Assembly: GCA_963763225.1 (NCBI GenBank)
Contig: CAVXNT010000007.1
Span: forward strand, 50,982 to 114,981
Length of the DNA stretch: 64,000 nt
Reading direction: 5' to 3'
Source of the DNA: an uncultured Actinomycetota bacterium
GTDB taxonomy: Bacteria; Actinomycetota; Actinomycetes; Propionibacteriales; Nocardioidaceae
The notes under the pieces were generated by a model, which had not been told where the DNA came from, ran no database searches, and saw only the letters and a program-made list of their open reading frames with translations. Shown piece after piece: positions 1-64,000 of this stretch (position 1 is its first letter; every line of letters begins with the position of its first letter). Both the position numbers and the translations under genes were made by a program.

Positions 1-2
1 TG

Positions 3-404
3 CTGGCGTTCCTGACCGGCGCGGTGCTGGCGACCCTGTGCGGGACGGTGTACGTGATCGTGGTCGGCGGCGCGAACGCCGGGGTGACCACGGCGGACTT
101 CACCCTGACCCTGCTGGTCATGGTGGTGCTGGGCGGCTCGGGCGTGCGATGGGGCGCCATGCTCGGCGGGTTCGCCTATGCGCTGCTCGACCAGCGGCTG
201 GGCAGCCTGGCCGACACGGGCGCGATCTCGTCGCTGCCGCCGGTGCTGCAGGTGCCGCTGTCGCAGCCGCTCTTCCTGCTCGGGACGCTCTTCGTCGTCG
301 TCGTGATGTTCCTGCCGCGGCGGGCTGGCCTCGCTGGCCGAGCTCGGTGGGCGCGGACGCGGCGCCGGTGCAGAGACCTCCACCCCTCCCGCGCAGGACG
401 GTGA
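3..404 (+). CDS. Branched-chain amino acid-type ABC transporter permease (LivM-like), 3' part; starts before the window
   Basis: Hydrophobic helices with MVVLGGSG..WGAMLG and LGTLFVVVVMFLP motifs; the 3' end is probably frameshifted. Confidence 0.8.
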   Translation: MAFLTGAVLATLCGTVYVIVVGGANAGVTTADFTLTLLVMVVLGGSGVRWGAMLGGFAYALLDQRLGSLADTGAISSLPPVLQVPLSQPLFLLGTLFVVVVMFLPRRAGLAGRARWARTRRRCRDLHPSRAGR

Positions 405-423
405 GGCGGTGTGATGGTCACCA

Positions 424-1888
424 TGAGCTCGACCCTCCTGGTGCCCGCGGGCGCGCCCGACGCCCGCGCTGCCACCGACGGTACGACGGACGTCGGTTAC
501 GCGGAGCTGTCCGAACGCGTCGCCGGTCTCGCCGACCGCCTGGTCGCCTCCGGCCTGGACCGCGGGGCCAGGATCGCCACCCTCGCGCAGAACAGCCTCG
601 ACCAGGTCGTCCTGTTCTACGCGTGCGCGCGGGCCGGGCTGACGCTGGTGCCGCTGTCCTGGCGCGCCACCCCGACGGAGCTGGCGGTGATGCTGTCCGA
701 CGCCGAGCCGGTGCTGCTGGCGACGGATGCCGACCACCAGGATCTGGCCGCCCGTGCGTGCCGCGCTGCTGGAGCGGCCGCCCGCTCCGGTGCTGCTCGG
801 CCGCGACGGGATCGAGCGCCGAGGTGCCGACCGGGCCGCGCACGACGGAGCCGGCCGGTGCGCCGGAGACCCGCGGTGCTGCTGATCTACACGTCCGGGA
901 GCAGCGGTCGCCCCAAGGGCGTGCCGCTGAGCCAGGCGAACTGCGCGGCCACCAACGCGGCGTTCGCCGACGCGCTTCCCGCTCGACCGCCGGAGGACAC
1001 GGTGCTGCTGGTGCTGCCGCAGTTCCACGTCGCGGCCTGGAACGTGCAGCCGCTGCTCGCCTGGAGCGTCGGCGCGCGCGGCGTGGTCGTCTCCCGCTTC
1101 GACGCCGGCCGTCGTGCTCGACATCCTCGAGCGCGAGCGGGTCACCGCGATGATGGGCGTCCCGACCACCTACCGGATGCTCGCGGCCGAGCCCGGCTTC
1201 GCCGAGCCGCGACCTGTCTCGGCACTGCGCTGCGCGGTCGTCGGCGGCGCACCGGTCGACGAGCGACCTGGGCGTGGCCTGGCGGTGCCACGGCGTCCGG
1301 CTGTGGGCCGGCTACGGGCTCACCGAGGCCGGTCCGAACGTGCTCTGCGAGCCGCCGTCGGCGGCCCGGCCCACCGGCTGGCTGGAGCCGTACCCCGGCG
1401 TCTCGGTGCGACTGGACGACGCCGGTCAGCTGCTGGTGCGCTCACCGGGGGTGTTCGCGGGCTACTGGCGCGACCCGGCGGCGACCGAACGCGCGCTTCG
1501 TCGACGGCTGGCTGGCGACCGGTGACTTCGCCGAGGAGCGCGACGGCCGGTTCCGGCTCCGCGGCCGGGTCAGCGAGAAGTACATCAGCGGGGGCGAGAA
1601 CGTCCATCCCGCCGAGGTCGAGCACGCGCTGCGCCGGGTCGCCGGGGTCGCCGAGGCCGCCGTCGTCGGCGTGCCGGACGAGCGCTGGGGCGAGGCCGGA
1701 CTGGCGTTCGTCGTACCGGAGGCCGGGTGCGAGCTGGAGCCGGAACAGGTCCGCCGGGAGCTGCGCGAGCACCTGGCCGGGTTCAAGGTGCCCCGACAGG
1801 TCGTGGTCGTGCGCCGCGCTGCCCGCAGACGGGCACCGGGAAGATCGACAAGCGCTCGCTGCGCGCGCAGGCGAAGGAGGGGCGATGA
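424..1888 (+). CDS. AMP-binding acyl-CoA synthetase (frameshifted in this sequence)
   Basis: YTSGSSGRPKG, GYGLTE, GWLATGD and ISGGENVHPAEVE motifs spread over several frames; TGA at 1886-1888 overlaps the next ATG. Confidence 0.85.
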
Positions 1889-2581
1889 GTGACGACTCCA
1901 CCGGGTCGATGACGTCTGCGTCATCTGGGTCATCGGCGCCATCCGCGCCCTCGGCGAAGCCCGAGAAGCCCGCGCCGCGCACCGACAAGGGCACCCAGAC
2001 CCGGCGTCGGCTGCCTCGAGGCGGCCGAGAAGGTGTTCGCCGAGCGCGGCTACCACGACGCCTCGATCGTGAAGATCGCCGAGGCGGCCGGCGTCGCCGG
2101 TGGCACGTTCTACATCTACTTCAAGACCAAGCAGGACATCTTCGACGAGCTCGTCATCGACCTCAACCACCGGGTCCGGCAGGCGATGGCCGAGGCCAGC
2201 TCGCAGGGCACCAGCCGGTCGGACGCCGAACGCCGCGGCTTCGAGGCGTTCTTCCGGTTCACCGGCGAGCACCCGGCGCTCTACCGGATCATCCGGCAGG
2301 CGGAGTTCGTCTCGCCGCACACCCTGCGGCTGCACTACGAGCGGATCGTCGAGGGGTACGTCGAGGGCCTCGACCGGGCCAAGGAGGCCGGCGAGATCGC
2401 CGAGCTGGACAGCGACGTGGTCGCGTGGGCGCTGATGGGCGCCGGCGAGCTGATCGGGATGCGCTACGTGCTCTGGGACGACCAGCGCCAGATCCCGGAG
2501 CACGTCTTCGAGGAGGCCATGCGCTTCGTGCGCCGCGGCCTCGGGGCGACCGAGAACCCGATCGACGAGAGGGAGAGATCA
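1885..2581 (+). CDS. TetR/AcrR family transcriptional regulator (frameshift near 2015; end approximate)
   Basis: HTH segment FAERGYHDASIVKIAEAAGVAGGTFYIYFKTKQDIF; GGAGG RBS before ATG 1885. Confidence 0.85.
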
Positions 2582-3388
2582 CCGACATCGACACCGTCAG
2601 CGCCACCGGCCCGGGAGGACTCGGCAGCCCGGACCTCGACGGGCCGCCGCGCCCTGGTCACGGGGGCCGCGAGCGGGATCGGTCGCGCCTGCGCCGAGCG
2701 GCTGGCCGGCGGCCGGGGCGACCGTCGTCGTCTGTGACATCGACGAGGTCGCTGCGACATCGCTCGCCGAGGACCTCGGTGGCGAGCACTGGGTGGTCGA
2801 CCTGGCCGACCTCGACGCGCTCGACCGATCACTCGAGTCCGGCCGGCTGGACGTCGACGTGCTGGTCAACAACGCCGGCGTCCAGCACGTCGCGACCGTC
2901 GAGGAGTTCCCGCCCGACCGGTTCGACACGATCATCCGGCTGATGCTGCAGGCCCCGTTCCGGCTGGTCCGCGCCGCGCTGCCCGTCATGTACGCCCGCG
3001 GTTGGGGCCGGGTGGTGAACATCTCCTCCGCGCACGGCCTGGCGGCGTCGCCGTACAAGTCGGCCTACGTGTCGGCCAAGCACGGCCTGGAGGGCCTGTC
3101 GAAGGTGATCGCCCTCGAGGCCGGCGACAAGGGCGTCACGTCGAACTGCATCAACCCCGGCTACGTGCGCACGCCCGCTGGTCGAGAAGCAGATCGCCGA
3201 CCAGGCGCGCACGCACGGCATCTCCGAGGACGAGGTGGTCGAGAAGGTGATGCTGGAGCTGCCGTCGGTCAAGCGGCTGGTGGAGCCGGCAGGAGGTGGC
3301 CGAGATGGTCGCGTTCGTCTGCTCCCCGGCATCGGCCAGCATCAACGGCGCGTCGTTGACCATCGACGGCGGCTGGAGGGCTCGATGA
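2578..3388 (+). CDS. 3-hydroxybutyrate dehydrogenase (SDR), frameshifted; start approximate
   Basis: [37 protein letters not shown] and [10 protein letters not shown] are characteristic HBDH motifs. Confidence 0.85.
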
Positions 3389-4293
3389 GTCACCGCTACG
3401 ACACGTTCGACGTCGCCGTTGAGGGCGGGGACCTGCGGGTCGGCCGGTGGTCCGTCGACGGTACGCCGGCCGCCGATGGACCGCCCGTGCTGGCGGCCCA
3501 CGGCGTGACGGCCAACCACCTCGCCTGGGCCGGCGTCGCCGGCCGGTCCGACCGGAGTTCCTGGCGCCCGACCTCCGGGGGCGCGGCCGGAGCTCGGCGC
3601 TGAGCCGGTCCGGTCGGGATGGCGGCCCACGCGGCCGACCTGGTCGCCGTGCTGGACCACCTAGGAGGTCGAGCGGGCGATGGTCGTCGGACACTCGATG
3701 GGCGGGTTCGTGGCGACCGCGTTCCACGACGCAGCATCCCGACCGGGTGGCGGCGGTGCTGCTCGTCGACGGCGGGCTTCCCGCTCCCGCCCGTCCCGGA
3801 CGGGATGACCGCCGACGAGGCGATCGCCGCGACCATCGGCCCGGCGGCCGAGCGGCTGGCGATGACGTTCCCCGACGTCGAGCGCATACCTCGACTTCTG
3901 GCGCCGGCACCCGGCGCTCGGGCCGCAGCTGGTCGAGCGGAGGTGGAGTCCTACTTCGCCTACGACCTCGTCGGCGAGCCGCCGCAGTGCCGGTCGTCGG
4001 TGTCACTGCCGGCTGTGCGCGAGGACTCGCGTCGACCTGGTGGACGGGGATCGGTCGGTCGCACGGGTCGCCGCGCTGCCGAGCCGGCACGGTCTTCCTG
4101 CGCGCCGGCCACGGGATGCTGGGCGAGCCCGGCGGCCTCTACCCGGCCGACCTGATGGCTGCAGCACGCCCGTCGTTCCCGCACCTGGACGTCCGCGACG
4201 TCCCCGACGTCAACCACTACACGCTCGTGATGGGTCCGGTGAGCGCGCCGTGTCGGAGGTCGTCGCCGAGATGGGCGCGGCGGGCCACGGTGA
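3385..4293 (+). CDS. Alpha/beta hydrolase, frameshifted
   Basis: HGVTANH, PDLRGRG, GHSMG nucleophile elbow, VDGG and DVNHYT across frames. Confidence 0.75.
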
Positions 4294-5399
4294 CCCACAG
4301 CCCGGGAGACCTCACCACCCGCCTGGTCGCGGATCGCCGACCCCGCAGCGAGCCGACACCCTGGTCCGCCACGACGGCCGCACCGCCGGCGAGCCGGTCG
4401 TGCTCGTGCACGGGAACATCTCCTCCTCCGTCTTCTGGGACGAGATGCTGCTGGGCCTGCCGCCGGCGTACCGCGGGCTGGCCCCGGACCTGCGCGGCTT
4501 CGGCGGCACCGAGGCGCTGCCGGTCGACGCCACCCGCGGCGTGCGGGACTTCGCCGACGACCTGCACGCTGCTCCTGACCGCGCTCGACGTGGATCACTG
4601 CCACCTGGTCGGCTGGAGCCTCGGCGGGGGCGTGGTGATGCAGTACCTCCTCGACCACGCCGAGCACGTGGCGAGCCTCGCCCTGGTCAACCCGGTGTCG
4701 CCGTACGGGTACGGCGGCACCCGCGACGTCGACGGCGCGCTGATCGCTCGGGACGGCCGTGGCTCGGGCGGCGGCACGGCGAACCCGGACTTCGTCCGGC
4801 GCCTGGCCGAGGGCGACACCGGCGACGGACCCCGCCTCGCCGCGCGCGGTGATGAACGCGCTGTACTTCGCGACGCCCCCGACGCTCAGCGACGGACCGC
4901 GAGGAGCAGCTGGTGGCCTCGATGCTCACCACCCGGACCGGCGACGACTTCTACCCCGGCGACAGCTCCCCGCTCCGCGACTGGCCGTTCATCGTCCCGG
5001 GGCCGCGGGGTGCTCAACACCCTGGCGCCCGACGAACTTCGACACCAGCGGCATCGCCGACGTCGAGCCCGCGACCGCCGGTGCTGTGGGTGCGCGGCGC
5101 GGCCGACCAGATCGTCTCGGACAACGCCGCGCTCGACCTGGCGGTACTGGGCCGGGCCGGCGCGATCCCGGGCTGGCCCGGCGAGGACGAGTTCCCGCGC
5201 CCAGCCGATGGTGCGCCAGACCAGGGCGGTGCTGGAGCGCTACCGCGCGGCGGGGGGAGAGGCCACCGAGGTGGTCCTCGACGGCGTGGGCCACTCGCCG
5301 CACCTGGAGCGCCCCGAGGAGTTCCGTCGGGTCCTGCTCGACTTCCTCTCCTCGGCGCCCCTGGCGCCCACGCGAGTCCCGGAGCTGGGTACGACCTGA
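4290..5399 (+). CDS. Alpha/beta hydrolase, frameshifted
   Basis: VHGNISSS, PDLRGFG, GWSLGGG and GHSPHLE motifs. Confidence 0.8.
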   Translation: MTHSPGDLTTRLVADRRPRSEPTPWSATTAAPPASRSCSCTGTSPPPSSGTRCCWACRRRTAGWPRTCAASAAPRRCRSTPPAACGTSPTTCTLLLTALDVDHCHLVGWSLGGGVVMQYLLDHAEHVASLALVNPVSPYGYGGTRDVDGALIARDGRGSGGGTANPDFVRRLAEGDTGDGPRLAARGDERAVLRDAPDAQRRTARSSWWPRCSPPGPATTSTPATAPRSATGRSSSRGRGVLNTLAPDELRHQRHRRRRARDRRCCGCAARPTRSSRTTPRSTWRYWAGPARSRAGPARTSSRAQPMVRQTRAVLERYRAAGGEATEVVLDGVGHSPHLERPEEFRRVLLDFLSSAPLAPTRVPELGTT

Positions 5400-5495
5400 C
5401 TGGGGGTGGCTCTTGCGCCCGTGCCGGCAGCGCCACCGCACGACTCGCGGCATGATCGGGCGAGCGCAGCCGCCCTCAACGCGGCATGTCCGCGC

Positions 5496-5514
5496 GATAC
5501 CACTTTGGTATCAT
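5496..5514 (+). promoter_or_regulatory. Palindromic operator GATACCA-ctt-TGGTATC overlapping -10 TATCAT of the toxin-antitoxin operon
   Basis: 7-bp inverted repeat read directly; TATCAT (5509-5514) lies 7 nt before ATG 5522, suggesting a leaderless transcript. Confidence 0.65.
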
Positions 5515-5521
5515 CGGGGCC

Positions 5522-5725
5522 ATGGCGATGACGCTGAGATTGACGCCAGAGGACGAGCAGATTCTCGCTTCCCTCGCGGAGGCCGAAGGGGTGAGCCGTC
5601 ACGAGGCCACCCTGCGTGCCATTCGCGAGGTGGCGGCGCGCCGTGGACACGAAGCGAAGGTCGCCGAGCTGTCTGCTCGGGCACGTGAACGCTACGCCGA
5701 CGTGCTCGACCGGCTCGGCCGTTGA
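5522..5725 (+). CDS. Ribbon-helix-helix (CopG-like) antitoxin
   Basis: MAMTLRLTPEDEQILASLAEAEGVSRHEA beta-strand plus helices; 4-bp overlap with the Doc-like gene. Confidence 0.8.
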   Translation: MAMTLRLTPEDEQILASLAEAEGVSRHEATLRAIREVAARRGHEAKVAELSARARERYADVLDRLGR

Positions 5726-6084
5726 CGGTCCTGCTCACCGTTGAGGATCTCCTCGCTCTCGTGGAGGACCTTGGCGTAGGACCGGTCCGTGACCTCGGGC
5801 TGCTCGAGTCGGCGTCCCATCGCCCGGGTGCCGTTGTGTACGGGCGCGAGGCGTACTCGGGCCTGGACCGCAAGGCGGCGGCGCTGCTCGATTCGATCGT
5901 CGGTAACCATCCGCTCGTCGACGGCAACAAGCGTCTCGGATGGTTGGCCGTCGCGGTCCTCTACGGCCTCAACGACGTCGACCTCGACGCGCCGGATGAC
6001 CCGGCATACGACCTGGTGATGTCCGTGGCCCGGCGGGAGGCCCCGATCGACGAGATCGCAGCAGCGCTTGCTTGCTGGCATTGA
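5722..6084 (+). CDS. Fic/Doc family (death-on-curing) toxin
   Basis: HPLVDGNKR Doc-type Fic motif and RDLGLLESASHRP. Confidence 0.85.
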   Translation: MTVLLTVEDLLALVEDLGVGPVRDLGLLESASHRPGAVVYGREAYSGLDRKAAALLDSIVGNHPLVDGNKRLGWLAVAVLYGLNDVDLDAPDDPAYDLVMSVARREAPIDEIAAALACWH

Positions 6085-6115
6085 CCCGGACAGCGGCAGA
6101 TCCGGATGTTCTTCG

Positions 6116-6191
6116 CGGCGCGGCCTCGGGATGTCATACGGACAGAGCAAGGGGTGACACCGTCCGCATGACGTCCTGGGGTGGGCAGATC
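6116..6191. repeat. REP-like palindromic intergenic repeat, empty copy of the IS110 target repeat
   Basis: Aligns without gaps to 21061-21117 joined to 22540-22558, 65 of 76 identical by manual alignment. Confidence 0.85.
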
Positions 6192-6315
6192 CGGTAGACG
6201 CGGCAGTCCTGGGGTCGAACGACCAAGACGGACACGCCCAGTGAGATCCTGAACCCATGGCGACAGCGCGTGACGACAGGTCCGGCACGGCCTCGCGGCG
6301 GAAGCTGCCGACCTC

Positions 6316-6936
6316 GTGAGCACCCGGTGGCGCGCGATCGCCCGGGACGGGGCGGGCGACGACTACGCGGCGGCGTACGCCGCGCGGTTCCGGGCGCTCG
6401 CCGAGCGCGGCGACGACGTGCACGGCGAGGCCGGACTGGTCACCGCTCTCCGCCCGGCGCCCGCGCGGGTGCTCGACGCGGGCTGCGGGACCGGCCGGGT
6501 CGCCGTCCGTCTGCACGAGCTCGGGTACGACGTGACCGGGGTCGACGTCGACGAGTCGATGCTCGCCCAGGCCCGTGCTGCTGCACCGGCCCTCGACTGG
6601 CGGCACGCCGACCTCGCGGCGCTGGACCTGGGTGCGTCGTACGACGTCGTGGTGGTCGCCGGCAACACGCTGCCGCTGCTCGACGACGGTGACCTCGCCC
6701 CGGCGTGTGCCCGGCTCGCGGCCCACACCGCACCCGGCGGGATGCTCGTCACCGGGTTCGGGCTCGACGCCGACCACCTGCCCGGCGACTGCCCGGTCAC
6801 GCCGCTGGCCGACGTGGACGCCGCGATGGCGGCGGCCGGCCTGGCGCCGGCCGACCGCTGGGGCACCTGGACGGCCGATCCCTTCGACCCCGCGGCCGGC
6901 TACGTGGTCGCGACGTACGGCCGGCCGGCGACGTGA
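6316..6936 (+). CDS. Class I SAM-dependent methyltransferase
   Basis: VLDAGCGTG motif I and GVDVD. Confidence 0.85.
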   Translation: MSTRWRAIARDGAGDDYAAAYAARFRALAERGDDVHGEAGLVTALRPAPARVLDAGCGTGRVAVRLHELGYDVTGVDVDESMLAQARAAAPALDWRHADLAALDLGASYDVVVVAGNTLPLLDDGDLAPACARLAAHTAPGGMLVTGFGLDADHLPGDCPVTPLADVDAAMAAAGLAPADRWGTWTADPFDPAAGYVVATYGRPAT

Positions 6937-7619
6937 GGGTCGTCGTGCTGACCGGAGCGGGGATCTCCGCGGAGAGCGGCGTCCCGACGTTCCGCGACGC
7001 CGACGGGCTGTGGCACGGCCACCGCGTCGAGGAGGTCGCCACCCCGGAGGCCTTCGACCTCGCGCCGTCGCTCGTGCACCGCTTCTACGACGACCGCCGC
7101 GCGGCGCTGGCGCACGTCGAGCCGAACCCGGCCCACCGCGCGCTGGCGCGGCTCGAGGAGCACCTCGGCGACGACCTCCTCGTGGTCACCCAGAACATCG
7201 ACGACCTCCACGAGCGCGGCGGCTCCACGCGGGTCCTGCACATGCACGGCGAGCTGCGGTCGGCGCTCTGCCGCGCGTGCGGCCGGCGCTCGCGGTGGGA
7301 ACAGACCCTCGGCCACGGCCCGGCGTGCCCCCACTGCGGCGCTCCTGAGCTGCGGCCCGACGTGGTGTGGTTCGGCGAGATCCCCTACGGCATGGACCGG
7401 ATCCAGGACGCCCTCGAGGCCGCCGACCTGTTCGTGTCGGTCGGTACGTCGGGCGCGGTCTACCCGGCCGCCGGCTTCGTACGGCTCGCGTCGCGCGCCG
7501 GCGCGCGGACACTCGAGCTCAACATGGAGCCCAGTGTGGGAACGCACCTGTTCGACGAGGCCCGGCACGGTCCGGCATCCGAGCTGGTGCCGGCCTGGGT
7601 GGAGGAGCTGGTGCGCTAG
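6933..7619 (+). CDS. cobB: NAD-dependent protein deacylase (class III sirtuin)
   Basis: LTGAGISAESGVPTFR, FYDDRR (YxxR), TQNIDDLHE, HMHG, two CxxC, RPDVVWFGE and GTSGAVYPA. Confidence 0.9.
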   Translation: MRVVVLTGAGISAESGVPTFRDADGLWHGHRVEEVATPEAFDLAPSLVHRFYDDRRAALAHVEPNPAHRALARLEEHLGDDLLVVTQNIDDLHERGGSTRVLHMHGELRSALCRACGRRSRWEQTLGHGPACPHCGAPELRPDVVWFGEIPYGMDRIQDALEAADLFVSVGTSGAVYPAAGFVRLASRAGARTLELNMEPSVGTHLFDEARHGPASELVPAWVEELVR

Positions 7620-7629
7620 CGTGCCGCCC

Positions 7630-8328
7630 ATGGCACGCATCGGACTGGCAGTGGCCGGCATCAGCGCGCTCGCGGTCCTGACTGCGTGCGGTGGCAACGG
7701 ATTCGCGGACGAGTCGGCGGACAAGATCGTCAAGACCGCGAAGGCGGACATGGGCGACCTCACGGCGGTCAAGGTCCAGGGCCAGATCACCTCCAGCGGC
7801 CAGCAGATCAGCCTCGACCTGCAGAACAGCTCGAACGGCGACTGCACCGGCACCATCGGCATCGGTGACGGCTCCACCCAGATGCTCGGCGTCGACGGCA
7901 AGACCTGGATGAAGCCGGATGCGAGCTTCTGGCAGTCGATGGTCGGCGACTCCGCGGACCAGGTGATGGCCGCGGTCGGCGACAAGTGGGTGATCATCCC
8001 CGACTCCGCCCAGTCCCTGTCGAGCTTCTGCAACACCACGGACCTGCTCGACAACATGCTCAAGGACAACAACGACGGCTCGACGTACGCCAAGAACGGC
8101 ACCGCCGAGGTCGACGGCGAGAAGGTCGTCAAGGTCGACGACAAGAGCCCCGACCAGGGCACGTCCACCGGTTACGTGCTCGTCGACGACCCGCACTACC
8201 TGGTCAAGCTCGAGAAGACCGACGGGGAGGACACCGGCACCGTGACGTTCTCCGGCTTCAACGAGAAGTTCGACGTGACCGCGCCCGCCGACGACGAGGT
8301 GTTCGACCTCAACAGCCTGAGCGGCTAG
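7630..8328 (+). CDS. Secreted lipoprotein (LppX/LolA-like fold suspected)
   Basis: Signal peptide with LTAC lipobox; S/T/D-rich beta-type mature region. Confidence 0.75.
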   Translation: MARIGLAVAGISALAVLTACGGNGFADESADKIVKTAKADMGDLTAVKVQGQITSSGQQISLDLQNSSNGDCTGTIGIGDGSTQMLGVDGKTWMKPDASFWQSMVGDSADQVMAAVGDKWVIIPDSAQSLSSFCNTTDLLDNMLKDNNDGSTYAKNGTAEVDGEKVVKVDDKSPDQGTSTGYVLVDDPHYLVKLEKTDGEDTGTVTFSGFNEKFDVTAPADDEVFDLNSLSG

Positions 8329-10074
8329 CCCACCAGCGCACCCGCGTGCGGCGGCAGCGACAGCGGGCCGCCGTCCGAGGTGGCGCCGGCGGCGGTGGTG
8401 AACAGCAGGTCGCCGCTCGCCTCGACGCGCGCCTCCGCGTCGCCGAAGTTCACGACCACCAGCAGGTCACCGCGGCGCATCGTGAAGACCCGCGTCTGCC
8501 TCGTCGGCCGCGCACGCGACGGACGCCGAAGGCGGGGTCGGTGAGCTCCGGCCGTTCCCGGCGCAGCCGGGCCAGCCGGCGGTAGACGTCGAGCAGTCCG
8601 GCGTGCCGGCCCGCCGGTCGCCTCGGACCAGTCGAGCTTCGAGCGGCGCGAACGTCTCCGGGTCCTGCGGGTCGGGCACGACGGCCGGGTCCCAGCCCAT
8701 CCGCTCGAACTCCGCGATCCGGCCCTCCGCGGTCGCCGTGCCGAGCTCGGGCTCGGGGTGGGAGGTGAAGAACTGGAACGGCGTGGACGCCGCCCACTCC
8801 TCGCCCATGAACAGCATCGGCGTGAACGGCCCGCACAGCGTCAGCAGCGCGGCGCAGGCCAGCTGGTCGTCGTCGAGCGCCTCGGTGAGCCGGTCGCCGC
8901 GGGCGCGGTTGCCGATCTGGTCGTGGTTCTGGCTGCAGACGACCAGCCGCCAGGTCGGCATCGCCCGCAGGTCGATGGGGAACCCGTGGTGGCGGCCGCG
9001 GAACGACGACCAGGTGCCGTCGTGGAAGAACCCGCGCTCGCACACCTTGGCCAGCGCCGACAGCGGCTCGAAGTCGGCGTAGTAGCCCGGTGGTCTCGCC
9101 GGTCAGCGCGACGTGCACGGCATGGTGGAAGTCGTCGCTCCACTGCGCGTCGAGCCCGTAGCCGCCGGCCTCCCGCGGCGGGACCAGCCGGGTGTCGTTG
9201 AGGTCGGACTCGGCGATCAGCGTCAGCGGCCGGCGCTGGTGCGCCGACAGCGCGGCCACCTCGACCGCCATCTCCTCCAGCAGGTGCTGGTGGCAGGCGT
9301 CGCTGAGCGCGTGCACGGCGTCGAGCCGCAGCGCCGTCGACGTGGTAGTCCGCCAGCCACATCCGCACGTTGTCGAGGATGTAGCGCCGCACCTCGTCCG
9401 AGCCCGGGCCGTCGAGGTTGAGGAGGTCGCCCCAGGTGTTGGCGCCCGTCCTTCAGGTACGGCCCGAACAGCGGCAGGTAGTTCCCCGACGGCCCGAGGT
9501 GGTTGTAGACGACGTCCTGGATCACGCCGAGCCCGGCGGCGTGGCAGCCGTCGACGAAGCGCTGGTAGGCCTCCGGGCCGCCGTACGCCTCGTGCACGGC
9601 GAACCAGCCGACCCCGTCGTACCCCCAGTTGTGGGTGCCGTTGAACGCGTTGACCGGCATCACCTCGACCAGGTCGACGCCGATCTCGCGCAGGTGGTCG
9701 AGCTTCTCCAGCGCCGCGTCGAAGGTGCCCTCGGGGGTGAACGTGCCGACGTGCAGCTCGTAGATCACCGAGCCGGCCAGCTGGCGGCCGGTCCAGGTCG
9801 CGTCGTTCCAGGTGTACGTCGTGGCGTCGTACGTCCGCGACAGCTCGTGCACCCCGCCGGGCTGGCGCCGGGAGCGCGGGTCCGGGCGGGGCGTGGGGTC
9901 GTCGTCGAGCAGGTAGCCGTAGTCGACCGGTCCCGCCGTGGGGTCCGGGACCGGCTCGGCGGGCGTCCACCAGCCGTCGGCGCCCCGGGTCATCTCGACG
10001 GTCTCGCCGGCGACGACCAGCCGGAGCCGCTCCGGCCGCGGCGCCCAGACGTCGAACGGTCCGCGGTGTGTCAT
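8325..10074 (-). CDS. treZ: Malto-oligosyltrehalose trehalohydrolase, frameshifted
   Basis: [48 protein letters not shown] and LFMGEEW. Confidence 0.92.
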
Positions 10075-12343
10075 GAGCCCTCCCGGACGAGCAGCGCGAC
10101 GGGGTGGACGGCGAGCAGGTCGGCGAGCCGGCCGGTGGCAGCGGTACCCGTCAGCGCGTCGCGCCAACGCCCGTCCGGCAGCTCGAGCGTCGTGTCGCCC
10201 CAGCCGCCGCGCGCGGCGAGGCCCACGGGAGCCGGGTCGCGACCGTGATCGCGCCGCCGCGGTCGAAGGCGAGGACGTGGTCGGCGGCCGGGCCCGAGGC
10301 GGGCACCGGCGCGTACGTCGTGAACAGGTCGGGCCGGTCCCGCCGCAGCGTGAGCGCGCGTGCACGGACGTGCAGCTTCGCCGCGGCGTCGTCGCCGGCC
10401 TCGCCCGCCGAGCACGGCGGCGCGGTGGTCGAAGTCGACCGGCCGCCGGTTGTCGGGGTCGACCAGCGACTGCTCCCACAGCTCGCTGCCCTGGTAGACG
10501 TCCGGCACGCCGGGCATCGTCGAGCGCGACCAGCTTCGCGGCGAGCGCGTTGGACCGCGCCGGCCTCGTCGATGTCGGCGAGCAGGTCGTCGAGCACCCG
10601 ACGTACGCCGTCGGAGTCGAACGCCGCGTCGACGGCGGCGTGCACCGCGCTCTCGTAGGCCTCGTCGGGTGCGGTCCAGGTGGTGCGGTCGCCCGCCTCG
10701 CGCATCGCCTTCTCGGCGTACCCGTGCAGCCGCCGGCGCAGCTCCGGCTCGGGCGAGGGTCCAGGCGCCGAGCACCGCCTGCCACAGCAGCGACCCGAAG
10801 CCCGGGTCGGGCACGGGAGCCAGGCGCAGCAGCTCGTCGAGCGCGGCCGCCCACAGGTCCGGGCACCTCGGCCAGCGCGGTGATGCGGGCGCGCACGTCC
10901 TCGCCGCGCTTGGTGTCGTGGGTCGTCAGCGTGGTCATCGCGTGCGGCCAGTCCCGCTGCCGCAGGGTCATCGCGTGGTGGAAGTCGTCGGCGTCGACCG
11001 CGAAGAGCGACGGGTCGCCGCCGACCTCGTTGAGCGAGGTGAGCCGCGACCAGCGGTAGAAGGCGCAGTCCTCGACGCCCTTGGCCATCACCATGCCGCT
11101 GGTCTGCTGGAACCGCCGCGCCGGCGGCAGCCCGGGTCCGCCGAGGACGGCAGCGAGGACGTCGTACGTCGCGGCCAGGTCGGGCCGGTTCTCGCGGGCG
11201 CCGGCGAACGCCTCGTCGAGGTGGGCGCGGCCCTCGGGCAGGTAGGAGCGGTAGACCGGGAAGCAGGCGAGCAGCTCGGCGACCGCGTCGCTCGGCCTCG
11301 GGTCTCGTCACCGGTGCCAGGACCTCGCGGCTGATCCGCCGGACCTCGGGCTGCAGGATGCCGTCGGCGACGGCGCGCTTGTTGTCGTGGACCATCGCCG
11401 CCCAGTCGACCGGCGCACCGCGCAGCCGGGCCTCGAGGGCGTCGAGCGGCTTCTCGCCGGCCGGGTCGGTGAGCACCCGGTCGACCAGCGCGAGCGCGTC
11501 GTAGCCGGTGGTGCCTGGGTCGCCCAGTCGGCGGCAGCTGCTCGCCGGGCTCGAGGATCTTCTCCACCAGCACGTAGGCGCCGCCGGTGAGCGCGGCGAG
11601 GTCGTCGAGGTAGCGCTTCGGGTCGCGCAGCCCGTCGGGGTGGTCGACGCGCAGGCCGTCGACGAGGCCCTCGGTCGAACCAGCGCCGGATCTCGGCGTG
11701 GGTCTCGTCGAAGACCTCGGGGTCCTCGACGCGCACGCCGGCGAGGGTGTTGACCGCGAAGAAGCGCCGGTAGTTGAGCTCGGCGTCGGCCGCGCCGCCA
11801 GGACACCAGCTCGTAGTGCTGCTCCTCGAGCGTGCGTCGTGCCGGGCGCCGAGCGGGAAGCGGTGGTCGTGGTAGCGCAGCCTCGCCCGCCCGTCGATGC
11901 GCGATCGAGCCCTCGTCGCCGTCGCCCACGACCGGCACCAGGATCCGGCCGTCGCCGGCCGCCCAGTCGACGTCGAACGCCGTCGCGTGCGCGGAGTCGC
12001 GGCCGTGCCGCAGCAGGTCCCACCACCACGGCGTTCTCGGCCGGCGTCGCGACGCCGACGTGGTTGGGCACGATGTCGACGAGCACGCCCATGCCGAGCC
12101 GCCGGGCCTCGGCCGACAGCGCGGCGAGCCCCTCGGCCCCGCCGCGGGCGGGGTCGACCCGGTCGAACGCGACCACGTCGTAGCCGTGCTGGCTGCCGGG
12201 CTCGGCCGCCAGCAGCGGCGACAGGTAGACCCAGTCGACGCCCAGGGCGTGCAGGTACGGCAGCCGCCGCGCGGCCTCGTGCAGGTCGAACGTCGGGCGT
12301 GACCTGGAGGCGGTAGGTGCGAGGTCGGGCACCCGCACGCCGG

Positions 12344-12347
<4 letters not shown>
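10071..12347 (-). CDS. treY: Malto-oligosyltrehalose synthase, frameshifted
   Basis: [49 protein letters not shown] and [12 protein letters not shown]. Confidence 0.92.
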
Positions 12348-14545
<2,198 letters not shown>

Positions 14546-14581
14546 GGTCGCCTCCGATGTTGGAACGATCAAAGCACACCC

Positions 14582-14609
14582 GTACCCCGTGCGCCTCGGC
14601 CGCGAAACC
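14582..14609 (-). promoter_or_regulatory. SigF/SigB-type stress promoter for glgX-treY-treZ
   Basis: Minus strand GGTTT-N17-GGGTAC matches the actinobacterial SigF-like consensus GGWWT-N16/17-GGGTAY. Confidence 0.7.
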
Positions 14610-14646
14610 CGGGGAACAAATGCGCGGGTCGCGCGGTTGCGCGCCC

Positions 14647-16104
14647 GTGACCACCTCCGAGATCTCGCGCGCCAGCGTGGGCCTGCGCAGCGAGCGCGGT
14701 CCGCTCCTGCTCGCGGTGATGCTGAGCGTCGCGCTGGTCGCGATCGACTCCACCATCCTCGCCACCGCCGTGCCGGCCGTCGTCGACGACCTCGGGGGTT
14801 TCACCCAGTTCCCGTGGCTGTTCTCCATCTACCTGCTGGCCCAGGCCGTGACCGTGCCGGTCTACGCCAAGTTGGCCGACCTGTACGGCCGCAAGCCGGT
14901 GATGCTGGTCGGCATCGGGCTGTTCGTGCTCGGGTCGCTGCTGTGCGGCGTGGCGTGGGGGATGGGCGCCCTGATCGCCTTCCGCGCGGTCCAGGGGCTG
15001 GGTGCGGGCGCCGTGCAGCCGATGAGCATGACGATCGTCGGCGACAGCTACTCACTCGAGGAGCGCGCGAAGGTCCAGGGGTACGTCGCCAGCGTGTGGG
15101 CGATCTCGTCGGTCGTCGGCCCGACGCTGGGCGGCGTGTTCGCCGACTACGCGTCGTGGCGGTGGATCTTCTTCATCAACCTGCCGCTCGGCCTGCTCGC
15201 CGGCGCCATGGATGCTGGCGCAACCTCCACGAGCAGGTCGAGCGCAAGCGCCACGAGATCGACTACGCCGGCGCGCTCCTGCTCACCGCCGGCGGCGTCC
15301 TGCTGCTGCTCGGGCTCCTCGAGGGCGGCGTGCGCTGGGCGTGGTCGTCCCCGACCAGCATCGCGCTCTTCGTGGTCGCCGGCCTGCTGCTCGCCGCGTT
15401 CGTGCTCGTCGAGCGCCGGGCGGCGGAGCCGGTGCTGCCGCTGTGGCTGACTGCGGCACCGCGTCGTGGTGCGCGGCCATGGCCTCGTCGCTGGTCGTCG
15501 GCGTGCTGATGATGGGACTGTCGTCGTACGTCCCGCTGTACGCGCAGAGCGTGCTCGGGTACGGCGCGGTCGCCGCCGGGTTCGCCCTCGCCGCGATGAC
15601 GCTCGGCTGGCCGATCGCGGCGTCCAACTGCCGGGCGCCTGTACCTGACCGTCGGCTTCCGCGCCACGATGATGATCGGCGGCGTCGTCGGTGCGGCCGG
15701 CGCCGCGCTGCTGCTGCTGATCGGGCCGGACAGCTCGATCGTGATGCTCGCCCTGCCCTGCTTCGTGATGGGCGTCGGCTTCGGTCTCGTCGCGAGCCCG
15801 TCGATCATCGCCGCCCAGTCCGCGGTCACCTGGCAGCACCGCGGCGTGGCCACCGGGTCGACGATGTTCGCCCGCTCGGTCGGCAGCGCGGTCGGCGTCG
15901 CGGTCTTCGGCGCGATCGTCAACCACCAGGTCGCCAGCCGCCTGCGGCGGCGGCGTCCCCGACGTCTCCACGCTGACCCCGCAGGTCCTCGACCCGGCCA
16001 TCCACCAGGTCTTCCTCGCCTCCGCGATCGCCGCGGTCGCGCTGCTCGGCGTCGGCGCGCTGATGCCGCGCCGGATCAGCGAGCCGTCGTCGCCGACGCC
16101 GTGA
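14647..16104 (+). CDS. MFS drug-efflux transporter (DHA2, 14 TMS), frameshifted
   Basis: [29 protein letters not shown] and [12 protein letters not shown]. Confidence 0.85.
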
Positions 16105-16423
16105 GGATCGCGCTGAGCACGCCGGGGTAGGCCTCCTCGACGTCGGCGATCCGGAGCCGCTGGCAGTTCCTGCCGTCGACGACCTGCGGCTCGATCACGC
16201 CGGCCTCGCGCAGGATCTTGAAGTGGTGGCTCGCGGTCGACTTGTTGATGCCGTCGTAGAGCTGGCCGCAGGCCGATCGGCGTCCCGTCGGCGGGCAGCC
16301 GGCGCACCATCTCGAGCCGCACCGGGTCGGCGACGGCGGCCAGCACCTCCTGGAGCGGCGCGACCGGCTTCACTGCCGGCAGTGAGCCTCGTGCTCCAGG
16401 GCATCGGTGGTGTGGACCATCAT
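16076..16423 (-). CDS. ArsR/SmtB family regulator, frameshifted; start approximate
   Basis: LAAVADPVRLEMVRRL, INKSTASHHFKILREAG and [11 protein letters not shown]. Confidence 0.75.
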
Positions 16424-16454
16424 CGAGACTTGACTCGTCGAAGTGTCGAGATCT

Positions 16455-16472
16455 GTTCGATGTACATCGAAC
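16455..16472. promoter_or_regulatory. Perfect 18-bp palindrome GTTCGATGTACATCGAAC, likely ArsR operator
   Basis: Lies between the divergent ArsR and MFS genes, downstream of TTGACT at 16430. Confidence 0.7.
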
Positions 16473-16492
16473 CTATCACGAGGAGGAAGTCG

Positions 16493-17738
16493 ATGAGCAC
16501 CGAACTGTCATCCCGAGCGCCGCTGGCGGAGCCGAGCGAGTCGCTCGGTGCCTACCCGCTGCTGGTCACGCTGCTCGCGGTCGGCCCTCGGCGTCTCCGG
16601 AGCGCCGGCGCCGCTGTACGGCGTCTACCAGCAGCGAGTGGCACCTGGCCCCGATCACGACCACGCTGGTGTTCGCGGTCTACGCCGTCGCGGCGCTCGG
16701 CGGGGTGCTCGTGGCCGGACCGGCTCCGACCGGTACGGCCGCAAGCCGCTGCTGCTGCTGGCGGGTGCCGCGATGGTCGTCGGCCTGGTCGTCTTCATGG
16801 TCGGCCGAGGGGTGGCCGCCTGGCTGGTCGTCGCGCGCATCATCCACGGAGCGGCGGTCGGCGCCGCGGTGGTCGCCGGCAGCGCGGCGCTGCTCGACCT
16901 GCGCCCGCAGCGCGGGGCCCGCACCGGCCAGCTGACCGGCATCGTGTTCAACGTCGGGATGGCGGTCACGATGCTCGCCGCCGCGGTGCTCGCGCAGTAC
17001 GGTCCCGACCCCTAGTCACGCCGTACGCGTCGTCGGGCTGGTCGTCCTCGCGCTGCTGCTCGGCCTGCTCGCGATGGCCGAGCCCACCGGGGCCCGGGCG
17101 ACGAGCCGGTCCGCTGCGGATCGCCCGGCCGAGCGTGCCCGCGCGCGATCGCGGCCGACTTCCGGTTCGCCGTGCTCGGGGTGATGGCCGTCGTGGTCGG
17201 TGCTCGGCGTGTACCTCTCGCTGTTCCCGGCGTTCGCCGAGCCAGTCGACCGGCATGCACAGCCTGGTGTTCGGCGGCGCGGTCGTCGCCGCGATGGCGA
17301 GCGCCGCCGCGGTGAGCCAGGCCCTCGGCGGCCGGATCGCGGCGCGCAGCGGCGGCGATCGTGGGCGACTTCGGCACCGCGGTCGCGCTCGGCCCAGCGT
17401 CGCTGGCGCTGGACAGCCACCGCGCGTGGCTGGTCGGGCGGCCGCGGTATTCATGGGCCTGTCGTTCGGGCTCGGCGTTCGGCGGCTCGCTGCGCCACCT
17501 CGGCCGGGTCGTGCCGGCTGCCCACCGCGGCGAGGTGATGTCGGCGTACTACGTGCTGGCCTACAGCGCGATGGCCGTCCCGACGATCCTCGCCGGGTGG
17601 GCCGCGACCACGTGGAGCCTGGCGGCGATGTTCCCGTGGTTCACGGCCGCGGTGGCGCTGGCGTGCCTCGGGGCCGGGCTCCTCGGGACGCGCGGCCGGG
17701 GCGGCGCCGAGCGGCAGGTGTGCGCCACGTGTGCATAG
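16493..17738 (+). CDS. MFS transporter, frameshifted
   Basis: APAPLYGVYQ, SDRYGRKP and RGEVMSAYYV; AGGAGG RBS. Confidence 0.8.
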
Positions 17739-17784
17739 GCAAACCTTGCTTGCGAGCCGACGCGGCGCGTCGTTGGATCGTCGT

Positions 17785-18522
17785 ATGACCGCGAGCGAGC
17801 TGAGCGACGCCCCGATCGGGCCGCACGAGGACGAGCCGCACAAGGGCGGGTTCAACAACCGCCTCAACTGGCTGCGGGCCGCGGTCCTCGGCGCGAACGA
17901 CGGCATCGTGTCGACCGCCGGCATCGTGATCGGCGCCGTGGGCGCGACCAGCGACCGGACGGCCATCGTCATCGCCGGCGTCGCCGGACTCACGGCCGGG
18001 GCGATGAGCATGGGCGCGGGGGAGTACGTCTCGGTGAGCACCCAGCGCGACTCCGAGCTGGCGCTCCTCGCCAAGGAGCGGCGCGAGCTGCACGAGGAAC
18101 CCGAGGAGGAGCTCGCCGAGCTGGCCGGCCTCTACGTCGCGAAGGGGCTCAGCGAGGAGCTCGCCCTGGAGGTGGCCGAGGCGCTCACGGAGCACGACGC
18201 CCTCGGCGCGCACGCCGAGGCCGAGCTGGGCATCGACCCCAACGACATCTCCAGCCCGTGGCACGCCGCCTGGGCGTCGATGCTGTCGTTCACCGTCGGT
18301 GCGCTGCTGCCGCTGCTGACCATGACGCTGTCGTCGGACGCCGTGCGGATCTGGCTCACCGTCGGCACCGTCGTGGCGGCCCTCGCGGTCACCGGCTTCA
18401 CCAGCGCTCGGCTGGGCTTCGCCCGCCCCGGTGGCGCCGTCGCCCGCAATGTCGCGGGCGGGCTGTTCGCGATGGCGGTGACGTACGGGATCGGTGCCGC
18501 ACTCGGGACCCAGATCGGCTGA
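17785..18522 (+). CDS. VIT1/CCC1 family Fe/Mn transporter
   Basis: LNWLRAAVLGANDGIVS and SMGAGEYVSVSTQRD. Confidence 0.92.
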   Translation: MTASELSDAPIGPHEDEPHKGGFNNRLNWLRAAVLGANDGIVSTAGIVIGAVGATSDRTAIVIAGVAGLTAGAMSMGAGEYVSVSTQRDSELALLAKERRELHEEPEEELAELAGLYVAKGLSEELALEVAEALTEHDALGAHAEAELGIDPNDISSPWHAAWASMLSFTVGALLPLLTMTLSSDAVRIWLTVGTVVAALAVTGFTSARLGFARPGGAVARNVAGGLFAMAVTYGIGAALGTQIG

Positions 18523-19097
18523 TGCGCCTGTTCGCGGCCCTGGTGCCGCCGGAGCGGGCGGTCGAGCACCTCGACGCGTTCCTCGAACCCCGACGGGGCG
18601 CGGCGGCGTACCGCTGGGCGGGCGTCGAGCAGTTCCACGTGACCCTGGCGTTCCTCGCCGAGGTCGAGGAGCGGCGCCTGGACGACCTGGTGGAGCGGCT
18701 CGGCCGCGCCGCCGCCCGGCGTACGGCCTTCGAGACCGCGATCAGCGGGGGCGGCGCCTTCCCGAACGCCGCCCGCGCCCGCGTCCTCTGGGCGGGCCTC
18801 GACCTCGACGAGCACGGCCGCACCGAGCTGGACCGGCTCGCGACCGGCTGCCGGGCCGCGGCCAACCGCGCCGGCATCCCGGTCGACGGCCAGCGGTTCC
18901 GCCCGCACGTCACCGTCGCCCGGCTCGGCCGGCCCCAGGAGGCGTCGAGCTTCGTCCGGCTGCTGGACGCCTACGCCGGCCCGCGGTGGGTCGCCGACCG
19001 CCTGACACTCGTCGAGTCACACCTGGGCGAGGGCCCTCGCGGTCGGCCGCGCTACGTGGACGTCGCGGAGTTCGACCTCGCGCCCAGCGCATCCTGA
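18522..19097 (+). CDS. thpR: RNA 2',3'-cyclic phosphodiesterase (2H family)
   Basis: MRLFAAL start and two HxT motifs (HVTLAF, PHVTVAR). Confidence 0.9.
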
Positions 19098-19147
19098 ATC
19101 ACACCGGATGGCGCGGGACGTCCGGGGCCCACGCTCGTTGAACGGGC

Positions 19148-19321
19148 ATGACTGACGAGGACGAGCGCTTCGGCCGCCCCGACGGGCACCGGTACGACGC
19201 GCCCGAGTCCGACGAGAGCCGCATCTCCAAGGAGTGGGCCTACGCCGCGCTCGGGCTGCTGGTGCTGGTGCTCCTCGTGCTGATCGCCACCGGGACGGTG
19301 CCGATCTTCCCGACGGGCTGA
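19148..19321 (+). CDS. Small single-pass membrane protein (57 aa), not in the ORF track
   Basis: [57 protein letters not shown]; fills the gap with GC3-biased codons. Confidence 0.65.
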
Positions 19322-19322
19322 G

Positions 19323-19967
<645 letters not shown>

Positions 19968-20083
19968 GGCGCCAGACCCTAGTGGGTACCGCATGGCAGC
20001 GCAAAGGGGTTGGCCGGTCGCGAGTGGCTCTGCACTCTGGATCGACCTCGGACGGCCGCGGACGAGCGGATCGGAGGAGCGCC

Positions 20084-20575
20084 ATGGCCGACCAGAGCGA
20101 CGCGGTCGACTTCGCGCTGGCCGCCTACCGCGAGGACGGCGCCTGGCAGGTGCAGGAGCTCGCCCACGACGTCCTCGAGGACGTCGAGCACCCTCGGCCC
20201 ACGCGCTGCGCCGGTTCCCCGGCGACGGCGGGCGCGATCGGCATGGTCGCGGTCGACGAGGACTTCTTCGTGATCGTCCGGGTCGACCGGCCCGACCACC
20301 CGGGTGCTGCTCTCCGACGTCACCGCCGCCGACGAGTGGGAGCTGGCCAGCTCGGCCATGGACTTCCTCGGCCTGCCCGCCGCCGGAGGACGAGGACGAC
20401 CAGGTGCCCGGCCGGCGACCTCGACCTGCTCGGCGACCTCGGCATGCACGCCATGGACATGGGCGTGCTGCTCGACGACGTCGACCTCTACCCCGACGAG
20501 ATGCTCTCCGACGTGGCCCGCCGGCTCGGCTTCGGCGAGCTCTTCGACGACGCCGTCGGCCTCACCTCCGCGTGA
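20084..20575 (+). CDS. tRNA adenosine deaminase-associated protein, frameshifted
   Basis: [27 protein letters not shown] and DLYPDEML; acidic protein directly upstream of tadA. Confidence 0.75.
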
Positions 20576-21040
20576 GCACCGGCGACTCGCTGGGACGGCG
20601 CCGATGCGGGCCGCCCTGGACGAGGCGCGCGCCGCGCTGGCCGACCGGCGACGTCCCGATCGGGGCGGTCGTCCTCGACGCCGGACGGTACGCTGGTCGG
20701 GCGCGGCCGCAACGTCCGCGAGGCCGAGCCGACCCGACCGGCCACGCCGAGGTGGTCGCGCTGCGCGAGGCCGCGCCGGCGCGCGGCGAGTGGCGGCTCG
20801 ACGGGCTGCACGCTCGTCGTCACCCTCGAGCCGTGCACGATGTGCGCCGGCGCCGGCGGTCCTGGCGCGGGTCGACCGGATCGTCTTCGGCGCCTACGAC
20901 GCCAAGGCCGGCGCCGTCGGCAGCCTGTGGGACGTCGTCCGCGACCGCCGGCTCAACCACCGGCCCGAGGTGCGTCGCCGGGGTGCTCGCCGACGGAGTC
21001 GACGGCGCTGCTCGAGGAGTTCTTCGCCGGGCACCGCTGA
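20572..21040 (+). CDS. tadA: tRNA adenosine(34) deaminase, frameshifted
   Basis: DVPIGAV, DPTGHAEVVALR, VTLEPCTMCAGA, FGAYDAKAGAVGS and RLNHRP. Confidence 0.85.
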
Positions 21041-21060
21041 CCGGCCGGCCAGCGGTGCTC

Positions 21061-21117
21061 CGGCGCGGCCCCGGGACGTCATACGGACGGGGCAACGGGT
21101 GGCACCGTCCGTATGAC
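21061..21117. repeat. REP-like palindrome interrupted by IS110: left arm, loop and first part of the right arm (rest at 22540-22558)
   Basis: GCCCCGGGACGTCATACGGACGG (21068-21090) is the exact reverse complement of CCGTCCGTATGAC (21105-21117) joined to GTCCCGGGGC (22540-22549). Confidence 0.9.
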
Positions 21118-21159
21118 TGTGAGTGTTGGTGCAGCGGCCCGCGTTGGTGTGGTGGGCTG

Positions 21160-21370
21160 TGGGCCAGTTGGTCCCGGGTGTGACTCACCGTATGACTGGC
21201 TTCGTGCCTTCAACACGACTTGTCCGTCCGGGGCTGCTGGCCCGGTCCAAGCAGAGCAACTGACCTGATCAGGAGCTTGACCATTCGGCGTGTCCGCGCC
21301 GGATGTGTCCCATCACAGTCTCGTCGTCACTCCGCCTGGACCGAACCGTCACGTTCCCCCCCAGGCAAGG
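21160..21370 (+). ncRNA. Putative IS110 bridge RNA (boundaries approximate)
   Basis: Non-coding region upstream of the recombinase with segments at 21188-21196, 21215-21219, 21271-21276 and 21313-21320 matching target and donor halves in the expected order and orientation. Confidence 0.7.
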
Positions 21371-21380
21371 AGTAGAACGC

Positions 21381-22532
21381 ATGACCAGTGTGACCATGCT
21401 GGGCGAGCATGTCGACGTGGTGATCGGGGTCGACACGCACGTCGAGACCCACACCGCGTGTGCGGTGCGCGTCGACAACGGCGCAGTGCTGGACCGGATC
21501 ACCGTGCCCACCACGACGGCCGGCTATCGCGAGCTGGTCGAGTTCGCCGACACTGTGTGCGAGGAGCTGACCGGTCAACTCGCTCGTGCCGCACACGAAC
21601 CCAGCCTGGACCTCGAGCCGGTGGTGCTGACCGCACGTGCGTGGGCCATCGAGGGCACCGGCGGGCACGGCGCCGGCTTGAGCCGGGTTCTCGAGCAGGG
21701 CCACGAGCTGGTCTTCGAGCTGGACCGCCCCCAACGGGCAAGGCGTCGCCACGGCAAGAAGTCCGACCCGCTCGATGCCGAGCGCGCGGCCCGCGAGGCG
21801 CTGTCTCGGCCCCGCTTGGGCACCCCGCGGGCCGGGACCGGGGACCGGCAGGTCCTGGCCCAGTTGCTCTCGGCCCGCGCCGGCGCGGTCCAGGCCGCCA
21901 CCGACGCGCAACGCCAGCTGTTCTCCTGGGTGGTCTCAGCTCCCGAACAGATCCGGGAGCGGCTGCGGGGCCGGCGCGGTCACGACCTGCTCACCGCCGC
22001 CGCCCGGCTCCGTGGACACGCCACCTGGGGCCGCGACGCCCAGCTGATCGCTACCACCCTGGCCACCGTGGCCCGCCGGGCCCTGACGCTGATCGAAGAG
22101 GCCAAGGGGTACGACAAGCAGATCCGCGACCTGGTCCGCCAGTGGCGTCCCGACCTGCTCAACCAGGTCGGAGTCGGCCCGATCGTGGCCGCGACCGTGC
22201 TGTGCGCGTGGTCCCACCCCGGCCGGATCCACTCCGAGGCCGCCTTTGCCATGCTCGCCGGCGCCGCCCCGATCCCCGCCAACAGCGGACAGGTCGCCCA
22301 CCGCTACCGGCTCAACCCCTACGGCGACCGACGCCTCAACGCCGCCCTGCACACCATCGCGCTCACCAGGAAACGCTGCCACGCCCCGACCCAGGCCTAC
22401 TACGAACGCCGCACCGCTCAAGGCAAGAGCCCCCGCGAGATCCGCCGCTGCCTCAAGCGCTACATCGCCCGAGACCTCTACCGACTCCTCGAGCACCACC
22501 AACCCACGTCACCAGGGGTTGACGCGACATAG
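21381..22532 (+). CDS. IS110 family recombinase/transposase (383 aa), intact
   Basis: RuvC-like DEDD residues (GVDTH, AIEGTG, KSDPLDA), GVGP and PANSG catalytic serine, GDRRLNAALH, RCLKRYIAR; AAGGAG RBS. Confidence 0.95.
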   Translation: MTSVTMLGEHVDVVIGVDTHVETHTACAVRVDNGAVLDRITVPTTTAGYRELVEFADTVCEELTGQLARAAHEPSLDLEPVVLTARAWAIEGTGGHGAGLSRVLEQGHELVFELDRPQRARRRHGKKSDPLDAERAAREALSRPRLGTPRAGTGDRQVLAQLLSARAGAVQAATDAQRQLFSWVVSAPEQIRERLRGRRGHDLLTAAARLRGHATWGRDAQLIATTLATVARRALTLIEEAKGYDKQIRDLVRQWRPDLLNQVGVGPIVAATVLCAWSHPGRIHSEAAFAMLAGAAPIPANSGQVAHRYRLNPYGDRRLNAALHTIALTRKRCHAPTQAYYERRTAQGKSPREIRRCLKRYIARDLYRLLEHHQPTSPGVDAT

Positions 22533-22622
22533 GAGCGTCGTCCCGGGGCGAGCGGATCGTCGTGATCCTCGTCGAGCAGCTCGGCTGACGCGCGCGCTGG
22601 GGCCGTGGCGGACAATTGCCGG

Positions 22623-22964
22623 GTGATCGACGTCGAGCCGGAGCCGTTCGAGGCGATGGTCGCCGAGGCGCTGGACGGGCTGCCCGACGAGCTCGGCGCG
22701 CTGATGAGCAACGTCGCGGTCGTCGTCGAGCACGGACGCGGCCCGCGGGGGCTGCTCGGGCTCTACCAGGGCATCCCGCTGACCCGCCGCACGACGTCGT
22801 ACTCCGCCGTCCTGCCCGACCGGATCACGATCTACCGCCGCGCGATCTGCCGGATCTGCACCACCGAGGCCGAGGTGGTGGAGCAGGTCCGCCGCACCGT
22901 GGTGCACGAGGTCGGGCACCACTTCGGCATCTCCGACGCGCGCCTGCGTCAGCTCGGGTGGTGA
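22623..22964 (+). CDS. Zincin-like metallopeptidase (DUF1025 type)
   Basis: LLGLYQGIPLT, PDRITIYR and HEVGHHFGI. Confidence 0.85.
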   Translation: MIDVEPEPFEAMVAEALDGLPDELGALMSNVAVVVEHGRGPRGLLGLYQGIPLTRRTTSYSAVLPDRITIYRRAICRICTTEAEVVEQVRRTVVHEVGHHFGISDARLRQLGW

Positions 22965-23848
22965 TCGCCGAGCACCTCGCGCCAGGAGTGCTGCGGCTCG
23001 TAGCCGAGCAGCTCGCGGGCCTTGTCGATGGCGTAGAACGTCTCGTCGCGGCCCATCTCCCGCCGCACCGGGACGTCGTCGTAGAAGCGGTCCCGGACCT
23101 CCTGCGTCGTCGCGGCGACCGACATGTCCGCGTTCGCGACGTTGAAGACCTGGTAGCCCAGCCCGTCGGTCTCCAAGCACCGCTGCACCATCTGGCCCAG
23201 GTCGCGGGTGTCGATGTAGGCGAAGATGTTGCGCCGCCGCAGCGACGGGTCCTCGAGGAACGGCGGGAACATGTCGGCGTACTCGTGCGGCTCGATGACG
23301 TTGTTGATCCGCAGCCCGTAGATGTCGGCGCCGGTCCGGGCCTGGAACGAGCGCGCCGTCACCTCGTTGGCGACCTTGGACATCGCGTAGGAGTCCTCGG
23401 GGACCGTCGGGTGCTCCTCGTCGACCGGCACGTAGAGGGGGCGGCGCTCGCCCTGGGCGAAGCAGATCCCGTACGTCGTCTCCGAGGACGCGAAGACGAC
23501 CTTGCGGACGCCGAGGCGGGTCGCGGCCTCGAGCACGTGATAGGTGCTGAGCACGTTGGTCGCGTACGTCGCGGCGTCGGACCGCAGCAGGATGGCCGGC
23601 ACCGCGGCGAAGTGCACGACCGCGTCGTACGTCGGCTTCTCGGGCAGGTCGAGCTCGTCGAAGGTCGCCAGCCCGGCGAGTGCCGAGTAGGTCTCGCCCG
23701 CGTCGGTGAGGTCGACCCGGAGGTCGGCGACGTCCGGGTGCCCGAGCGGGACGAGGTCGGCGTTCGTGACGTGGTGGCCCAGGGAGGCGAGGTACGGCGC
23801 GACGTGCTTGCCGGCCTTGCCGCTGCCACCGGTGAAGAAGATGCGCAT
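22949..23848 (-). CDS. NAD-dependent epimerase/dehydratase
   Basis: TGGSGKAG, ASSETTYG and YAMSK. Confidence 0.88.
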   Translation of the reverse strand: MRIFFTGGSGKAGKHVAPYLASLGHHVTNADLVPLGHPDVADLRVDLTDAGETYSALAGLATFDELDLPEKPTYDAVVHFAAVPAILLRSDAATYATNVLSTYHVLEAATRLGVRKVVFASSETTYGICFAQGERRPLYVPVDEEHPTVPEDSYAMSKVANEVTARSFQARTGADIYGLRINNVIEPHEYADMFPPFLEDPSLRRRNIFAYIDTRDLGQMVQRCLETDGLGYQVFNVANADMSVAATTQEVRDRFYDDVPVRREMGRDETFYAIDKARELLGYEPQHSWREVLGDHHPS

Positions 23849-23876
23849 GACCGACCGTACCCACCGGCGTCCCGGC

Positions 23877-26267
23877 TCACCGGCTCCGGGGCGTGAACGG
23901 CACCTCGCCGCGAAGGTCACCGAGCCCGCGGGCCACCAGGAGTCGTCCGGACGTGAGCGGCCGCCAGCCGTCGTCGGTCCAGGTACGGGCCGCCCGCGGG
24001 TCGACGGTGACCTCGACCCGCCGCTGCTCGCCGGCCGCGAGGTCGACGGTCGTCCAGCCGACGAGGCGGACCGGCTGGTCGTCGCGCTCCTCCGGATCGG
24101 GCTCGAGGTAGACCTGCACGACTTCGCGCGACCTGCGGGCCGAGACGTTGGTCAGGTCCACCGCGACGACGCCGCCCGCGACGGAGACCTCGCCGTACTC
24201 CCACTCGCCGTAGCCCAGTCCCTCGCCGAACCAGTACGCCGGGGCGGGCGCCCGGCGAGCGGCGTACCCGCGGTAGCCGACGTGGACGCCCTCGTCGTAC
24301 CGGAGCTCCCGTCGGTCGGGACGACGTCCCAGGCGGGGGAGGAGCCATCGGCGGCCGGGAACGAGGTGACCAGGCGCCCGGCCGGCTCGATGTCGCCGAG
24401 CAGGGCGGCGGCGACGGCGTGCCCACCCTCCTGACCGGGCAGCCCGGCCCAGAGGATCGCGTCGACCTCGTCCCGCCAGGGCATCAGCACCGGCGTGGCG
24501 GCGTTGACGACCACGACCGTGCGCCGGGCGGCGGCCACGACCGCGGCGACGAGCTCGTCCTGGCGACCGGGGAGGGCCAGCGTGGCCTTGTCGAACGCCT
24601 CGGTCTCCTGCTCCTCGGTCAGGCCGACGACCACGACCGCGACGTCGGCGTCCGCCGCGGCGGCCACGGCGGACGCGATCGCGTCGTCGTCGGCAGGCGG
24701 GGTCGGCTCCGCGACCAGGCCGAGCCCGGACCAGCCGTCGAGCGGTCAGGTCGGCCACCAGGTCCCGAGGCTCGGGCAGGACCACGTCGGTGGTCCAGCC
24801 GGGCGGGCGGAGGAAGTCGCCGCCGACGTCGCCGGACTCGGAGCCGAGCGTGACCTCGTGCGACTCCGCGCCGATCGTCACCGTCCCGGTCCCGACGCCC
24901 AGCACCCCGACGCGCATGGCGCCGGCGGGCACCGTCGCCGACAGCACGACCCGGGTGACCGGCTCGGGGAGGTCCTCGTCGGGCATGGCGCCGACGGTCC
25001 TCGCCTCGTCCGACAGGGTCTCGGCGAGCAGCGTCCCGGAGGCGCCGTACCTGCGGACCCGCATGCCGGGTGCGCCGGTCAGCGGATCCGTGAGCACGCC
25101 GGGGAGTGCCGCTCGCGGGCGGCTCCGCACGGCGACGCCGTCGACGACGGTCACGCCGTCGGTGGCGGCCCGCAGGCCGTCGGCGACGCTCACCTGGTGC
25201 GGTGCTCGCACCGCCGCGGAGCCCCCGCCCATGCAGGTGGTCTCCAGTGCCGGACGGCCGATCAGGGCCAGCGTCGCGCCACGGGCCAGCGGGAGGACGC
25301 CGTCGTTGGCGAGCACGGTCATCCCCTCGGCGGCCAGGCGTGTCAGCTGTTCGCGGCGCACGGCGCCGCCCGGGTCCGGCAGGCCGGTCCGCCACGACCG
25401 GTGCTCGTCGACGGCGCCGACGCGGGCGGCCAGCAGCAGCAGCCGTCGCAGGTGGTCGTCGACCACGGCCTCGTCGACCTCGCCGGCCTCGACGGCCGCC
25501 ACCAGGGCGGGGCCCCAGGGGCCCTCCGGGCCGGGCATCACCAGGTCGAGCCCACCGTTGGCCGAGGCAGCGGTCGTCCTCGTCGCGAACCAGTCGGACA
25601 TGACCAGGCCGCGCCAGCGCCACTCGCCCTTGAGGATCTCGTTGATGACGTGGTCCTGCTCGGTCGCCGCGACACCGTTGACGTCGTTGTAGGCGGCCAT
25701 CACCGACCACGGGTCGGCGTCCTCGACCGCGATCTCGAACGGCAGCAGGTAGAGCTCGCGCAGGGTCCGCTCGTCCAGGACGCTGTCGACCAGCTGCCGG
25801 TCGGTCTCGGACTCGTTGGCGACCAGGTGCTTCACGCAGGCCCCGATGCCCTGTGCCTGGAGGCCGGAGACGTACGCCGCCGCGAGGTGGCCGGTGAGCA
25901 ACGGGTCCTCCGAGTAGGCCTCGAACAGCCGGCCGCCCAGGGGTGTGCGGTGCAGGTTCACCGTCGGGCCGAGGACGACATGGATGTGTTGCCGCTCCGC
26001 CTCCTCGGCAAGCAGCCGGCCGACCTCCGCGGCGGTCTCGGCGCGCCACGAGGACGCAAGCAGGGTGGCGTTGGGGAACAGGCAGGTTGTCGGGCCGCTG
26101 GTGAAGTCCAGTCCCCGCACGCCGGTCGGGCCGTCCGAGAACGCCATCGGCGCGAGCCCGATCTCGTCGTCGCCGTGCAGCGTGAACATCGTCGCGCCGG
26201 TGAGGAGGCGGACCTTGCGGTCGAGGGGGAGCCGGGCGATGCGCTCGCCCAGGGTTGCGATGTCCAT
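23877..26267 (-). CDS. GH3 beta-glucosidase with a PA14-like insert and Fn3-like C-terminus, frameshifted
   Basis: [32 protein letters not shown] and EGVHVGYR. Confidence 0.9.
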
Positions 26268-26335
26268 GCCGCCACCCTGTCAGGTCGTCCGTGCGGCCTC
26301 GTGGTGCCGGGCCCTGACCACACCCGTCGGCGAGG

Positions 26336-27697
26336 ATGACGTCGTCGGTGATGATGGGAGCGTGCGCGGGCAGTGGCGAGGCCGGATCGGCCGAGAGGCG
26401 AGGCGGCTGCGCGTGGGCTGGCGCGGCGCTGTGCTCTGGTCGCTGCGGATCACGGTGGCGGCGGTGTCAGCTACGTGGTCGCGACGCTCCTCTTCCCCGG
26501 CACGCAGCCCCTGCTGGCGCCGCTGACCGCGATGCTCGTCGTGCAGGTGACGCCGGTGTCGCTGCTGGCCAGCGGGCTGGACCGGGTGGTCGCCGTGGTG
26601 GTCGGCGTCTCGCTGGCGGTCGCGTTCGCGACGGTCGTGCCGCTGGAGTGGTGGAGCCTCGGCGTCCTGATCTTCGTCTCGCTCACGATCGGGCAGGCGC
26701 TGCGGCTGCGCTCGAACCTCATCGAGGTCGCGATCAGCGGGATGCTCGTCCTCGGCGTCGGCGACCCTGGGCGCCGAGTGCGGCGGCGAGCCAGCGGATC
26801 GCGGAGACGCTCGTCGGCGCCGCGGTCGGCATCGCGGCCAACCTGGTCTTCCCGCCGCGGATCCCCGGCGTCGGACGCCGGGCGGGAGATCGAGGGCCTC
26901 GCCGACGCGGTGAGCGACCTGCTGCGACGGTCCGCGGACGCGCTCGAGCAGCTGGTCGCCGAGCGGGAGTCCGTCGCGCCGCGGCCCGGCCTGGCTCGGA
27001 GACGCCCGGTCGATCACCCACGACGACGTGCCCCGGGTGGGCGCCGCGCTGCTGCAGGCCGAGCAGGGTCGCCGGCTCAACGTGCGCGCCGTGGCAGCCC
27101 GGACCTGGGTCCCGGGCTCCGCCACGGCCTGGAGTCGCTCGAGCACACCGCGCTCACCGTGCGCTCGATGTACCGCGCGCTGGCCGACGCCACCGCCGGC
27201 CAGCCGGCGTGGCTCTCGTGCGGAGACCGCTGCGGACGTGCTGCTCGGCCTGGTCGCCAGACGTTCCGGGAGCTCGCCGCCGCGGTGGACGCGTTCGGCG
27301 AGCTGGTCCGGCTCGAGGCGGCGCCGGTCGCGACAGGTCGCAGTCGGCCGACTTCCGGGCGCTGCGCGAGGCGATGGCGGGCCTGCCCGAGGCCCGTGCC
27401 GGCTGGAGGAGCTCGCGCTCGACGGGACCGATCCCGGTCGGGCGCGAGCTGCACGGCCACCGTGCTGTCGACGGTCAAGCGGGTCGAGCGCGAGCTGGAC
27501 CTCGAGCAGCGGGTGCGCCGCCAGCTGCAGCTGCGGCGCCGTTCCGGCAGCGGCCGGTTCCCCTGCGTCCGCACGCCTCGCGGCACCGGACCGACATGTT
27601 CCCCGAGAGCGGCCCGGAGGCCGAGACGGTCCGGATGTCGCCGATCCGCCCCGAGGACGACGACGAGAACGACGACGAGGACGACGGACGGGCCTGA
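26336..27697 (+). CDS. FUSC / aromatic acid exporter family membrane protein, frameshifted; start approximate
   Basis: PLLAPLTAMLVVQVT, DRVVAVVVGV, EVAISGMLVL and RIAETLVGA. Confidence 0.7.
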   Translation: MTSSVMMGACAGSGEAGSAERRGGCAWAGAALCSGRCGSRWRRCQLRGRDAPLPRHAAPAGAADRDARRAGDAGVAAGQRAGPGGRRGGRRLAGGRVRDGRAAGVVEPRRPDLRLAHDRAGAAAALEPHRGRDQRDARPRRRRPWAPSAAASQRIAETLVGAAVGIAANLVFPPRIPGVGRRAGDRGPRRRGERPAATVRGRARAAGRRAGVRRAAARPGSETPGRSPTTTCPGWAPRCCRPSRVAGSTCAPWQPGPGSRAPPRPGVARAHRAHRALDVPRAGRRHRRPAGVALVRRPLRTCCSAWSPDVPGARRRGGRVRRAGPARGGAGRDRSQSADFRALREAMAGLPEARAGWRSSRSTGPIPVGRELHGHRAVDGQAGRARAGPRAAGAPPAAAAAPFRQRPVPLRPHASRHRTDMFPESGPEAETVRMSPIRPEDDDENDDEDDGRA

Positions 27698-27731
27698 TCG
27701 CCACCGGTCGGTGCTGTGCCACCATGCGGCC

Positions 27732-28097
27732 ATGGCTGTCGACCCCACCGGCGCGGACCTGAAGCGGTTCCTCGAGGAGGACCCCGAGTCGCCCGTCGTG
27801 ATGCTGAACCTCCTGCGTTTCGCGGAGGGTGGCCGCGAGACGTACGCCGAGTACTCCGCCGCCGTCACTCGCACCTTCCTGCCCCGGTACGGCGGTGAGG
27901 TGCTGTACGCCGGCACCGGCTCGGCGGCGCTGGTGGCCGAGGACGGGCAGGCGTGGGACGCGGTGGCGCTGGTGCGCTACCCATCCCGGACCGCCTTCGC
28001 CCGGATGGTCGCCGATCCGGAGTACCAGCAGGTCACCCACCTGCGCACCGAGGCGCTCGTCGAGGCGGTCCTGCAGCCGACCGCCGCCTGGCGCTGA
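27732..28097 (+). CDS. DUF1330 family protein
   Basis: PVVMLNLLRF, WDAVALVRYPSR and PEYQ. Confidence 0.8.
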   Translation: MAVDPTGADLKRFLEEDPESPVVMLNLLRFAEGGRETYAEYSAAVTRTFLPRYGGEVLYAGTGSAALVAEDGQAWDAVALVRYPSRTAFARMVADPEYQQVTHLRTEALVEAVLQPTAAWR

Positions 28098-28107
28098 CAG
28101 CGGGCGC

Positions 28108-28578
28108 TCAGGCCCGAAGGTCCGGGGCGGCGAGCCGCGGACGCCCCCGTGGCACCGCGGCCCGCCGCTGCTCCGTGTCGCCACGGAGCGGCCCGTCGGA
28201 TCGGTGCGCCGCCAGCTCGGCCCACACCGACTTGCCGTTCTCGTGGGGCGTGACGCCCCACGAGACGCTGAGCGCGTCGACCAGCATCAGGCCCCGCCCG
28301 CCCTCCGCCCCCGGGTCGGCGCTCGTCGGGTTGATCGGCCGCGTGGACCAGTCCCGCACGCGGAGCAGCAAGCCCTGGTCATCACCGTCGACCGTGAGCC
28401 GGAACGCCGTTCCGGCGTGCTGCACGACGTTGCTGGTGAGCTCGCTGATGATCAGTTGCGCCTCGCGGACCAGCTCCGGGAGACCGAGCGCGAGCAGCTG
28501 GGTGGTGACGTATCCACGCGCCCGGGACACGTCATCCGGCGTACCCGGCCAGGTGCGTTGTCGGTGCGACAGTGCCAT
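28108..28578 (-). CDS. RsbW-like ATP-binding protein (anti-sigma factor type HATPase)
   Basis: SELTSNVVQHA, GGRGLMLV, WG and GKSVWAEL. Confidence 0.85.
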   Translation of the reverse strand: MALSHRQRTWPGTPDDVSRARGYVTTQLLALGLPELVREAQLIISELTSNVVQHAGTAFRLTVDGDDQGLLLRVRDWSTRPINPTSADPGAEGGRGLMLVDALSVSWGVTPHENGKSVWAELAAHRSDGPLRGDTEQRRAAVPRGRPRLAAPDLRA

Positions 28579-28745
28579 AGCCCTCGTCCCGAGGAGGTTG
28601 CGATGTCGGCGGCGTCGCGCGGGGTCTGGACGAGACGGGCGTCAGGGTCAGTTCATCAGGGTAACCGCTCGTCGGGCACCAGGGAACGGCCCGCCGGGCA
28701 CGGGCGTGCGGTCCGCCTCGGCTGACGGCACACCGGGCGGCAGGC

Positions 28746-28889
28746 ATGGTGACGGTCCAACGGGGAACGAGTGTCGAGGAGGCGTTGGTACGACTGCGTG
28801 CCACGGCCGACGAGGAGCGCGTGGACGTCACCGCGGTGGCGACCCAGATCCTCGACCGGAGCCTCGGATCCAGCAGGGGACGGACGTGA
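28746..28889 (+). CDS. Small stand-alone ANTAR-like ORF (47 aa from ATG; may be truncated or frameshifted)
   Basis: (AHRAAG)MVTVQRGTSVEEALVRLRATADEERVDVTAVATQIL matches the ANTAR pattern; its stop overlaps the next GTG. Confidence 0.6.
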   Translation: MVTVQRGTSVEEALVRLRATADEERVDVTAVATQILDRSLGSSRGRT

Positions 28890-29648
28890 GCGATCTCGAC
28901 ACCGCCGGCTCGGCCGGCAGCCGCGACGCCGAGCTGGCGCGCCGGTTCGTCGTGCTCGCCGACACCCTGGTCGACGACTTCGACCTCGCCGTCCTGCTCG
29001 ACGGTCTGGTCCGTAGCTGCGTCGACCTGCTCGGCGTCACGACGGCGGGCCTCCTCATCACCGACACGACGGCAGCTCCATCCGCTCGCGGCGTCGACGG
29101 AGGAGACCCGGGTGCTGGAGCTCTTCCAGCTCCAGAACGACGAGGGACCGTGCCTGGACTGCGTGCGGACCGGCGAGGTCGTCAGCGTTCCCGACCTCCG
29201 GACGGTCACCGACCGGTGGCCCCTGTTCACCCGGGCGGTCGCCGACACCCCGTTCCGCTCGGTGCACGCCCTCCCGATGCGGCTGCGGCGGGACACGATC
29301 GGCAGCCTGAACCTCTTCCACGCCGAGCAGGAGACGCCGCTCTCGGCCAACGACCAACGCATCGCCCAGGCGCTCGCCGACGTCGCCACGATCAGCATCC
29401 TCCAGCAACGCTCGCTGCGGCAGTCCTCCGAGCTCGCCGAGCAGCTCCGGTACGCGTTGGACAGCCGGATCGTCATCGAGCAGGCCAAGGGCGTCCTCGC
29501 CGAGTTCGGTGGTCTGGCGATCGACAGGTCCTTCGAGGCGCTGCGCGGCTACGCCAGATCGAACAACCTCAAGGTCAGCGACGTCGCCACGGCGCTGGTC
29601 CGGGGCACCACGCAGCCGTCCGACGTCGTCTCGCCGCGCGCCCCCTGA
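28886..29648 (+). CDS. GAF and ANTAR domain RNA-binding regulator, frameshifted
   Basis: LADTLVDDFD, LELFQLQNDEGPCLDC, SRIVIEQAKG and LRGYAR. Confidence 0.88.
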
Positions 29649-29685
29649 GCGGTCGGCGGGTGCTGCGCGGGTGAGGATGGGAGCC

Positions 29686-30423
29686 ATGCGGGTCGCGCTC
29701 ATGGTCACCTGCGTCAACGACGCCCTGTACCCGCGCACCGGGCAGGCCGTCGTGACGCTGCTGCGCCGGCTGGGCGTGGACGTGGAGTTCCCCGAGGCAC
29801 AGACCTGCTGCGCCCAGCCGATGGTCAACACCGGCTACCTCGACGAGGCGGTGCCGGTGGTGCGGGACTTCGTGGACGCGTTCGCGGGGTACGACGCGGT
29901 CGTCACGCCGTCCGGGTCGTGCGCGGGCTGTGTGCGACACCAGCACGCGATGGTCGCCCGCCGGTCCGGGGACGCCGGGCTGGCCGCCGCGGTCGAGCAG
30001 ACGTCACCGCTGGTGTACGAGCTGTCGGAGTTCCTGGTCGACGTGCTCGGCGTGTCCGACGTCGGCGCGTACTACCCGCACACGGTGACCTACCACCCGA
30101 CCTGTCACTCGCTGCGGATGCTGGGCGTCGGGGACCGGCCCCGGCGGCTGCTGGAGCAGGTGCGCGGCCTCACCCTGCTCGAGCTGCCGGCGGCCGACCA
30201 GTGCTGCGGGTTCGGCGGCACGTTCGCGGTCAAGAACGCCGACACGTCGGTCGCGATGGGCGCCGACAAGGCGCGGCACGTGCGCGGGACCGGGGCCGAG
30301 GTGCTGGTCGCCGGCGACAACTCGTGCCTGACCCACATCGGGGGACTGCTGTCGCGCGAGCGCTCCGGCGTACGCACCGTGCACCTCGCCGAGATCCTGG
30401 CGGCGACGGAGGAGCAGCCGTGA
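29686..30423 (+). CDS. lutA: Lactate utilization protein A (CCG domains)
   Basis: QTCCAQP, SGSCAG, HPTCHS and CCGFGGTFAVKN. Confidence 0.9.
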   Translation: MRVALMVTCVNDALYPRTGQAVVTLLRRLGVDVEFPEAQTCCAQPMVNTGYLDEAVPVVRDFVDAFAGYDAVVTPSGSCAGCVRHQHAMVARRSGDAGLAAAVEQTSPLVYELSEFLVDVLGVSDVGAYYPHTVTYHPTCHSLRMLGVGDRPRRLLEQVRGLTLLELPAADQCCGFGGTFAVKNADTSVAMGADKARHVRGTGAEVLVAGDNSCLTHIGGLLSRERSGVRTVHLAEILAATEEQP

Positions 30424-31867
30424 GCGGCACGTTCGTGGGTATGCCGGCGTTCCCGGCCGCCGCGCGCACGGCGCTCGGCGACGCGCAGCTGCGGCACAAC
30501 CTCGCCCACGCCACCGGCACCATCCGGGCCAAGCGGGCCCGCGTGGTCGGTGAGGCCGATGCTGCACTCGGGGGAGGGTGGGAGGCGCTGCGGCTGGCGG
30601 GCGCGGGCGTGAAGGAGTCCGCGCTGGTCGACCTCGCGACCCACCTGGAGCGACTCGAGGAGACGCTGACCGCCAACGGCGCCACCGTGCACTGGGCGAA
30701 CGACGCCGCCGGGGCCAATGCGATCGTCACGTCGATCGCGAAGCGGCACGGCGCCGAGGAGGTCGTGAAGGTCAAGTCGATGGTGACCCAGGAGATCGGC
30801 CTCAACGAGGCGCTCGCCGCGGCGGGCATCGCCGCCTGGGAGACCGACCTCGCCGAGCTGATCGTGCAGCTGGGCGACGACCTGCCGTCGCACATCCTGG
30901 TGCCGGCGATCCACCGCAACCGCGCCGAGATCCGCGAGATCTTCCTGTCCCGGATGGCGGCGGCGGGCCGGCCGGCGCCCGACGACCTGACCGACGAGCC
31001 CGCCGTGCTCGCGGCAGCCGCCAGGGCGCACCTGCGCGAGAAGTTCCTGCGCGCGAAGGTCGGCGTCTCCGGCGCGAACTTCGCGGTCGCCGAGACCGGC
31101 ACGTTGGTCGTCGTCGAGTCGGAGGGCAACGGCCGGATGTGCCTGACCCTGCCCGAGGTGCTGGTCAGCGTGGTCGGCATCGAGAAGGTCGTTCCGACGT
31201 GGGCGGGCCTGGACCCACTACTGCGCCTGCTTCCTCGCTCCTCGACGGGTGAGCGGATGAACCCCTACACCTCGACCTGGTCCGGTGTGACGCCCGACGA
31301 CGGGCCCCAGGAGGTGCACGTCGTGCTCCTGGACAACGGCCGCACCAACGCCTTGGCCGACGAGGTCGGTCGCCAGGCGCTGCGCTGCATCCGCTGCTCG
31401 GCGTGCCTCAACGTCTGCCCGGTCTACGAGCGGGTCGGCGGGCACGCGTACGGCTCGGTCTACCCCGGCCCGATCGGCGCGATCCTCAACCCGCTGCTCA
31501 AGGGCGTCGGCACCGACCCGCAGGTCGACTCGCTGCCGTACGCCTCGTCGTTGTGCGGCGCGTGCTTCGAGGTGTGCCCGGTGCGCATCGACATCCCGTC
31601 GGTCCTGGTCGACCAGCGGGCGCAGGTGGTCGATGCCCACCGGGGCGCCGGATGCCGAGCCGCGAGGCGGTCGCGATGAAGGCCACCGCGGCGGCGTTCT
31701 CCGACGCGCGACGGCTCGCCCTCGGCGAGCGGCTGACCGGGCTCGGGCTGCGGATCGCCCGTGCGCCTCGGTGCGTCCGCCTGGACGTCCGCGCGCGACC
31801 TGCCGGCCGCGCCACGCGAGTCCTTCCGAGCCTGGTGGAAGCGCACGAACGGCGGCCGCGTCGATGA
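30420..31867 (+). CDS. lutB: Lactate utilization protein B (Fe-S), frameshifted near the 3' end
   Basis: KVKSMVTQEI, ETDLAE, CIRCSACLNVCP and CGACFEVCP. Confidence 0.92.
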
Positions 31868-32465
31868 GCGCCCGCGAGGAGATCCTGGGCCGGGTGCGCC
31901 GCGCCCTGGCCGGCGTCGAGCCCGGGTACGACGTGCCACGCCGCGCCCCGCGCCACGCCGGTCGCCGACCCGGTCGGGCCTGTTCGCGGAGCGGGTCGCG
32001 GACTACCGCGCCGTCGTCGAGCGCTGCGCCGCCGGCGAGCTGGCGCGCGGGTCGCCGCCGCGCTGCCCGCACGGCGCCCGGGTCGTCGTACCCGCGGGCC
32101 TGTCGGTGACGTGCCCGGCGCGTCGACGGTGCGACGACCGGGCTTCACGGCCGCCGAGCTGGACGCCTTCGACGCCGTGGTCACCGAGGCCCGGGTCGGC
32201 ATCGCCGAGACCGGCACCATCGTGCTCGACCACGGCCCCGGGCAGGGCCGGCGGGCCATCTCGCTGGTGCCCGACCTCCACGTCTGCATCGTGCGCGAGG
32301 ACCAGGTCGTCGCCGACGTCCCCGACGCGATCGCGCTGCTCGACCCGGCCCGGCCGTTGACCTGGATCAGCGGCCCGTCGGCCACCAGCGACATCGAGCT
32401 GGACCGCGTCGAGGGCGTGCACGGCCCGCGGACGTTGCACGTGATCGTCGTGGCCGGCGGTGTAA
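31864..32465 (+). CDS. lutC: Lactate utilization protein C, frameshifted; end approximate
   Basis: [18 protein letters not shown] and [21 protein letters not shown]. Confidence 0.88.
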
Positions 32466-32477
32466 CGCGGCGTTACA
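32461..32477. promoter_or_regulatory. Palindrome TGTAACGC-g-GCGTTACA, probable transcription-factor site before the CocE/NonD gene
   Basis: Perfect 8-bp arms, 18 nt upstream of ATG 32496. Confidence 0.55.
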
Positions 32478-32495
32478 TCTCGTCGTTGGACCGGT

Positions 32496-34366
32496 ATGTC
32501 CCGGTCCCTCGCTGCCCTGCGTCTGTGCCCTCGTCCTGGCCCTCGGCGCTCTGGTCGCGCCCGGCCCCGGCCGTCGCCGCTCCCGAGCGCTCCGCGCCCG
32601 TCCGCGGCTGGGCGCCGAGGGCGGCGACGTACCCCTCGACGGTGACCCGCACCGACCTCGCGATCCCGATGTCCGACGGAACCGTGCTGCGCGGCGACCT
32701 GGTGCTGCCCGCCGACGCCGACGGCAACGTCGGTCGACAAGCGGTTCCCGGTGATCGTCACGATCACCGCCTACAACAAGTCGGCGCAGTCCCAGGGCGG
32801 CGGCCTGGCGGGTACGCCGCCGTCGTACCTCGTGCAGCGCGGGTACGCCTCGCTCACCGTCGACGCGCGCGGCACCGGCAGCTCGGAGGGGAGCTGGTGC
32901 GTCCTTCTGCAACGCGCGAGGACAAGGACTCCGCCGAGGTCGTCGAGTGGGCGCACTCGCGCAAGCACCCGTGGAGCAACGGCCGGGTCGGCATGGCCGG
33001 CCCGTCGTACATGGGCATCAACCAGATCTTCGCCGCCGCCCAGCACCCGAAGGGGCTCAAGGCGATCTTCCCGCAGGTGCCGGCCGGTGACGTCTACCGC
33101 GACGTGGTCGCCTCGGGCGGCCAGGTCGACGTCGGCTTCATCCCGCTGTGGATGGGCCTGGTCACCGGCGCCGGCGTGGTCCCGCCGGCCGTGACCGCGA
33201 GCGACCCGCAGTCGGGGATGGCCGCGCTGGTCGGGCACCTGTTCGGCGCGGCGACGTTCACCGCGCCGCTGCTGCTCGACGCGGTGATGGGCGGCGACGC
33301 GACGTACGACGGCCCGTTCTACCGCGAGCGCTCGCCGATCGAGGTGATCGACCAGGTCGACGTGCCGACGTTCCTGGTGTCGGGCGAGTTCGACCTCTTC
33401 CAGCGCGGCACGCCGCTGCTGTTCGAGGACCTCCAGTCCCGCGGCGTGCCGACCCGGCTGATCACCGGCCCGTGGGACCACCTGCAGGCCTCGGCCGGCG
33501 AGGGGATGGCGGACGCCGGCTACGGCAGCCTCTCCGAGCTGCAGCTGCGGTGGTTCGACCACTACGTCCGGGGCAAGGCCGACCCGGCCCTGGACTCCGA
33601 CATCGCGCCGCTGACCTACTACGAGCAGGGCAGCGGCCGCTGGACGCACGCCGACCACTGGATGGGCGACCAGCACGCCGAGACGTTCCGCCTCTCCGGG
33701 TCGGCGGCCGCCGGCGGCGGCATCGGCGTGCTGACGCAGGGCGACGCGGTCGACGGCCGCGCGTACGTCCCGCCGGTGCCGGTGTCCGGGCTGTGCACCC
33801 GCTCCGCCAACCAGTGGACGGCCGGCCTGCCCGAGACGGCCCTCGCCGACCTGCCGTGCTGGACCGACAACGCCCCGAACGACAAGACCGGCGTGGTCTT
33901 CGAGACCGACCCGCTGACCGCGCCGCTGCACCTGCGCGGGCCGATCAACGCCCGGCTCTACACGTCCTCGCCCAGCGGCGACGGCATGCTCTCGGTCTCG
34001 GTCTCCGACGTCGCACCCGACGGCACCGTCACCCGGCTCACCGGCGGCTGGCAGGTGCTGTCGCTGCGCCAGCTCGACGAGTCCCGCAGCCGCTACCTCG
34101 ACGGACAGCTGATCCAGCCGTACCACCCGTTCACGAAGGCGTCGCAGCAGCCGCTCGGCACGGGCGAGGTGGCGCCGGTCGACGTCGAGGTGTTCCCGAC
34201 CGCCGCCGAGATCGCGCCCGGCCACCGGCTGCGGATCGCGATCCAGGCCTTCGACGTCCCGCACCTGGCGCCGTCGGTCCCCGGCGCGGCCACGACGCTC
34301 GTGCCGCTCACGGTGCGCACCGGTCCGGCGTACCCGTCGGTGCTGACGATCCCGGCGGTGGGCTGA
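32496..34366 (+). CDS. Secreted CocE/NonD family hydrolase, frameshifted
   Basis: [29 protein letters not shown] nucleophile, GPWDH and RLRIAI; signal-like N-terminus. Confidence 0.88.
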
Positions 34367-34475
34367 TCGGGTCGTGTGCCTGCTGACGCGCTCTGGCGCG
34401 TCCGTGGGCACACGACCCCCTGTCGGCCGGGTCCGGCACCGATGAGTACGCCGGTCGGCGGAGGTCCGTCCCGCC

Positions 34476-35057
34476 ATGGGAACCATCGACTTCCGACCCG
34501 CCGTGACAACCGTGATCGACGTCGTTGCCGGGGTGCGCGACGACCAACTGGACGCCGCCACGCCATGCCCGGAGCTGAGCGTCGCCGACCTGCTCGACCA
34601 CCTGCACGGGCTGGCGCTCGCGTTCACGCTTGCCGCCCGCAAGGCGCCGCTGGGCGGTGACGGGGCGCCCGTCGCCGACGGGTCGGCGCTGGTGGCCGAC
34701 TGGCGCGCGGACATCCCCGCCCGGCTGACCGCGCTGGCCGAGGCGTGGGCCGACCCGGCGGCGTACGAGGGCCTCACCCAGGCCGGCCCGATCGAGCTGC
34801 CGGGGGACGTGACGGCGCTGGTGGCCCTCGACGAGGTTGTCGTGCACGGCTGGGACCTGGCGCGCGCCACCGGTCAGGACTATGACCCCGACGAGGGCGC
34901 GGTGCGCGCCTGCCTGACGTTCGCCGAGTCCTGGGAGACCCCGGCCGACGCCCCCGACGACGGCCCCTTCGGCCCGCCGGTGCCCGTCGCCGCGGACGCC
35001 CCGGTGCTCGACCGGCTCCTCGGCGCGACCGGTCGCCGACCCGACTGGACGCCCTGA
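34476..35057 (+). CDS. TIGR03086 family metal-binding protein (DinB/MDMPI-like)
   Basis: ATPCPELSVADLLDH, EVVVHGWDLARATG and LLGATGRRP. Confidence 0.85.
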   Translation: MGTIDFRPAVTTVIDVVAGVRDDQLDAATPCPELSVADLLDHLHGLALAFTLAARKAPLGGDGAPVADGSALVADWRADIPARLTALAEAWADPAAYEGLTQAGPIELPGDVTALVALDEVVVHGWDLARATGQDYDPDEGAVRACLTFAESWETPADAPDDGPFGPPVPVAADAPVLDRLLGATGRRPDWTP

Positions 35058-35156
35058 CCCGCCGGCGCCGCGGATGGTCCCGGCCGCCGGAGGCCCGCGG
35101 CGACGACCGAGGAGTCGATTTCGCCCGCTCCCGGACGCTCCGGTACATTCTCCGGC

Positions 35157-35246
35157 GGTGGCGTGTCCGAGCGGCCTAAGGAGAACGCCTCGAAAGCGTT
35201 TGTGGGTGCAAGCCCACCGAGGGTTCAAATCCCTCCGCCACCGCCA
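35157..35246 (+). tRNA. tRNA-Ser (anticodon CGA)
   Basis: Acceptor stem GGTGGCG/CGCCACC, G discriminator plus CCA, anticodon arm AACGC-CTCGAAA-GCGTT, long variable arm, T-loop GTTCAAATC. Confidence 0.96.
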
Positions 35247-35253
35247 GCCAGTC

Positions 35254-35291
35254 ACGAACGGCCCCCGACCTGCGCGTCGGGGGCCGTTCGT
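35254..35291. terminator. Hairpin terminator between convergent tRNA-Ser and ECF sigma genes
   Basis: Perfect 16-bp stem ACGAACGGCCCCCGAC/GTCGGGGGCCGTTCGT with a 6-nt loop. Confidence 0.8.
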
Positions 35292-35294
35292 CGT

Positions 35295-36606
35295 TCACTG
35301 CCCGCTCGGCTCGGGGGTGCCGTCCAGCGCGGCGACCTTGCGGGCCAGTACGGCGCGCTCGCGGTCGTTCGCGCACAGCCGGGCCGCCAGCTCCAGCTCG
35401 GCGCGGGCCTCGGCGGTCCGTCCGAGCCGGGCCAGCAGCTCGCCGCGCACCGTCGGCAGCAGGTGCGAGCCGGCCAGCCGGTCCGAGGCCGCCAGGTCGT
35501 CGACGACCTCGAGTGCGGTCGCCGGGCCGTGGGCCATCGCGACCGCGACCGCCCGGTTGAGGTCGACCACCGGCGAGGGCGCGATCCGGCCGAGCGCCTC
35601 GTAGAGCAGCACGATCCGCTCCCAGTCGGTCGTCCTCGACCGACGGCGCCGCGGCGTGGCAGGCCGCGATCGCCGCCTGCAGCCCGTACGGCCCGAGCCC
35701 ACGCCCCACGGCGGTGGCGCGCTCGAGCGCGGCGAGGCCCCGGACGATCGCCGCCCGGTCCCACAGGCCGCGGTCCTGGTCCTCCAGCAGCACCGCCTCG
35801 CCGTCGGGTCCGACGCGGGCCGGGAAGCGGGCCGACGTCAGCTCCATCAGCGCCAGCAGCCCGTGCGTCTCCGCCTCGTCGGGCTGCAACCGGGTGAGCA
35901 CGCGCGCGAGCCGGCGCGCCTCCTGCGCCAGGTCGGGGCGCAGCAGGTCGGCGCCGGCGGTCGCGGTCGAGCCCTCGGTGAAGATCACGTAGAGCACGCT
36001 CAGCACCCCGCCCAGCCGCTCGCGGCGCTGGTCCCGCGGCGGCACCTCGAACGGCACGCCGGCCGCCCTGAGCGTCTTCTTCGCCCGGGTGATCCGGGCC
36101 TGAACGGTCGGCACCGGGACCAGGAAGGCGCGGGCGATCTCCTCGGTGGTCAGTCCGCCGACCACGCGCAGCGTGAGGCCGACCCGCGCGTCGGGCGACA
36201 GCACCGGGTGGCACGAGACGAACATCAGGGCCAGCAGGTCGTCGTCGATCACGTCGGGGTCGACCAGCAGGTCGTCGGCACCCGCGTCGTCGGACAGCCC
36301 CCGCGCGAGCACGGCGTACTTCTCGTCGAGCACGCTGCGGCGGCGGAAGGCGTCGATCGCCCGGCGGCGGGCCACGGTCAGCAGCCACGCCGCCGGGTTC
36401 GGCGGCACGCCGTCGCGCGGCCAGGCGACGAGCGCCTCGGCCAGCGCGTCCTGCGCGACGTCCTCGGCGAGCGCGAAGTCGCCGGTGTAGCGGGCCAACG
36501 CGCCGACGATCCGCGCCGACTCGATCCGCCAGACCGCCTCGACCGAACGGGCCTCGCTCAGAGCTGGCCCGTCTGCTCGCGCCACGCCCGCTCCCTGCGG
36601 ATCCAC
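35295..36606 (-). CDS. ECF sigma factor with C-terminal TPR-like extension (ECF42 type), frameshifted; start approximate
   Basis: AEDVAQDAL, DDLLALMFVSCHPVL, QARITRAK, YGLQAAIAACH and VVDLNRAVA. Confidence 0.88.
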
Positions 36607-36974
36607 TCGTTGTCCTGCGGGAACTCGTCGATCGTCGGCACCCGGCGGATCTCGGTCTTCATGCCGGGGAACGCGGGCAGCCGCTTTGCCCAGGCGACCG
36701 CGTCGTCGACGGTCGGCACGTCGAGGAGGTAGAAGCCGCCGAACAGCTCCTTGGTCTCGCCGTACGGCCCGTCGGTGACCACCGGCTGCTCGCCCGAGTA
36801 GTCCACGACCACGCTGAGCTCGGGGTCGAGTCCCTCGGCGGCGAGCAGCACGCCGGCCCGGATCAGCTCGTCGTTGATCCGTCCCATCCGCTCGAGCATC
36901 TCCTCGAACGGGACCTGGGACATCGCGGCGTAGCTCTCGTCGGTGCCGCGCATGATCAGCATGAACTTCGCCAT
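36558..36974 (-). CDS. YCII/DGPF family protein
   Basis: VTDGPYGETKELFGGFY motif; directly upstream of the ECF42-type sigma. Confidence 0.88.
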   Translation of the reverse strand: MAKFMLIMRGTDESYAAMSQVPFEEMLERMGRINDELIRAGVLLAAEGLDPELSVVVDYSGEQPVVTDGPYGETKELFGGFYLLDVPTVDDAVAWAKRLPAFPGMKTEIRRVPTIDEFPQDNEWIRRERAWREQTGQL

Positions 36975-37024
36975 CTCAGTCCTCCATCGCTTCGGGGGCC
37001 GCCTGCCGACCCTCTCACGGGTAC

Positions 37025-37051
37025 GTCGAACGGCGCGTCGCGGAATCGACA
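37025..37051 (-). promoter_or_regulatory. ECF42-type promoter for the DGPF-ECF operon
   Basis: Minus strand TGTCGA-N17-CGAC matches the known ECF42 -35 TGTCGA / -10 CG(A/T)C pattern. Confidence 0.65.
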
Positions 37052-37073
37052 GCGGTGCCGGACTTCTTCACGA

Positions 37074-37122
37074 CATGCCGAGTCGGCGCAGTCTCAGCCT
37101 GAGACTGCGCCGACTCGGCATG
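37074..37122. repeat. Perfect 24-bp inverted repeat with a 1-nt spacer (REP-like)
   Basis: CATGCCGAGTCGGCGCAGTCTCAG-c-CTGAGACTGCGCCGACTCGGCATG. Confidence 0.9.
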
Positions 37123-37329
37123 GTGGTCGGGCTCCTGGGGCAGGACGACCGAGCGCCCCGGGTCTCCGATCCGGGGCGCTCGCGTCATGGCTGGCAGCGG
37201 GAGGAGTCGGGCCGTTTGCCACGGCAAGAAGTCTCGGCCGGTGCCCGGCGCGAAGCCGGTTCCCACGGTCCGGACGATTCGGCTCCTCCCGCCTGCCATC
37301 AGCCAACCAGCGTCGGGCGGGCGGTCACA

Positions 37330-37395
37330 GGGACGAACGTCCGGAGTCGCCGGGGCCAGTGGCCTCTGCGGTCGAGGGATCCGCGTCCCTAGCGT
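37330..37395 (+). promoter_or_regulatory. Three DosR/DevR(OsdR)-like boxes and -10 TAGCGT upstream of the ABC exporter
   Basis: GGGACgaacGTCCG (37330), GGGGCcagtGGCCT (37352) and GGGATccgcGTCCC (37376) resemble GGGACNNNNGTCCC. Confidence 0.5.
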
Positions 37396-37419
37396 CGAAG
37401 GCGGGCGAAGGAGGATCGC

Positions 37420-38357
37420 ATGGAGGCAGCCCTGCAGACCACCGGTCTGCGCAAGGTGTTCCGCGGCGGGCACGTCGCGCTCCGCGCCCTCGACCTCGAG
37501 GTCCCCGTGGGATCGGTGTTCGGCTACCTCGGCCGAACGGCGCGGGGAAGACGACGACCATCCGGCTGGTCGCGGGTCTGCTGCGACCGACGGCCGGCAG
37601 CGTGCGGGTGCTCGGGCTGGACGTCGCCGGGCACCCCGACCGGATCCAGCGGCGCCTCGGATACCTCCCCGGCCGGTTCGTGGCGTACGGCGACCTGACC
37701 GTCGACCAGTACCTGTCCTACCTGGCCTCGCTGCGCGGGGGTGTGGACCGGGCCACGGTCACCGAACTGCTGGAGCGGTTCGCCCTCGACCCCGGCCGGC
37801 GGATCGCGGCGCTCTCCCACGGCAACGTCCAGAAGGTCGGGATCGTCCAGGCGTTCCTGCACCGCCCCGACCTGGTGGTGCTCGACGAGCCCACCACCGG
37901 CCTCGACCCGATCATGCAGCAGGAGTTCCTCGCGCTGGTCCGGGAGACCAGCGAGCGCGGGGGCACGGTGTTCCTCTCCTCCCACGTGCTGTCGGAGATC
38001 GCGGCCGCGGCCGACACCGTGGCCATCCTCCGCGAGGGCGAGCTGGTGACCACGGCGTCGGTGGCCGAGCTGCGATCGCGGATGGTGCGGGGCTGGGAGA
38101 TCACGTTCGTCGGCGCCGCGCCGGCCGAGATCCTGCGGACGGCGCGGGGCGTCGAGGACCTGGTGGTCGGGGCCCGCGTGGCGCACCTGACGCTCATCGG
38201 CCCGGCGGACGAGCTGCTGCGCGCGATCGCGCCGTACGGCGTCGAGAACATCACCACCCACGAGGGCGACCTGACCGACGTGTTCCTGCGGTTCTACGAC
38301 GACGACCGGGCCGACGGGCGCGCCGGTGAGCGCGAGGTGGAGCCATGGCCGGCGTGA
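37420..38357 (+). CDS. ABC transporter ATP-binding protein (exporter type), frameshifted in Walker A
   Basis: G(P)NGAGKTT, LSHGNVQK, LDEPTTGLD and SSH. Confidence 0.9.
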
Positions 38358-39190
38358 GCCGCCAGGCGTACGGCGGCGCCGGGGCACCGGTCCTGCTGCG
38401 CACGGTGTACCGCAAGACGCTGCGGGACCAGCGGCGCAACCTGGTCGGCTGGTCCGTCGGCATCGCCCTGGTGGTCGGCGTCGAGGCCGCGGTGTGGCCG
38501 TCGTTCCGTGACATCCCCTCGATGCACGACCTGATGGAGCAGTACCCCGACTACATGAAGGACCTGTTCGACATCGAGGCGATGACCACCGGCCTGGGGT
38601 TCCTGAACGCCGAGCTGTTCACGCTGCTGCTGCCGGCGCTGTTCATCATCCACGCGATCGGGCGCGGTGCGCGGCTGCTCGCCGGCGAGGAGGAGGCCGG
38701 GACGCTGGACGTGCTGCTGGTGACGCCGGTGTCCAGCCGGCGGCTGGTGCTCAGCAAGGCGCTCGCGCTGTTCACCACGACCGCTCTGCTCGGCGCCGTG
38801 CTGTGGGTGGTCACGCTGCTCGGGAGCGCCGCCTTCGACATGGGCATCGGGCCGGTCGACGCGGCCACCGGGGCGCTCGCCCAGGTCCTGCTCGGCGCGG
38901 AGTTCGGCGCGCTCGCGCTCGCGGTCGGCGCCGCCACCGGCCGGCACTCGCTCGCGGTCGGCATCCCGGCGGCGCTGGCCGTCGCGGCGTACGTCCTGCA
39001 CGCGGTCTCGCTGCTCATCGAGGGCGTCGACCCCTGGCAGGAGCTCTCGCCCGTGCACCAGGCCCTGGCCGACGGTCCCCTGGGAGCGGGCCTGCCCCCC
39101 ACGTACCTCTGGCTGGTGGTCGGTACGACGGTCGTGCTGGTCGCCGCGCTCCGGCTCCTCGACCACCGCGACATCGCCGCCCCGGGCTGA
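38345..39190 (+). CDS. ABC-2 type permease
   Basis: About 6 TM helices, AGEEEAGTLDVLLVTPVS and RDI terminus. Confidence 0.85.
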   Translation: MAGVSRQAYGGAGAPVLLRTVYRKTLRDQRRNLVGWSVGIALVVGVEAAVWPSFRDIPSMHDLMEQYPDYMKDLFDIEAMTTGLGFLNAELFTLLLPALFIIHAIGRGARLLAGEEEAGTLDVLLVTPVSSRRLVLSKALALFTTTALLGAVLWVVTLLGSAAFDMGIGPVDAATGALAQVLLGAEFGALALAVGAATGRHSLAVGIPAALAVAAYVLHAVSLLIEGVDPWQELSPVHQALADGPLGAGLPPTYLWLVVGTTVVLVAALRLLDHRDIAAPG

Positions 39191-39200
39191 CCGGCGCTCC

Positions 39201-39227
39201 GGTTTCCGTGGTCACAGCGCCGGGTAC
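39201..39227 (+). promoter_or_regulatory. SigF/SigB-type promoter
   Basis: GGTTT-N16-GGGTAC, 10 nt before ATG 39238. Confidence 0.7.
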
Positions 39228-39237
39228 CGCCGCGGGC

Positions 39238-39407
39238 ATGAGCAGCGATACCCCCGAGCAGAGCGGCCGCCTCGACGACGCGGCCGAGGAGCGCGAGCAG
39301 TCCGACACCACCGAGGGAGCGGCCGCCGCCGGCGAGTACGACCCCCAGCAGGGATCGCCCGACAGCGGTCCGCACGCGCCGAGCTACGAGGAGAAGCAGA
39401 ACCCTGA
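39238..39407 (+). CDS. Small acidic hydrophilic stress-type protein (about 56 aa; stop probably shifted by an indel)
   Basis: MSSDTPEQSGRLDDAAEEREQSDTTEGAAAAGEYDPQQG...; an off-frame TGA at 39405 is followed by a hairpin at 39407-39444. Confidence 0.55.
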
Positions 39408-39542
39408 CGCCGGCCGCCGCGCCGGTCGGCGTGGCGGTCGGCGTGGCGTTGCGCACCTGCGGGGAGCACCCGGTCGCGCACCATGGACTCAAGTCCGTCC
39501 GTGGTCGTGCCGATGCGGAGGTAGGACTTCCGGAGGTGCTCG

Positions 39543-40763
39543 ATGGTGCTGCGTACGGGCCGACGTGCCCTGGCGGGCGTGGTGGCGGTGGTCTGCCTGG
39601 GCATGACCGTCGCCGGGTCGGCCGTCGGTGCGGCCGACGGCCCCATCGCCCGTGCGGCCGCGGCCCGCACGGCAGAGCCGCGGTCGGCGGGGATCCTGAC
39701 CCTCGACTCCGGTGACATCGACGCCACGCCGGACGCCTGGAAGGGCGGCTACCTGGTGCTCCAGCCGTGGGAGTACGCGCGGATCCCGCAGTTGAAGGCG
39801 AAGAACCCGCAGCTGAAGGTCCTGATGTACAAGGACGTCTCCGCCACGCGCCAGGACTCCCACGAGTCCGGGCTGTTCTCGACCGGTGTCTCCTACCGGG
39901 AGGCGGCGGCCCACGACTGGCTGCTGACGGATCCGGCAGGGCGCCCGCTCGAGTGGTCGGACTGGACCCGCCTCTACCCGGCCGACGTCGGTGACGCCGG
40001 CTACCAGCAGCGCTGGGGCGACAACGTCCTCGCCGAGCTGCAGGCGCACGGGTGGGACGGCGTCCTCATGGACGACACGCTGACCTATCTCAGTCACCCG
40101 ACGGTCGGTGACCGCGTCTCGACCCAGATCCCGACCGATCGGGCGATGTACGCCGCCACCGAGTCGTTCCTGCGCCACGTGGCCGGACGGATCGAGGGCG
40201 CCGGCCTCCTCGCCGTGCCGAACCTCACCGTGGAGTGGAACACCTGGAAGGCCGTCCTGGAGGACTGGACGCCCTACGTCTCCGGCTGGGAGGACGAGTA
40301 CTTCGTCAAGTGGGGCCTGGACCGCACCGGCCCGCGCTTCGCCGGCCAGGACTGGCTCTGGAAGATGGAGCTGGCCGCCTGGTGCGCAGACCGTGACGTA
40401 CCACTGCTCGCGATCACCTACAGCAACCGCGACGACGTCGCCGCCCAGCTCTACCACCGCGCGACCTGGCTGCTCACGTGGAACGGACGCACCGGCGCGA
40501 GCGTCTTCGTCCCCGACGAGCCCGACGTCGACCACTGGACGGTGGCGGCGACCGTCGAGATCGGCCGGCCCGCCGGCAGCCGGCACGTCGTCGGTGACAC
40601 GGGGGTCTGGCGCCGCGACTACACGGGCGGGACGGTGCTGGTGAACCCGACCTCGCGGGCTCGGTGGATCCGACTGGGCGCCGGCTACCGCCGGCTCGGT
40701 GGCCGGGTGGTCACCGGCGCGCGGGTGGCGCCGCTCTCCGGTGTCATCGTGCGCCGCCGCTGA
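39543..40763 (+). CDS. Secreted putative glycoside hydrolase (GHL15-like)
   Basis: Signal peptide, LKAKNPQLKVLMYK, WDGVLMDD and GVWRRDYTGGTVLVNP. Confidence 0.65.
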   Translation: MVLRTGRRALAGVVAVVCLGMTVAGSAVGAADGPIARAAAARTAEPRSAGILTLDSGDIDATPDAWKGGYLVLQPWEYARIPQLKAKNPQLKVLMYKDVSATRQDSHESGLFSTGVSYREAAAHDWLLTDPAGRPLEWSDWTRLYPADVGDAGYQQRWGDNVLAELQAHGWDGVLMDDTLTYLSHPTVGDRVSTQIPTDRAMYAATESFLRHVAGRIEGAGLLAVPNLTVEWNTWKAVLEDWTPYVSGWEDEYFVKWGLDRTGPRFAGQDWLWKMELAAWCADRDVPLLAITYSNRDDVAAQLYHRATWLLTWNGRTGASVFVPDEPDVDHWTVAATVEIGRPAGSRHVVGDTGVWRRDYTGGTVLVNPTSRARWIRLGAGYRRLGGRVVTGARVAPLSGVIVRRR

Positions 40764-40795
40764 GGGCTCCGCGGCCGCTGAGCACAATGGCCCCC

Positions 40796-41335
40796 ATGGC
40801 CAGCTTCGAGTTCGAGGGCAAGCGCCCGACCGTCCACCCCGACGCCTTCGTCGCCCCCACCGCGACCCTGATCGGCGACGTCACCGTCGAGAAGGGCGCC
40901 AGCGTCTGGTACGGCGCGGTGCTCCGCGCCGACATCTGCACCATCGTGGTCCGCGAGGGCGCCAACGTGCAGGACAACTCGGTGCTGCACGCGGCGCCGG
41001 GCGAGACGCTGGTGATCGGCAGGGACGCGACCGTCGGCCACTCCTGTGTCGTGCACTGCGCCGAGGTCGGCGAGCAGGCGCTGGTCGGCAACGGGTCCAC
41101 CCTGCTCGACCACGCGGTCGTCGGTCCGCGCACCCTCGTCGCCGCCGGCTCCGTCGTCACCCCGGGCACCGAGCTGCCCGGCGGCATGGTCGCCGCCGGC
41201 GTCCCCTGCAGGCCCACCAAGCCCATCGAGGGCACCTCGTCGGAGTTCTGGGTCGACTCGAACCCGGCGTACTACCAGGAGCTCGCCCAGCGGCACCGCG
41301 ACGCCGCCGCGCCCGTCGACGGGGAGGCCCGGTGA
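40796..41335 (+). CDS. Gamma carbonic anhydrase family protein
   Basis: Hexapeptide repeats, VLRAD, NVQDNSVLH and VGHSCVVH. Confidence 0.9.
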   Translation: MASFEFEGKRPTVHPDAFVAPTATLIGDVTVEKGASVWYGAVLRADICTIVVREGANVQDNSVLHAAPGETLVIGRDATVGHSCVVHCAEVGEQALVGNGSTLLDHAVVGPRTLVAAGSVVTPGTELPGGMVAAGVPCRPTKPIEGTSSEFWVDSNPAYYQELAQRHRDAAAPVDGEAR

Positions 41336-42163
41336 GCGTCCGCGTCGAGGTCGACGGCCCGGTCACCACGGTCGTCCTCGACCGGCCCGAGGCCCGCAAC
41401 GCCGTCGACGGCCCGACCGCGGCGGCGCTCGCGGACGCGTTCCGTGCCTTCGACGCCGACGACAGCCAGCGCGTCGCGGTGCTCTACGGCGACGGGCGGC
41501 ACGTTCTGCGCCGGCGCCGACCTCAAGGCGATCGGCACCGAGCGCGGCAACCAGGTGACCGAGGACGTCGAGCACACCGACGGCCCGATGGGCCCGACCC
41601 GGATGCGGCTGTCCAAGCCGGTGATCGCCGCGATCGAGGGGTACGCCGTCGCCGGTGGTCTCGAGCTCGCCCTCTGGTGCGACCTGCGGGTGGCGTCGGG
41701 CGACGCGACGCTGGGCGTGTTCTGCCGCCGGTGGGGCGTGCCGCTGATCGACGGCGGCACCGTCCGGCTGCCGCGGCTGATCGGCGCCAGCCGGGCGATG
41801 GACCTGGTCCTGACCGGCCGGCCGGTGGACGCCTGGGACGCCGAGCGGATGGGCCTGGTCAACCGGGTCGTGCCGGTCGGCACCGCGCGCGCCGAGGCCG
41901 AGGCGATCGCGCACGCCCTGGCGGCGCTGCCGCAGGAGTGCCTGCGCCAGGACCGGCTGTCCCTGCTGGAGCAGGAGGGCATGTCCGAAGCCGAGGCGCT
42001 GGCCGACGAGCTGCGCCACGGGCTGATCTCGCTGGGTGCCGGCGCGCTCGAGGGCGCGCAGCGCTTCGCCTCAGGCGAGGGCCGGCACGGCGCACAGTCA
42101 GTCCTGACGGGCGCCGCGTCGCGGCACACCGCGACCAGCTGGGCCGCGCCGTGGCGCCGGTAG
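41332..42163 (+). CDS. Enoyl-CoA hydratase/isomerase, frameshifted; end approximate
   Basis: RNAVDG, FCAGADLKA, AVAGGLELALWCDLR and RRWGVPLIDGGT. Confidence 0.88.
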
Positions 42164-42491
42164 ATCCGCCAGCCCGGTGTCGAACGACACGAACCGCAGG
42201 TGGCCGGACGCCGAGCGCGACCACGGCCGAGGTCGGCTGCACGTCGCCGTCGAACCCGGTGACCGAGCAGTCGTGCGCGTCGAGCATCCGCTGCAGCCGC
42301 GCCGGCCGGTCGGCGACCGCGTGGCCGACGTACCCGGTGTAGTCGGAGACGCTGGGGACCGACGCGTCCGAGGCGGAGCCCGGAGCGCCCATCGACTGGG
42401 ATGCCCAGCCCACGGTGACGATCGAGCCCACGACGGTGAGCTTCACGGCGCCGAGGGCCAGCCGCGCGGAGAGCGGCAGGCGGTGCGGCAT
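42098..42491 (-). CDS. Small secreted or membrane-anchored hypothetical protein, frameshifted
   Basis: AGGAG RBS, N-terminal hydrophobic helix, HDCSVTGF and LVAVC Cys pair. Confidence 0.55.
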
Positions 42492-42582
42492 GTCTCCTCC
42501 TGGTCGGTCGATCTGCTCCTCGGGCGTACCAACGAGGGGACGCCGGGGGAGGTGACGGCCGACGTAGGCGAGGATGGGTGAC

Positions 42583-43464
42583 ATGTCGCACCCCTCCAGC
42601 TGGTTTGAGTCCCCGGACGACGCCTCCGGGCGCCTCGCCGAGGGCGGGTACCTCGCCGACGCCGCGACCGCCACGACGGCGTACCTCGCCGGCGTCCTGG
42701 AGAAGCCGCTGCTCGTCGAGGGACCCGCCGGCGTGGGGAAGACCGAGCTGGCCAAGGCGGTCGCGCGGGTCACCGGCGCCGAGCTGGTGCGGCTGCAGTG
42801 CTACGAGGGCCTCGACGAGGCGCGGGCGCTGTACGAGTGGAACTACAAGAAGCAGCTGCTCCGGATCCAGGCCTCACAGGGCTCGGAGCAGAGCTGGTCG
42901 GCCACGCACGATGACATCTTCACCGAGGAGTTCCTGCTCACCCGGCCGCTGCTGACCGCGATCCGGCGCGAGGAGCCGACGGTGCTGCTCATCGACGAGG
43001 TCGACAAGACCGACGTCGAGGTCGAGGGCCTGCTGCTCGAGGTGCTGTCGGACTTCCAGGTGACCGTCCCCGAGCTCGGCACCGTCGCGGCGGTACGCCG
43101 TCCGTACGTCGTGCTCACCTCGAACGCGACCCGCGAGCTGTCCGAGGCGGTCAAGCGGCGCTGCCTCTACCTGCACCTGGACTACCCCGACGCGCAGCGC
43201 GAGCACGAGATCGTCACCTGCCAGGTGCCCGACCTCGACACCCGCGTCGCCGAGCAGCTGGTCGCGACCATCGGCCGGCTGCGCGACCTGGACCTGAAGA
43301 AGTCGCCCTCGATCGCGGAGTCGGTCGACTGGGCCCGCACGCTGGTGGCGCTCGAGATCGGCGAGCTCGACGAGAAGGCGATCGCCGACACCCTCGGCGT
43401 CGTCCTCAAGCACGCCTCCGACCAGGACAAGGCCGTCCGGGAGCTCCGGCTCGGCGCGAGCTGA
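42583..43464 (+). CDS. MoxR/CoxD-like AAA+ ATPase
   Basis: GPAGVGKT, RLQCYEGLDE, LLIDEVDK and TSNATRELSEAVKRRC. Confidence 0.92.
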   Translation: MSHPSSWFESPDDASGRLAEGGYLADAATATTAYLAGVLEKPLLVEGPAGVGKTELAKAVARVTGAELVRLQCYEGLDEARALYEWNYKKQLLRIQASQGSEQSWSATHDDIFTEEFLLTRPLLTAIRREEPTVLLIDEVDKTDVEVEGLLLEVLSDFQVTVPELGTVAAVRRPYVVLTSNATRELSEAVKRRCLYLHLDYPDAQREHEIVTCQVPDLDTRVAEQLVATIGRLRDLDLKKSPSIAESVDWARTLVALEIGELDEKAIADTLGVVLKHASDQDKAVRELRLGAS

Positions 43465-43465
43465 C

Positions 43466-44840
43466 ATGACCGGCCTCGTCGACCGCCACATCTCCTTCCT
43501 GGAGGCGCTGCGCGCCGCCGGGCTGCCGGTGTCGCTCGCCGAGGACCTCGACGCGATCGCCGCGCTGCGAGCGCTGGACTGGCGACCGGCGCGAGGGTGC
43601 GCGCCGGGTACGCCGCGACGCTGGTCAAGAGGCAGACCCAGCGGCCGACGTTCGACGCGCTGTTCGACGTCTACTTCCCGCGGATGGTCGGCGACGGGGC
43701 CGGCGGCGCGAGTGGGCCGAGGCGACGGCCGGGAGATGCGGACAACGCCCAGGCGCTCGACGACTTCCGCGCCGAGCTCGCCGACGCGCTGGGCGAGGGC
43801 GACGAGCAGGCGCTGCTCGACGCTGGCGGCCGAGATGGTCGGCGCGCTTCGGCGCGATGCCGGGCCGCGGGCCGGGGCTGTCGTCGTGGTCGGCGTACAC
43901 CGCGCTGCAGCGGGTTGCGCCGGCGGAGCTGGTCGACCGGATCGTCGCGGCCCTGCTGGCGCGAGGGCCGGCACGGACGACGAGGCGCGCCGCGAGGCCG
44001 GCCGCCGCGTCGGCGGCTTCACCGCGCATGGTCGAGGCCGACGCCCGGCGGCGGATCGCCGAGGAGAAGGGGCCCGAGCACGTCGCGAACGTCGCGATCC
44101 GGCCCAGCATCGACCGGCTCGACTTCACCGCCGCGCGCAAGGCCGACCTCGAGCAGATGCGCCGCGAGATCTACCCGCTCGCCCGCCGGCTCGCCACCCG
44201 GCTCACCCAGGAGCACCACGCGCGGCGCCGCGGTCCGCTGGACTTCCGGCGTACCGTCCGCGCGTCGATCTCCACCGGCGGCGTGCCGATGGCGACGCAC
44301 CACAAGCCGAAGCGGCCGCACCGCACCGAGCTGGTCGTGCTCTGCGACGTCAGCGGCTCGGTCGCGAACTTCGCCCAGTTCACGCTGCTGCTCGTCTACG
44401 CGCTGCGCGACCAGTTCGACAAGGTGCGCGCGTTCACGTTCATCGACCACGTGCACGAGGTCACCCACCACTTCCGGCCCGGCGCCGACCCGGCCGACGT
44501 GCTGGCCGACCTGGCCGCGAGCACCGCCCACGCGGCCCTGTGGGGGCGCACCAACTACGGCCGGGCGTTCACCAAGTTCGAGGAGACGTACGCCGACGCG
44601 CTCGGCCCGAAGTCGTCGCTGCTGATCCTGGGCGACGCCCGGTCGAACTACAGCGACCTGCACCTCGACGTGCTGAAGCGGCTGGCCGGGTCGGCCCGGC
44701 ACGCCTGGTGGCTGAACCCCGAGCACCGGCGGCACTGGGACACCGGCGACTCCGCGGCCACGCAGTACGGCGAGATCGTGCCGATGGTCGAGTGCCGCAA
44801 CCTCACCCAGCTCGGCGAGTTCGTGCACGACATCCTGTAG
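43466..44840 (+). CDS. CoxE-like vWA domain protein, frameshifted
   Basis: LDFRRTVRAS, CDVSGS MIDAS, LGDARSNY and WLNPE. Confidence 0.88.
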
Positions 44841-44858
44841 CGCGGGCGCAGGTGAGGC

Positions 44859-46393
44859 TCAGGGGCGGTGGGTCAGCGCCGAGGACCGCAGCCGCCAGCC
44901 CACCAGGGCCAGGTCCAGTGCCGTGCGGACCTGCCGGTTCTCGAAGTTCGTGCCGCCCAGCAGGTGCGCGATGCGGGCCAGGCGCGCGTAGAGCGTCTGC
45001 CGCCGGATGCCGAGGGCGTCGGCGGCGACCGTCTTCGACAGACCGGCCTCGAGGTAGGCGTCCAGGGTGTGCACCAGGTCGGTGCCGTGGCGGGCGTCCT
45101 GGTCCAGCAGCGGGCCCAGCTGGTCCTCGACGAACCGTTGCAGCTGGCCGTCGTCGACGATGCTGGACAGCAGGTGGTACACCGCGAGGTCGCTGGCGAG
45201 CACCGTGCGGGATCCGGGCGTGAGGCGACGCGCGACGCCGAGCGCCTCACGGGCGGCCGGCAGCGACCGGGCCAGGCCCGCGGTGTCCGCCATCAGCGGG
45301 CCCGCGGCGATGCGGAGGCCGCCGAGCCCGACGGTGGCCCGCAGCTCGCGCTCCAGGACGTCGGCGAGCTCCTCGAGGCGGTCGCGGAGGGCCTGCGGCG
45401 GCACCGTCGTCGCGATCACGAGCTCGCCCTCGACCTCACCCACGAGCGCCGGGCCGAAGACGCTGCGCGCCGCCTCGGTGGTCGCGGTGAGGCCCGCGCG
45501 GGCCGAGCCCGGCAGGCGTAGGTCGACCGCGAGGCCGACCACCCGGGTCCCGGTCGGCGGGGTCAGCCCGGCCGCACGGGCCCGGATGACGATGTCGCTG
45601 CTGGCGAGGTACTGCCCGGACGCGAGCGCTGCGACCAGGTCGGCCCCACCGCCGGCCCGGCGGCCCGTCCAGCCGACCGGGCCCAGTCGAGGTCGAGCAC
45701 CCGCGCGCACAGCTCGGCCAGGCGGTGGTCCACCGCCGCGTCACGCCGGTCGTCGCGCCCTCCCGCGACGGCCAGGGTCGCCCACGCGGCCCGCCCGACC
45801 GGTACCTCGCACCGCACCGCGCCGTCGCGGCGCACGTCGTCACCCAGCAGCAGCGCTCCGTCGTCGGAGTAGACGCCGGCCGGGCCGTCGCACAGCTCGG
45901 CGACCAGGGCCGTCAGGGCGGACCCGCCGGCGCCGGCCGCGACCGCCTCGTGCAGGGTGGTGGTGGCGTGGTCCAACCGACGGAGCAGGTCGATCTCGCC
46001 GCTGATCAGCAGCGGGTGCACGGTCTCGGTGATCTCGATGAACGGCACCACGCCGTGCAGCAGCACCAGCGGGAGGTCGTACGTCTCGGCGGCCGTCACC
46101 AGCTCCGGCGGCGGCGTGGTGAAGGTCCGGCCCAGCTCGAGCAGCAGGGCGGTGACGTCCTGCGCGGCCAGGGACTCGACGTAGGAACCGATGGCGGCCG
46201 CGCCGGTCCCCACCAGGCCCAACCCGGTGGTCATCAGTACCTCGCCGCCCTTCAGCAGCGGGGAGATGCCGTAGATCTCCGACGTGTGCACCCACCGCAC
46301 CGGCCGCTCGTCCAGCCGGGTGCCTGCGACCACCTCCGGCCGGGCCGCCTGCAGCGGCGGCAGGGCGAGGAAGTCGGCCAGCGTCAGCGCCAT
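44859..46393 (-). CDS. PucR family transcriptional regulator, frameshifted
   Basis: VRWVHTSE, LKGGEVLMTTG, LVHTLDAYL and LGIRRQTLYARL HTH. Confidence 0.88.
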
Positions 46394-46547
46394 GAGGCGA
46401 TCGTCGCGCACCGGCGACCCGGCGTACAGAATGTCCAAACATCCCGCGAGGAACGTGACGGTGTGTCTCTTGTGGCGCGCATCACTCGCCGCTTGACTGA
46501 GCCCGGCGACCGCGCCGGTCGCCGAGGATCCCGCGGAGGTGCCGTCC

Positions 46548-47660
46548 ATGAAGATCAGCCTGCTGCCCCCTCGCCGCGCACCGCGGCGCGCCGCCTCGCG
46601 CCGCGTGCCCGTGCTGGTCGCCGCCCTGGCCGGTGCCCTCGTGCTCGCGGGTTGCGGCGGCTCGACCGGCAACGAGAAGAGCTCCTCGGGATCGGGCTCG
46701 GGCGACCTGCCGCTGGTCTACGGCGTGTTCGCCACGCCGCTGGAGGAGCCGTGGGACGGCGCGATCCACGCCGCGCTCCAGTCGGCCGCCGACGACGGCA
46801 AGATCGAGTACAAGTACATCGACAACCTCAGCACCTCCGACGCGATGGAGCGCAGCCTGCGCGACATCGCCACCAACGAGAAGCCCGACGCGATCATGGG
46901 CGACGCGTTCGCCGCCGAGGAGGCCGTGCGCAAGGTCGCGGCGGACTTCCCCGACATCCCGTTCGCCTTCGGTTCCGGTGAGCCGCCGGTCGAGCCGAAC
47001 ATGAGCGTGTTCGACAACTGGCTGCAGGACCCGGCGTACCTCGCCGGGATGCTGGCCGGCGGGCTCACGAAGAGCAACACCATCGGCATGGTGGCCGCGA
47101 TGCCGATCCCGGAGGTCAACCGGATCGTCAACGCGTTCGTGCTCGGTGTGAAGGAGACCAACACGAACGCCACCGTCAAGGTCTCGTTCATCAACAGCTT
47201 CTTCGACCCGGCCGCCGCGAAGCAGGCCGCGCAGGCCCAGATCGCCGCCGGCGCCGACGTGCTCTTCGCCGAGCGCGACGGCGTCATCGCCGCGGCCAAG
47301 GAGGCCGACCTGCCGGTCATCGGCATGATGGTCGACCAGCAGCGACGAGGCGCCGCAGAACGTCGTCACCTCGCTGATCTGGCACATGCGCCCGACGGTG
47401 GACGCCGTCATCGCCCAGGCCGAGAACGGCCCGCACGGGCGTCGACCTGGGCAAGTACTCCTTCATGCAGGCCGGCGGCAGCGAGCTCGCGCCCATCAAC
47501 ACCGACGTCGTCGGCGGGGTGCCGGACGACGCTGGTCTCCCAGGTGGAGGACAAGGAGGCCGCCATGAAGGACGGCAGCTTCACCACGCCCGTCGACGAG
47601 AGCGCACCGGCCAAGTCCATCGACGTCTCCACCAAGTGGCTCGACCGCGACGGAGGCCCC
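46548..47660 (+). CDS. BMP family ABC substrate-binding lipoprotein (nucleoside/nucleobase), frameshifted; end approximate
   Basis: LAGC lipobox, [15 protein letters not shown] and [11 protein letters not shown]. Confidence 0.85.
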
Positions 47661-49230
47661 GCCGGAGGCTCTGCTCGAGCTCACCGGCGTCACCAAGCGG
47701 TACGGCGACCTGCTGGCCAACGACGACGTCGTCGCTGCGCGTGGCACCCGGTGAGGTCGTGGCGATGCTCGGCGAGAACGGCGCGGGCAAGTCGACGCTG
47801 ATGAAGATCGTCTACGGACTGGTCTCGCCCGGACGCGGGCCGGATCGCCGTGGACGGGGTGCCGCTGCAGATCGGCTCGCCCCGCGACGCGATGGCGGCC
47901 GGCATCGGGATGGTGACCCAGGAGTTCTCCCTGGTCGAGACGATGACGGTCGCGGAGAACATCGCGCTGTCGGGCCTCGGGCTGGGCCGGGTGGACCTGG
48001 CCCGGACCCGGCGCCGGGTCCTCGACGCGATGGAGCGGGTCGGCGTGCAGCCTGGAGCCCGACCGCCTCGTGTCGACGCTGTCCATCGGGGAGCGGCAGC
48101 GGGTGGAGATCGTCAAGGCGCTCTTCCACGACTGCCGGGTGGTGATCCTCGACGAGCCGACCGCGGTGCTCACCCCGCAGGACGTGCGGGCCCTCTTCGA
48201 CACCGTGCGGCGGCTGCGCGCGCAAGGGCTCGGGATCCTGATCGTCTCCCACAAGCTCCGCGAGGTCGCGGAGATCTCCGACCGGGTCGTGGTGCTGCGG
48301 CGTGGCCGGCTGGTGGGGGAGCGGGTCACCGCCGGCGTCGGCGACGAGGAGCTCGCGGCGCTGATGATGGGGACGCCGGCGCTGCCCACGGTGGTCGACG
48401 ACCCCGGTGACCTGGGCGCCGCGGTCGGCATGTCGTCCGGGGACGAGCAGGCGCCGGCTCCTGCCCCGGCCGCACCGGCCGAGCCCCACGGCGCCGCGGT
48501 GCTGGAGGTCCGCGGGCTCACCGCCCGCCTGCGCGGGCGCGACGTGCTCACGGGCATCGACCTCACCGTCCGGGCCGGCGAGATCGTCGGTGTCGCCGGC
48601 GTGTCGGGCAACGGCCAGACCGAGCTGGTCGAGGTCCTCAGCGGCATGGCCGCGCCGACAGCGGGCACGATCCGGGTCGGCGGCGTCGACGTGACCCGGA
48701 CCGGCACCAGCGGCCGTCTCGGCGCCGGGCTCGGGCGGCTGACCGAGGACCGTCGGGGCAGCGTCGTGCTGCAGATGAGCGTCGAGTACAACCTCGTCCT
48801 GGAGGACCTCGACAGCTACACCCGCCGCGGCCTGCTGGACCGCGCTGCCATCCGGGCGCACGCCGAGGAGATGATCGAGCGGTTCGACATCCGCGCCCGC
48901 CCCACCGACCCGGTCGCGACGCTGTCCGGCGGCAACATGCAGAAGGTGCTGCTCGCCCGGGCCCTGGCGCGCCGGCCGCGGGTGCTGGTCGTCGCGCAGC
49001 CGACCCGCGGCCTCGACATCGGCGCCTACCGCTACGTGCACGAGCAGCTCGACGAGCTGCGCTCGGAAGGAGGCGGGGTGCTGCTGGTGTCGGAGGACCT
49101 CGACGAGCTGCGGGCCCTCAGCGACCGGGTGGTCGTGCTGTTCCGCGGTGAGCTGGTCGCCGAGCTGCCGGTCGCTGAGGCGGCACCCGACCGGTTGGGC
49201 GTCCTCATGGCCGGAGGGGTGCCGTCGTGA
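47636..49230 (+). CDS. Nucleoside ABC transporter ATP-binding protein (two NBDs), frameshifted; start approximate
   Basis: [34 protein letters not shown] and QPTRGLD. Confidence 0.9.
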
Positions 49231-50290
49231 GGGTCGTCCTGCGCGGGCGCGAGCCGCGCTGGCTGGTGCCGGCGGCGATCGCGGCCGCCGTGCTGGTCAC
49301 CGTCGCCGTCACCGCGGTCCCGATCCGGCTGGCCGGCGCGAACCCGCCGGCGGCGTTCCAGCGCTACCTCGTCACGCCGCTGACCACGACCCACGGTCTC
49401 TACGAGGTGCTGCTCACCGCGACACCGCTGCTGTTCACCGGCATCGCGGTCGCGGTCGCGTTCCGGGCCGGCTACTGGAACATCGGCGCCGAGGGGCAGT
49501 TCCTCGCGGGCGCGGTCGGGACCACGGCGGTCGGGATCACCTTCACCGACCTGCCCGCGGTGCTCGCCCTGCCGCTCGGCTTCGTGGCGGGCGCGGTCGG
49601 CGGCATCCTGTGGGCGGTCGTCCCGGCCCTGCTGAAGCGACGGGCGGGCATCGACGAGGTGGTCACGACGCTGCTGCTGAACCCCGTGGCGCTCCTGGTG
49701 GTGCAGGGCCTCCTCAACGGTCCGTGGCGCAACTCGAGCACGGGCTTCACCGACTCCGACCGGCTCGGCTCCGGCTACGACCTGCCGGCGCTCGTCCCCG
49801 GCAGCCGGGTGCACTGGGGCTTCGGCCTCGCGGTGATCGTGCTGGTGGTGGTGGGCGTCGTGATGGCGCGCACCGGCACCGGCATCCGCATCCGCGCCGC
49901 GGGCCAGGCACCCGGGGCGGCCGCGTTCAGCGGCATCGACGTCGGCCGGCTGCAGTGGCGCTGCGCGCTGGTCTCCGGTGGCATCGCCGGCCTCGGCGGC
50001 GCCTCGCAGGTGATGGGCGTGCAGCACCAGCTCACGTCGGGGATCAGCAACAGCTACGGGTACACGGGAGTGATCGTGGCGACCCTGGGCGGCCTCGGCG
50101 CGCTCGGCGTACTCCTGGTCGCCGTGCTGCTCGGCGACATCTCGGTCGGCGCGCAGAACGTGTCGCTGGTCCTCCAGGTGCCGACCCAGCTCGGTGCGAT
50201 GTTCAGCGCGCTGCTGCTGCTCGCGGTGCTGTCCGCGATGAGCTGGCGGCGCTATCGGATCCAGTGGCGACGAGGTGGGGCGAGCGATGA
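49227..50290 (+). CDS. Nucleoside ABC transporter permease
   Basis: WNIGAEGQ, EVVTTLLLN and YGYTGVIVATLG. Confidence 0.88.
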
Positions 50291-51186
50291 GCCTCAACCT
50301 GCTCGCCCTGCTGGGCGCCATGCTCACCATCGCGACACCCCTGGTGTGGGCCGGGATCGGCGAGGTCATCACCGAGCGCAGCGGCGTGCTCAACCTCGGC
50401 ATCGAGGGCACCATGTACGCCGGCGCGTTCGTCGGCTTCCTCGTCGCGGACCGGTCCGGGTCGGCCTGGGTGGGGCTCGCGGCCGCGGTCGGCTCCGGCG
50501 TGGTCGCCGGCCTCCTGATGGGGCTGTTCGCGGTGACGCTCGGGCTCAACCAGCACGTGGCCGGACTCGGCCTCACCCTGCTGCTGATCGCCACCTGCGA
50601 CTTCACGTTCCGCCTGCTCTACACCGGCGAGCGGCCGACCCTCGACCACAAGTTCCACGTCTGGTTCCGCGGCAGCGAGGTGATCGACCAGCACTGGCTC
50701 ACCTACGTCGGCTTCCTCGTGCTCGCCCCGGTCGCGTGGTGGGTCCTCCGCTCGACCGGCATGGGCATGCGGCTGCGCGCGGTCGGCGAGAACTTCGAGG
50801 CGGCCGACGTCGCCGGCATCTCGGTGACGCTCACCCGCTACGTCGCGATCGTCGTCGGCGCGGTGCTGATGGCGGTCGGCGGCGCGTTCCTGACCCTGGC
50901 GGTGCTCGGCAGCTTCACCCTCGACATCGTCAGCGGACGCGGGTGGGTCTGCATCGCACTGGTGATCTTCGCGCGCTGGCGGGTCTTCCCGGCGGTCGCC
51001 GGGGCGCTCATCTTCGCGGGCACCGACGCGCTGCAGCTGCAGCTCGCGATCTCGCCGGCCTTCGCCGACATCCCCGGCGAGCTGATGCTGGCGCTGCCGT
51101 ACCTCGCCGTCATCGTCGCCCTGGCGATCTGGGGGCGCACCGTGCGCTACCCCGGCTCGTACCTCAAGGCATACCGCCGGACCTGA
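50287..51186 (+). CDS. Nucleoside ABC transporter permease
   Basis: ERSGVLNLGIEG, LRAVGEN, GRGWVCIALV and LPYL. Confidence 0.9.
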   Translation: MSLNLLALLGAMLTIATPLVWAGIGEVITERSGVLNLGIEGTMYAGAFVGFLVADRSGSAWVGLAAAVGSGVVAGLLMGLFAVTLGLNQHVAGLGLTLLLIATCDFTFRLLYTGERPTLDHKFHVWFRGSEVIDQHWLTYVGFLVLAPVAWWVLRSTGMGMRLRAVGENFEAADVAGISVTLTRYVAIVVGAVLMAVGGAFLTLAVLGSFTLDIVSGRGWVCIALVIFARWRVFPAVAGALIFAGTDALQLQLAISPAFADIPGELMLALPYLAVIVALAIWGRTVRYPGSYLKAYRRT

Positions 51187-51253
51187 CCCGACCCATCCGC
51201 AGCACCTGCCCACCGCCGACCGGCGCGGGCCCCGATCCTCGAACGGAGACGAC

Positions 51254-51703
51254 ATGACCGACCACGACCTGCTCGCCCACGCGGTCGCCGAGGCCCGCCG
51301 GGGGCTGGCCGAAGGCGGCATCCCGATCGGCGCGGCGCTCGTCCACGACGGCGACGTGCTCGGCACCGGTCACAACCGGCGCGTCCAGATGGGCAGCGCC
51401 ATCCGGCACGGCGAGACCGACTGCCTGGAGAACGTCGGCCGGCTCCCCGCCACGGTCTACGCCCGGTCCACGATGGTCACGACGCTGTCGCCGTGCGACA
51501 TGTGCACCGGCGCGATCCTGCTCTACAAGATCCCCCGCGTCGTGATCGGTGAGAACCGGAACTTCCTGGGCGGCGAGGAGCTGCTGCGTTCGCGCGGGGT
51601 CGAGGTCGTCGTCCTCGACGACGACGAGTGCGTCGAGATGATGAGTACCTTCATCCGCGAGAACCCGACGCTCTGGAACGAGGACATCGGCGTCGAGGAC
51701 TGA
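51254..51703 (+). CDS. Zn-dependent nucleobase deaminase, fungal FCY1-type cytosine deaminase-like
   Basis: EGGIPIGA, HGETDCLEN, TTLSPCDMC and WNEDIG. Confidence 0.85.
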   Translation: MTDHDLLAHAVAEARRGLAEGGIPIGAALVHDGDVLGTGHNRRVQMGSAIRHGETDCLENVGRLPATVYARSTMVTTLSPCDMCTGAILLYKIPRVVIGENRNFLGGEELLRSRGVEVVVLDDDECVEMMSTFIRENPTLWNEDIGVED

Positions 51704-51721
51704 CCCGGGCGGACGGCCCGC

Positions 51722-52936
51722 TCACGGCGCGCGGACGATCTGGAACACCTGGCTCGAGACCGACGGCGGCGGCCCGTTCCCGCCCGCCAGGAAGCCGGCG
51801 TCGTGGAGGCTCGCGAGCTGTTCCCGGACCGACGGGTCGCCCGACGCGTCCGCGGCCGCCGCCCCGTGCACGTAGTGCCAGTAGTCGTGGTCGCCGACCA
51901 CGCCACCGGGCCCGCCCTGGTCGGCGAACGTGACCGTCGTCTGCGCGACGGTGTCGGGGTTGGGGGCGCCGTCGGTCAGCGGCACGACGTCGCCCTCGTG
52001 CTCCAGCGACAGCACGTGGCTGCCGGCCGGGAAGCCGGGCACCTGCGCGGTCGGAGAGCCGGCGGTGACGACGTGCGTGACGTCGTACGGGCTGCCCTGC
52101 CCGAGGATCGCGGCGGCGGTCATGCCGCCCAGGGAGTGGCCCACCAGCAGCACCGGGTCGTGCGGCCCGATGCCCGCGTCGTGCATCGCCTGCAGGACGC
52201 CCTGCTGGTAGGCGTTGTCGGCGCCGCCCATCGTGAGCAGATCGGTGGGGAAGTCGCGCACGTCGTCGTCCTTGGTCCACGGCAGCGTGGTCATGTCGTC
52301 GGTCCCGGGGAGGTAGACGATGTGGCGCACGACCCCGCTGCCGTCGTCCAGCGTCTGGACCTCGATGGTGCCGTTGTGCGGGGAGTCGGGAGTGTCCGAA
52401 AGGCCCGCGACCTGCTGCAGGTGGCCGATCAGGCCCCGCAGGTCGCTCGGCTGGGTCCGCGAGCCCGGCACGTGGTCGTCGGTCGGATGTACGCCGGGGT
52501 GCCCGTCCGGGCCGTAGAGGAGCGCGAGCAGCGCGGCGTGCCGCTCGGGTCCGGTGAGGCCGAACGCGTGCTCGACGAGGGCCGAGCGCGGTGGTTGCAG
52601 CCAGGCCCGGACCGTGTCGTCGCACGCGTCCAGGTCCGCGACCACGGCCCGCACGAGGACCGCGTCGGCCTCCCAGCCCAGCGACTCGACCAGCACGCCG
52701 TCGGGCCCGGTCGTCGCGGCGAACACGGCCTGCTCGGCGAGCGCGAACGTCGCCGGGGCGAGGGGTGCCGACCGGGCGAGGTCGGCGTCGGTCATGGTGC
52801 GGACGCCGAGGCCGGCCCAGTCGCGCAGCTCACTCCCGGCCAGGTCGAAGGCGTCGGCGAGCCGGCGCAGCTCGGCGTACGTCGCCGCCAGGCCGTAGGC
52901 ACCGCCGGCGACGTGGGTGACGTGCGTGTCGCTCAC
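51722..52936 (-). CDS. Alpha/beta-hydrolase (lipase-like) protein with a helical N-terminal domain; putative T7SS substrate
   Basis: YLPGTD, LVGHSLGG, TAGSP, DVVP and C-terminal His; no signal peptide. Confidence 0.75.
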   Translation of the reverse strand: MSDTHVTHVAGGAYGLAATYAELRRLADAFDLAGSELRDWAGLGVRTMTDADLARSAPLAPATFALAEQAVFAATTGPDGVLVESLGWEADAVLVRAVVADLDACDDTVRAWLQPPRSALVEHAFGLTGPERHAALLALLYGPDGHPGVHPTDDHVPGSRTQPSDLRGLIGHLQQVAGLSDTPDSPHNGTIEVQTLDDGSGVVRHIVYLPGTDDMTTLPWTKDDDVRDFPTDLLTMGGADNAYQQGVLQAMHDAGIGPHDPVLLVGHSLGGMTAAAILGQGSPYDVTHVVTAGSPTAQVPGFPAGSHVLSLEHEGDVVPLTDGAPNPDTVAQTTVTFADQGGPGGVVGDHDYWHYVHGAAAADASGDPSVREQLASLHDAGFLAGGNGPPPSVSSQVFQIVRAP

Positions 52937-53232
52937 AGCGCCTCCGCCAGGTGGTGGAGCAGCGAGGACGGCGCGGTGAGGAGGTCCTCGGCGAGGTCGA
53001 CCTCGCGGGCGTGCCGCAGCAGTGCCTCGGCGGCGTCGTCGTGCAGGCAGGCGGTGCGGTGGAGTGCGGACACGCGGCCCTGGACGTGGACACGCATGGC
53101 GTCGGCCGCCACCCCGTCCCACGCGACTTCGGCGGCGCTGCGCAGCAGACCGGCGGCGAGGTCGCGGATCTCGTCCGCGCGCTCGCGGAGCCGGCCGGCC
53201 AGGGCGCGGATGGCGGCGGTGTCTGGGTGCAT
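52933..53232 (-). CDS. WXG100-like small helical protein (99 aa)
   Basis: MHPDTAAIRALAGRLRERADEIR...WDGVAADAMR; W-x-G between two amphipathic helices; 4-bp overlap with the lipase gene. Confidence 0.7.
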   Translation of the reverse strand: MHPDTAAIRALAGRLRERADEIRDLAAGLLRSAAEVAWDGVAADAMRVHVQGRVSALHRTACLHDDAAEALLRHAREVDLAEDLLTAPSSLLHHLAEAL

Positions 53233-53270
53233 GCCCGGAAGCGTCGCCGCATCGGCGCTGTGGAGAAACG

Positions 53271-54445
53271 TCAGCCGGCGACGACTGTGGACAACCGCGC
53301 CAGCGCCTCCTCGATGTCGGCCGTCGGGCCGGCGAAGCTGAGCCGCACGAACCGGCCCCCGTCGACGGTGTCGAAGTCGACGCCGGGGGCCAGGCCGACG
53401 CCGGTGCGGGCCAGGACGTCGTGGCAGAACGCCATGGTGTCGTCGGTCAGGTGGCCGACGTCGGCGTACACGTAGAACGCGCCGTCGGCCGGTGCGAGCC
53501 GGGTGATGCCGAGGTTCGGCAGCCCGTCGAGCAGGAGCGCACGGTTGTGGGCGTACCGGGCGACGTGGCCGTCGAGCTCGGCGTACGACGCGTCGCTGAA
53601 CGCCGCGATGCTGGCCCACTGGCCCAGCACCGGCGGGCAGATCGTGAAGTTGCCGGTCAGCACGTCGGTCGCGCGGCGCAGCCGGTCGGGCACCAGCATC
53701 CAGCCGATCCGCCAGCCGGTCATCGAGAAGTACTTGGAGAAGCTGGAGAACACCACGGCCTCGCGGCTGGTCTCCCAGGCGCTGCGCGCCAGGTCGTCGG
53801 GTGGGGCGTACTCGATGCCGTGGTAGATCTCGTCCGAGATCAGCTGGATCCTCTGCTCCTCGCAGTACGCCGCGAGCGCCGCGAGCTCGCTCGGGCAGCA
53901 GCATCGTGCCGGTCGGGTTGGCGGGGCTGGCGACCACCAGCCCCTTGATGTCCTCGAGCTCGGCCACCTGCTCGACGGTGGGCTGGAAGCGGGTCTCCGG
54001 TCCGGTCGGGATCTCGACGACCTCGCAGCCCGAGCGCGGCCAGCACGTTGCGGTAGCAGGGGTAGCCCGGGCGGGCCATCGCGACCCGGTCGCCGACCTC
54101 GAACGCGGCGAGGAACGCCAGCAGGAAGCCACCGCTGCTGCCGGTGGTGACCACCACCTCGTCGGGGTGCACGTCGATGCCGTGGGTGCGCCGGTGGTGG
54201 CCGGCGATCGCCTCCCGGAGCTCGAGGATGCCGGTGGCGGGCGTGTAGCCGAGCGGGTCGCCGGAGTCCAGCAGCCGCTTGGCCTCCTCCCGCACCGGCG
54301 CCGGCGCCCCCGTCGACGGCTGCCCCGCCAGCAGGTTGACCAGGTCGCCGTGCGTGCGCTGCCGGGTGGCGGCCGCCGCCAGCAGGTCCATCACGTGGAA
54401 CGGCGGCACGTTCGCCCGGCTGGCCACCTCGAACCGGTCACTCAT
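53271..54445 (-). CDS. PLP-dependent aminotransferase class I/II, frameshifted
   Basis: GYPCYRN, SPANPTG, SDEIYHG and SFSKYFSMTGWRIG. Confidence 0.9.
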
Positions 54446-55920
54446 GGGGCGAGGGTACGGGGAACTCTCGCGGCGGCTCGTCCCGCGCTGCGCCCGAAGA
54501 ACGAGCCCTCGCCGAGCTGGGTGCCGGAGCAGTAGCCCTTGCCGTCCTGGGCGATGTTCGAGGCGCAGGCGCCCGCGGCGTACAGGCCGGCGATCACCGA
54601 GCCGTCGGGGCGCTGCGCCTGGCCGTCGACCGAGGTGCGGATGCCGCCGAGGGTGAAGCCGGCGTACATCGCGTGGCCCAGGCGCAGGTCGAAGACCGCC
54701 CACGGGCCGGTGCCCTGCGGCGCCAGCCACTCCGGCGCCTTGTGGAAGTCGAGGTCCTCGCCCGCCTCGGCCATCTTGTTGTACCGCTCGAGCGTCGCCG
54801 CCACCGAGCCGGCCGGCAGGTCGAGCGCGGTCTCGAGCTCCGCGATCGTCTCGAACCCGTCGACCAGCGGCACCAGCGGGAACTTCGGGTACTCCACGTG
54901 CTCGCTGTCGACGATCAGGTACGCCGCCGACCCCGGCTGCTCCATCACGAACTGCGAGGTCCGGGAGTGGTAGCTGTCCTCGGCGACGAACCGCTCCCCG
55001 GACCGGTTGACGATGAAGCCGGTCATCAGCGCCGACGGCGGGTAGAACGGCGCGGTGATGAACGGCTCCTCCATGTGCTTGAGGTCCGCGCCGACCGACG
55101 CGCCGAGCCGGATGCCGAGGCCGTCGTCGTACGTCGAGCCGAGCGTGAACGGCTTCTCCGCCAGGGCCGGCGTGTACGCCGCCACCATGTCGGGGTTCAT
55201 CACGAACCCGCCCGCGGCCAGCACGACCGCGGGGGCGGCCACCACCCCGGTGGCGTCGAAGGACCGCCAGGCGACGCCGGCCACCTGGCCGGACGAGACG
55301 ACCAGGTTCGTCACGCCGGTCTCGTAGCGGACGTCGACGCCGGCCTCCTCGACCCGCTCCCGCAGCAGGTCCATCACCATCCTGGTGCCCTCGGTGTCGC
55401 CCGGCACCGGCACCTTGTGACCGCGCGGAGCCGGCACCGCCTGCTCCTTGTACGGCCAGACCTTCTCGTTGCCGGTGAACATCAGCCCCTCGGTGCCGGG
55501 CTGGATGACCGCCTTCTCCGGGTAGTACGAGCGCTCGAACTCGAACCCGAGCGCCTCCAGCCAGTCGAAGTGCTCGACCGAGCCGTCGCAGTAGGCCCGG
55601 ATCTTGTCGTGCTCGGGCTCCTTGGAGACCGCGACGAGGTACTCGTACATCTCGTCGGGGGAGTCCTCCCATCCCGTCGCCCGCTGCACCGCGGTGCCGC
55701 CGCCGAGGTAGAAGTGGCCGCCGGACATCGACGAGGTGCCGCCGTGCACCGCGGCCCGCTCGAGCAGCAGCACCCGCGCGCCCGCCCGGGCGGCCTCGAG
55801 TGCCGCGCACCCACCGGCGATGCCGAACCCGACCACGACCACGTCGTACCGCTCGGAGTCCGCGCCGATCACCGATGCGTCGAGGGCGTCGGGGAGGGCG
55901 GTGCCGCTGCTGGAGCTCAT
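54442..55920 (-). CDS. FAD-dependent oxidoreductase, 3-ketosteroid dehydrogenase / flavocytochrome c-like
   Basis: GFGIAG, GGTSSMSGG, LAAGGF, TLGG, GLYAAG and SGTQLG. Confidence 0.85.
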   Translation of the reverse strand: MSSSSGTALPDALDASVIGADSERYDVVVVGFGIAGGCAALEAARAGARVLLLERAAVHGGTSSMSGGHFYLGGGTAVQRATGWEDSPDEMYEYLVAVSKEPEHDKIRAYCDGSVEHFDWLEALGFEFERSYYPEKAVIQPGTEGLMFTGNEKVWPYKEQAVPAPRGHKVPVPGDTEGTRMVMDLLRERVEEAGVDVRYETGVTNLVVSSGQVAGVAWRSFDATGVVAAPAVVLAAGGFVMNPDMVAAYTPALAEKPFTLGSTYDDGLGIRLGASVGADLKHMEEPFITAPFYPPSALMTGFIVNRSGERFVAEDSYHSRTSQFVMEQPGSAAYLIVDSEHVEYPKFPLVPLVDGFETIAELETALDLPAGSVAATLERYNKMAEAGEDLDFHKAPEWLAPQGTGPWAVFDLRLGHAMYAGFTLGGIRTSVDGQAQRPDGSVIAGLYAAGACASNIAQDGKGYCSGTQLGEGSFFGRSAGRAAARVPRTLAP

Positions 55921-55930
55921 GCGCCAAATC

Positions 55931-55944
55931 TAGAACAAGTTCCA
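55931..55944. promoter_or_regulatory. KstR-type operator TAGAACAAGTTCCA
   Basis: Exact match to TnnAACnnGTTnnA, 10 nt upstream of the FAD oxidoreductase start. Confidence 0.7.
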
Positions 55945-56037
55945 ATTCTGCGCGACGTGGGCGACCGCGACGGACCATCGGACCGGCTGGCCCCGATAGA
56001 CTCGGGCCCCGCGCCCCGACGATGGCCGAGGTGACCC

Positions 56038-57558
56038 GTGTCGTTCGACGTCCACCAGCTCGACACGTTCCTGCTGGTGGGCTCCGCGGTCACCTTCCTG
56101 GCCATCCTGGCGGCCCGGATCTCGTCGCGGGCCGGGCTGCCGAGCCTGCTGGTCTACCTGCTCATGGGGGTCGCGCTCGGCGAGGCCGGCATCGGCATCC
56201 AGTTCGAGAACGCCGAGGCGCGCACGCGCTGGGCTTCGCGGCGCTCGCGATCATCCTCGCCGAGGGCGGACTGACCACGAACTGGCAGCAGATGCGCGCG
56301 TCGGTCCGGGTCGGTGTCTCGCTGGCGACGATCGGCGTCGCGGTCTCCGTGCTGGTCGTGGCGCTGGGCGGGCACTACGTGCTCGGGCTGTCCTGGGAGC
56401 TCGCGATCATCCTCGGCGCGGTCACCTCACCCACGGACGCGGCCGCGGTGTTCTCGGTGCTGCGCGTCGTCCCGCTGCCGCGCCGCCTGACCGGTGCGCT
56501 CGAGGCCGAGTCCGGGCTCAACGACGCCCCGACCGTCGTCCTCGTCTCGCTGGTGTCGACCGGAGCCGTCGCACGACCACGGCGTGCCCGTGGTGGTCGG
56601 CATCATCGTCTACGAGCTGGTGGCCGGCGCGGCGATCGGGTTCCTCGCCGGCTTCGGCGGCGCCTGGGTGATGCGCCGCGCCGCGCTGCCGTCGTCGGGC
56701 CTCTACCCGGTCGCGGTCCTGACCATCGCGTTCCTCGGGTACGGCGGCGCGTCGGCCCTCCACGCGTCGGGCTTCGCCGCCGTGTACGTCGGTGCGCTGG
56801 TGCTCGGCAACAGCGAGCTCCCGCACCGCGCGGCCACCCGGTCGTTCGCCGAGGGCCTGGCCTGGCTGGGCCAGATCGGCCTGTTCGTGATGCTCGGCCT
56901 GCTCCTGTCGCCGGGCCGGATCACCCTGGAGACGGTCGGTCTGGCGCTGCTCGCCGGCCTGGGGCTGACCTTCGTCGCCCGGCCGCTGTCGGTGTTGGTG
57001 AGCTCCGCTGGTGCAGCCGATGCCCTGGCGCGAGCTCGCGTTCCTGTCCTGGGCGGGCCTGCGCGGTGCCGTGCCGATCGTCCTGACGACGATCCCGCTC
57101 GCCGAGGGGATCGACGAGGCCGACCACCTGTTCGACCTGGTCTTCGTGATGGTCGTCATCTACACGCTGCTGACCGGTCCCACGCTGCCCCGGGCCGCCC
57201 GGCTGCTGAAGGTCGCGCGGCGGTCCGAGCCGCGCGGCCTCGAGGTCGAGGCCGCCCCGCTGGAGCGCGTGGCCGCGGACCTGCTGACCGTCACGATCAG
57301 CCCGGCGTCGAAGATGCACGGCGTGGAGGTCGGGCGAGCTGCGGCTGCCGCGCGGCGCCTCGGTGTCGATGGTCGATCCGGGACGGCGAGACGATGGTGC
57401 CGGAGCTGCGCACCGTCCTCCGGCACGGCGACGACCTGCTCGTCGTCACCCCGCGCCGGCTGCGGGAGCAGACCGAGGAGCGGCTGCGCCAGGTCAGCGC
57501 CCACGGCCGGCTCGCGCAGTGGCTGGGCAGCCGGGCGCCCCGGCGTACCGACTCCTGA
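56038..57558 (+). CDS. K+/H+ antiporter (CvrA/NhaP2 type with TrkA-C domain), frameshifted
   Basis: TDAAAVFSVLR, LEAESGLNDAP, QIGLFVMLGLL and WAGLRGAVPI. Confidence 0.9.
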
Positions 57559-57562
57559 GGAG

Positions 57563-58068
57563 TCAGGCGACCGGCGGGCTGCAGATCTGGGTGTCGTCCT
57601 GGGCGGTGACCTTCTTCCTGCCCTTCCGGAGCTTGCCGAACTTGTCACCGACGACGACGGTGACGCCCGCGCCGAGGCCGTCCCGGCGCTCGATGTCGAC
57701 CTTCTTGCCGAAGCGGCTCGCGACGAGCCGCACCGCGGGGTTGTCGCGGCTCGCTCGACCACACCTGGGCGCGCTTGACCTTGGTGCTGGAGGCGTTGCC
57801 GCTGTTGCCCTTGGCGAAGCCCTGGTCGGTGAGCGCCTTCATCGCCCGGCCGGCCAGGCCCTCGCGGGTGCCGGCGTTGTAGACGCTGACCGTGACGTCC
57901 TGCGGGAACACGTCGTCACCGGCCGCGACGTCCTGGGTGACGCAGAGCGGCGTGTCGACCTTGCCCGGGAACGGCTGCGGTCGCCGCGCTCCAGCCCCAG
58001 ATCGCCGCCAGTCCCAGCGCCAGCGCGAGCACCACCAGGGTGATCGCCGACCGGATGCCCTGGCTCAT
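57563..58068 (-). CDS. LytR C-terminal domain-containing membrane protein, frameshifted
   Basis: N-terminal TM helix and VTVSVYNAGTREGLAG motif. Confidence 0.75.
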
Positions 58069-58365
58069 CAGGCGCTCAGCGAGTAGACGCGGGCGTGCAG
58101 CACGTTGCGCTGCTGGAGGGCCGCGCGCAGCGCGCGGTGCAGGCCGTCCTCGAGGTACAGCTCGTCCTCGCCACTCGACGACGTGGGCGAACAGGTCGCC
58201 GTAGAACGTCGAGTCCTCGTCGAGCAGCGCGGCCAGCTGGAGGGTGTCCTTGGTGGTGACCAGCTCGTCGAGGCGCACCTGGCGCGGTGGTACGGCGGCC
58301 CACTCCTTCGTCGTGAGCCCGTGGTCGGGATAGGGCCGCCCGACGCCGACGCGCTTGAAGATCAC
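58068..58365 (-). CDS. Conserved actinobacterial small protein (often auto-annotated as a VapB-family antitoxin), frameshifted
   Basis: MIFKRVGVGRPYPDHG, VRLDELVTTK, DSTFYGDLFAHVV and LEDGLHRALRAALQQR. Confidence 0.75.
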
Positions 58366-58416
58366 GTCGCGACTATAACGAGGCCGTCGGCACGGGCCCC
58401 GCGCAGCGGCGTGCGG

Positions 58417-58590
58417 TCAGGCGGACCAGCGGACCGCGTCGTCGACGTGGTCGGCGAACGCGTGCACGCCCCGCAGGTCGGTGCGTTCCTCCAGGAGTGC
58501 CGTGAGGGCCTGGGCGTGCCGGAGGCGCAGGGTGATGCGCTGATCGGCCTGCAGCTCGGGGGTGGTGTCGGTCGCGGTGGGGTTCTCCAT
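58417..58590 (-). CDS. Small hypothetical protein (57 aa), not in the ORF track
   Basis: GGAGG RBS; MENPTATDTTPELQADQRITLRLRHAQALTALLEERTDLRGVHAFADHVDDAVRWSA*. Confidence 0.6.
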   Translation of the reverse strand: MENPTATDTTPELQADQRITLRLRHAQALTALLEERTDLRGVHAFADHVDDAVRWSA

Positions 58591-58703
58591 CTCGCCTCCT
58601 CGGTCGTCGGCCGGTCGGCCGTGAGCACCACTGTGGAGCGCCGATGTCGCCGGCAGGTTGACGCCGCGTTACGGCCGGGTGAGCGATGACGGGCCCGGCG
58701 AAC

Positions 58704-58717
58704 TGGAATACGTTCTA
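58704..58717. promoter_or_regulatory. KstR-like operator TGGAATACGTTCTA
   Basis: One mismatch to TnnAACnnGTTnnA, 5 nt before the SnoaL-like start. Confidence 0.55.
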
Positions 58718-58722
58718 CTTCC

Positions 58723-59172
58723 GTGGACGACATCACCGCCATCAGCCAGCTCAAGTACCGCTACCTCCGCTCCCTGGACACCAAGCAGTGGGAGGCCTTC
58801 GAGGAGTGCTTCGTCCCCGAGGCCACCGGCGACTACAACGGGCTGGTCTTCGACGACCGGGCCGCGCTGGTCGCCTACATGCGCGAGAACCTCGGCGAGG
58901 GCCTGCTCACCATGCACCAGGTCCACCACCCCGAGATCACGGTCGACGGGGACACGGCGACCGGGCACTGGTACCTGCAGGACAAGGTGATCGTCCCGGC
59001 GTTCTCGTTCATGCTCGAGGGCGCGGCGTTCTACGAGGACCGCTACGTGCGGACGCCGGACGGCTGGCGGGTCGCGCACACCGGCTACCGCCGTACCTTC
59101 GAGATCACCTACGACCTCGCGGATCTGCCCGGCACCAAGGTCAAGGGCCCGGGCGAGCACACCCACGTCTGA
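58723..59172 (+). CDS. SnoaL-like/NTF2 family protein (BaiE/scytalone dehydratase-like)
   Basis: ISQLKYRYLRSLDTKQW, TMHQVHHPEI, ATGHWYLQD and YEDRY...GWR. Confidence 0.85.
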   Translation: MDDITAISQLKYRYLRSLDTKQWEAFEECFVPEATGDYNGLVFDDRAALVAYMRENLGEGLLTMHQVHHPEITVDGDTATGHWYLQDKVIVPAFSFMLEGAAFYEDRYVRTPDGWRVAHTGYRRTFEITYDLADLPGTKVKGPGEHTHV

Positions 59173-59186
59173 GCGGACTTGTCCGC

Positions 59187-59270
59187 TGAAACCCGACCGA
59201 CACGCCGGGCCGCGTCGGCGTGTCGGTCGGGTTTCACCGGTCAGCCGGTGAAACCCGCCGGCGTGTCGCG
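59187..59270. repeat. Nested REP-like inverted repeats between convergent genes
   Basis: 21-bp arms TGAAACCCGACCGACACGCCG (59187-59207 / 59216-59236) overlap a second 13-bp pair (59228-59240 / 59245-59257). Confidence 0.8.
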
Positions 59271-59272
59271 CC

Positions 59273-62200
59273 TCAGACCGACGGCTCGCACCACGCCATC
59301 TGCACGACCTCGACCCCGCGGTCCCGGGTGACCAGCCGGCCGCGGCCGGGCGGGGCGGGCTGCGGCTTCTGGGTGCCGAGCAGCGGACCCTCGTCCGGGC
59401 TGCCGGAGAGCAGCAGGCCCGGCATCGCCAGGTCGCGCAGCGACTGGATGACCGGCTCGTACAGCGCCCGCGAGGCGCCGCCGGAGCGGCGCGCGACCAC
59501 CAGGTGCAGGCCCGACGTCGTGCGCCTGCGCCAGCAGCGGCTGCAGCGCCGCGACCGGGGAGCTCTGCTGGGTGGCGACCAGGTCGTAGTCGTCGACGAG
59601 CACGAACACCTCCGCGCCGCTCCACCAGGACCGGTGGCGCAGCTGGTCGGGGGTGACGTCGGGGCCCGGGATGCGGCCCTCGAGGTACGACGCGAGGTCG
59701 CGCAGCGCCGGCTGCGCCTGGGCGGCCGACGTCAGGTAGTTGAGCAGGTACTCCTCGGGCACCTCGCCCAGCAGCGAGCGCCGGTAGTCCACGACGACCA
59801 GCTGGGCCTCCTTCGGCGACCGGGTCCGCATCACCTCGTGGGCGTAGGCGCGCAGCGCCGCGCTCTTGCCCGACTGGCCGTCGCCGAACATCAGCAGGTG
59901 CGGGTCGGCGTCCGCGTCCAGCCCGACCGCCGCGAGCTCGCGCTCGTTGACGCCGAGCAGCAGGCGCCGGTCGTCCTGCGGAGCCATGGTCCGGACCTCG
60001 TCGAGGGAGATCCGGTCGGGGAGCAGGCGCAGCTTCGGGCCGGCCGGACCGGTCCACGCCGCCTCGACGCGCTTGACCAGGTCCTCGACGCCGTCGCCGA
60101 GGTTCCCGCCGTCGGGGTCGCCGTCGATGCGCGGCAGCGCGGCGAGGAAGTGCAGCTTGCCCTGCACGAGCCCGCGTCCCGGCCGCCCGGTGGGCACCAG
60201 TGCGGCCACCTTGCGGTCGATCTCGGAGTCCATCGGGTCGCCGAGCCGCAGCTCGAGCCGGGTGCCGAACAGGTCGCGCATCGCGGCCCGGAAGTCCGCC
60301 CACCGGGCGGCGCCGACCACGACGTGCAGGCCGAAGGTGAGGCCGCGGGTGGCGAGCTGCTGCAGCTCGGCCTCGAGGTCGTCGAAGTCCGCGCGCACCG
60401 TCGACCACCCGTCGACGACCAGGAAGACGTCGCCGTACCCGTCGTCGACGCGGCCCTCGCGGCGCCGCGACCGGTAGGTCTCGATGGAGTCGATGCCCTG
60501 GGCGCGGAAGTAGGCCTCGCGCCGGTCCACGACGTTCTGCACCTCGGCCACGATGCGGCGTACGACGTCGGGCTCGGCCCGGGTGCCGACGCCGGCGACG
60601 TGCGGCAACCGGGTGAGCGCGGTGAAGGTCCCGCCGCCGAAGTCGAGGACGTAGAACTGCGACTCCTGCGGCGTGGTCGTCAGCGACATGCTCGCGACGA
60701 TCGTGCGCAGCAGCGTGCTCTTGCCGCTGCGCGGACCGCCGACGACGGCCACGTGGCCGCCGGCCCCGCTGAGGTCGACGGTGAGGGTCTCGCGGCGCTG
60801 CTCCCGCGGCCGGTCGATGGTGCCGAGCGGGATGACCAGTCCGCCCGTCCCGCGCCAGGACGGCGAGACCAGCCCGAGGTCGGGGTGCTCGTCGAGGTCG
60901 GGCATCAGGGCGTCGAGGGTGTCGGGGACGTCGAGCGGCGGCAGCCAGACCTGGTGGGCCTCGCGGCCGCGGCCGGTCATCCGGCGCACCGCGAGGTCGA
61001 GCAGCGACTCCTGCTCGCCGGGCTGCTCCACGACCACCGGCTCGACCTCCGCCGGGCTCGGTTCGAGGGCCTCGAGCGCCAGCACCTCGGAGATCGTGAA
61101 CGGGAGGATCCCCTGCACGTGGCCGCCCTCGTCACGTGGCGCGCGGGCGCGGCCGGCCGGCGGGCCGGACACGTACGCCGCCTTGAAGCGCAGCAGCGTC
61201 GTCGGGTCGGGCTTCAGGTAGCCCAGGCCCGGGTCGGCGGGCAGCTCGTAGGCGTCGGGGACGCCGAGCACCGTGCGGGACTCGCTCGGCGCTGAAGGTG
61301 CGCAGGCCGATCCGGTACGACAGGTGCGACTCCAGGCCCGCGCAGCCGGCCCTCCTCGAGGCGTTGCGAGGCGAGCAGCAGGTGCAGCCCGAGGGAGCGT
61401 CCGAGGCGGCCGATGGCCACGAAGAGGTCGATGAACTCCGGCTTGGCCGAGAGCATCTCGGAGAACTCGTCGACGACGATGAACAGCGACGGCAGCGGGG
61501 CGAGGTCCTCGCCCGCCGCCCGGGCCTTCTCGTAGTCGCGGACCGACGCGAAGTTGCCGGCCTCGCGGAGCAGCTCCTGCCGGCGCACCATCTCGCCGGA
61601 GAGGGCGTCCTGCATGCGGTCGACGAGGGTGAGCTCCTGGGCCAGGTTGGTGATCACCGCCGAGACGTGCGGCAGGTCGGACATGCCCGCGAACGTCGCG
61701 CCGCCCTTGAAGTCGACGAGCACCATGTTCAGCTGCTCGGGGGAGTGGGTGAGCGCGAGGCCGAGCACGAGGGTGCGCAGGAACTCGGACTTGCCGGAGC
61801 CGGTCGCGCCGATGACCAGCCCGTGCGGGCCCATGCCCTGCTGGGCGGACTCCTTGATGTCGAGGTGCACGAGGGTGCCGCCCTCGCCGAGCCCGATCGG
61901 CACGCGCAGCCGGTCGCGGGCGGGACGGGGCCGCCACGCGGTCGCCGGGTCGAACGTGTGCACGTCGCCGAGGCGCGAGCAGCTCCATGAAGTCCGCCGG
62001 GCCCGGCGATCTCGCCGGTGCCGGTCTCGCCGGTCCCGGCCGCGACCGTGTGCAGCGGGGTCAGCCGCCGCGCGAAGGCCTCGGCGGTGGCCGGTCGAGC
62101 ACTGGTCGGCCGAGGCGCGCACCGGCTCCTCGCGCAGCCGCAGCGCCAGCACCGGGCACCCGCCGTCGCCGGTCGGCTCGCCGTCGAGCTGGATCCGCAG

Positions 62201-63266
62201 CCGCGCTGGCGTCCTCGAGCTCGTCCCAGCGGGCCGGCAGGTCGAGCAGGGTGACGCCGTGCAGGCCGTCGGGCGGTACGACGTGGTTGCCGGGCGGCAG
62301 CTCGCCGCCGTCGATCACGAGCAGCAGGTGCGGGGTCGCGGGCCGCTCGTCGGCGCCGAACCGGGGCCGCTCGCCCAGGTCCGGGCGGCAGCAGGGCGGC
62401 GAGGTCGTCGAGCGACGTCGAGACCATCCGCATCGGCCCGACCGCGTCGGACCGGCGCCCGCTCTGGGCGTGCGGCAGCCACTTGACCCAGTCCCAGTGG
62501 GCGAGGTGCTCCTCGGAGGACAGCACCGCGACGACGAGGTGGTCGGGGGAGTGGAACGCGGTCGCCGAGCAGATCAGCGCACGCGCCAGCGACCGGGCGG
62601 GCTCCTCGGGTCCGCACGACCTCGATGCGGTCGAACGCACGCAGGTCGACCGACGCGGGCAGGTCGGGCTGGAGCCGGTGCACGACCAGGAGCCGGTGCA
62701 GGGCCGAGGCCGCCGCCGGGTCGACCTGGTCGATGGGGGTGCTCTCGGGCGGCACCAGCTCGAGGGAGAGGGGCTGGGCGCACCGCCCGTACCGCACGTG
62801 CAGGAAGTCGGGATCGGTGGGCCCGTGCTCCCACACCCGCGACCGCTCGTCGGCCAGGGCGGGCAGCGACGGCGGGGTCGGGGTGGTGCCAGGTGAGGGC
62901 GCGCCGCTGCTGGTCGGCCGCCTCGCGGGCGACCTTGCGGACGTTGGCCAGGTAGCGCAGGTACTCCGTCCGGGACCCGGTCAGCTGCTGGGCCCGCTGC
63001 TTCCGCTGCCGGTCCAGCTGCACCACGATGAAGCCGAGGGTCGCGAACAGGAACATGCCGGCGGCGATGAACCCGCGGCCGCCCGTCGAGCGGCCCATGG
63101 TCGCGACCAGCACGATCGAGCCGAGGCTGCCGAGCATCGGGATCGCGTTCATCAGCACGCCGCCGGCGCCCTCGTTGGGCTCGAGCTGGGGAGGCGGCTG
63201 CAGCACGATCTGGCCGCTCGGCATCTCGGGTGCGTCCAGCCGGGCACCGCGCAGGGTCGTACTCAC
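59273..63266 (-). CDS. eccC: Type VII secretion FtsK/SpoIIIE ATPase EccC (EccCa and EccCb apparently fused), frameshifted
   Basis: Two N-terminal TMs, [56 protein letters not shown] and VDDYDLV. Confidence 0.92.
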
Positions 63267-63326
63267 GTGCTGTCCCTACCCCCGTCAAGAGGGGTTGACG
63301 CCTCCGAAATGGGGGAGGGTGACGGC

Positions 63327-64000
63327 GTGCCCGACCTGCTCGCCACCCCGCACGTGCTCGCGGTGACCGTGCACGGGCCGGCCGGTGTCGTGGACCTCGT
63401 CGTGCCGGCGGGAGCCGTGGCCGCGGACGTCGCCGAGGAGTACGCACGGCTCGCCGGGCTCGCCACCGCGCCCGATCTGTGCACCCGCGTCGGCGCGCCG
63501 CTCCCGGCCGACGTCGAGCTCGGCCGGGCCGGCATCGGCACCGGCGACCTGCTGGTGGCGACGGCCGGCGCTCCGCCGCCGGCGACCCGACGTACGCCGG
63601 ACGGCTGCGTCCGCGCCGGCGCCACGCACCCGGCCACGGTGCTGGCCACCGTGCTGGTCGGGCTCTGGTTCGTGGTCGCGGCGGCCCTCGCCGCGGTCGC
63701 GGGCTGGTGCGCCACCGTGGCGGACGGCGCGCCGCGGGCGGCGACGCTGGCCCTGCTCGCGGCGGGCGCGATCGTCGGCGTGGCGCCGGCCGGCCGGTAC
63801 CCGGCGTACCGGGTCGTGGCGGCCCCGGTGTTCGGGGCGGCCGCGGCGCTCGCGGTGCTGTGGGACCCGCTCCCCGAGCGCCTGCCGATGGTCGTGGGCG
63901 TCGCCGGGCTGACCGCGGCCCTCGTCGCCGCGGTCGGGCGCGCCCTGGCCGAGCGCGCCGAGGAGGCGCTGCGGGTCTGGATCGTCGCCGGATCCGGCTT
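63327..64000 (+). CDS. EccD-like protein (YukD ubiquitin-like N-terminus plus TM helices), runs off the window
   Basis: VTVHGPAGVVDLVVP...GIGTGDLL followed by hydrophobic helices; divergent from eccC. Confidence 0.65.
   Translation, partial: MPDLLATPHVLAVTVHGPAGVVDLVVPAGAVAADVAEEYARLAGLATAPDLCTRVGAPLPADVELGRAGIGTGDLLVATAGAPPPATRRTPDGCVRAGATHPATVLATVLVGLWFVVAAALAAVAGWCATVADGAPRAATLALLAAGAIVGVAPAGRYPAYRVVAAPVFGAAAALAVLWDPLPERLPMVVGVAGLTAALVAAVGRALAERAEEALRVWIVAGSG

Follow-up and report, generated by a model that had tools for sequence, protein, structure and literature searches.

An IS110 element in one arm of a multi-copy extragenic palindrome of an uncultured actinobacterium, and its predicted bridge RNA

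The use of REP sequences as targets by IS110 elements has been published for IS621, ISPa11, ISPpu9, ISPpu10, and ISRm19 (PMC1525189, PMC11208160, PMC12288879), and with this much documentation the habit of targeting a repeat is itself ordinary. In IS621, the target and the donor share a CT that is read by all four guides of the bridge RNA, and handshake positions 6-7 pair only after strand exchange (PMC11208160, PMC11208158, PMC13626964). PMC13626964 treats the core as invariant, with direction set by positions 6-7 only. Matching core dinucleotides are part of the design of engineered bridge editors (Perry preprint, 10.1101/2025.05.14.653916). For IS621, excision by a single-strand, copy-and-paste route has been proposed (10.64898/2026.08.31.748434). 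The available text of the ISEc21/seekRNA account (PMC11187229) discusses neither a one-base core nor the handshake, and that of the 2013 REP survey by Di Nocera (PMC3733652) mentions Actinobacteria 0 times.

The window analyzed here is a stretch of 64,000 nucleotides from an uncultured member of the Nocardioidaceae. It carries an intact IS110 element in one arm of a 75-copy extragenic palindrome. The element very probably reached this site by means of a bridge RNA that is predicted in its left end and that has a target guide matching the conserved repeat end.

The insertion site and the repeat family

The features of the site, together with a second copy of the repeat in the window, are as follows.

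6122..6185, plus strand: second, unoccupied repeat copy, found by BLAST with the rebuilt unit
20604..21040 (start approximate), plus strand: tadA-like deaminase gene upstream of the repeat, found by tblastn with a relative's HAE/PCxxC protein
21068..21090, plus strand: intact left arm of the palindromic repeat, 23 nucleotides
21076-21086, minus strand: second exact 11-nucleotide target, within the left arm
21091..21104, no strand: repeat spacer, 14 nucleotides
21105..21117, plus strand: 5' part of the right arm, in which 21109-21117 is the 9-nucleotide left target matched by the guide
21118..22539 (equally 21117-22538), plus strand: IS110 element, 1422 nucleotides, with end motifs common to its homologues
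22540..22549, plus strand: 3' part of the right arm, in which 22540-22541 is the right target

When 21118-22539 is cut out, 21068-21090 and the rejoined 21105-21117 plus 22540-22549 are exact reverse complements of 23 nucleotides with a 14-nucleotide spacer, just as the original prediction had described. The next bases outward of the two arms are G and G and do not pair. Excision of 21117-22538 gives an identical product, and five other boundary pairs that were tried fail. A C is present at both junctions and makes the two excisions equivalent, so the ends of the element are fixed to within this one base. The expectation that the pre-insertion site could be rebuilt to one base therefore held, as did that of no target duplication, since nothing beyond the ambiguous C is duplicated. 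The inverted-repeat score at the rebuilt junction is 23, compared with a 99th percentile of 10 at 2000 random genome sites, and a chance origin of the rebuilt inverted repeat is ruled out. The inner 13 bp of the repeat stem can still form after insertion of the element.

The upstream gene is tadA-like, which agrees with the placement first given for the repeat. It matches the HAE and PCxxC protein of a relative in three frames, with best pieces of 71% and 89%, and is therefore frameshifted in this assembly; Pfam gave only a weak deaminase match to its product (PF14437, E 0.0024). Several genes in window 19240-21040 are frameshifted (tadA and, by inspection, its neighbors), and single letters at 20286, 20410, 20802, and 20973 are missing from the contigs of related organisms. 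These frameshifts are likely long-read assembly errors, and the element itself is clean. The gene downstream of the element encodes a zincin-like protein.

An empty allele downstream of tadA was not found at 29 orthologous loci, which belong to other species of the genus and all lack the repeat; the gene that follows tadA in the window is also absent from the same place at these loci. Among four contig sets from sequencing runs, not one crosses the whole stretch, and the listed joints include none that skips the element. The region after tadA is variable across the genus. A tRNA-like gene lies close behind tadA in 9 of the 29 other species (L083, L084, L091, and L094-L099, by eye), while the only tRNA of the window is Ser(cga) at 35157-35246.

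A BLAST search of the genome with the rebuilt unit returned 78 loci, 75 of them at E<1e-3, and this establishes the multi-copy host repeat family that had been proposed. GTCC immediately follows the right-arm motif in 54 of the 75 copies, in agreement with the reconstruction. Under a rough coding model, an open coding frame contains only 1 of the 74 copies that could be tested, compared with 477 of 1000 random sites. The repeat is found between convergent genes in 30 of 41 copies that could be classified (33 could not be classified for gene orientation), compared with 23 of 558 controls. A looser pattern made of the two conserved repeat ends is present in 190 of 300 other genomes of the genus, with at most 63 copies in one genome, and its reversed control is present in 7. 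Across the genus, the length of the unit is fixed and its ends are conserved, and its middle varies.

The repeat is multi-copy, palindromic, and extragenic, as are REP and REPIN sequences. In its consensus, CGTC is paired within the stem and GTAG is absent. With no unpaired terminal GTAG or CGTC tag, the repeat is termed REP-like here and is not placed in the GTAG or CGTC families. A search for a RAYT gene gave no PF01797 match in the genome, the assembly of which is 61% complete, and a search of the window against Rfam was negative. Another palindromic repeat family, unrelated to the first and approximately 51 nucleotides long with arms starting GGGTCGTGTGCC, has 16 loci at E<1e-4 in the genome (G000:C4:601921-602010 and 15 others, including window ~34362-34418, which is C7:85343-85399). 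This family is also present in G017.

A second copy of the element is located in the genome at C4:600097-601302. Its start base is identical, and 16 nucleotides of left flank are common to both copies. It is 92% identical with 57 gaps, has no right end, and the left arm of its site is degenerate; for these reasons, it may be damaged or misassembled. Genome G066, with an element at 73% protein identity, has seven copies of its own related repeat. Two of the seven contain a full element, one contains a left-end stub, and four are empty, three of which read GAC-GT straight across the junction. In the same family, locus L101 (72% identity) has one element at the same position in a third related palindrome. 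Left junctions thus fall at one repeat position in 2 of 2 cases in this genome, 3 of 3 in G066, and 1 of 1 in L101. All four whole elements with the window guide are inserted at gac|gt in GACGTCAT palindromes, and the elements with this guide form a single branch (SH-aLRT 99) in a quick tree of recombinases that also has several long-branch rows, probably frameshifted reads.

The original prediction that other copies would sit at gac|gt of the repeat was thus borne out by the C4, G066, and L101 copies. It had also proposed that the opposite strand holds a further target in the intact left arm. That arm does hold an exact 11-nucleotide match, and insertion into it was not seen; both copies in the genome occupy the other arm.

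A guide-motif scan of genomes gave five matches, of which three are IS110 elements (two being the G066 copies) and two are chance, and all five matches in a scan of metagenomes are chance. The left-junction pattern has one true match in 400 genomes of the family, the L101 contig, and one chance match without a transposase. The relaxed 11-mer is not above its reversed control in G066 (16 versus 11) or G329 (7 versus 16), so the repeat is low-copy in these genomes.

The recombinase and the predicted bridge RNA

The original prediction named no mechanism. The left end of the element was found to hold a predicted bridge RNA of the IS621 kind, and the element contains the following features.

21121..21126, plus strand: predicted -10 box of a putative circle-junction promoter, its second base being A and its sixth T in 49 of 49 loci
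21130..21335 (ends approximate), plus strand: predicted bridge RNA made of two stem-loops, with a guide loop inside each
21188..21196, plus strand: left target guide, identical to 21109-21117
21215..21219, plus strand: right target guide and handshake bases, complementary to the right junction (donor GTC and target GT)
21271..21279, plus strand: left donor guide, matching the right end of the element at 7 of 9 positions, with mismatches at positions 7 and 9
21313..21320, plus strand: right donor guide and handshake bases, complementary to the left junction (target GAC and the left end of the element)
21381..22532, plus strand: intact IS110 recombinase, 383 amino acids, with D18, E91, D129, D132, and S302
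22519..22524, plus strand: predicted -35 box TTGACG in the right end, with TTGAC found 20-21 nucleotides before the right junction in 49 of 49 loci
22531..22539, plus strand: left donor site, the last 9 nucleotides of the element, overlapping the recombinase stop codon

The recombinase matches PF01548 (E 8e-12), PF02371 (E 7e-17), and NF033542 (150 bits, cut-off 140). It has the two domains of the IS110 group, a DEDD RuvC-like N-terminal domain and, at the C terminus, a domain that carries a conserved serine. The DEDD residues (D18, E91, D129, and D132) are at least 97% conserved in 42 homologues, and S302 lies within an ANSG motif. The left end of the element is 263 nucleotides before the start codon and the right end is 7 nucleotides after the stop, which is the group's arrangement of one long and one short noncoding end. 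Closer recombinases exist, with up to 88% identity, and a sequence search of the PDB gave nothing at E<=0.001. Recombinases of the branch with the window guide are 370-402 amino acids long and most homologues are 350-357; the extra stretch lies before the catalytic glutamate, at approximately residues 85-110 of the window protein. Two more PF02371 matches in the genome (G000:C4:740665-740919 and C4:34237-34401) correspond to a distant IS110 lying at the end of a contig and a fragment that contains a stop, neither of which is matched by the window recombinase in tblastn.

The window target guide matches its flanks at 9 of 9 positions on the left and 2 of 2 on the right. To place this in the wider group, 71 loci were examined, and 14 were dropped (2 without a protein match, 10 without a donor-loop anchor, and 2 without a left junction). 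The remaining 57 loci were parsed, 54 of them with a full left flank. At the six variable left guide positions, the mean match is 5.39 of 6, compared with 2.35 when shuffled (54 loci), and at the two right guide positions it is 1.87 of 2, compared with 0.90 (46 loci); one mis-picked junction and two loci parsed one base off are counted in these means and can only lower them. Guides and flanks covary, as none of 10,000 shuffles reaches the observed value on the left or the right, although these counts overstate significance because the homologues are related. The result holds when each genome (43) or each distinct guide (22) is represented by a single locus. In distant members, changes in the donor guide follow changes in the ends of the element.

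The bridge RNA fold has 38 pairs, with 98.2% of cells paired over 30 homologues. Fourteen of the 38 pairs are changed on both sides, compared with 3.8 when shuffled, a count above all 500 shuffles and every slid control; the fold was derived from the same alignment on which the pairs were counted. As in IS621-type elements, the left end thus has a predicted RNA of two loops and conserved fold, with target guides that covary with the flanks and donor guides that match the ends of the element. The two promoter boxes are those expected from IS621 (PMC11208160) and may form a promoter at the circle junction. Both copies of the element are apparently co-oriented with the upstream gene (window 20604-21040 and 21118-22539; G000:C4:599980-600097). 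With this orientation, read-through could supply the bridge RNA, as in IS621 (PMC13626964).

The 11-nucleotide target of the window has 85 exact copies in the genome, all inside the repeat (41 in one arm and 44 in the other), and 0 outside, where 0.18 would be expected. Exact left-arm matches are found in 44 of the 75 repeat copies, and 41 matches lie on the other arm. With one mismatch allowed, there are a further 61 sites inside the repeat and 51 outside, so the guide alone is no guarantee of specificity.

By analogy with IS621, the element would be excised as a circle, the joined ends of which would form a promoter. The bridge RNA would pair the circle junction with the 11-nucleotide target, and the DEDD/serine recombinase would cut and exchange the top strands beside the common C. 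The circle junction sequence is absent from the assembly. Copies of the element land between genes because the only exact 11-nucleotide targets in the genome lie in the repeat, and judging by this position, the repeat may be a harmless landing site.

The crossover base and alternative readings

Among the 48 loci with both ends, position 9 is common to target and donor in 48, and position 8 in 2. In the window, the base before the common C is A in the target and T in the donor. The letter read at position 8 is the donor's for the right target guide in all 48 loci; for the right donor guide, it is the target's in 43 loci and the donor's in 0. The guides follow changes at this position in a few distant branches (target GCC, AAC, and TAC; donor ATC), and since 37 of the 48 loci have one identical pattern, few independent events lie behind the covariation.

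The identical dinucleotide core read by four guides, as in IS621-type elements, is thus lacking. With the other bridge RNA features present, the element would work like IS621, yet as a variant. Target and donor differ at position 8, and there the letter read by either right guide is that of the opposite partner, which suggests an extra handshake position. Position 8 would probably pair only after strand exchange and so favor insertion over excision. The report of Siddiquee et al. (PMC11187229) states that target duplication is not characteristic of the family, which gives a short core partial precedent. A description of a one-base core was not found in the literature searched, with most subscription papers and ISfinder outside its scope.

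Sister branches of the recombinase clade carry other guides. A high-copy, clustered motif of the TCGAGAC type is the target of L003-L006, L009, L011, L013, L020, L032, L033, L062, and L068; its copies in five hosts number 115, 62, 19, 10, and 109, compared with 0-3 in controls. With these guides in the sister set, the clade appears to have been re-aimed between repeat families within one genus. The largest group of homologues (L012, L014, L016-L018, L021-L025, L027-L029, L037-L040, and L044-L047) has the guide CGGAATGAC and variants. Its sites have approximately four more common bases (GCGG) upstream of the guide match and no hairpin, and its motif has 2-9 copies per genome, some clustered, clearly above control in only two of five genomes. 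Guides ending in CTGAC are found in L010, L034, L036, L042, L043, and L060, the flanks of which resemble gene ends; insertion is one base after TGA, an apparent stop codon judged from the flanks.

Taken across the clade, the evidence leans slightly toward a broader proposal. A widespread actinobacterial clade of bridge recombinases may naturally join sites that have one common crossover base, with the first core position turned into a third product-reading handshake position and no requirement for a matching dinucleotide core. Within one genus, the guide would also have been re-aimed at several different targets, two or more unrelated repeat families among them.

Other explanations of the site and of its reading were weighed against this one. 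An accidental location, a repeat that is a piece of the end of the element, or a junction made by the assembly could account for the site instead, and the assembly is error-prone (61% complete, with frameshifts in tadA and a garbled C4 copy). The recombinase frame is nevertheless intact, and the same insertion position recurs in independent genomes (G066 and L101). In G066, empty paralogues continue uninterrupted across the junction. Among the 57 parsed loci, the sequences beside the same ends differ, which means that the repeat does not belong to the element. Explanations of this kind are very improbable. An RNA-guided element could additionally need the repeat hairpin, a stem-loop together with a guide match, as reported for ISPpu10, where loss of the stem caused a drop to 43.85% (10.64898/2026.03.19.712850). 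All four whole elements with the window guide lie in palindromes, and none of the 51 one-mismatch sites outside the repeat is occupied, although two copies in the genome are too few to show avoidance of other sites. Inverted repeats are lacking at the sites of most homologues in the clade (scores of 3-7 in the CGGAATGAC-type group, where random sites have a median of 5), and the G066 insertion sites score only 8. The whole 11-nucleotide target is within the stem, and a full hairpin would presumably hide the strand paired by the right guide. A general hairpin requirement for the clade is rejected on these homologue sites; the hairpin may help here as it does in ISPpu10, and an additional need for it at this site is unlikely.

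The register of the guides could instead be shifted by one base. The donor core would then be a canonical CT (the C and the first base of the element) with a two-base handshake, the second core base of the target would be free, and the cut would fall one base earlier. In all 30 aligned left ends, a T follows the left target guide, which allows this guide to be read with CT as its end; CT is likewise what the right donor guide reads. An IS621 oligonucleotide in the Durrant supplement (PMC11208160) agrees in part with each register. By eye, it has four unpaired bases before the guide, as the shifted reading gives, but it also has TGG after the guide and one unpaired base after the handshake, as the unshifted reading gives. 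Four loci begin with A and not T (L062, L065, L066, and L068), and the shifted register requires a moved cut site. Both registers give the same products and the same single common base. The shifted register is a tentative second choice, and the unshifted register, with position 8 as a handshake position, is preferred.

Comparison with known systems

The element resembles IS621 (PMC11208160, PMC11208158) in belonging to the IS110 group, with a long left and a short right end, a two-loop bridge RNA, a 9-nucleotide left guide, an 11-nucleotide target, and a REP target. The junction promoter and the handshake bases that pair after exchange, known from IS621, are predicted here. It differs in that only the C is common to target and donor, and in that cross-reading falls at positions 7-8 in place of positions 6-7. 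The recombinase is longer (383 amino acids) and distant, the host is actinobacterial, and the repeat is unrelated. If the reading given here is true, a natural clade without a match at position 8 would loosen the design rule for editors, and the mismatch would offer a direct test of how handshake pairing sets direction. Intact elements with varied guides on a near-fixed scaffold would form a natural reprogramming panel for high-GC hosts.

Like ISPpu10, ISPpu9, ISPa11, and ISRm19, the element belongs to a group of IS110-family copies at a fixed position in REP sequences (PMC1525189, PMC12288879). The hosts of those elements are proteobacterial, namely Pseudomonas putida for ISPpu9 and ISPpu10, P. 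aeruginosa for ISPa11, and Sinorhizobium meliloti for ISRm19 (PMC1525189). The targets of ISPpu10 are also mostly extragenic (97.1%; 10.64898/2026.03.19.712850). In ISPpu10, however, the core is CT and the stem-loop is a short 5' one; the crossover here is inside a 23-bp stem with a 14-nucleotide spacer. With ISEc21/seekRNA (Siddiquee 2024, PMC11187229), the element has in common an IS110-group recombinase with an upstream guide RNA and no duplication of target bases, and natural retargeting is known from a relative of ISEc21, ISMch6. The target of ISEc21 is, in contrast, linear and located inside IS3 elements.

The repeat resembles the REP/REPIN dimers of the GTAG and CGTC families (Di Nocera 2013, PMC3733652), which are multi-copy extragenic inverted repeats often found between convergent genes, and like the CGTC repeats, it has no RAYT partner found. 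Unlike in those dimers, the arms are not hairpins themselves. A paper on this repeat, or on an actinobacterial IS110 that targets REP sequences, was not found in a search that had most subscription papers and ISfinder outside its scope. Set beside the systems above, the locus extends a known IS110 habit by an actinobacterial case and by a repeat family that is apparently undescribed.

Follow-up and report, generated by a model that had tools for sequence, protein, structure and literature searches.

The closest studied relative of the element described here is ISEc21, not IS621. Insertion of ISEc21 without target duplication and a promoter at its circle junction have been demonstrated experimentally (PMC11187229); the accessible text of its descriptions treats the target loop only and leaves the role of the longer RNA open (PMC11187229; 10.1101/2024.04.26.591405). 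For ISAar29 a bridge RNA has been placed in the left end, as a prediction only (PMC11208160 Fig. 6d and ED Fig. 10c). IS621 and ISCro4, in the available portions of PMC11208158 and PMC11208160, need a matching core in target and donor, with CT preferred and the second T almost invariant, and have their handshake at positions 6-7. The bridge editors in use similarly need matching CT or GT cores in target and donor: the supplement of PMC11208160 describes a design tool that returns an error on a core mismatch, and candidate sites have been filtered for matching cores, as far as 10.1101/2025.05.14.653916 could be consulted.

The window analysed here is a stretch of 64,000 nucleotides, and by sequence comparison it holds a member of the ISEc21/ISAar29-like subgroup of IS110 elements, not an element of the IS621 type. 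Within its family the element is unremarkable. It lies in a palindromic repeat found throughout the host genome, and its predicted bridge RNA probably guides the joining of the target to a circular donor without a shared two-base core. The guides, a crossover after position 9 and the inheritance of positions 7-9 at the junctions are established at the level of homologous sequences.

The element and its recombinase

The boundaries of the element (Table 1) are set independently by empty copies of the target repeat. In the genome a 13-mer that spans the insertion point is found 53 times, counting both strands, and the insertion point so defined coincides exactly with the junctions proposed in an earlier sequence-only reading of the window. 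The left end is 263 nt long, the right end extends only 7 nt past the stop codon and the ends are not complementary; there are neither terminal inverted repeats nor a two-base duplication. A second copy in the host genome (L102; G000 C4:600097-601350) shares its first base and the 9-nt flank in front of it, and lies within a degenerate repeat with different upstream DNA. Its left end differs by one base, in a C run, the coding part is damaged in patches and the right end is absent, which may be true decay or long-read error. An intact reading frame and two copies with near-identical left ends suggest that the element is functional.

The recombinase reading frame is open and preceded by an AGGAG ribosome site. 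Its product of 383 aa matches PF01548 and PF02371 above their cut-offs, and scores 150 bits against the NCBIfam IS110 model NF033542 (cut-off 140). All 25 aligned homologues have D18, E91, D129, D132 and S302, and these residues align with the catalytic motifs of IS621 in a profile alignment, with the IS621 residues numbered as in the accessible text of PMC11208158. A phmmer search against the PDB gave no match for the recombinase; a profile search reached the structures of IS621 and ISCro4/IS622 as distant relatives (E 2e-20 and 1e-18). Identity to an ISEc21-like plasmid protein of 358 aa is 36% over 364 aa (E 7e-59), the term 'ISEc21-like' being assigned from protein length and the target listed for ISEc21 (in the available part of PMC13604230), as the records give no such name. 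The length of the window recombinase fits the range of 345-385 aa stated for the ISEc21 cluster in the accessible text of 10.1101/2024.04.26.591405. In six relatives (L164, L165, L166, L171, L179 and L180) the recombinase extends into an extra C-terminal stretch, possibly a helix-turn-helix.

Domains with catalytic residues, a long non-coding left end and a specific repeat target entered without duplication place the element in the IS110 group. The IS1111 group, which has long subterminal inverted repeats, the RNA in the right end and a reversed guide order, was rejected: here the RNA is in the left end, and the bottom-strand match comes before the top-strand match. The domain HMMs, invariant residues and empty-site boundaries thus bear out the sequence-only reading of an IS110 element with an intact DEDD/Ser recombinase, and its assignment to a high-GC actinobacterial host agrees with the nearest relatives, which come from Propionibacteriales, Nocardioides and Kocuria. 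A search of viral contigs gave no relative.

Table 1. Features of the element and its insertion site (window coordinates).
Feature	Position	Strand	Basis
IS110-family insertion sequence, 1422 bp	21118..22539	+	empty repeat copies, C4 copy, ends kept in homologues
IS110 recombinase, 383 aa, D18/E91/D129/D132 + S302	21381..22532	+	family HMMs, homologue alignment
Predicted bridge RNA	21132..21343	+	scaffold covariation, conserved left end
Predicted bridge RNA, 5' stem-loop	~21132-21162
Predicted bridge RNA, target-binding loop	21164-21240
Predicted bridge RNA, donor-binding loop within enclosing helix	21243-21343
Left target guide (LTG), 9 nt	21188..21196	+	identical to 21109-21117
Right guide of target loop (RTG)	21212..21220	+	antisense match, covariation
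Left donor guide (LDG)	21268..21276	+	21271-21276 identical to 22531-22536
Right guide of donor loop (RDG)	21313..21321	+	antisense match, covariation
Right donor, positions 10-14, first bases of element	21118..21122	+	complementary to 21313-21317; co-changes with guide in homologues
Left donor, overlaps stop codon; last three bases are donor positions 7-9	22529..22539	+	conserved right ends
Left part of interrupted ~60-bp palindromic REP-like repeat	21068..21117	+	empty copies
Left target, positions 1-9	21109-21117	+	identical to left target guide
Rest of repeat	22540..22549	+	empty copies
Right target, positions 10-14	22540-22544	+	two bases match guide
Repeat copies	21068-21117 and about 57 kb contig-wide; second copy 6130-6175
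Predicted -35 hexamer TTGACG	22519..22524	+	sequence; inference
Predicted -10 hexamer with TG ahead, complete only in circle junction	21121..21126	+	sequence; inference

The target repeat

The flanks of the element are the two halves of a ~60-bp palindrome, and the insertion lies within one arm. This dispersed palindrome family has a fixed 46-bp core. The host genome (G000; 4.1 Mb, 61% complete) contains 75 of these palindromic loci, and repeats related to them occur in several genomes of its genus. The 9-nt left flank occurs 105 times in the genome against 3.6 expected, and 85 of 85 genomic matches to the 11-nt target fall inside the palindromic repeat. The three closest relatives (L001, L002 and L003) also lie in palindromes that start like the repeat of the window, and in L002/L003 a guide change follows a one-base change in the target. 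Most close relatives, inspected by eye, have no such palindromic repeat at their target.

Identity of the repeat with the CGTC-tagged REPs was considered and dropped. In those, according to the accessible text of PMC3733652, an unpaired terminal CGTC accompanies a stem of 8-9 bp and a loop of 4-5 nt; here CGTC lies inside a stem of ~26 bp and is not an unpaired terminal tag. The REP-associated Y1 tyrosine transposase (PF01797) was not found in the 61%-complete host genome.

The predicted bridge RNA

The left end can be drawn as a bridge RNA with two internal loops, in which the left guides address the bottom strand and the right guides the top strand, the LDG being the weakest. The sequence-only reading had located four guide segments here, in the order LTG-RTG-LDG-RDG, and all four were found as given, with the polarity it described. 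What the two antisense matches face proved to be different, as both span the cut. In the RTG, only two nucleotides of the 5-nt match at the right junction (21215-21219) face the target (21215-21216 with 22540-22541); 21212-21214 do not pair with it, and the remaining 21217-21219 face the right end of the element itself (22537-22539), that is, they would pair with the incoming donor end (handshake and position 9). Similarly, the 8-nt match of the RDG at the left junction (21313-21320) consists of 21313-21317, which pair with the left end of the element, and 21318-21320, which would pair with the incoming target at 21115-21117 (handshake and position 9). The LDG likely forms eight pairs with 21270 bulged, and ends 3 nt before the cut.

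Resampling the left end 200,000 times under a first-order Markov model gave frequencies of 0.03% for the 9-mer, 1.1% for the 8-mer, 4.2% for the 6-mer and 22.7% for the 5-mer, and never all four together. These motifs were picked after the fact, and therefore covariation across species is the real test. In the RNA scaffold 21 of 56 pairs have changed on both sides, which is above all 500 shuffles and all slid controls, on a structure adapted from a consensus and with related sequences that can by themselves exceed shuffles. Within the left end, conservation is highest in the donor loop. An Rfam search returned no relevant family.

Covariation of guides and insertion sites

Two sets of homologues were compared. 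The close set comprises 80 fetched relatives of 57-73% identity, with the donor loop in view in 72 of them and in the window, and its junctions were anchored on a fixed motif of the left end. For the wider set, relatives down to about 35% identity were added from GTDB and metagenomes: of 235 loci, 145 could be parsed at the left junction and 115 at both, giving 109 distinct insertions, of which 103 were kept. The 126 loci excluded were not parsed at both ends or were duplicates; the six dropped afterwards had a misplaced junction (L022, L037, L216), a misparsed RTG (L120, L144) or an N (L017). Positions 7-9 were not used in placing the junctions of the wider set. Identity at LTG positions 1-6 is partly built in by the parser in this set, and therefore the LTG was tested on 64 loci of the close set.

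In those 64 loci LTG positions 1-6 equal the left flank in 336 of 384 bases, against 204 +/- 8.5 when shuffled (0 of 20,000 shuffles reached the observed value); with one locus per guide the agreement is 125 of 138 against 65 +/- 6. In all, 23 different left guides match 23 different flanks among the close relatives, and the wider set holds 55 distinct left guides among 103 insertions, a natural reprogramming. The RTG agrees with the right flank's first base in 67 of 69 close relatives, with the second in 52 of 63 and with the third in 32 of 62; past the third base (positions 13-14) these relatives gave no signal. Agreement at the first base is 99 of 103 in the wider set, and the window element itself matches only two of five target bases. 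The covariation that the sequence-only reading had put forward as its check is therefore found for the segments at 21188 and 21215 alike, and guides held invariant across homologues, which would have counted against it, were looked for and not seen: the guides change with the flanks of each element.

On a FastTree phylogeny of 105 proteins the independent pairs in support of the LTG and of position 10 number 6-11; 8 of 8 favour A at left guide position 5, and 5.5-5.9 of 6 favour right guide position 10, none opposite. The handshake has only 1-4 independent pairs per state, none significant alone. In all 109 insertions the LDG hexamer and the right end agree (96 with one form, 13 with another), which amounts to about two independent changes.

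Crossover register and core

The register was taken from the 15-nt spacer between the target guides in the IS621 template, as given in supplementary file 7 of PMC11208160. The corresponding stretch here, 21197-21211, is also 15 nt long and matches that spacer by eye at 9 of 15 bases without gaps. Each guide follows a bulged base, three pairs and three linker bases. Placed in the IS621 register, the left guide has position 9 as its last base, and the right guides cover five bases to the right and four to the left of the cut, as they do in IS621. An earlier numbering with a CT/CG core was dropped after this scaffold comparison.

Positions 8-9, the CT core of IS621, then read A-C in the target and T-C in the donor, and the window element has one shared base at the join and not the usual two. 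Position 8 differs between the left and right junctions in 90 of 103 insertions. In 89 of these the left-junction base is matched by the donor-loop right guide, and in 89 by the LTG; the target-loop right guide matches the right-junction base in all 90. At position 7 the junctions differ in 27 of 103, and 25 and 23 of these obey the same crossed pairing. Both sides have C at position 9 in 98 of 103; in the remaining five the left junction has T, A or G and the right C, and the LTG matches the odd base in four. Counting shared bases 5' of the cut, 87 insertions have one, ten have two, one has three and five have none, so that only 11 of 103 share two or more. Pairing at position 6 is rare, at 16 and 6 of 109. 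The LDG hexamer always ends three bases before the cut, two off the IS621 register.

The left junction carries positions 7-9 of the target and the right junction those of the donor, as read with a right-end pattern that could miss a junction rewritten from the bottom strand. Non-canonical right ends number 28 of 224; by eye none looked swapped, and they belong to other subgroups, to elements with longer proteins, to secondary insertions or to a one-base deletion. In L037 the left junction starts target-like and ends in six donor-like bases beside a normal right junction; it may have arisen by insertion at a half-matching site or through repair of a patch from the bottom strand. At five loci (L004, L161, L198, L236 and L249) another IS110-like element has inserted into the right end or beside it, so that right ends, too, serve as targets.

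Comparison with described elements

ISEc21, known from the seekRNA work (PMC11187229), and ISMch6 share with the window element the recombinase subgroup marked by GVDTH...EGTG...KSD..D. The ISEc21-like plasmid elements have the same four-guide layout, the donor end GTC and the offset LDG, and past the part examined as seekRNA they too have a donor loop. At position 9, five of six carry T in the left junction and C in the right, and thus share no base (L266 was misparsed and lies outside this count). In three of the plasmid loci (L265, L266 and L268) the right flank starts like the left end of the element itself and not like the listed target, which suggests donor-like half-match sites. The window element differs from ISEc21 in its actinobacterial host, in a repeat target in place of IS3-family genes, in a longer donor-loop hairpin and in an insert of ~25 aa in the RuvC domain. 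The ISAar29 cluster (ISAar16/18/29 and ISBli24/31; PMC11208160) falls in the same actinobacterial clade by the domain alignments printed there, the comparison being of protein only.

With IS621 and ISCro4/IS622 (PDB 8WT6, 9T56) the element has in common the DEDD and serine residues, a left-end RNA, guide order and polarity, the scaffold register, the logic of the handshake and a repeat target. It departs from them in lacking an identical dinucleotide core, in that position 9 is usually C and position 8 differs and acts in the handshake (at 7-8 instead of 6-7), in a mostly unpaired position 6 and in the LDG offset. The description of the locus as IS621-type in the sequence-only reading consequently stands for the order of the guides and fails for the shared CT dinucleotide, the handshake position and the LDG. 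Its view that the class is known and the orthologue and guide code uncharacterised applies to this orthologue only: ISEc21, with the same layout, has been tested and reprogrammed (PMC11187229, accessible text) and a bridge RNA has been drawn for ISAar29 (PMC11208160, available part).

The REP-targeting ISPpu10 and ISPpu9 of Pseudomonas putida likewise have a palindromic repeat as their insertion site, with an upstream arm able to fold onto the left target; unlike the window element, ISPpu10 has a reported CT core (10.64898/2026.03.19.712850, available text). A literature search covering the text of open papers and the main text of bioRxiv preprints found no passage on a one-base, mismatched or absent core in IS110 elements, nor any describing a donor-loop code of this kind.

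A predicted promoter at the circle junction

The -35 and -10 hexamers listed in Table 1 would lie 18 nt apart across the junction of a circle. TTGAC is conserved in the right ends of homologues, and the -10 hexamer reads GAGGAT in 59, GAGTGT in 9 and GAGTAT in 7 of 103. A sigma-70 scan of the linear locus found no promoter-like site. No circle junction was present in the host assembly; contigs from 4 of the 15 listed sequencing runs held only relatives, with neither an empty-site nor a circle joint, which is neutral as evidence. The listed runs include no RNA holder (best share of words 0.18), and this counts neither way.

Proposed mechanism and alternatives

By analogy with IS621 and ISEc21, the element would be copied out as a circle, and the circle junction would form the RNA promoter (-35 at 22519, -10 at 21121). 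The bridge RNA would load the recombinase, and a tetramer would bind the target loop and the donor loop, the target being read by nine pairs on the bottom strand and two to three on the top strand. Both top strands would be cut after the C at position 9 through Ser302 and then swapped. Before the exchange each right guide would mismatch its own DNA at position 8 and after it both would pair; two base pairs would be gained, which would tilt the reaction from excision towards insertion, with position 8 doing the job of IS621 positions 6-7. The one-to-three change described for the IS621 handshake (PMC13626964, accessible text) is comparable to this gain. Finally, the bottom strand would be overwritten from the top strand.

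For that last step, top-strand-only insertion finished by host replication is judged slightly likelier than bottom-strand cutting with nick-directed repair, the LDG offset giving a slight lean in its direction. Copy-out with top-strand insertion as described for CazIS110-1 would yield the junction pattern seen here and serves as a lead to mechanism, not as a sequence comparison (10.1101/2025.10.25.684509, available text). Top-strand inheritance at the junctions cannot separate the routes, because IS621 products are also expected to be nicked and mismatched: its bottom cut implies such a bottom strand in the accessible parts of PMC11208158 and PMC13626964. With that cut position and the repair remarks in the same sources, top-strand inheritance was dropped as a novelty. 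Single-strand excision has been reported for IS621 (10.64898/2026.08.31.748434, available text).

A double-strand exchange in the style of IS621, in which the same guides act, the bottom strands are also cut and swapped and the ligated top strand serves as template for repairing mismatches at positions 6-9, has a substantial minority share of the probability. That share is the one allotted to bottom-strand completion, the sole difference from the preferred reading. Bottom-strand cleavage is seen in IS621 structures (PMC11208158, accessible text), the nicked, mismatched products expected there would also give top-strand inheritance (PMC13626964, available part), and the donor-like left junction of L037 could be a patch repaired the other way. 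Against it, with the LDG two nucleotides off the IS621 register, a donor bottom cut set by that guide would probably misalign with the cut in the target, and for CazIS110-1 top-strand insertion exceeds bottom-strand insertion >1,300-fold in the available text of 10.1101/2025.10.25.684509. It is unlikely that only the target loop matters, as in seekRNA, with the donor loop dispensable or used for excision only and direct strand transfer between target-flanked copies: the conservation of the donor loop argues against this, and its positions 7-8 follow the target and not the donor, so that it must meet the target strand. The accessible texts do record that a 58-nt target-loop RNA is enough for movement of an ISEc21 mini-IS (PMC11187229) and that 90.4% of CazIS110-1 transcripts are target-loop-only RNA (10.1101/2025.10.25.684509).

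A register off by one is quite improbable; in it the donor would have an ordinary CT core (22539 + 21118), and the C-N core of the target would mismatch at its second base. The donor does read C then T across the junction, and U follows the left target guide in most loci. The gapless match to the IS621 scaffold nevertheless puts the cut after the ninth guide base, at the next base only 3 of 103 targets agree with the donor and the RTG reads this base in 99 of 103, the first base of the element is A in a subclade and in ISEc21-like copies, and the shift would still leave no shared dinucleotide. Least credible of all is protein recognition of the repeat hairpin, with the left-end matches as relics copied from the flanks. 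The insertion is indeed located in a hairpin, and a target stem-loop raises the efficiency of ISPpu10 (10.64898/2026.03.19.712850, available text), so a contribution is possible. The match of 23 left guides to 23 flanks in close relatives speaks against such recognition, as do the antisense guides on the other side, which covary too, and the occurrence of one guide beside several flanks that nearly match it, which would follow if the guide had been there first.

Extended beyond the window, the preferred reading of guided joining without a shared core would make a large IS110 clade, including the E. coli-active ISEc21, recombine with no requirement for core identity; all bases 5' of the cut would follow the top strand, position 8 would be a directional switch, C at position 9 a mere preference and the offset LDG the mark of top-strand-only insertion. 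This extension is as probable as its opposite. Across the clade, the rule of no shared dinucleotide is well supported as a pattern of sequences, and as a mechanism it is a proposal. If the extension is true, bridge editors could join two sites sharing no crossover bases. A clade that joins A-C to T-C, sometimes with no shared base, would make the core a feature of the IS621 branch and not of the chemistry. The comparisons also provide a guide code for high-GC hosts (9-nt left guide, 2-3-nt right guide, handshake at 7-8) and a candidate for the donor-loop reading left open for ISEc21, and make one-strand versus two-strand insertion testable in an element active in E. coli.

Genomic neighbourhood

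The gene upstream of the element (window 20590-21040), presumably a tadA-like nucleoside deaminase, is broken by frameshifts, with motifs seen across three frames. Many neighbouring genes are frameshifted too, likely through long-read assembly error. Downstream lie a zincin-like metallopeptidase (PF06262; window 22605-22964) and a convergent NAD-dependent epimerase (PF01370; window 22949-23920), both unrelated to the element, and the window also carries a tRNA-Ser(CGA) at 35157-35246.
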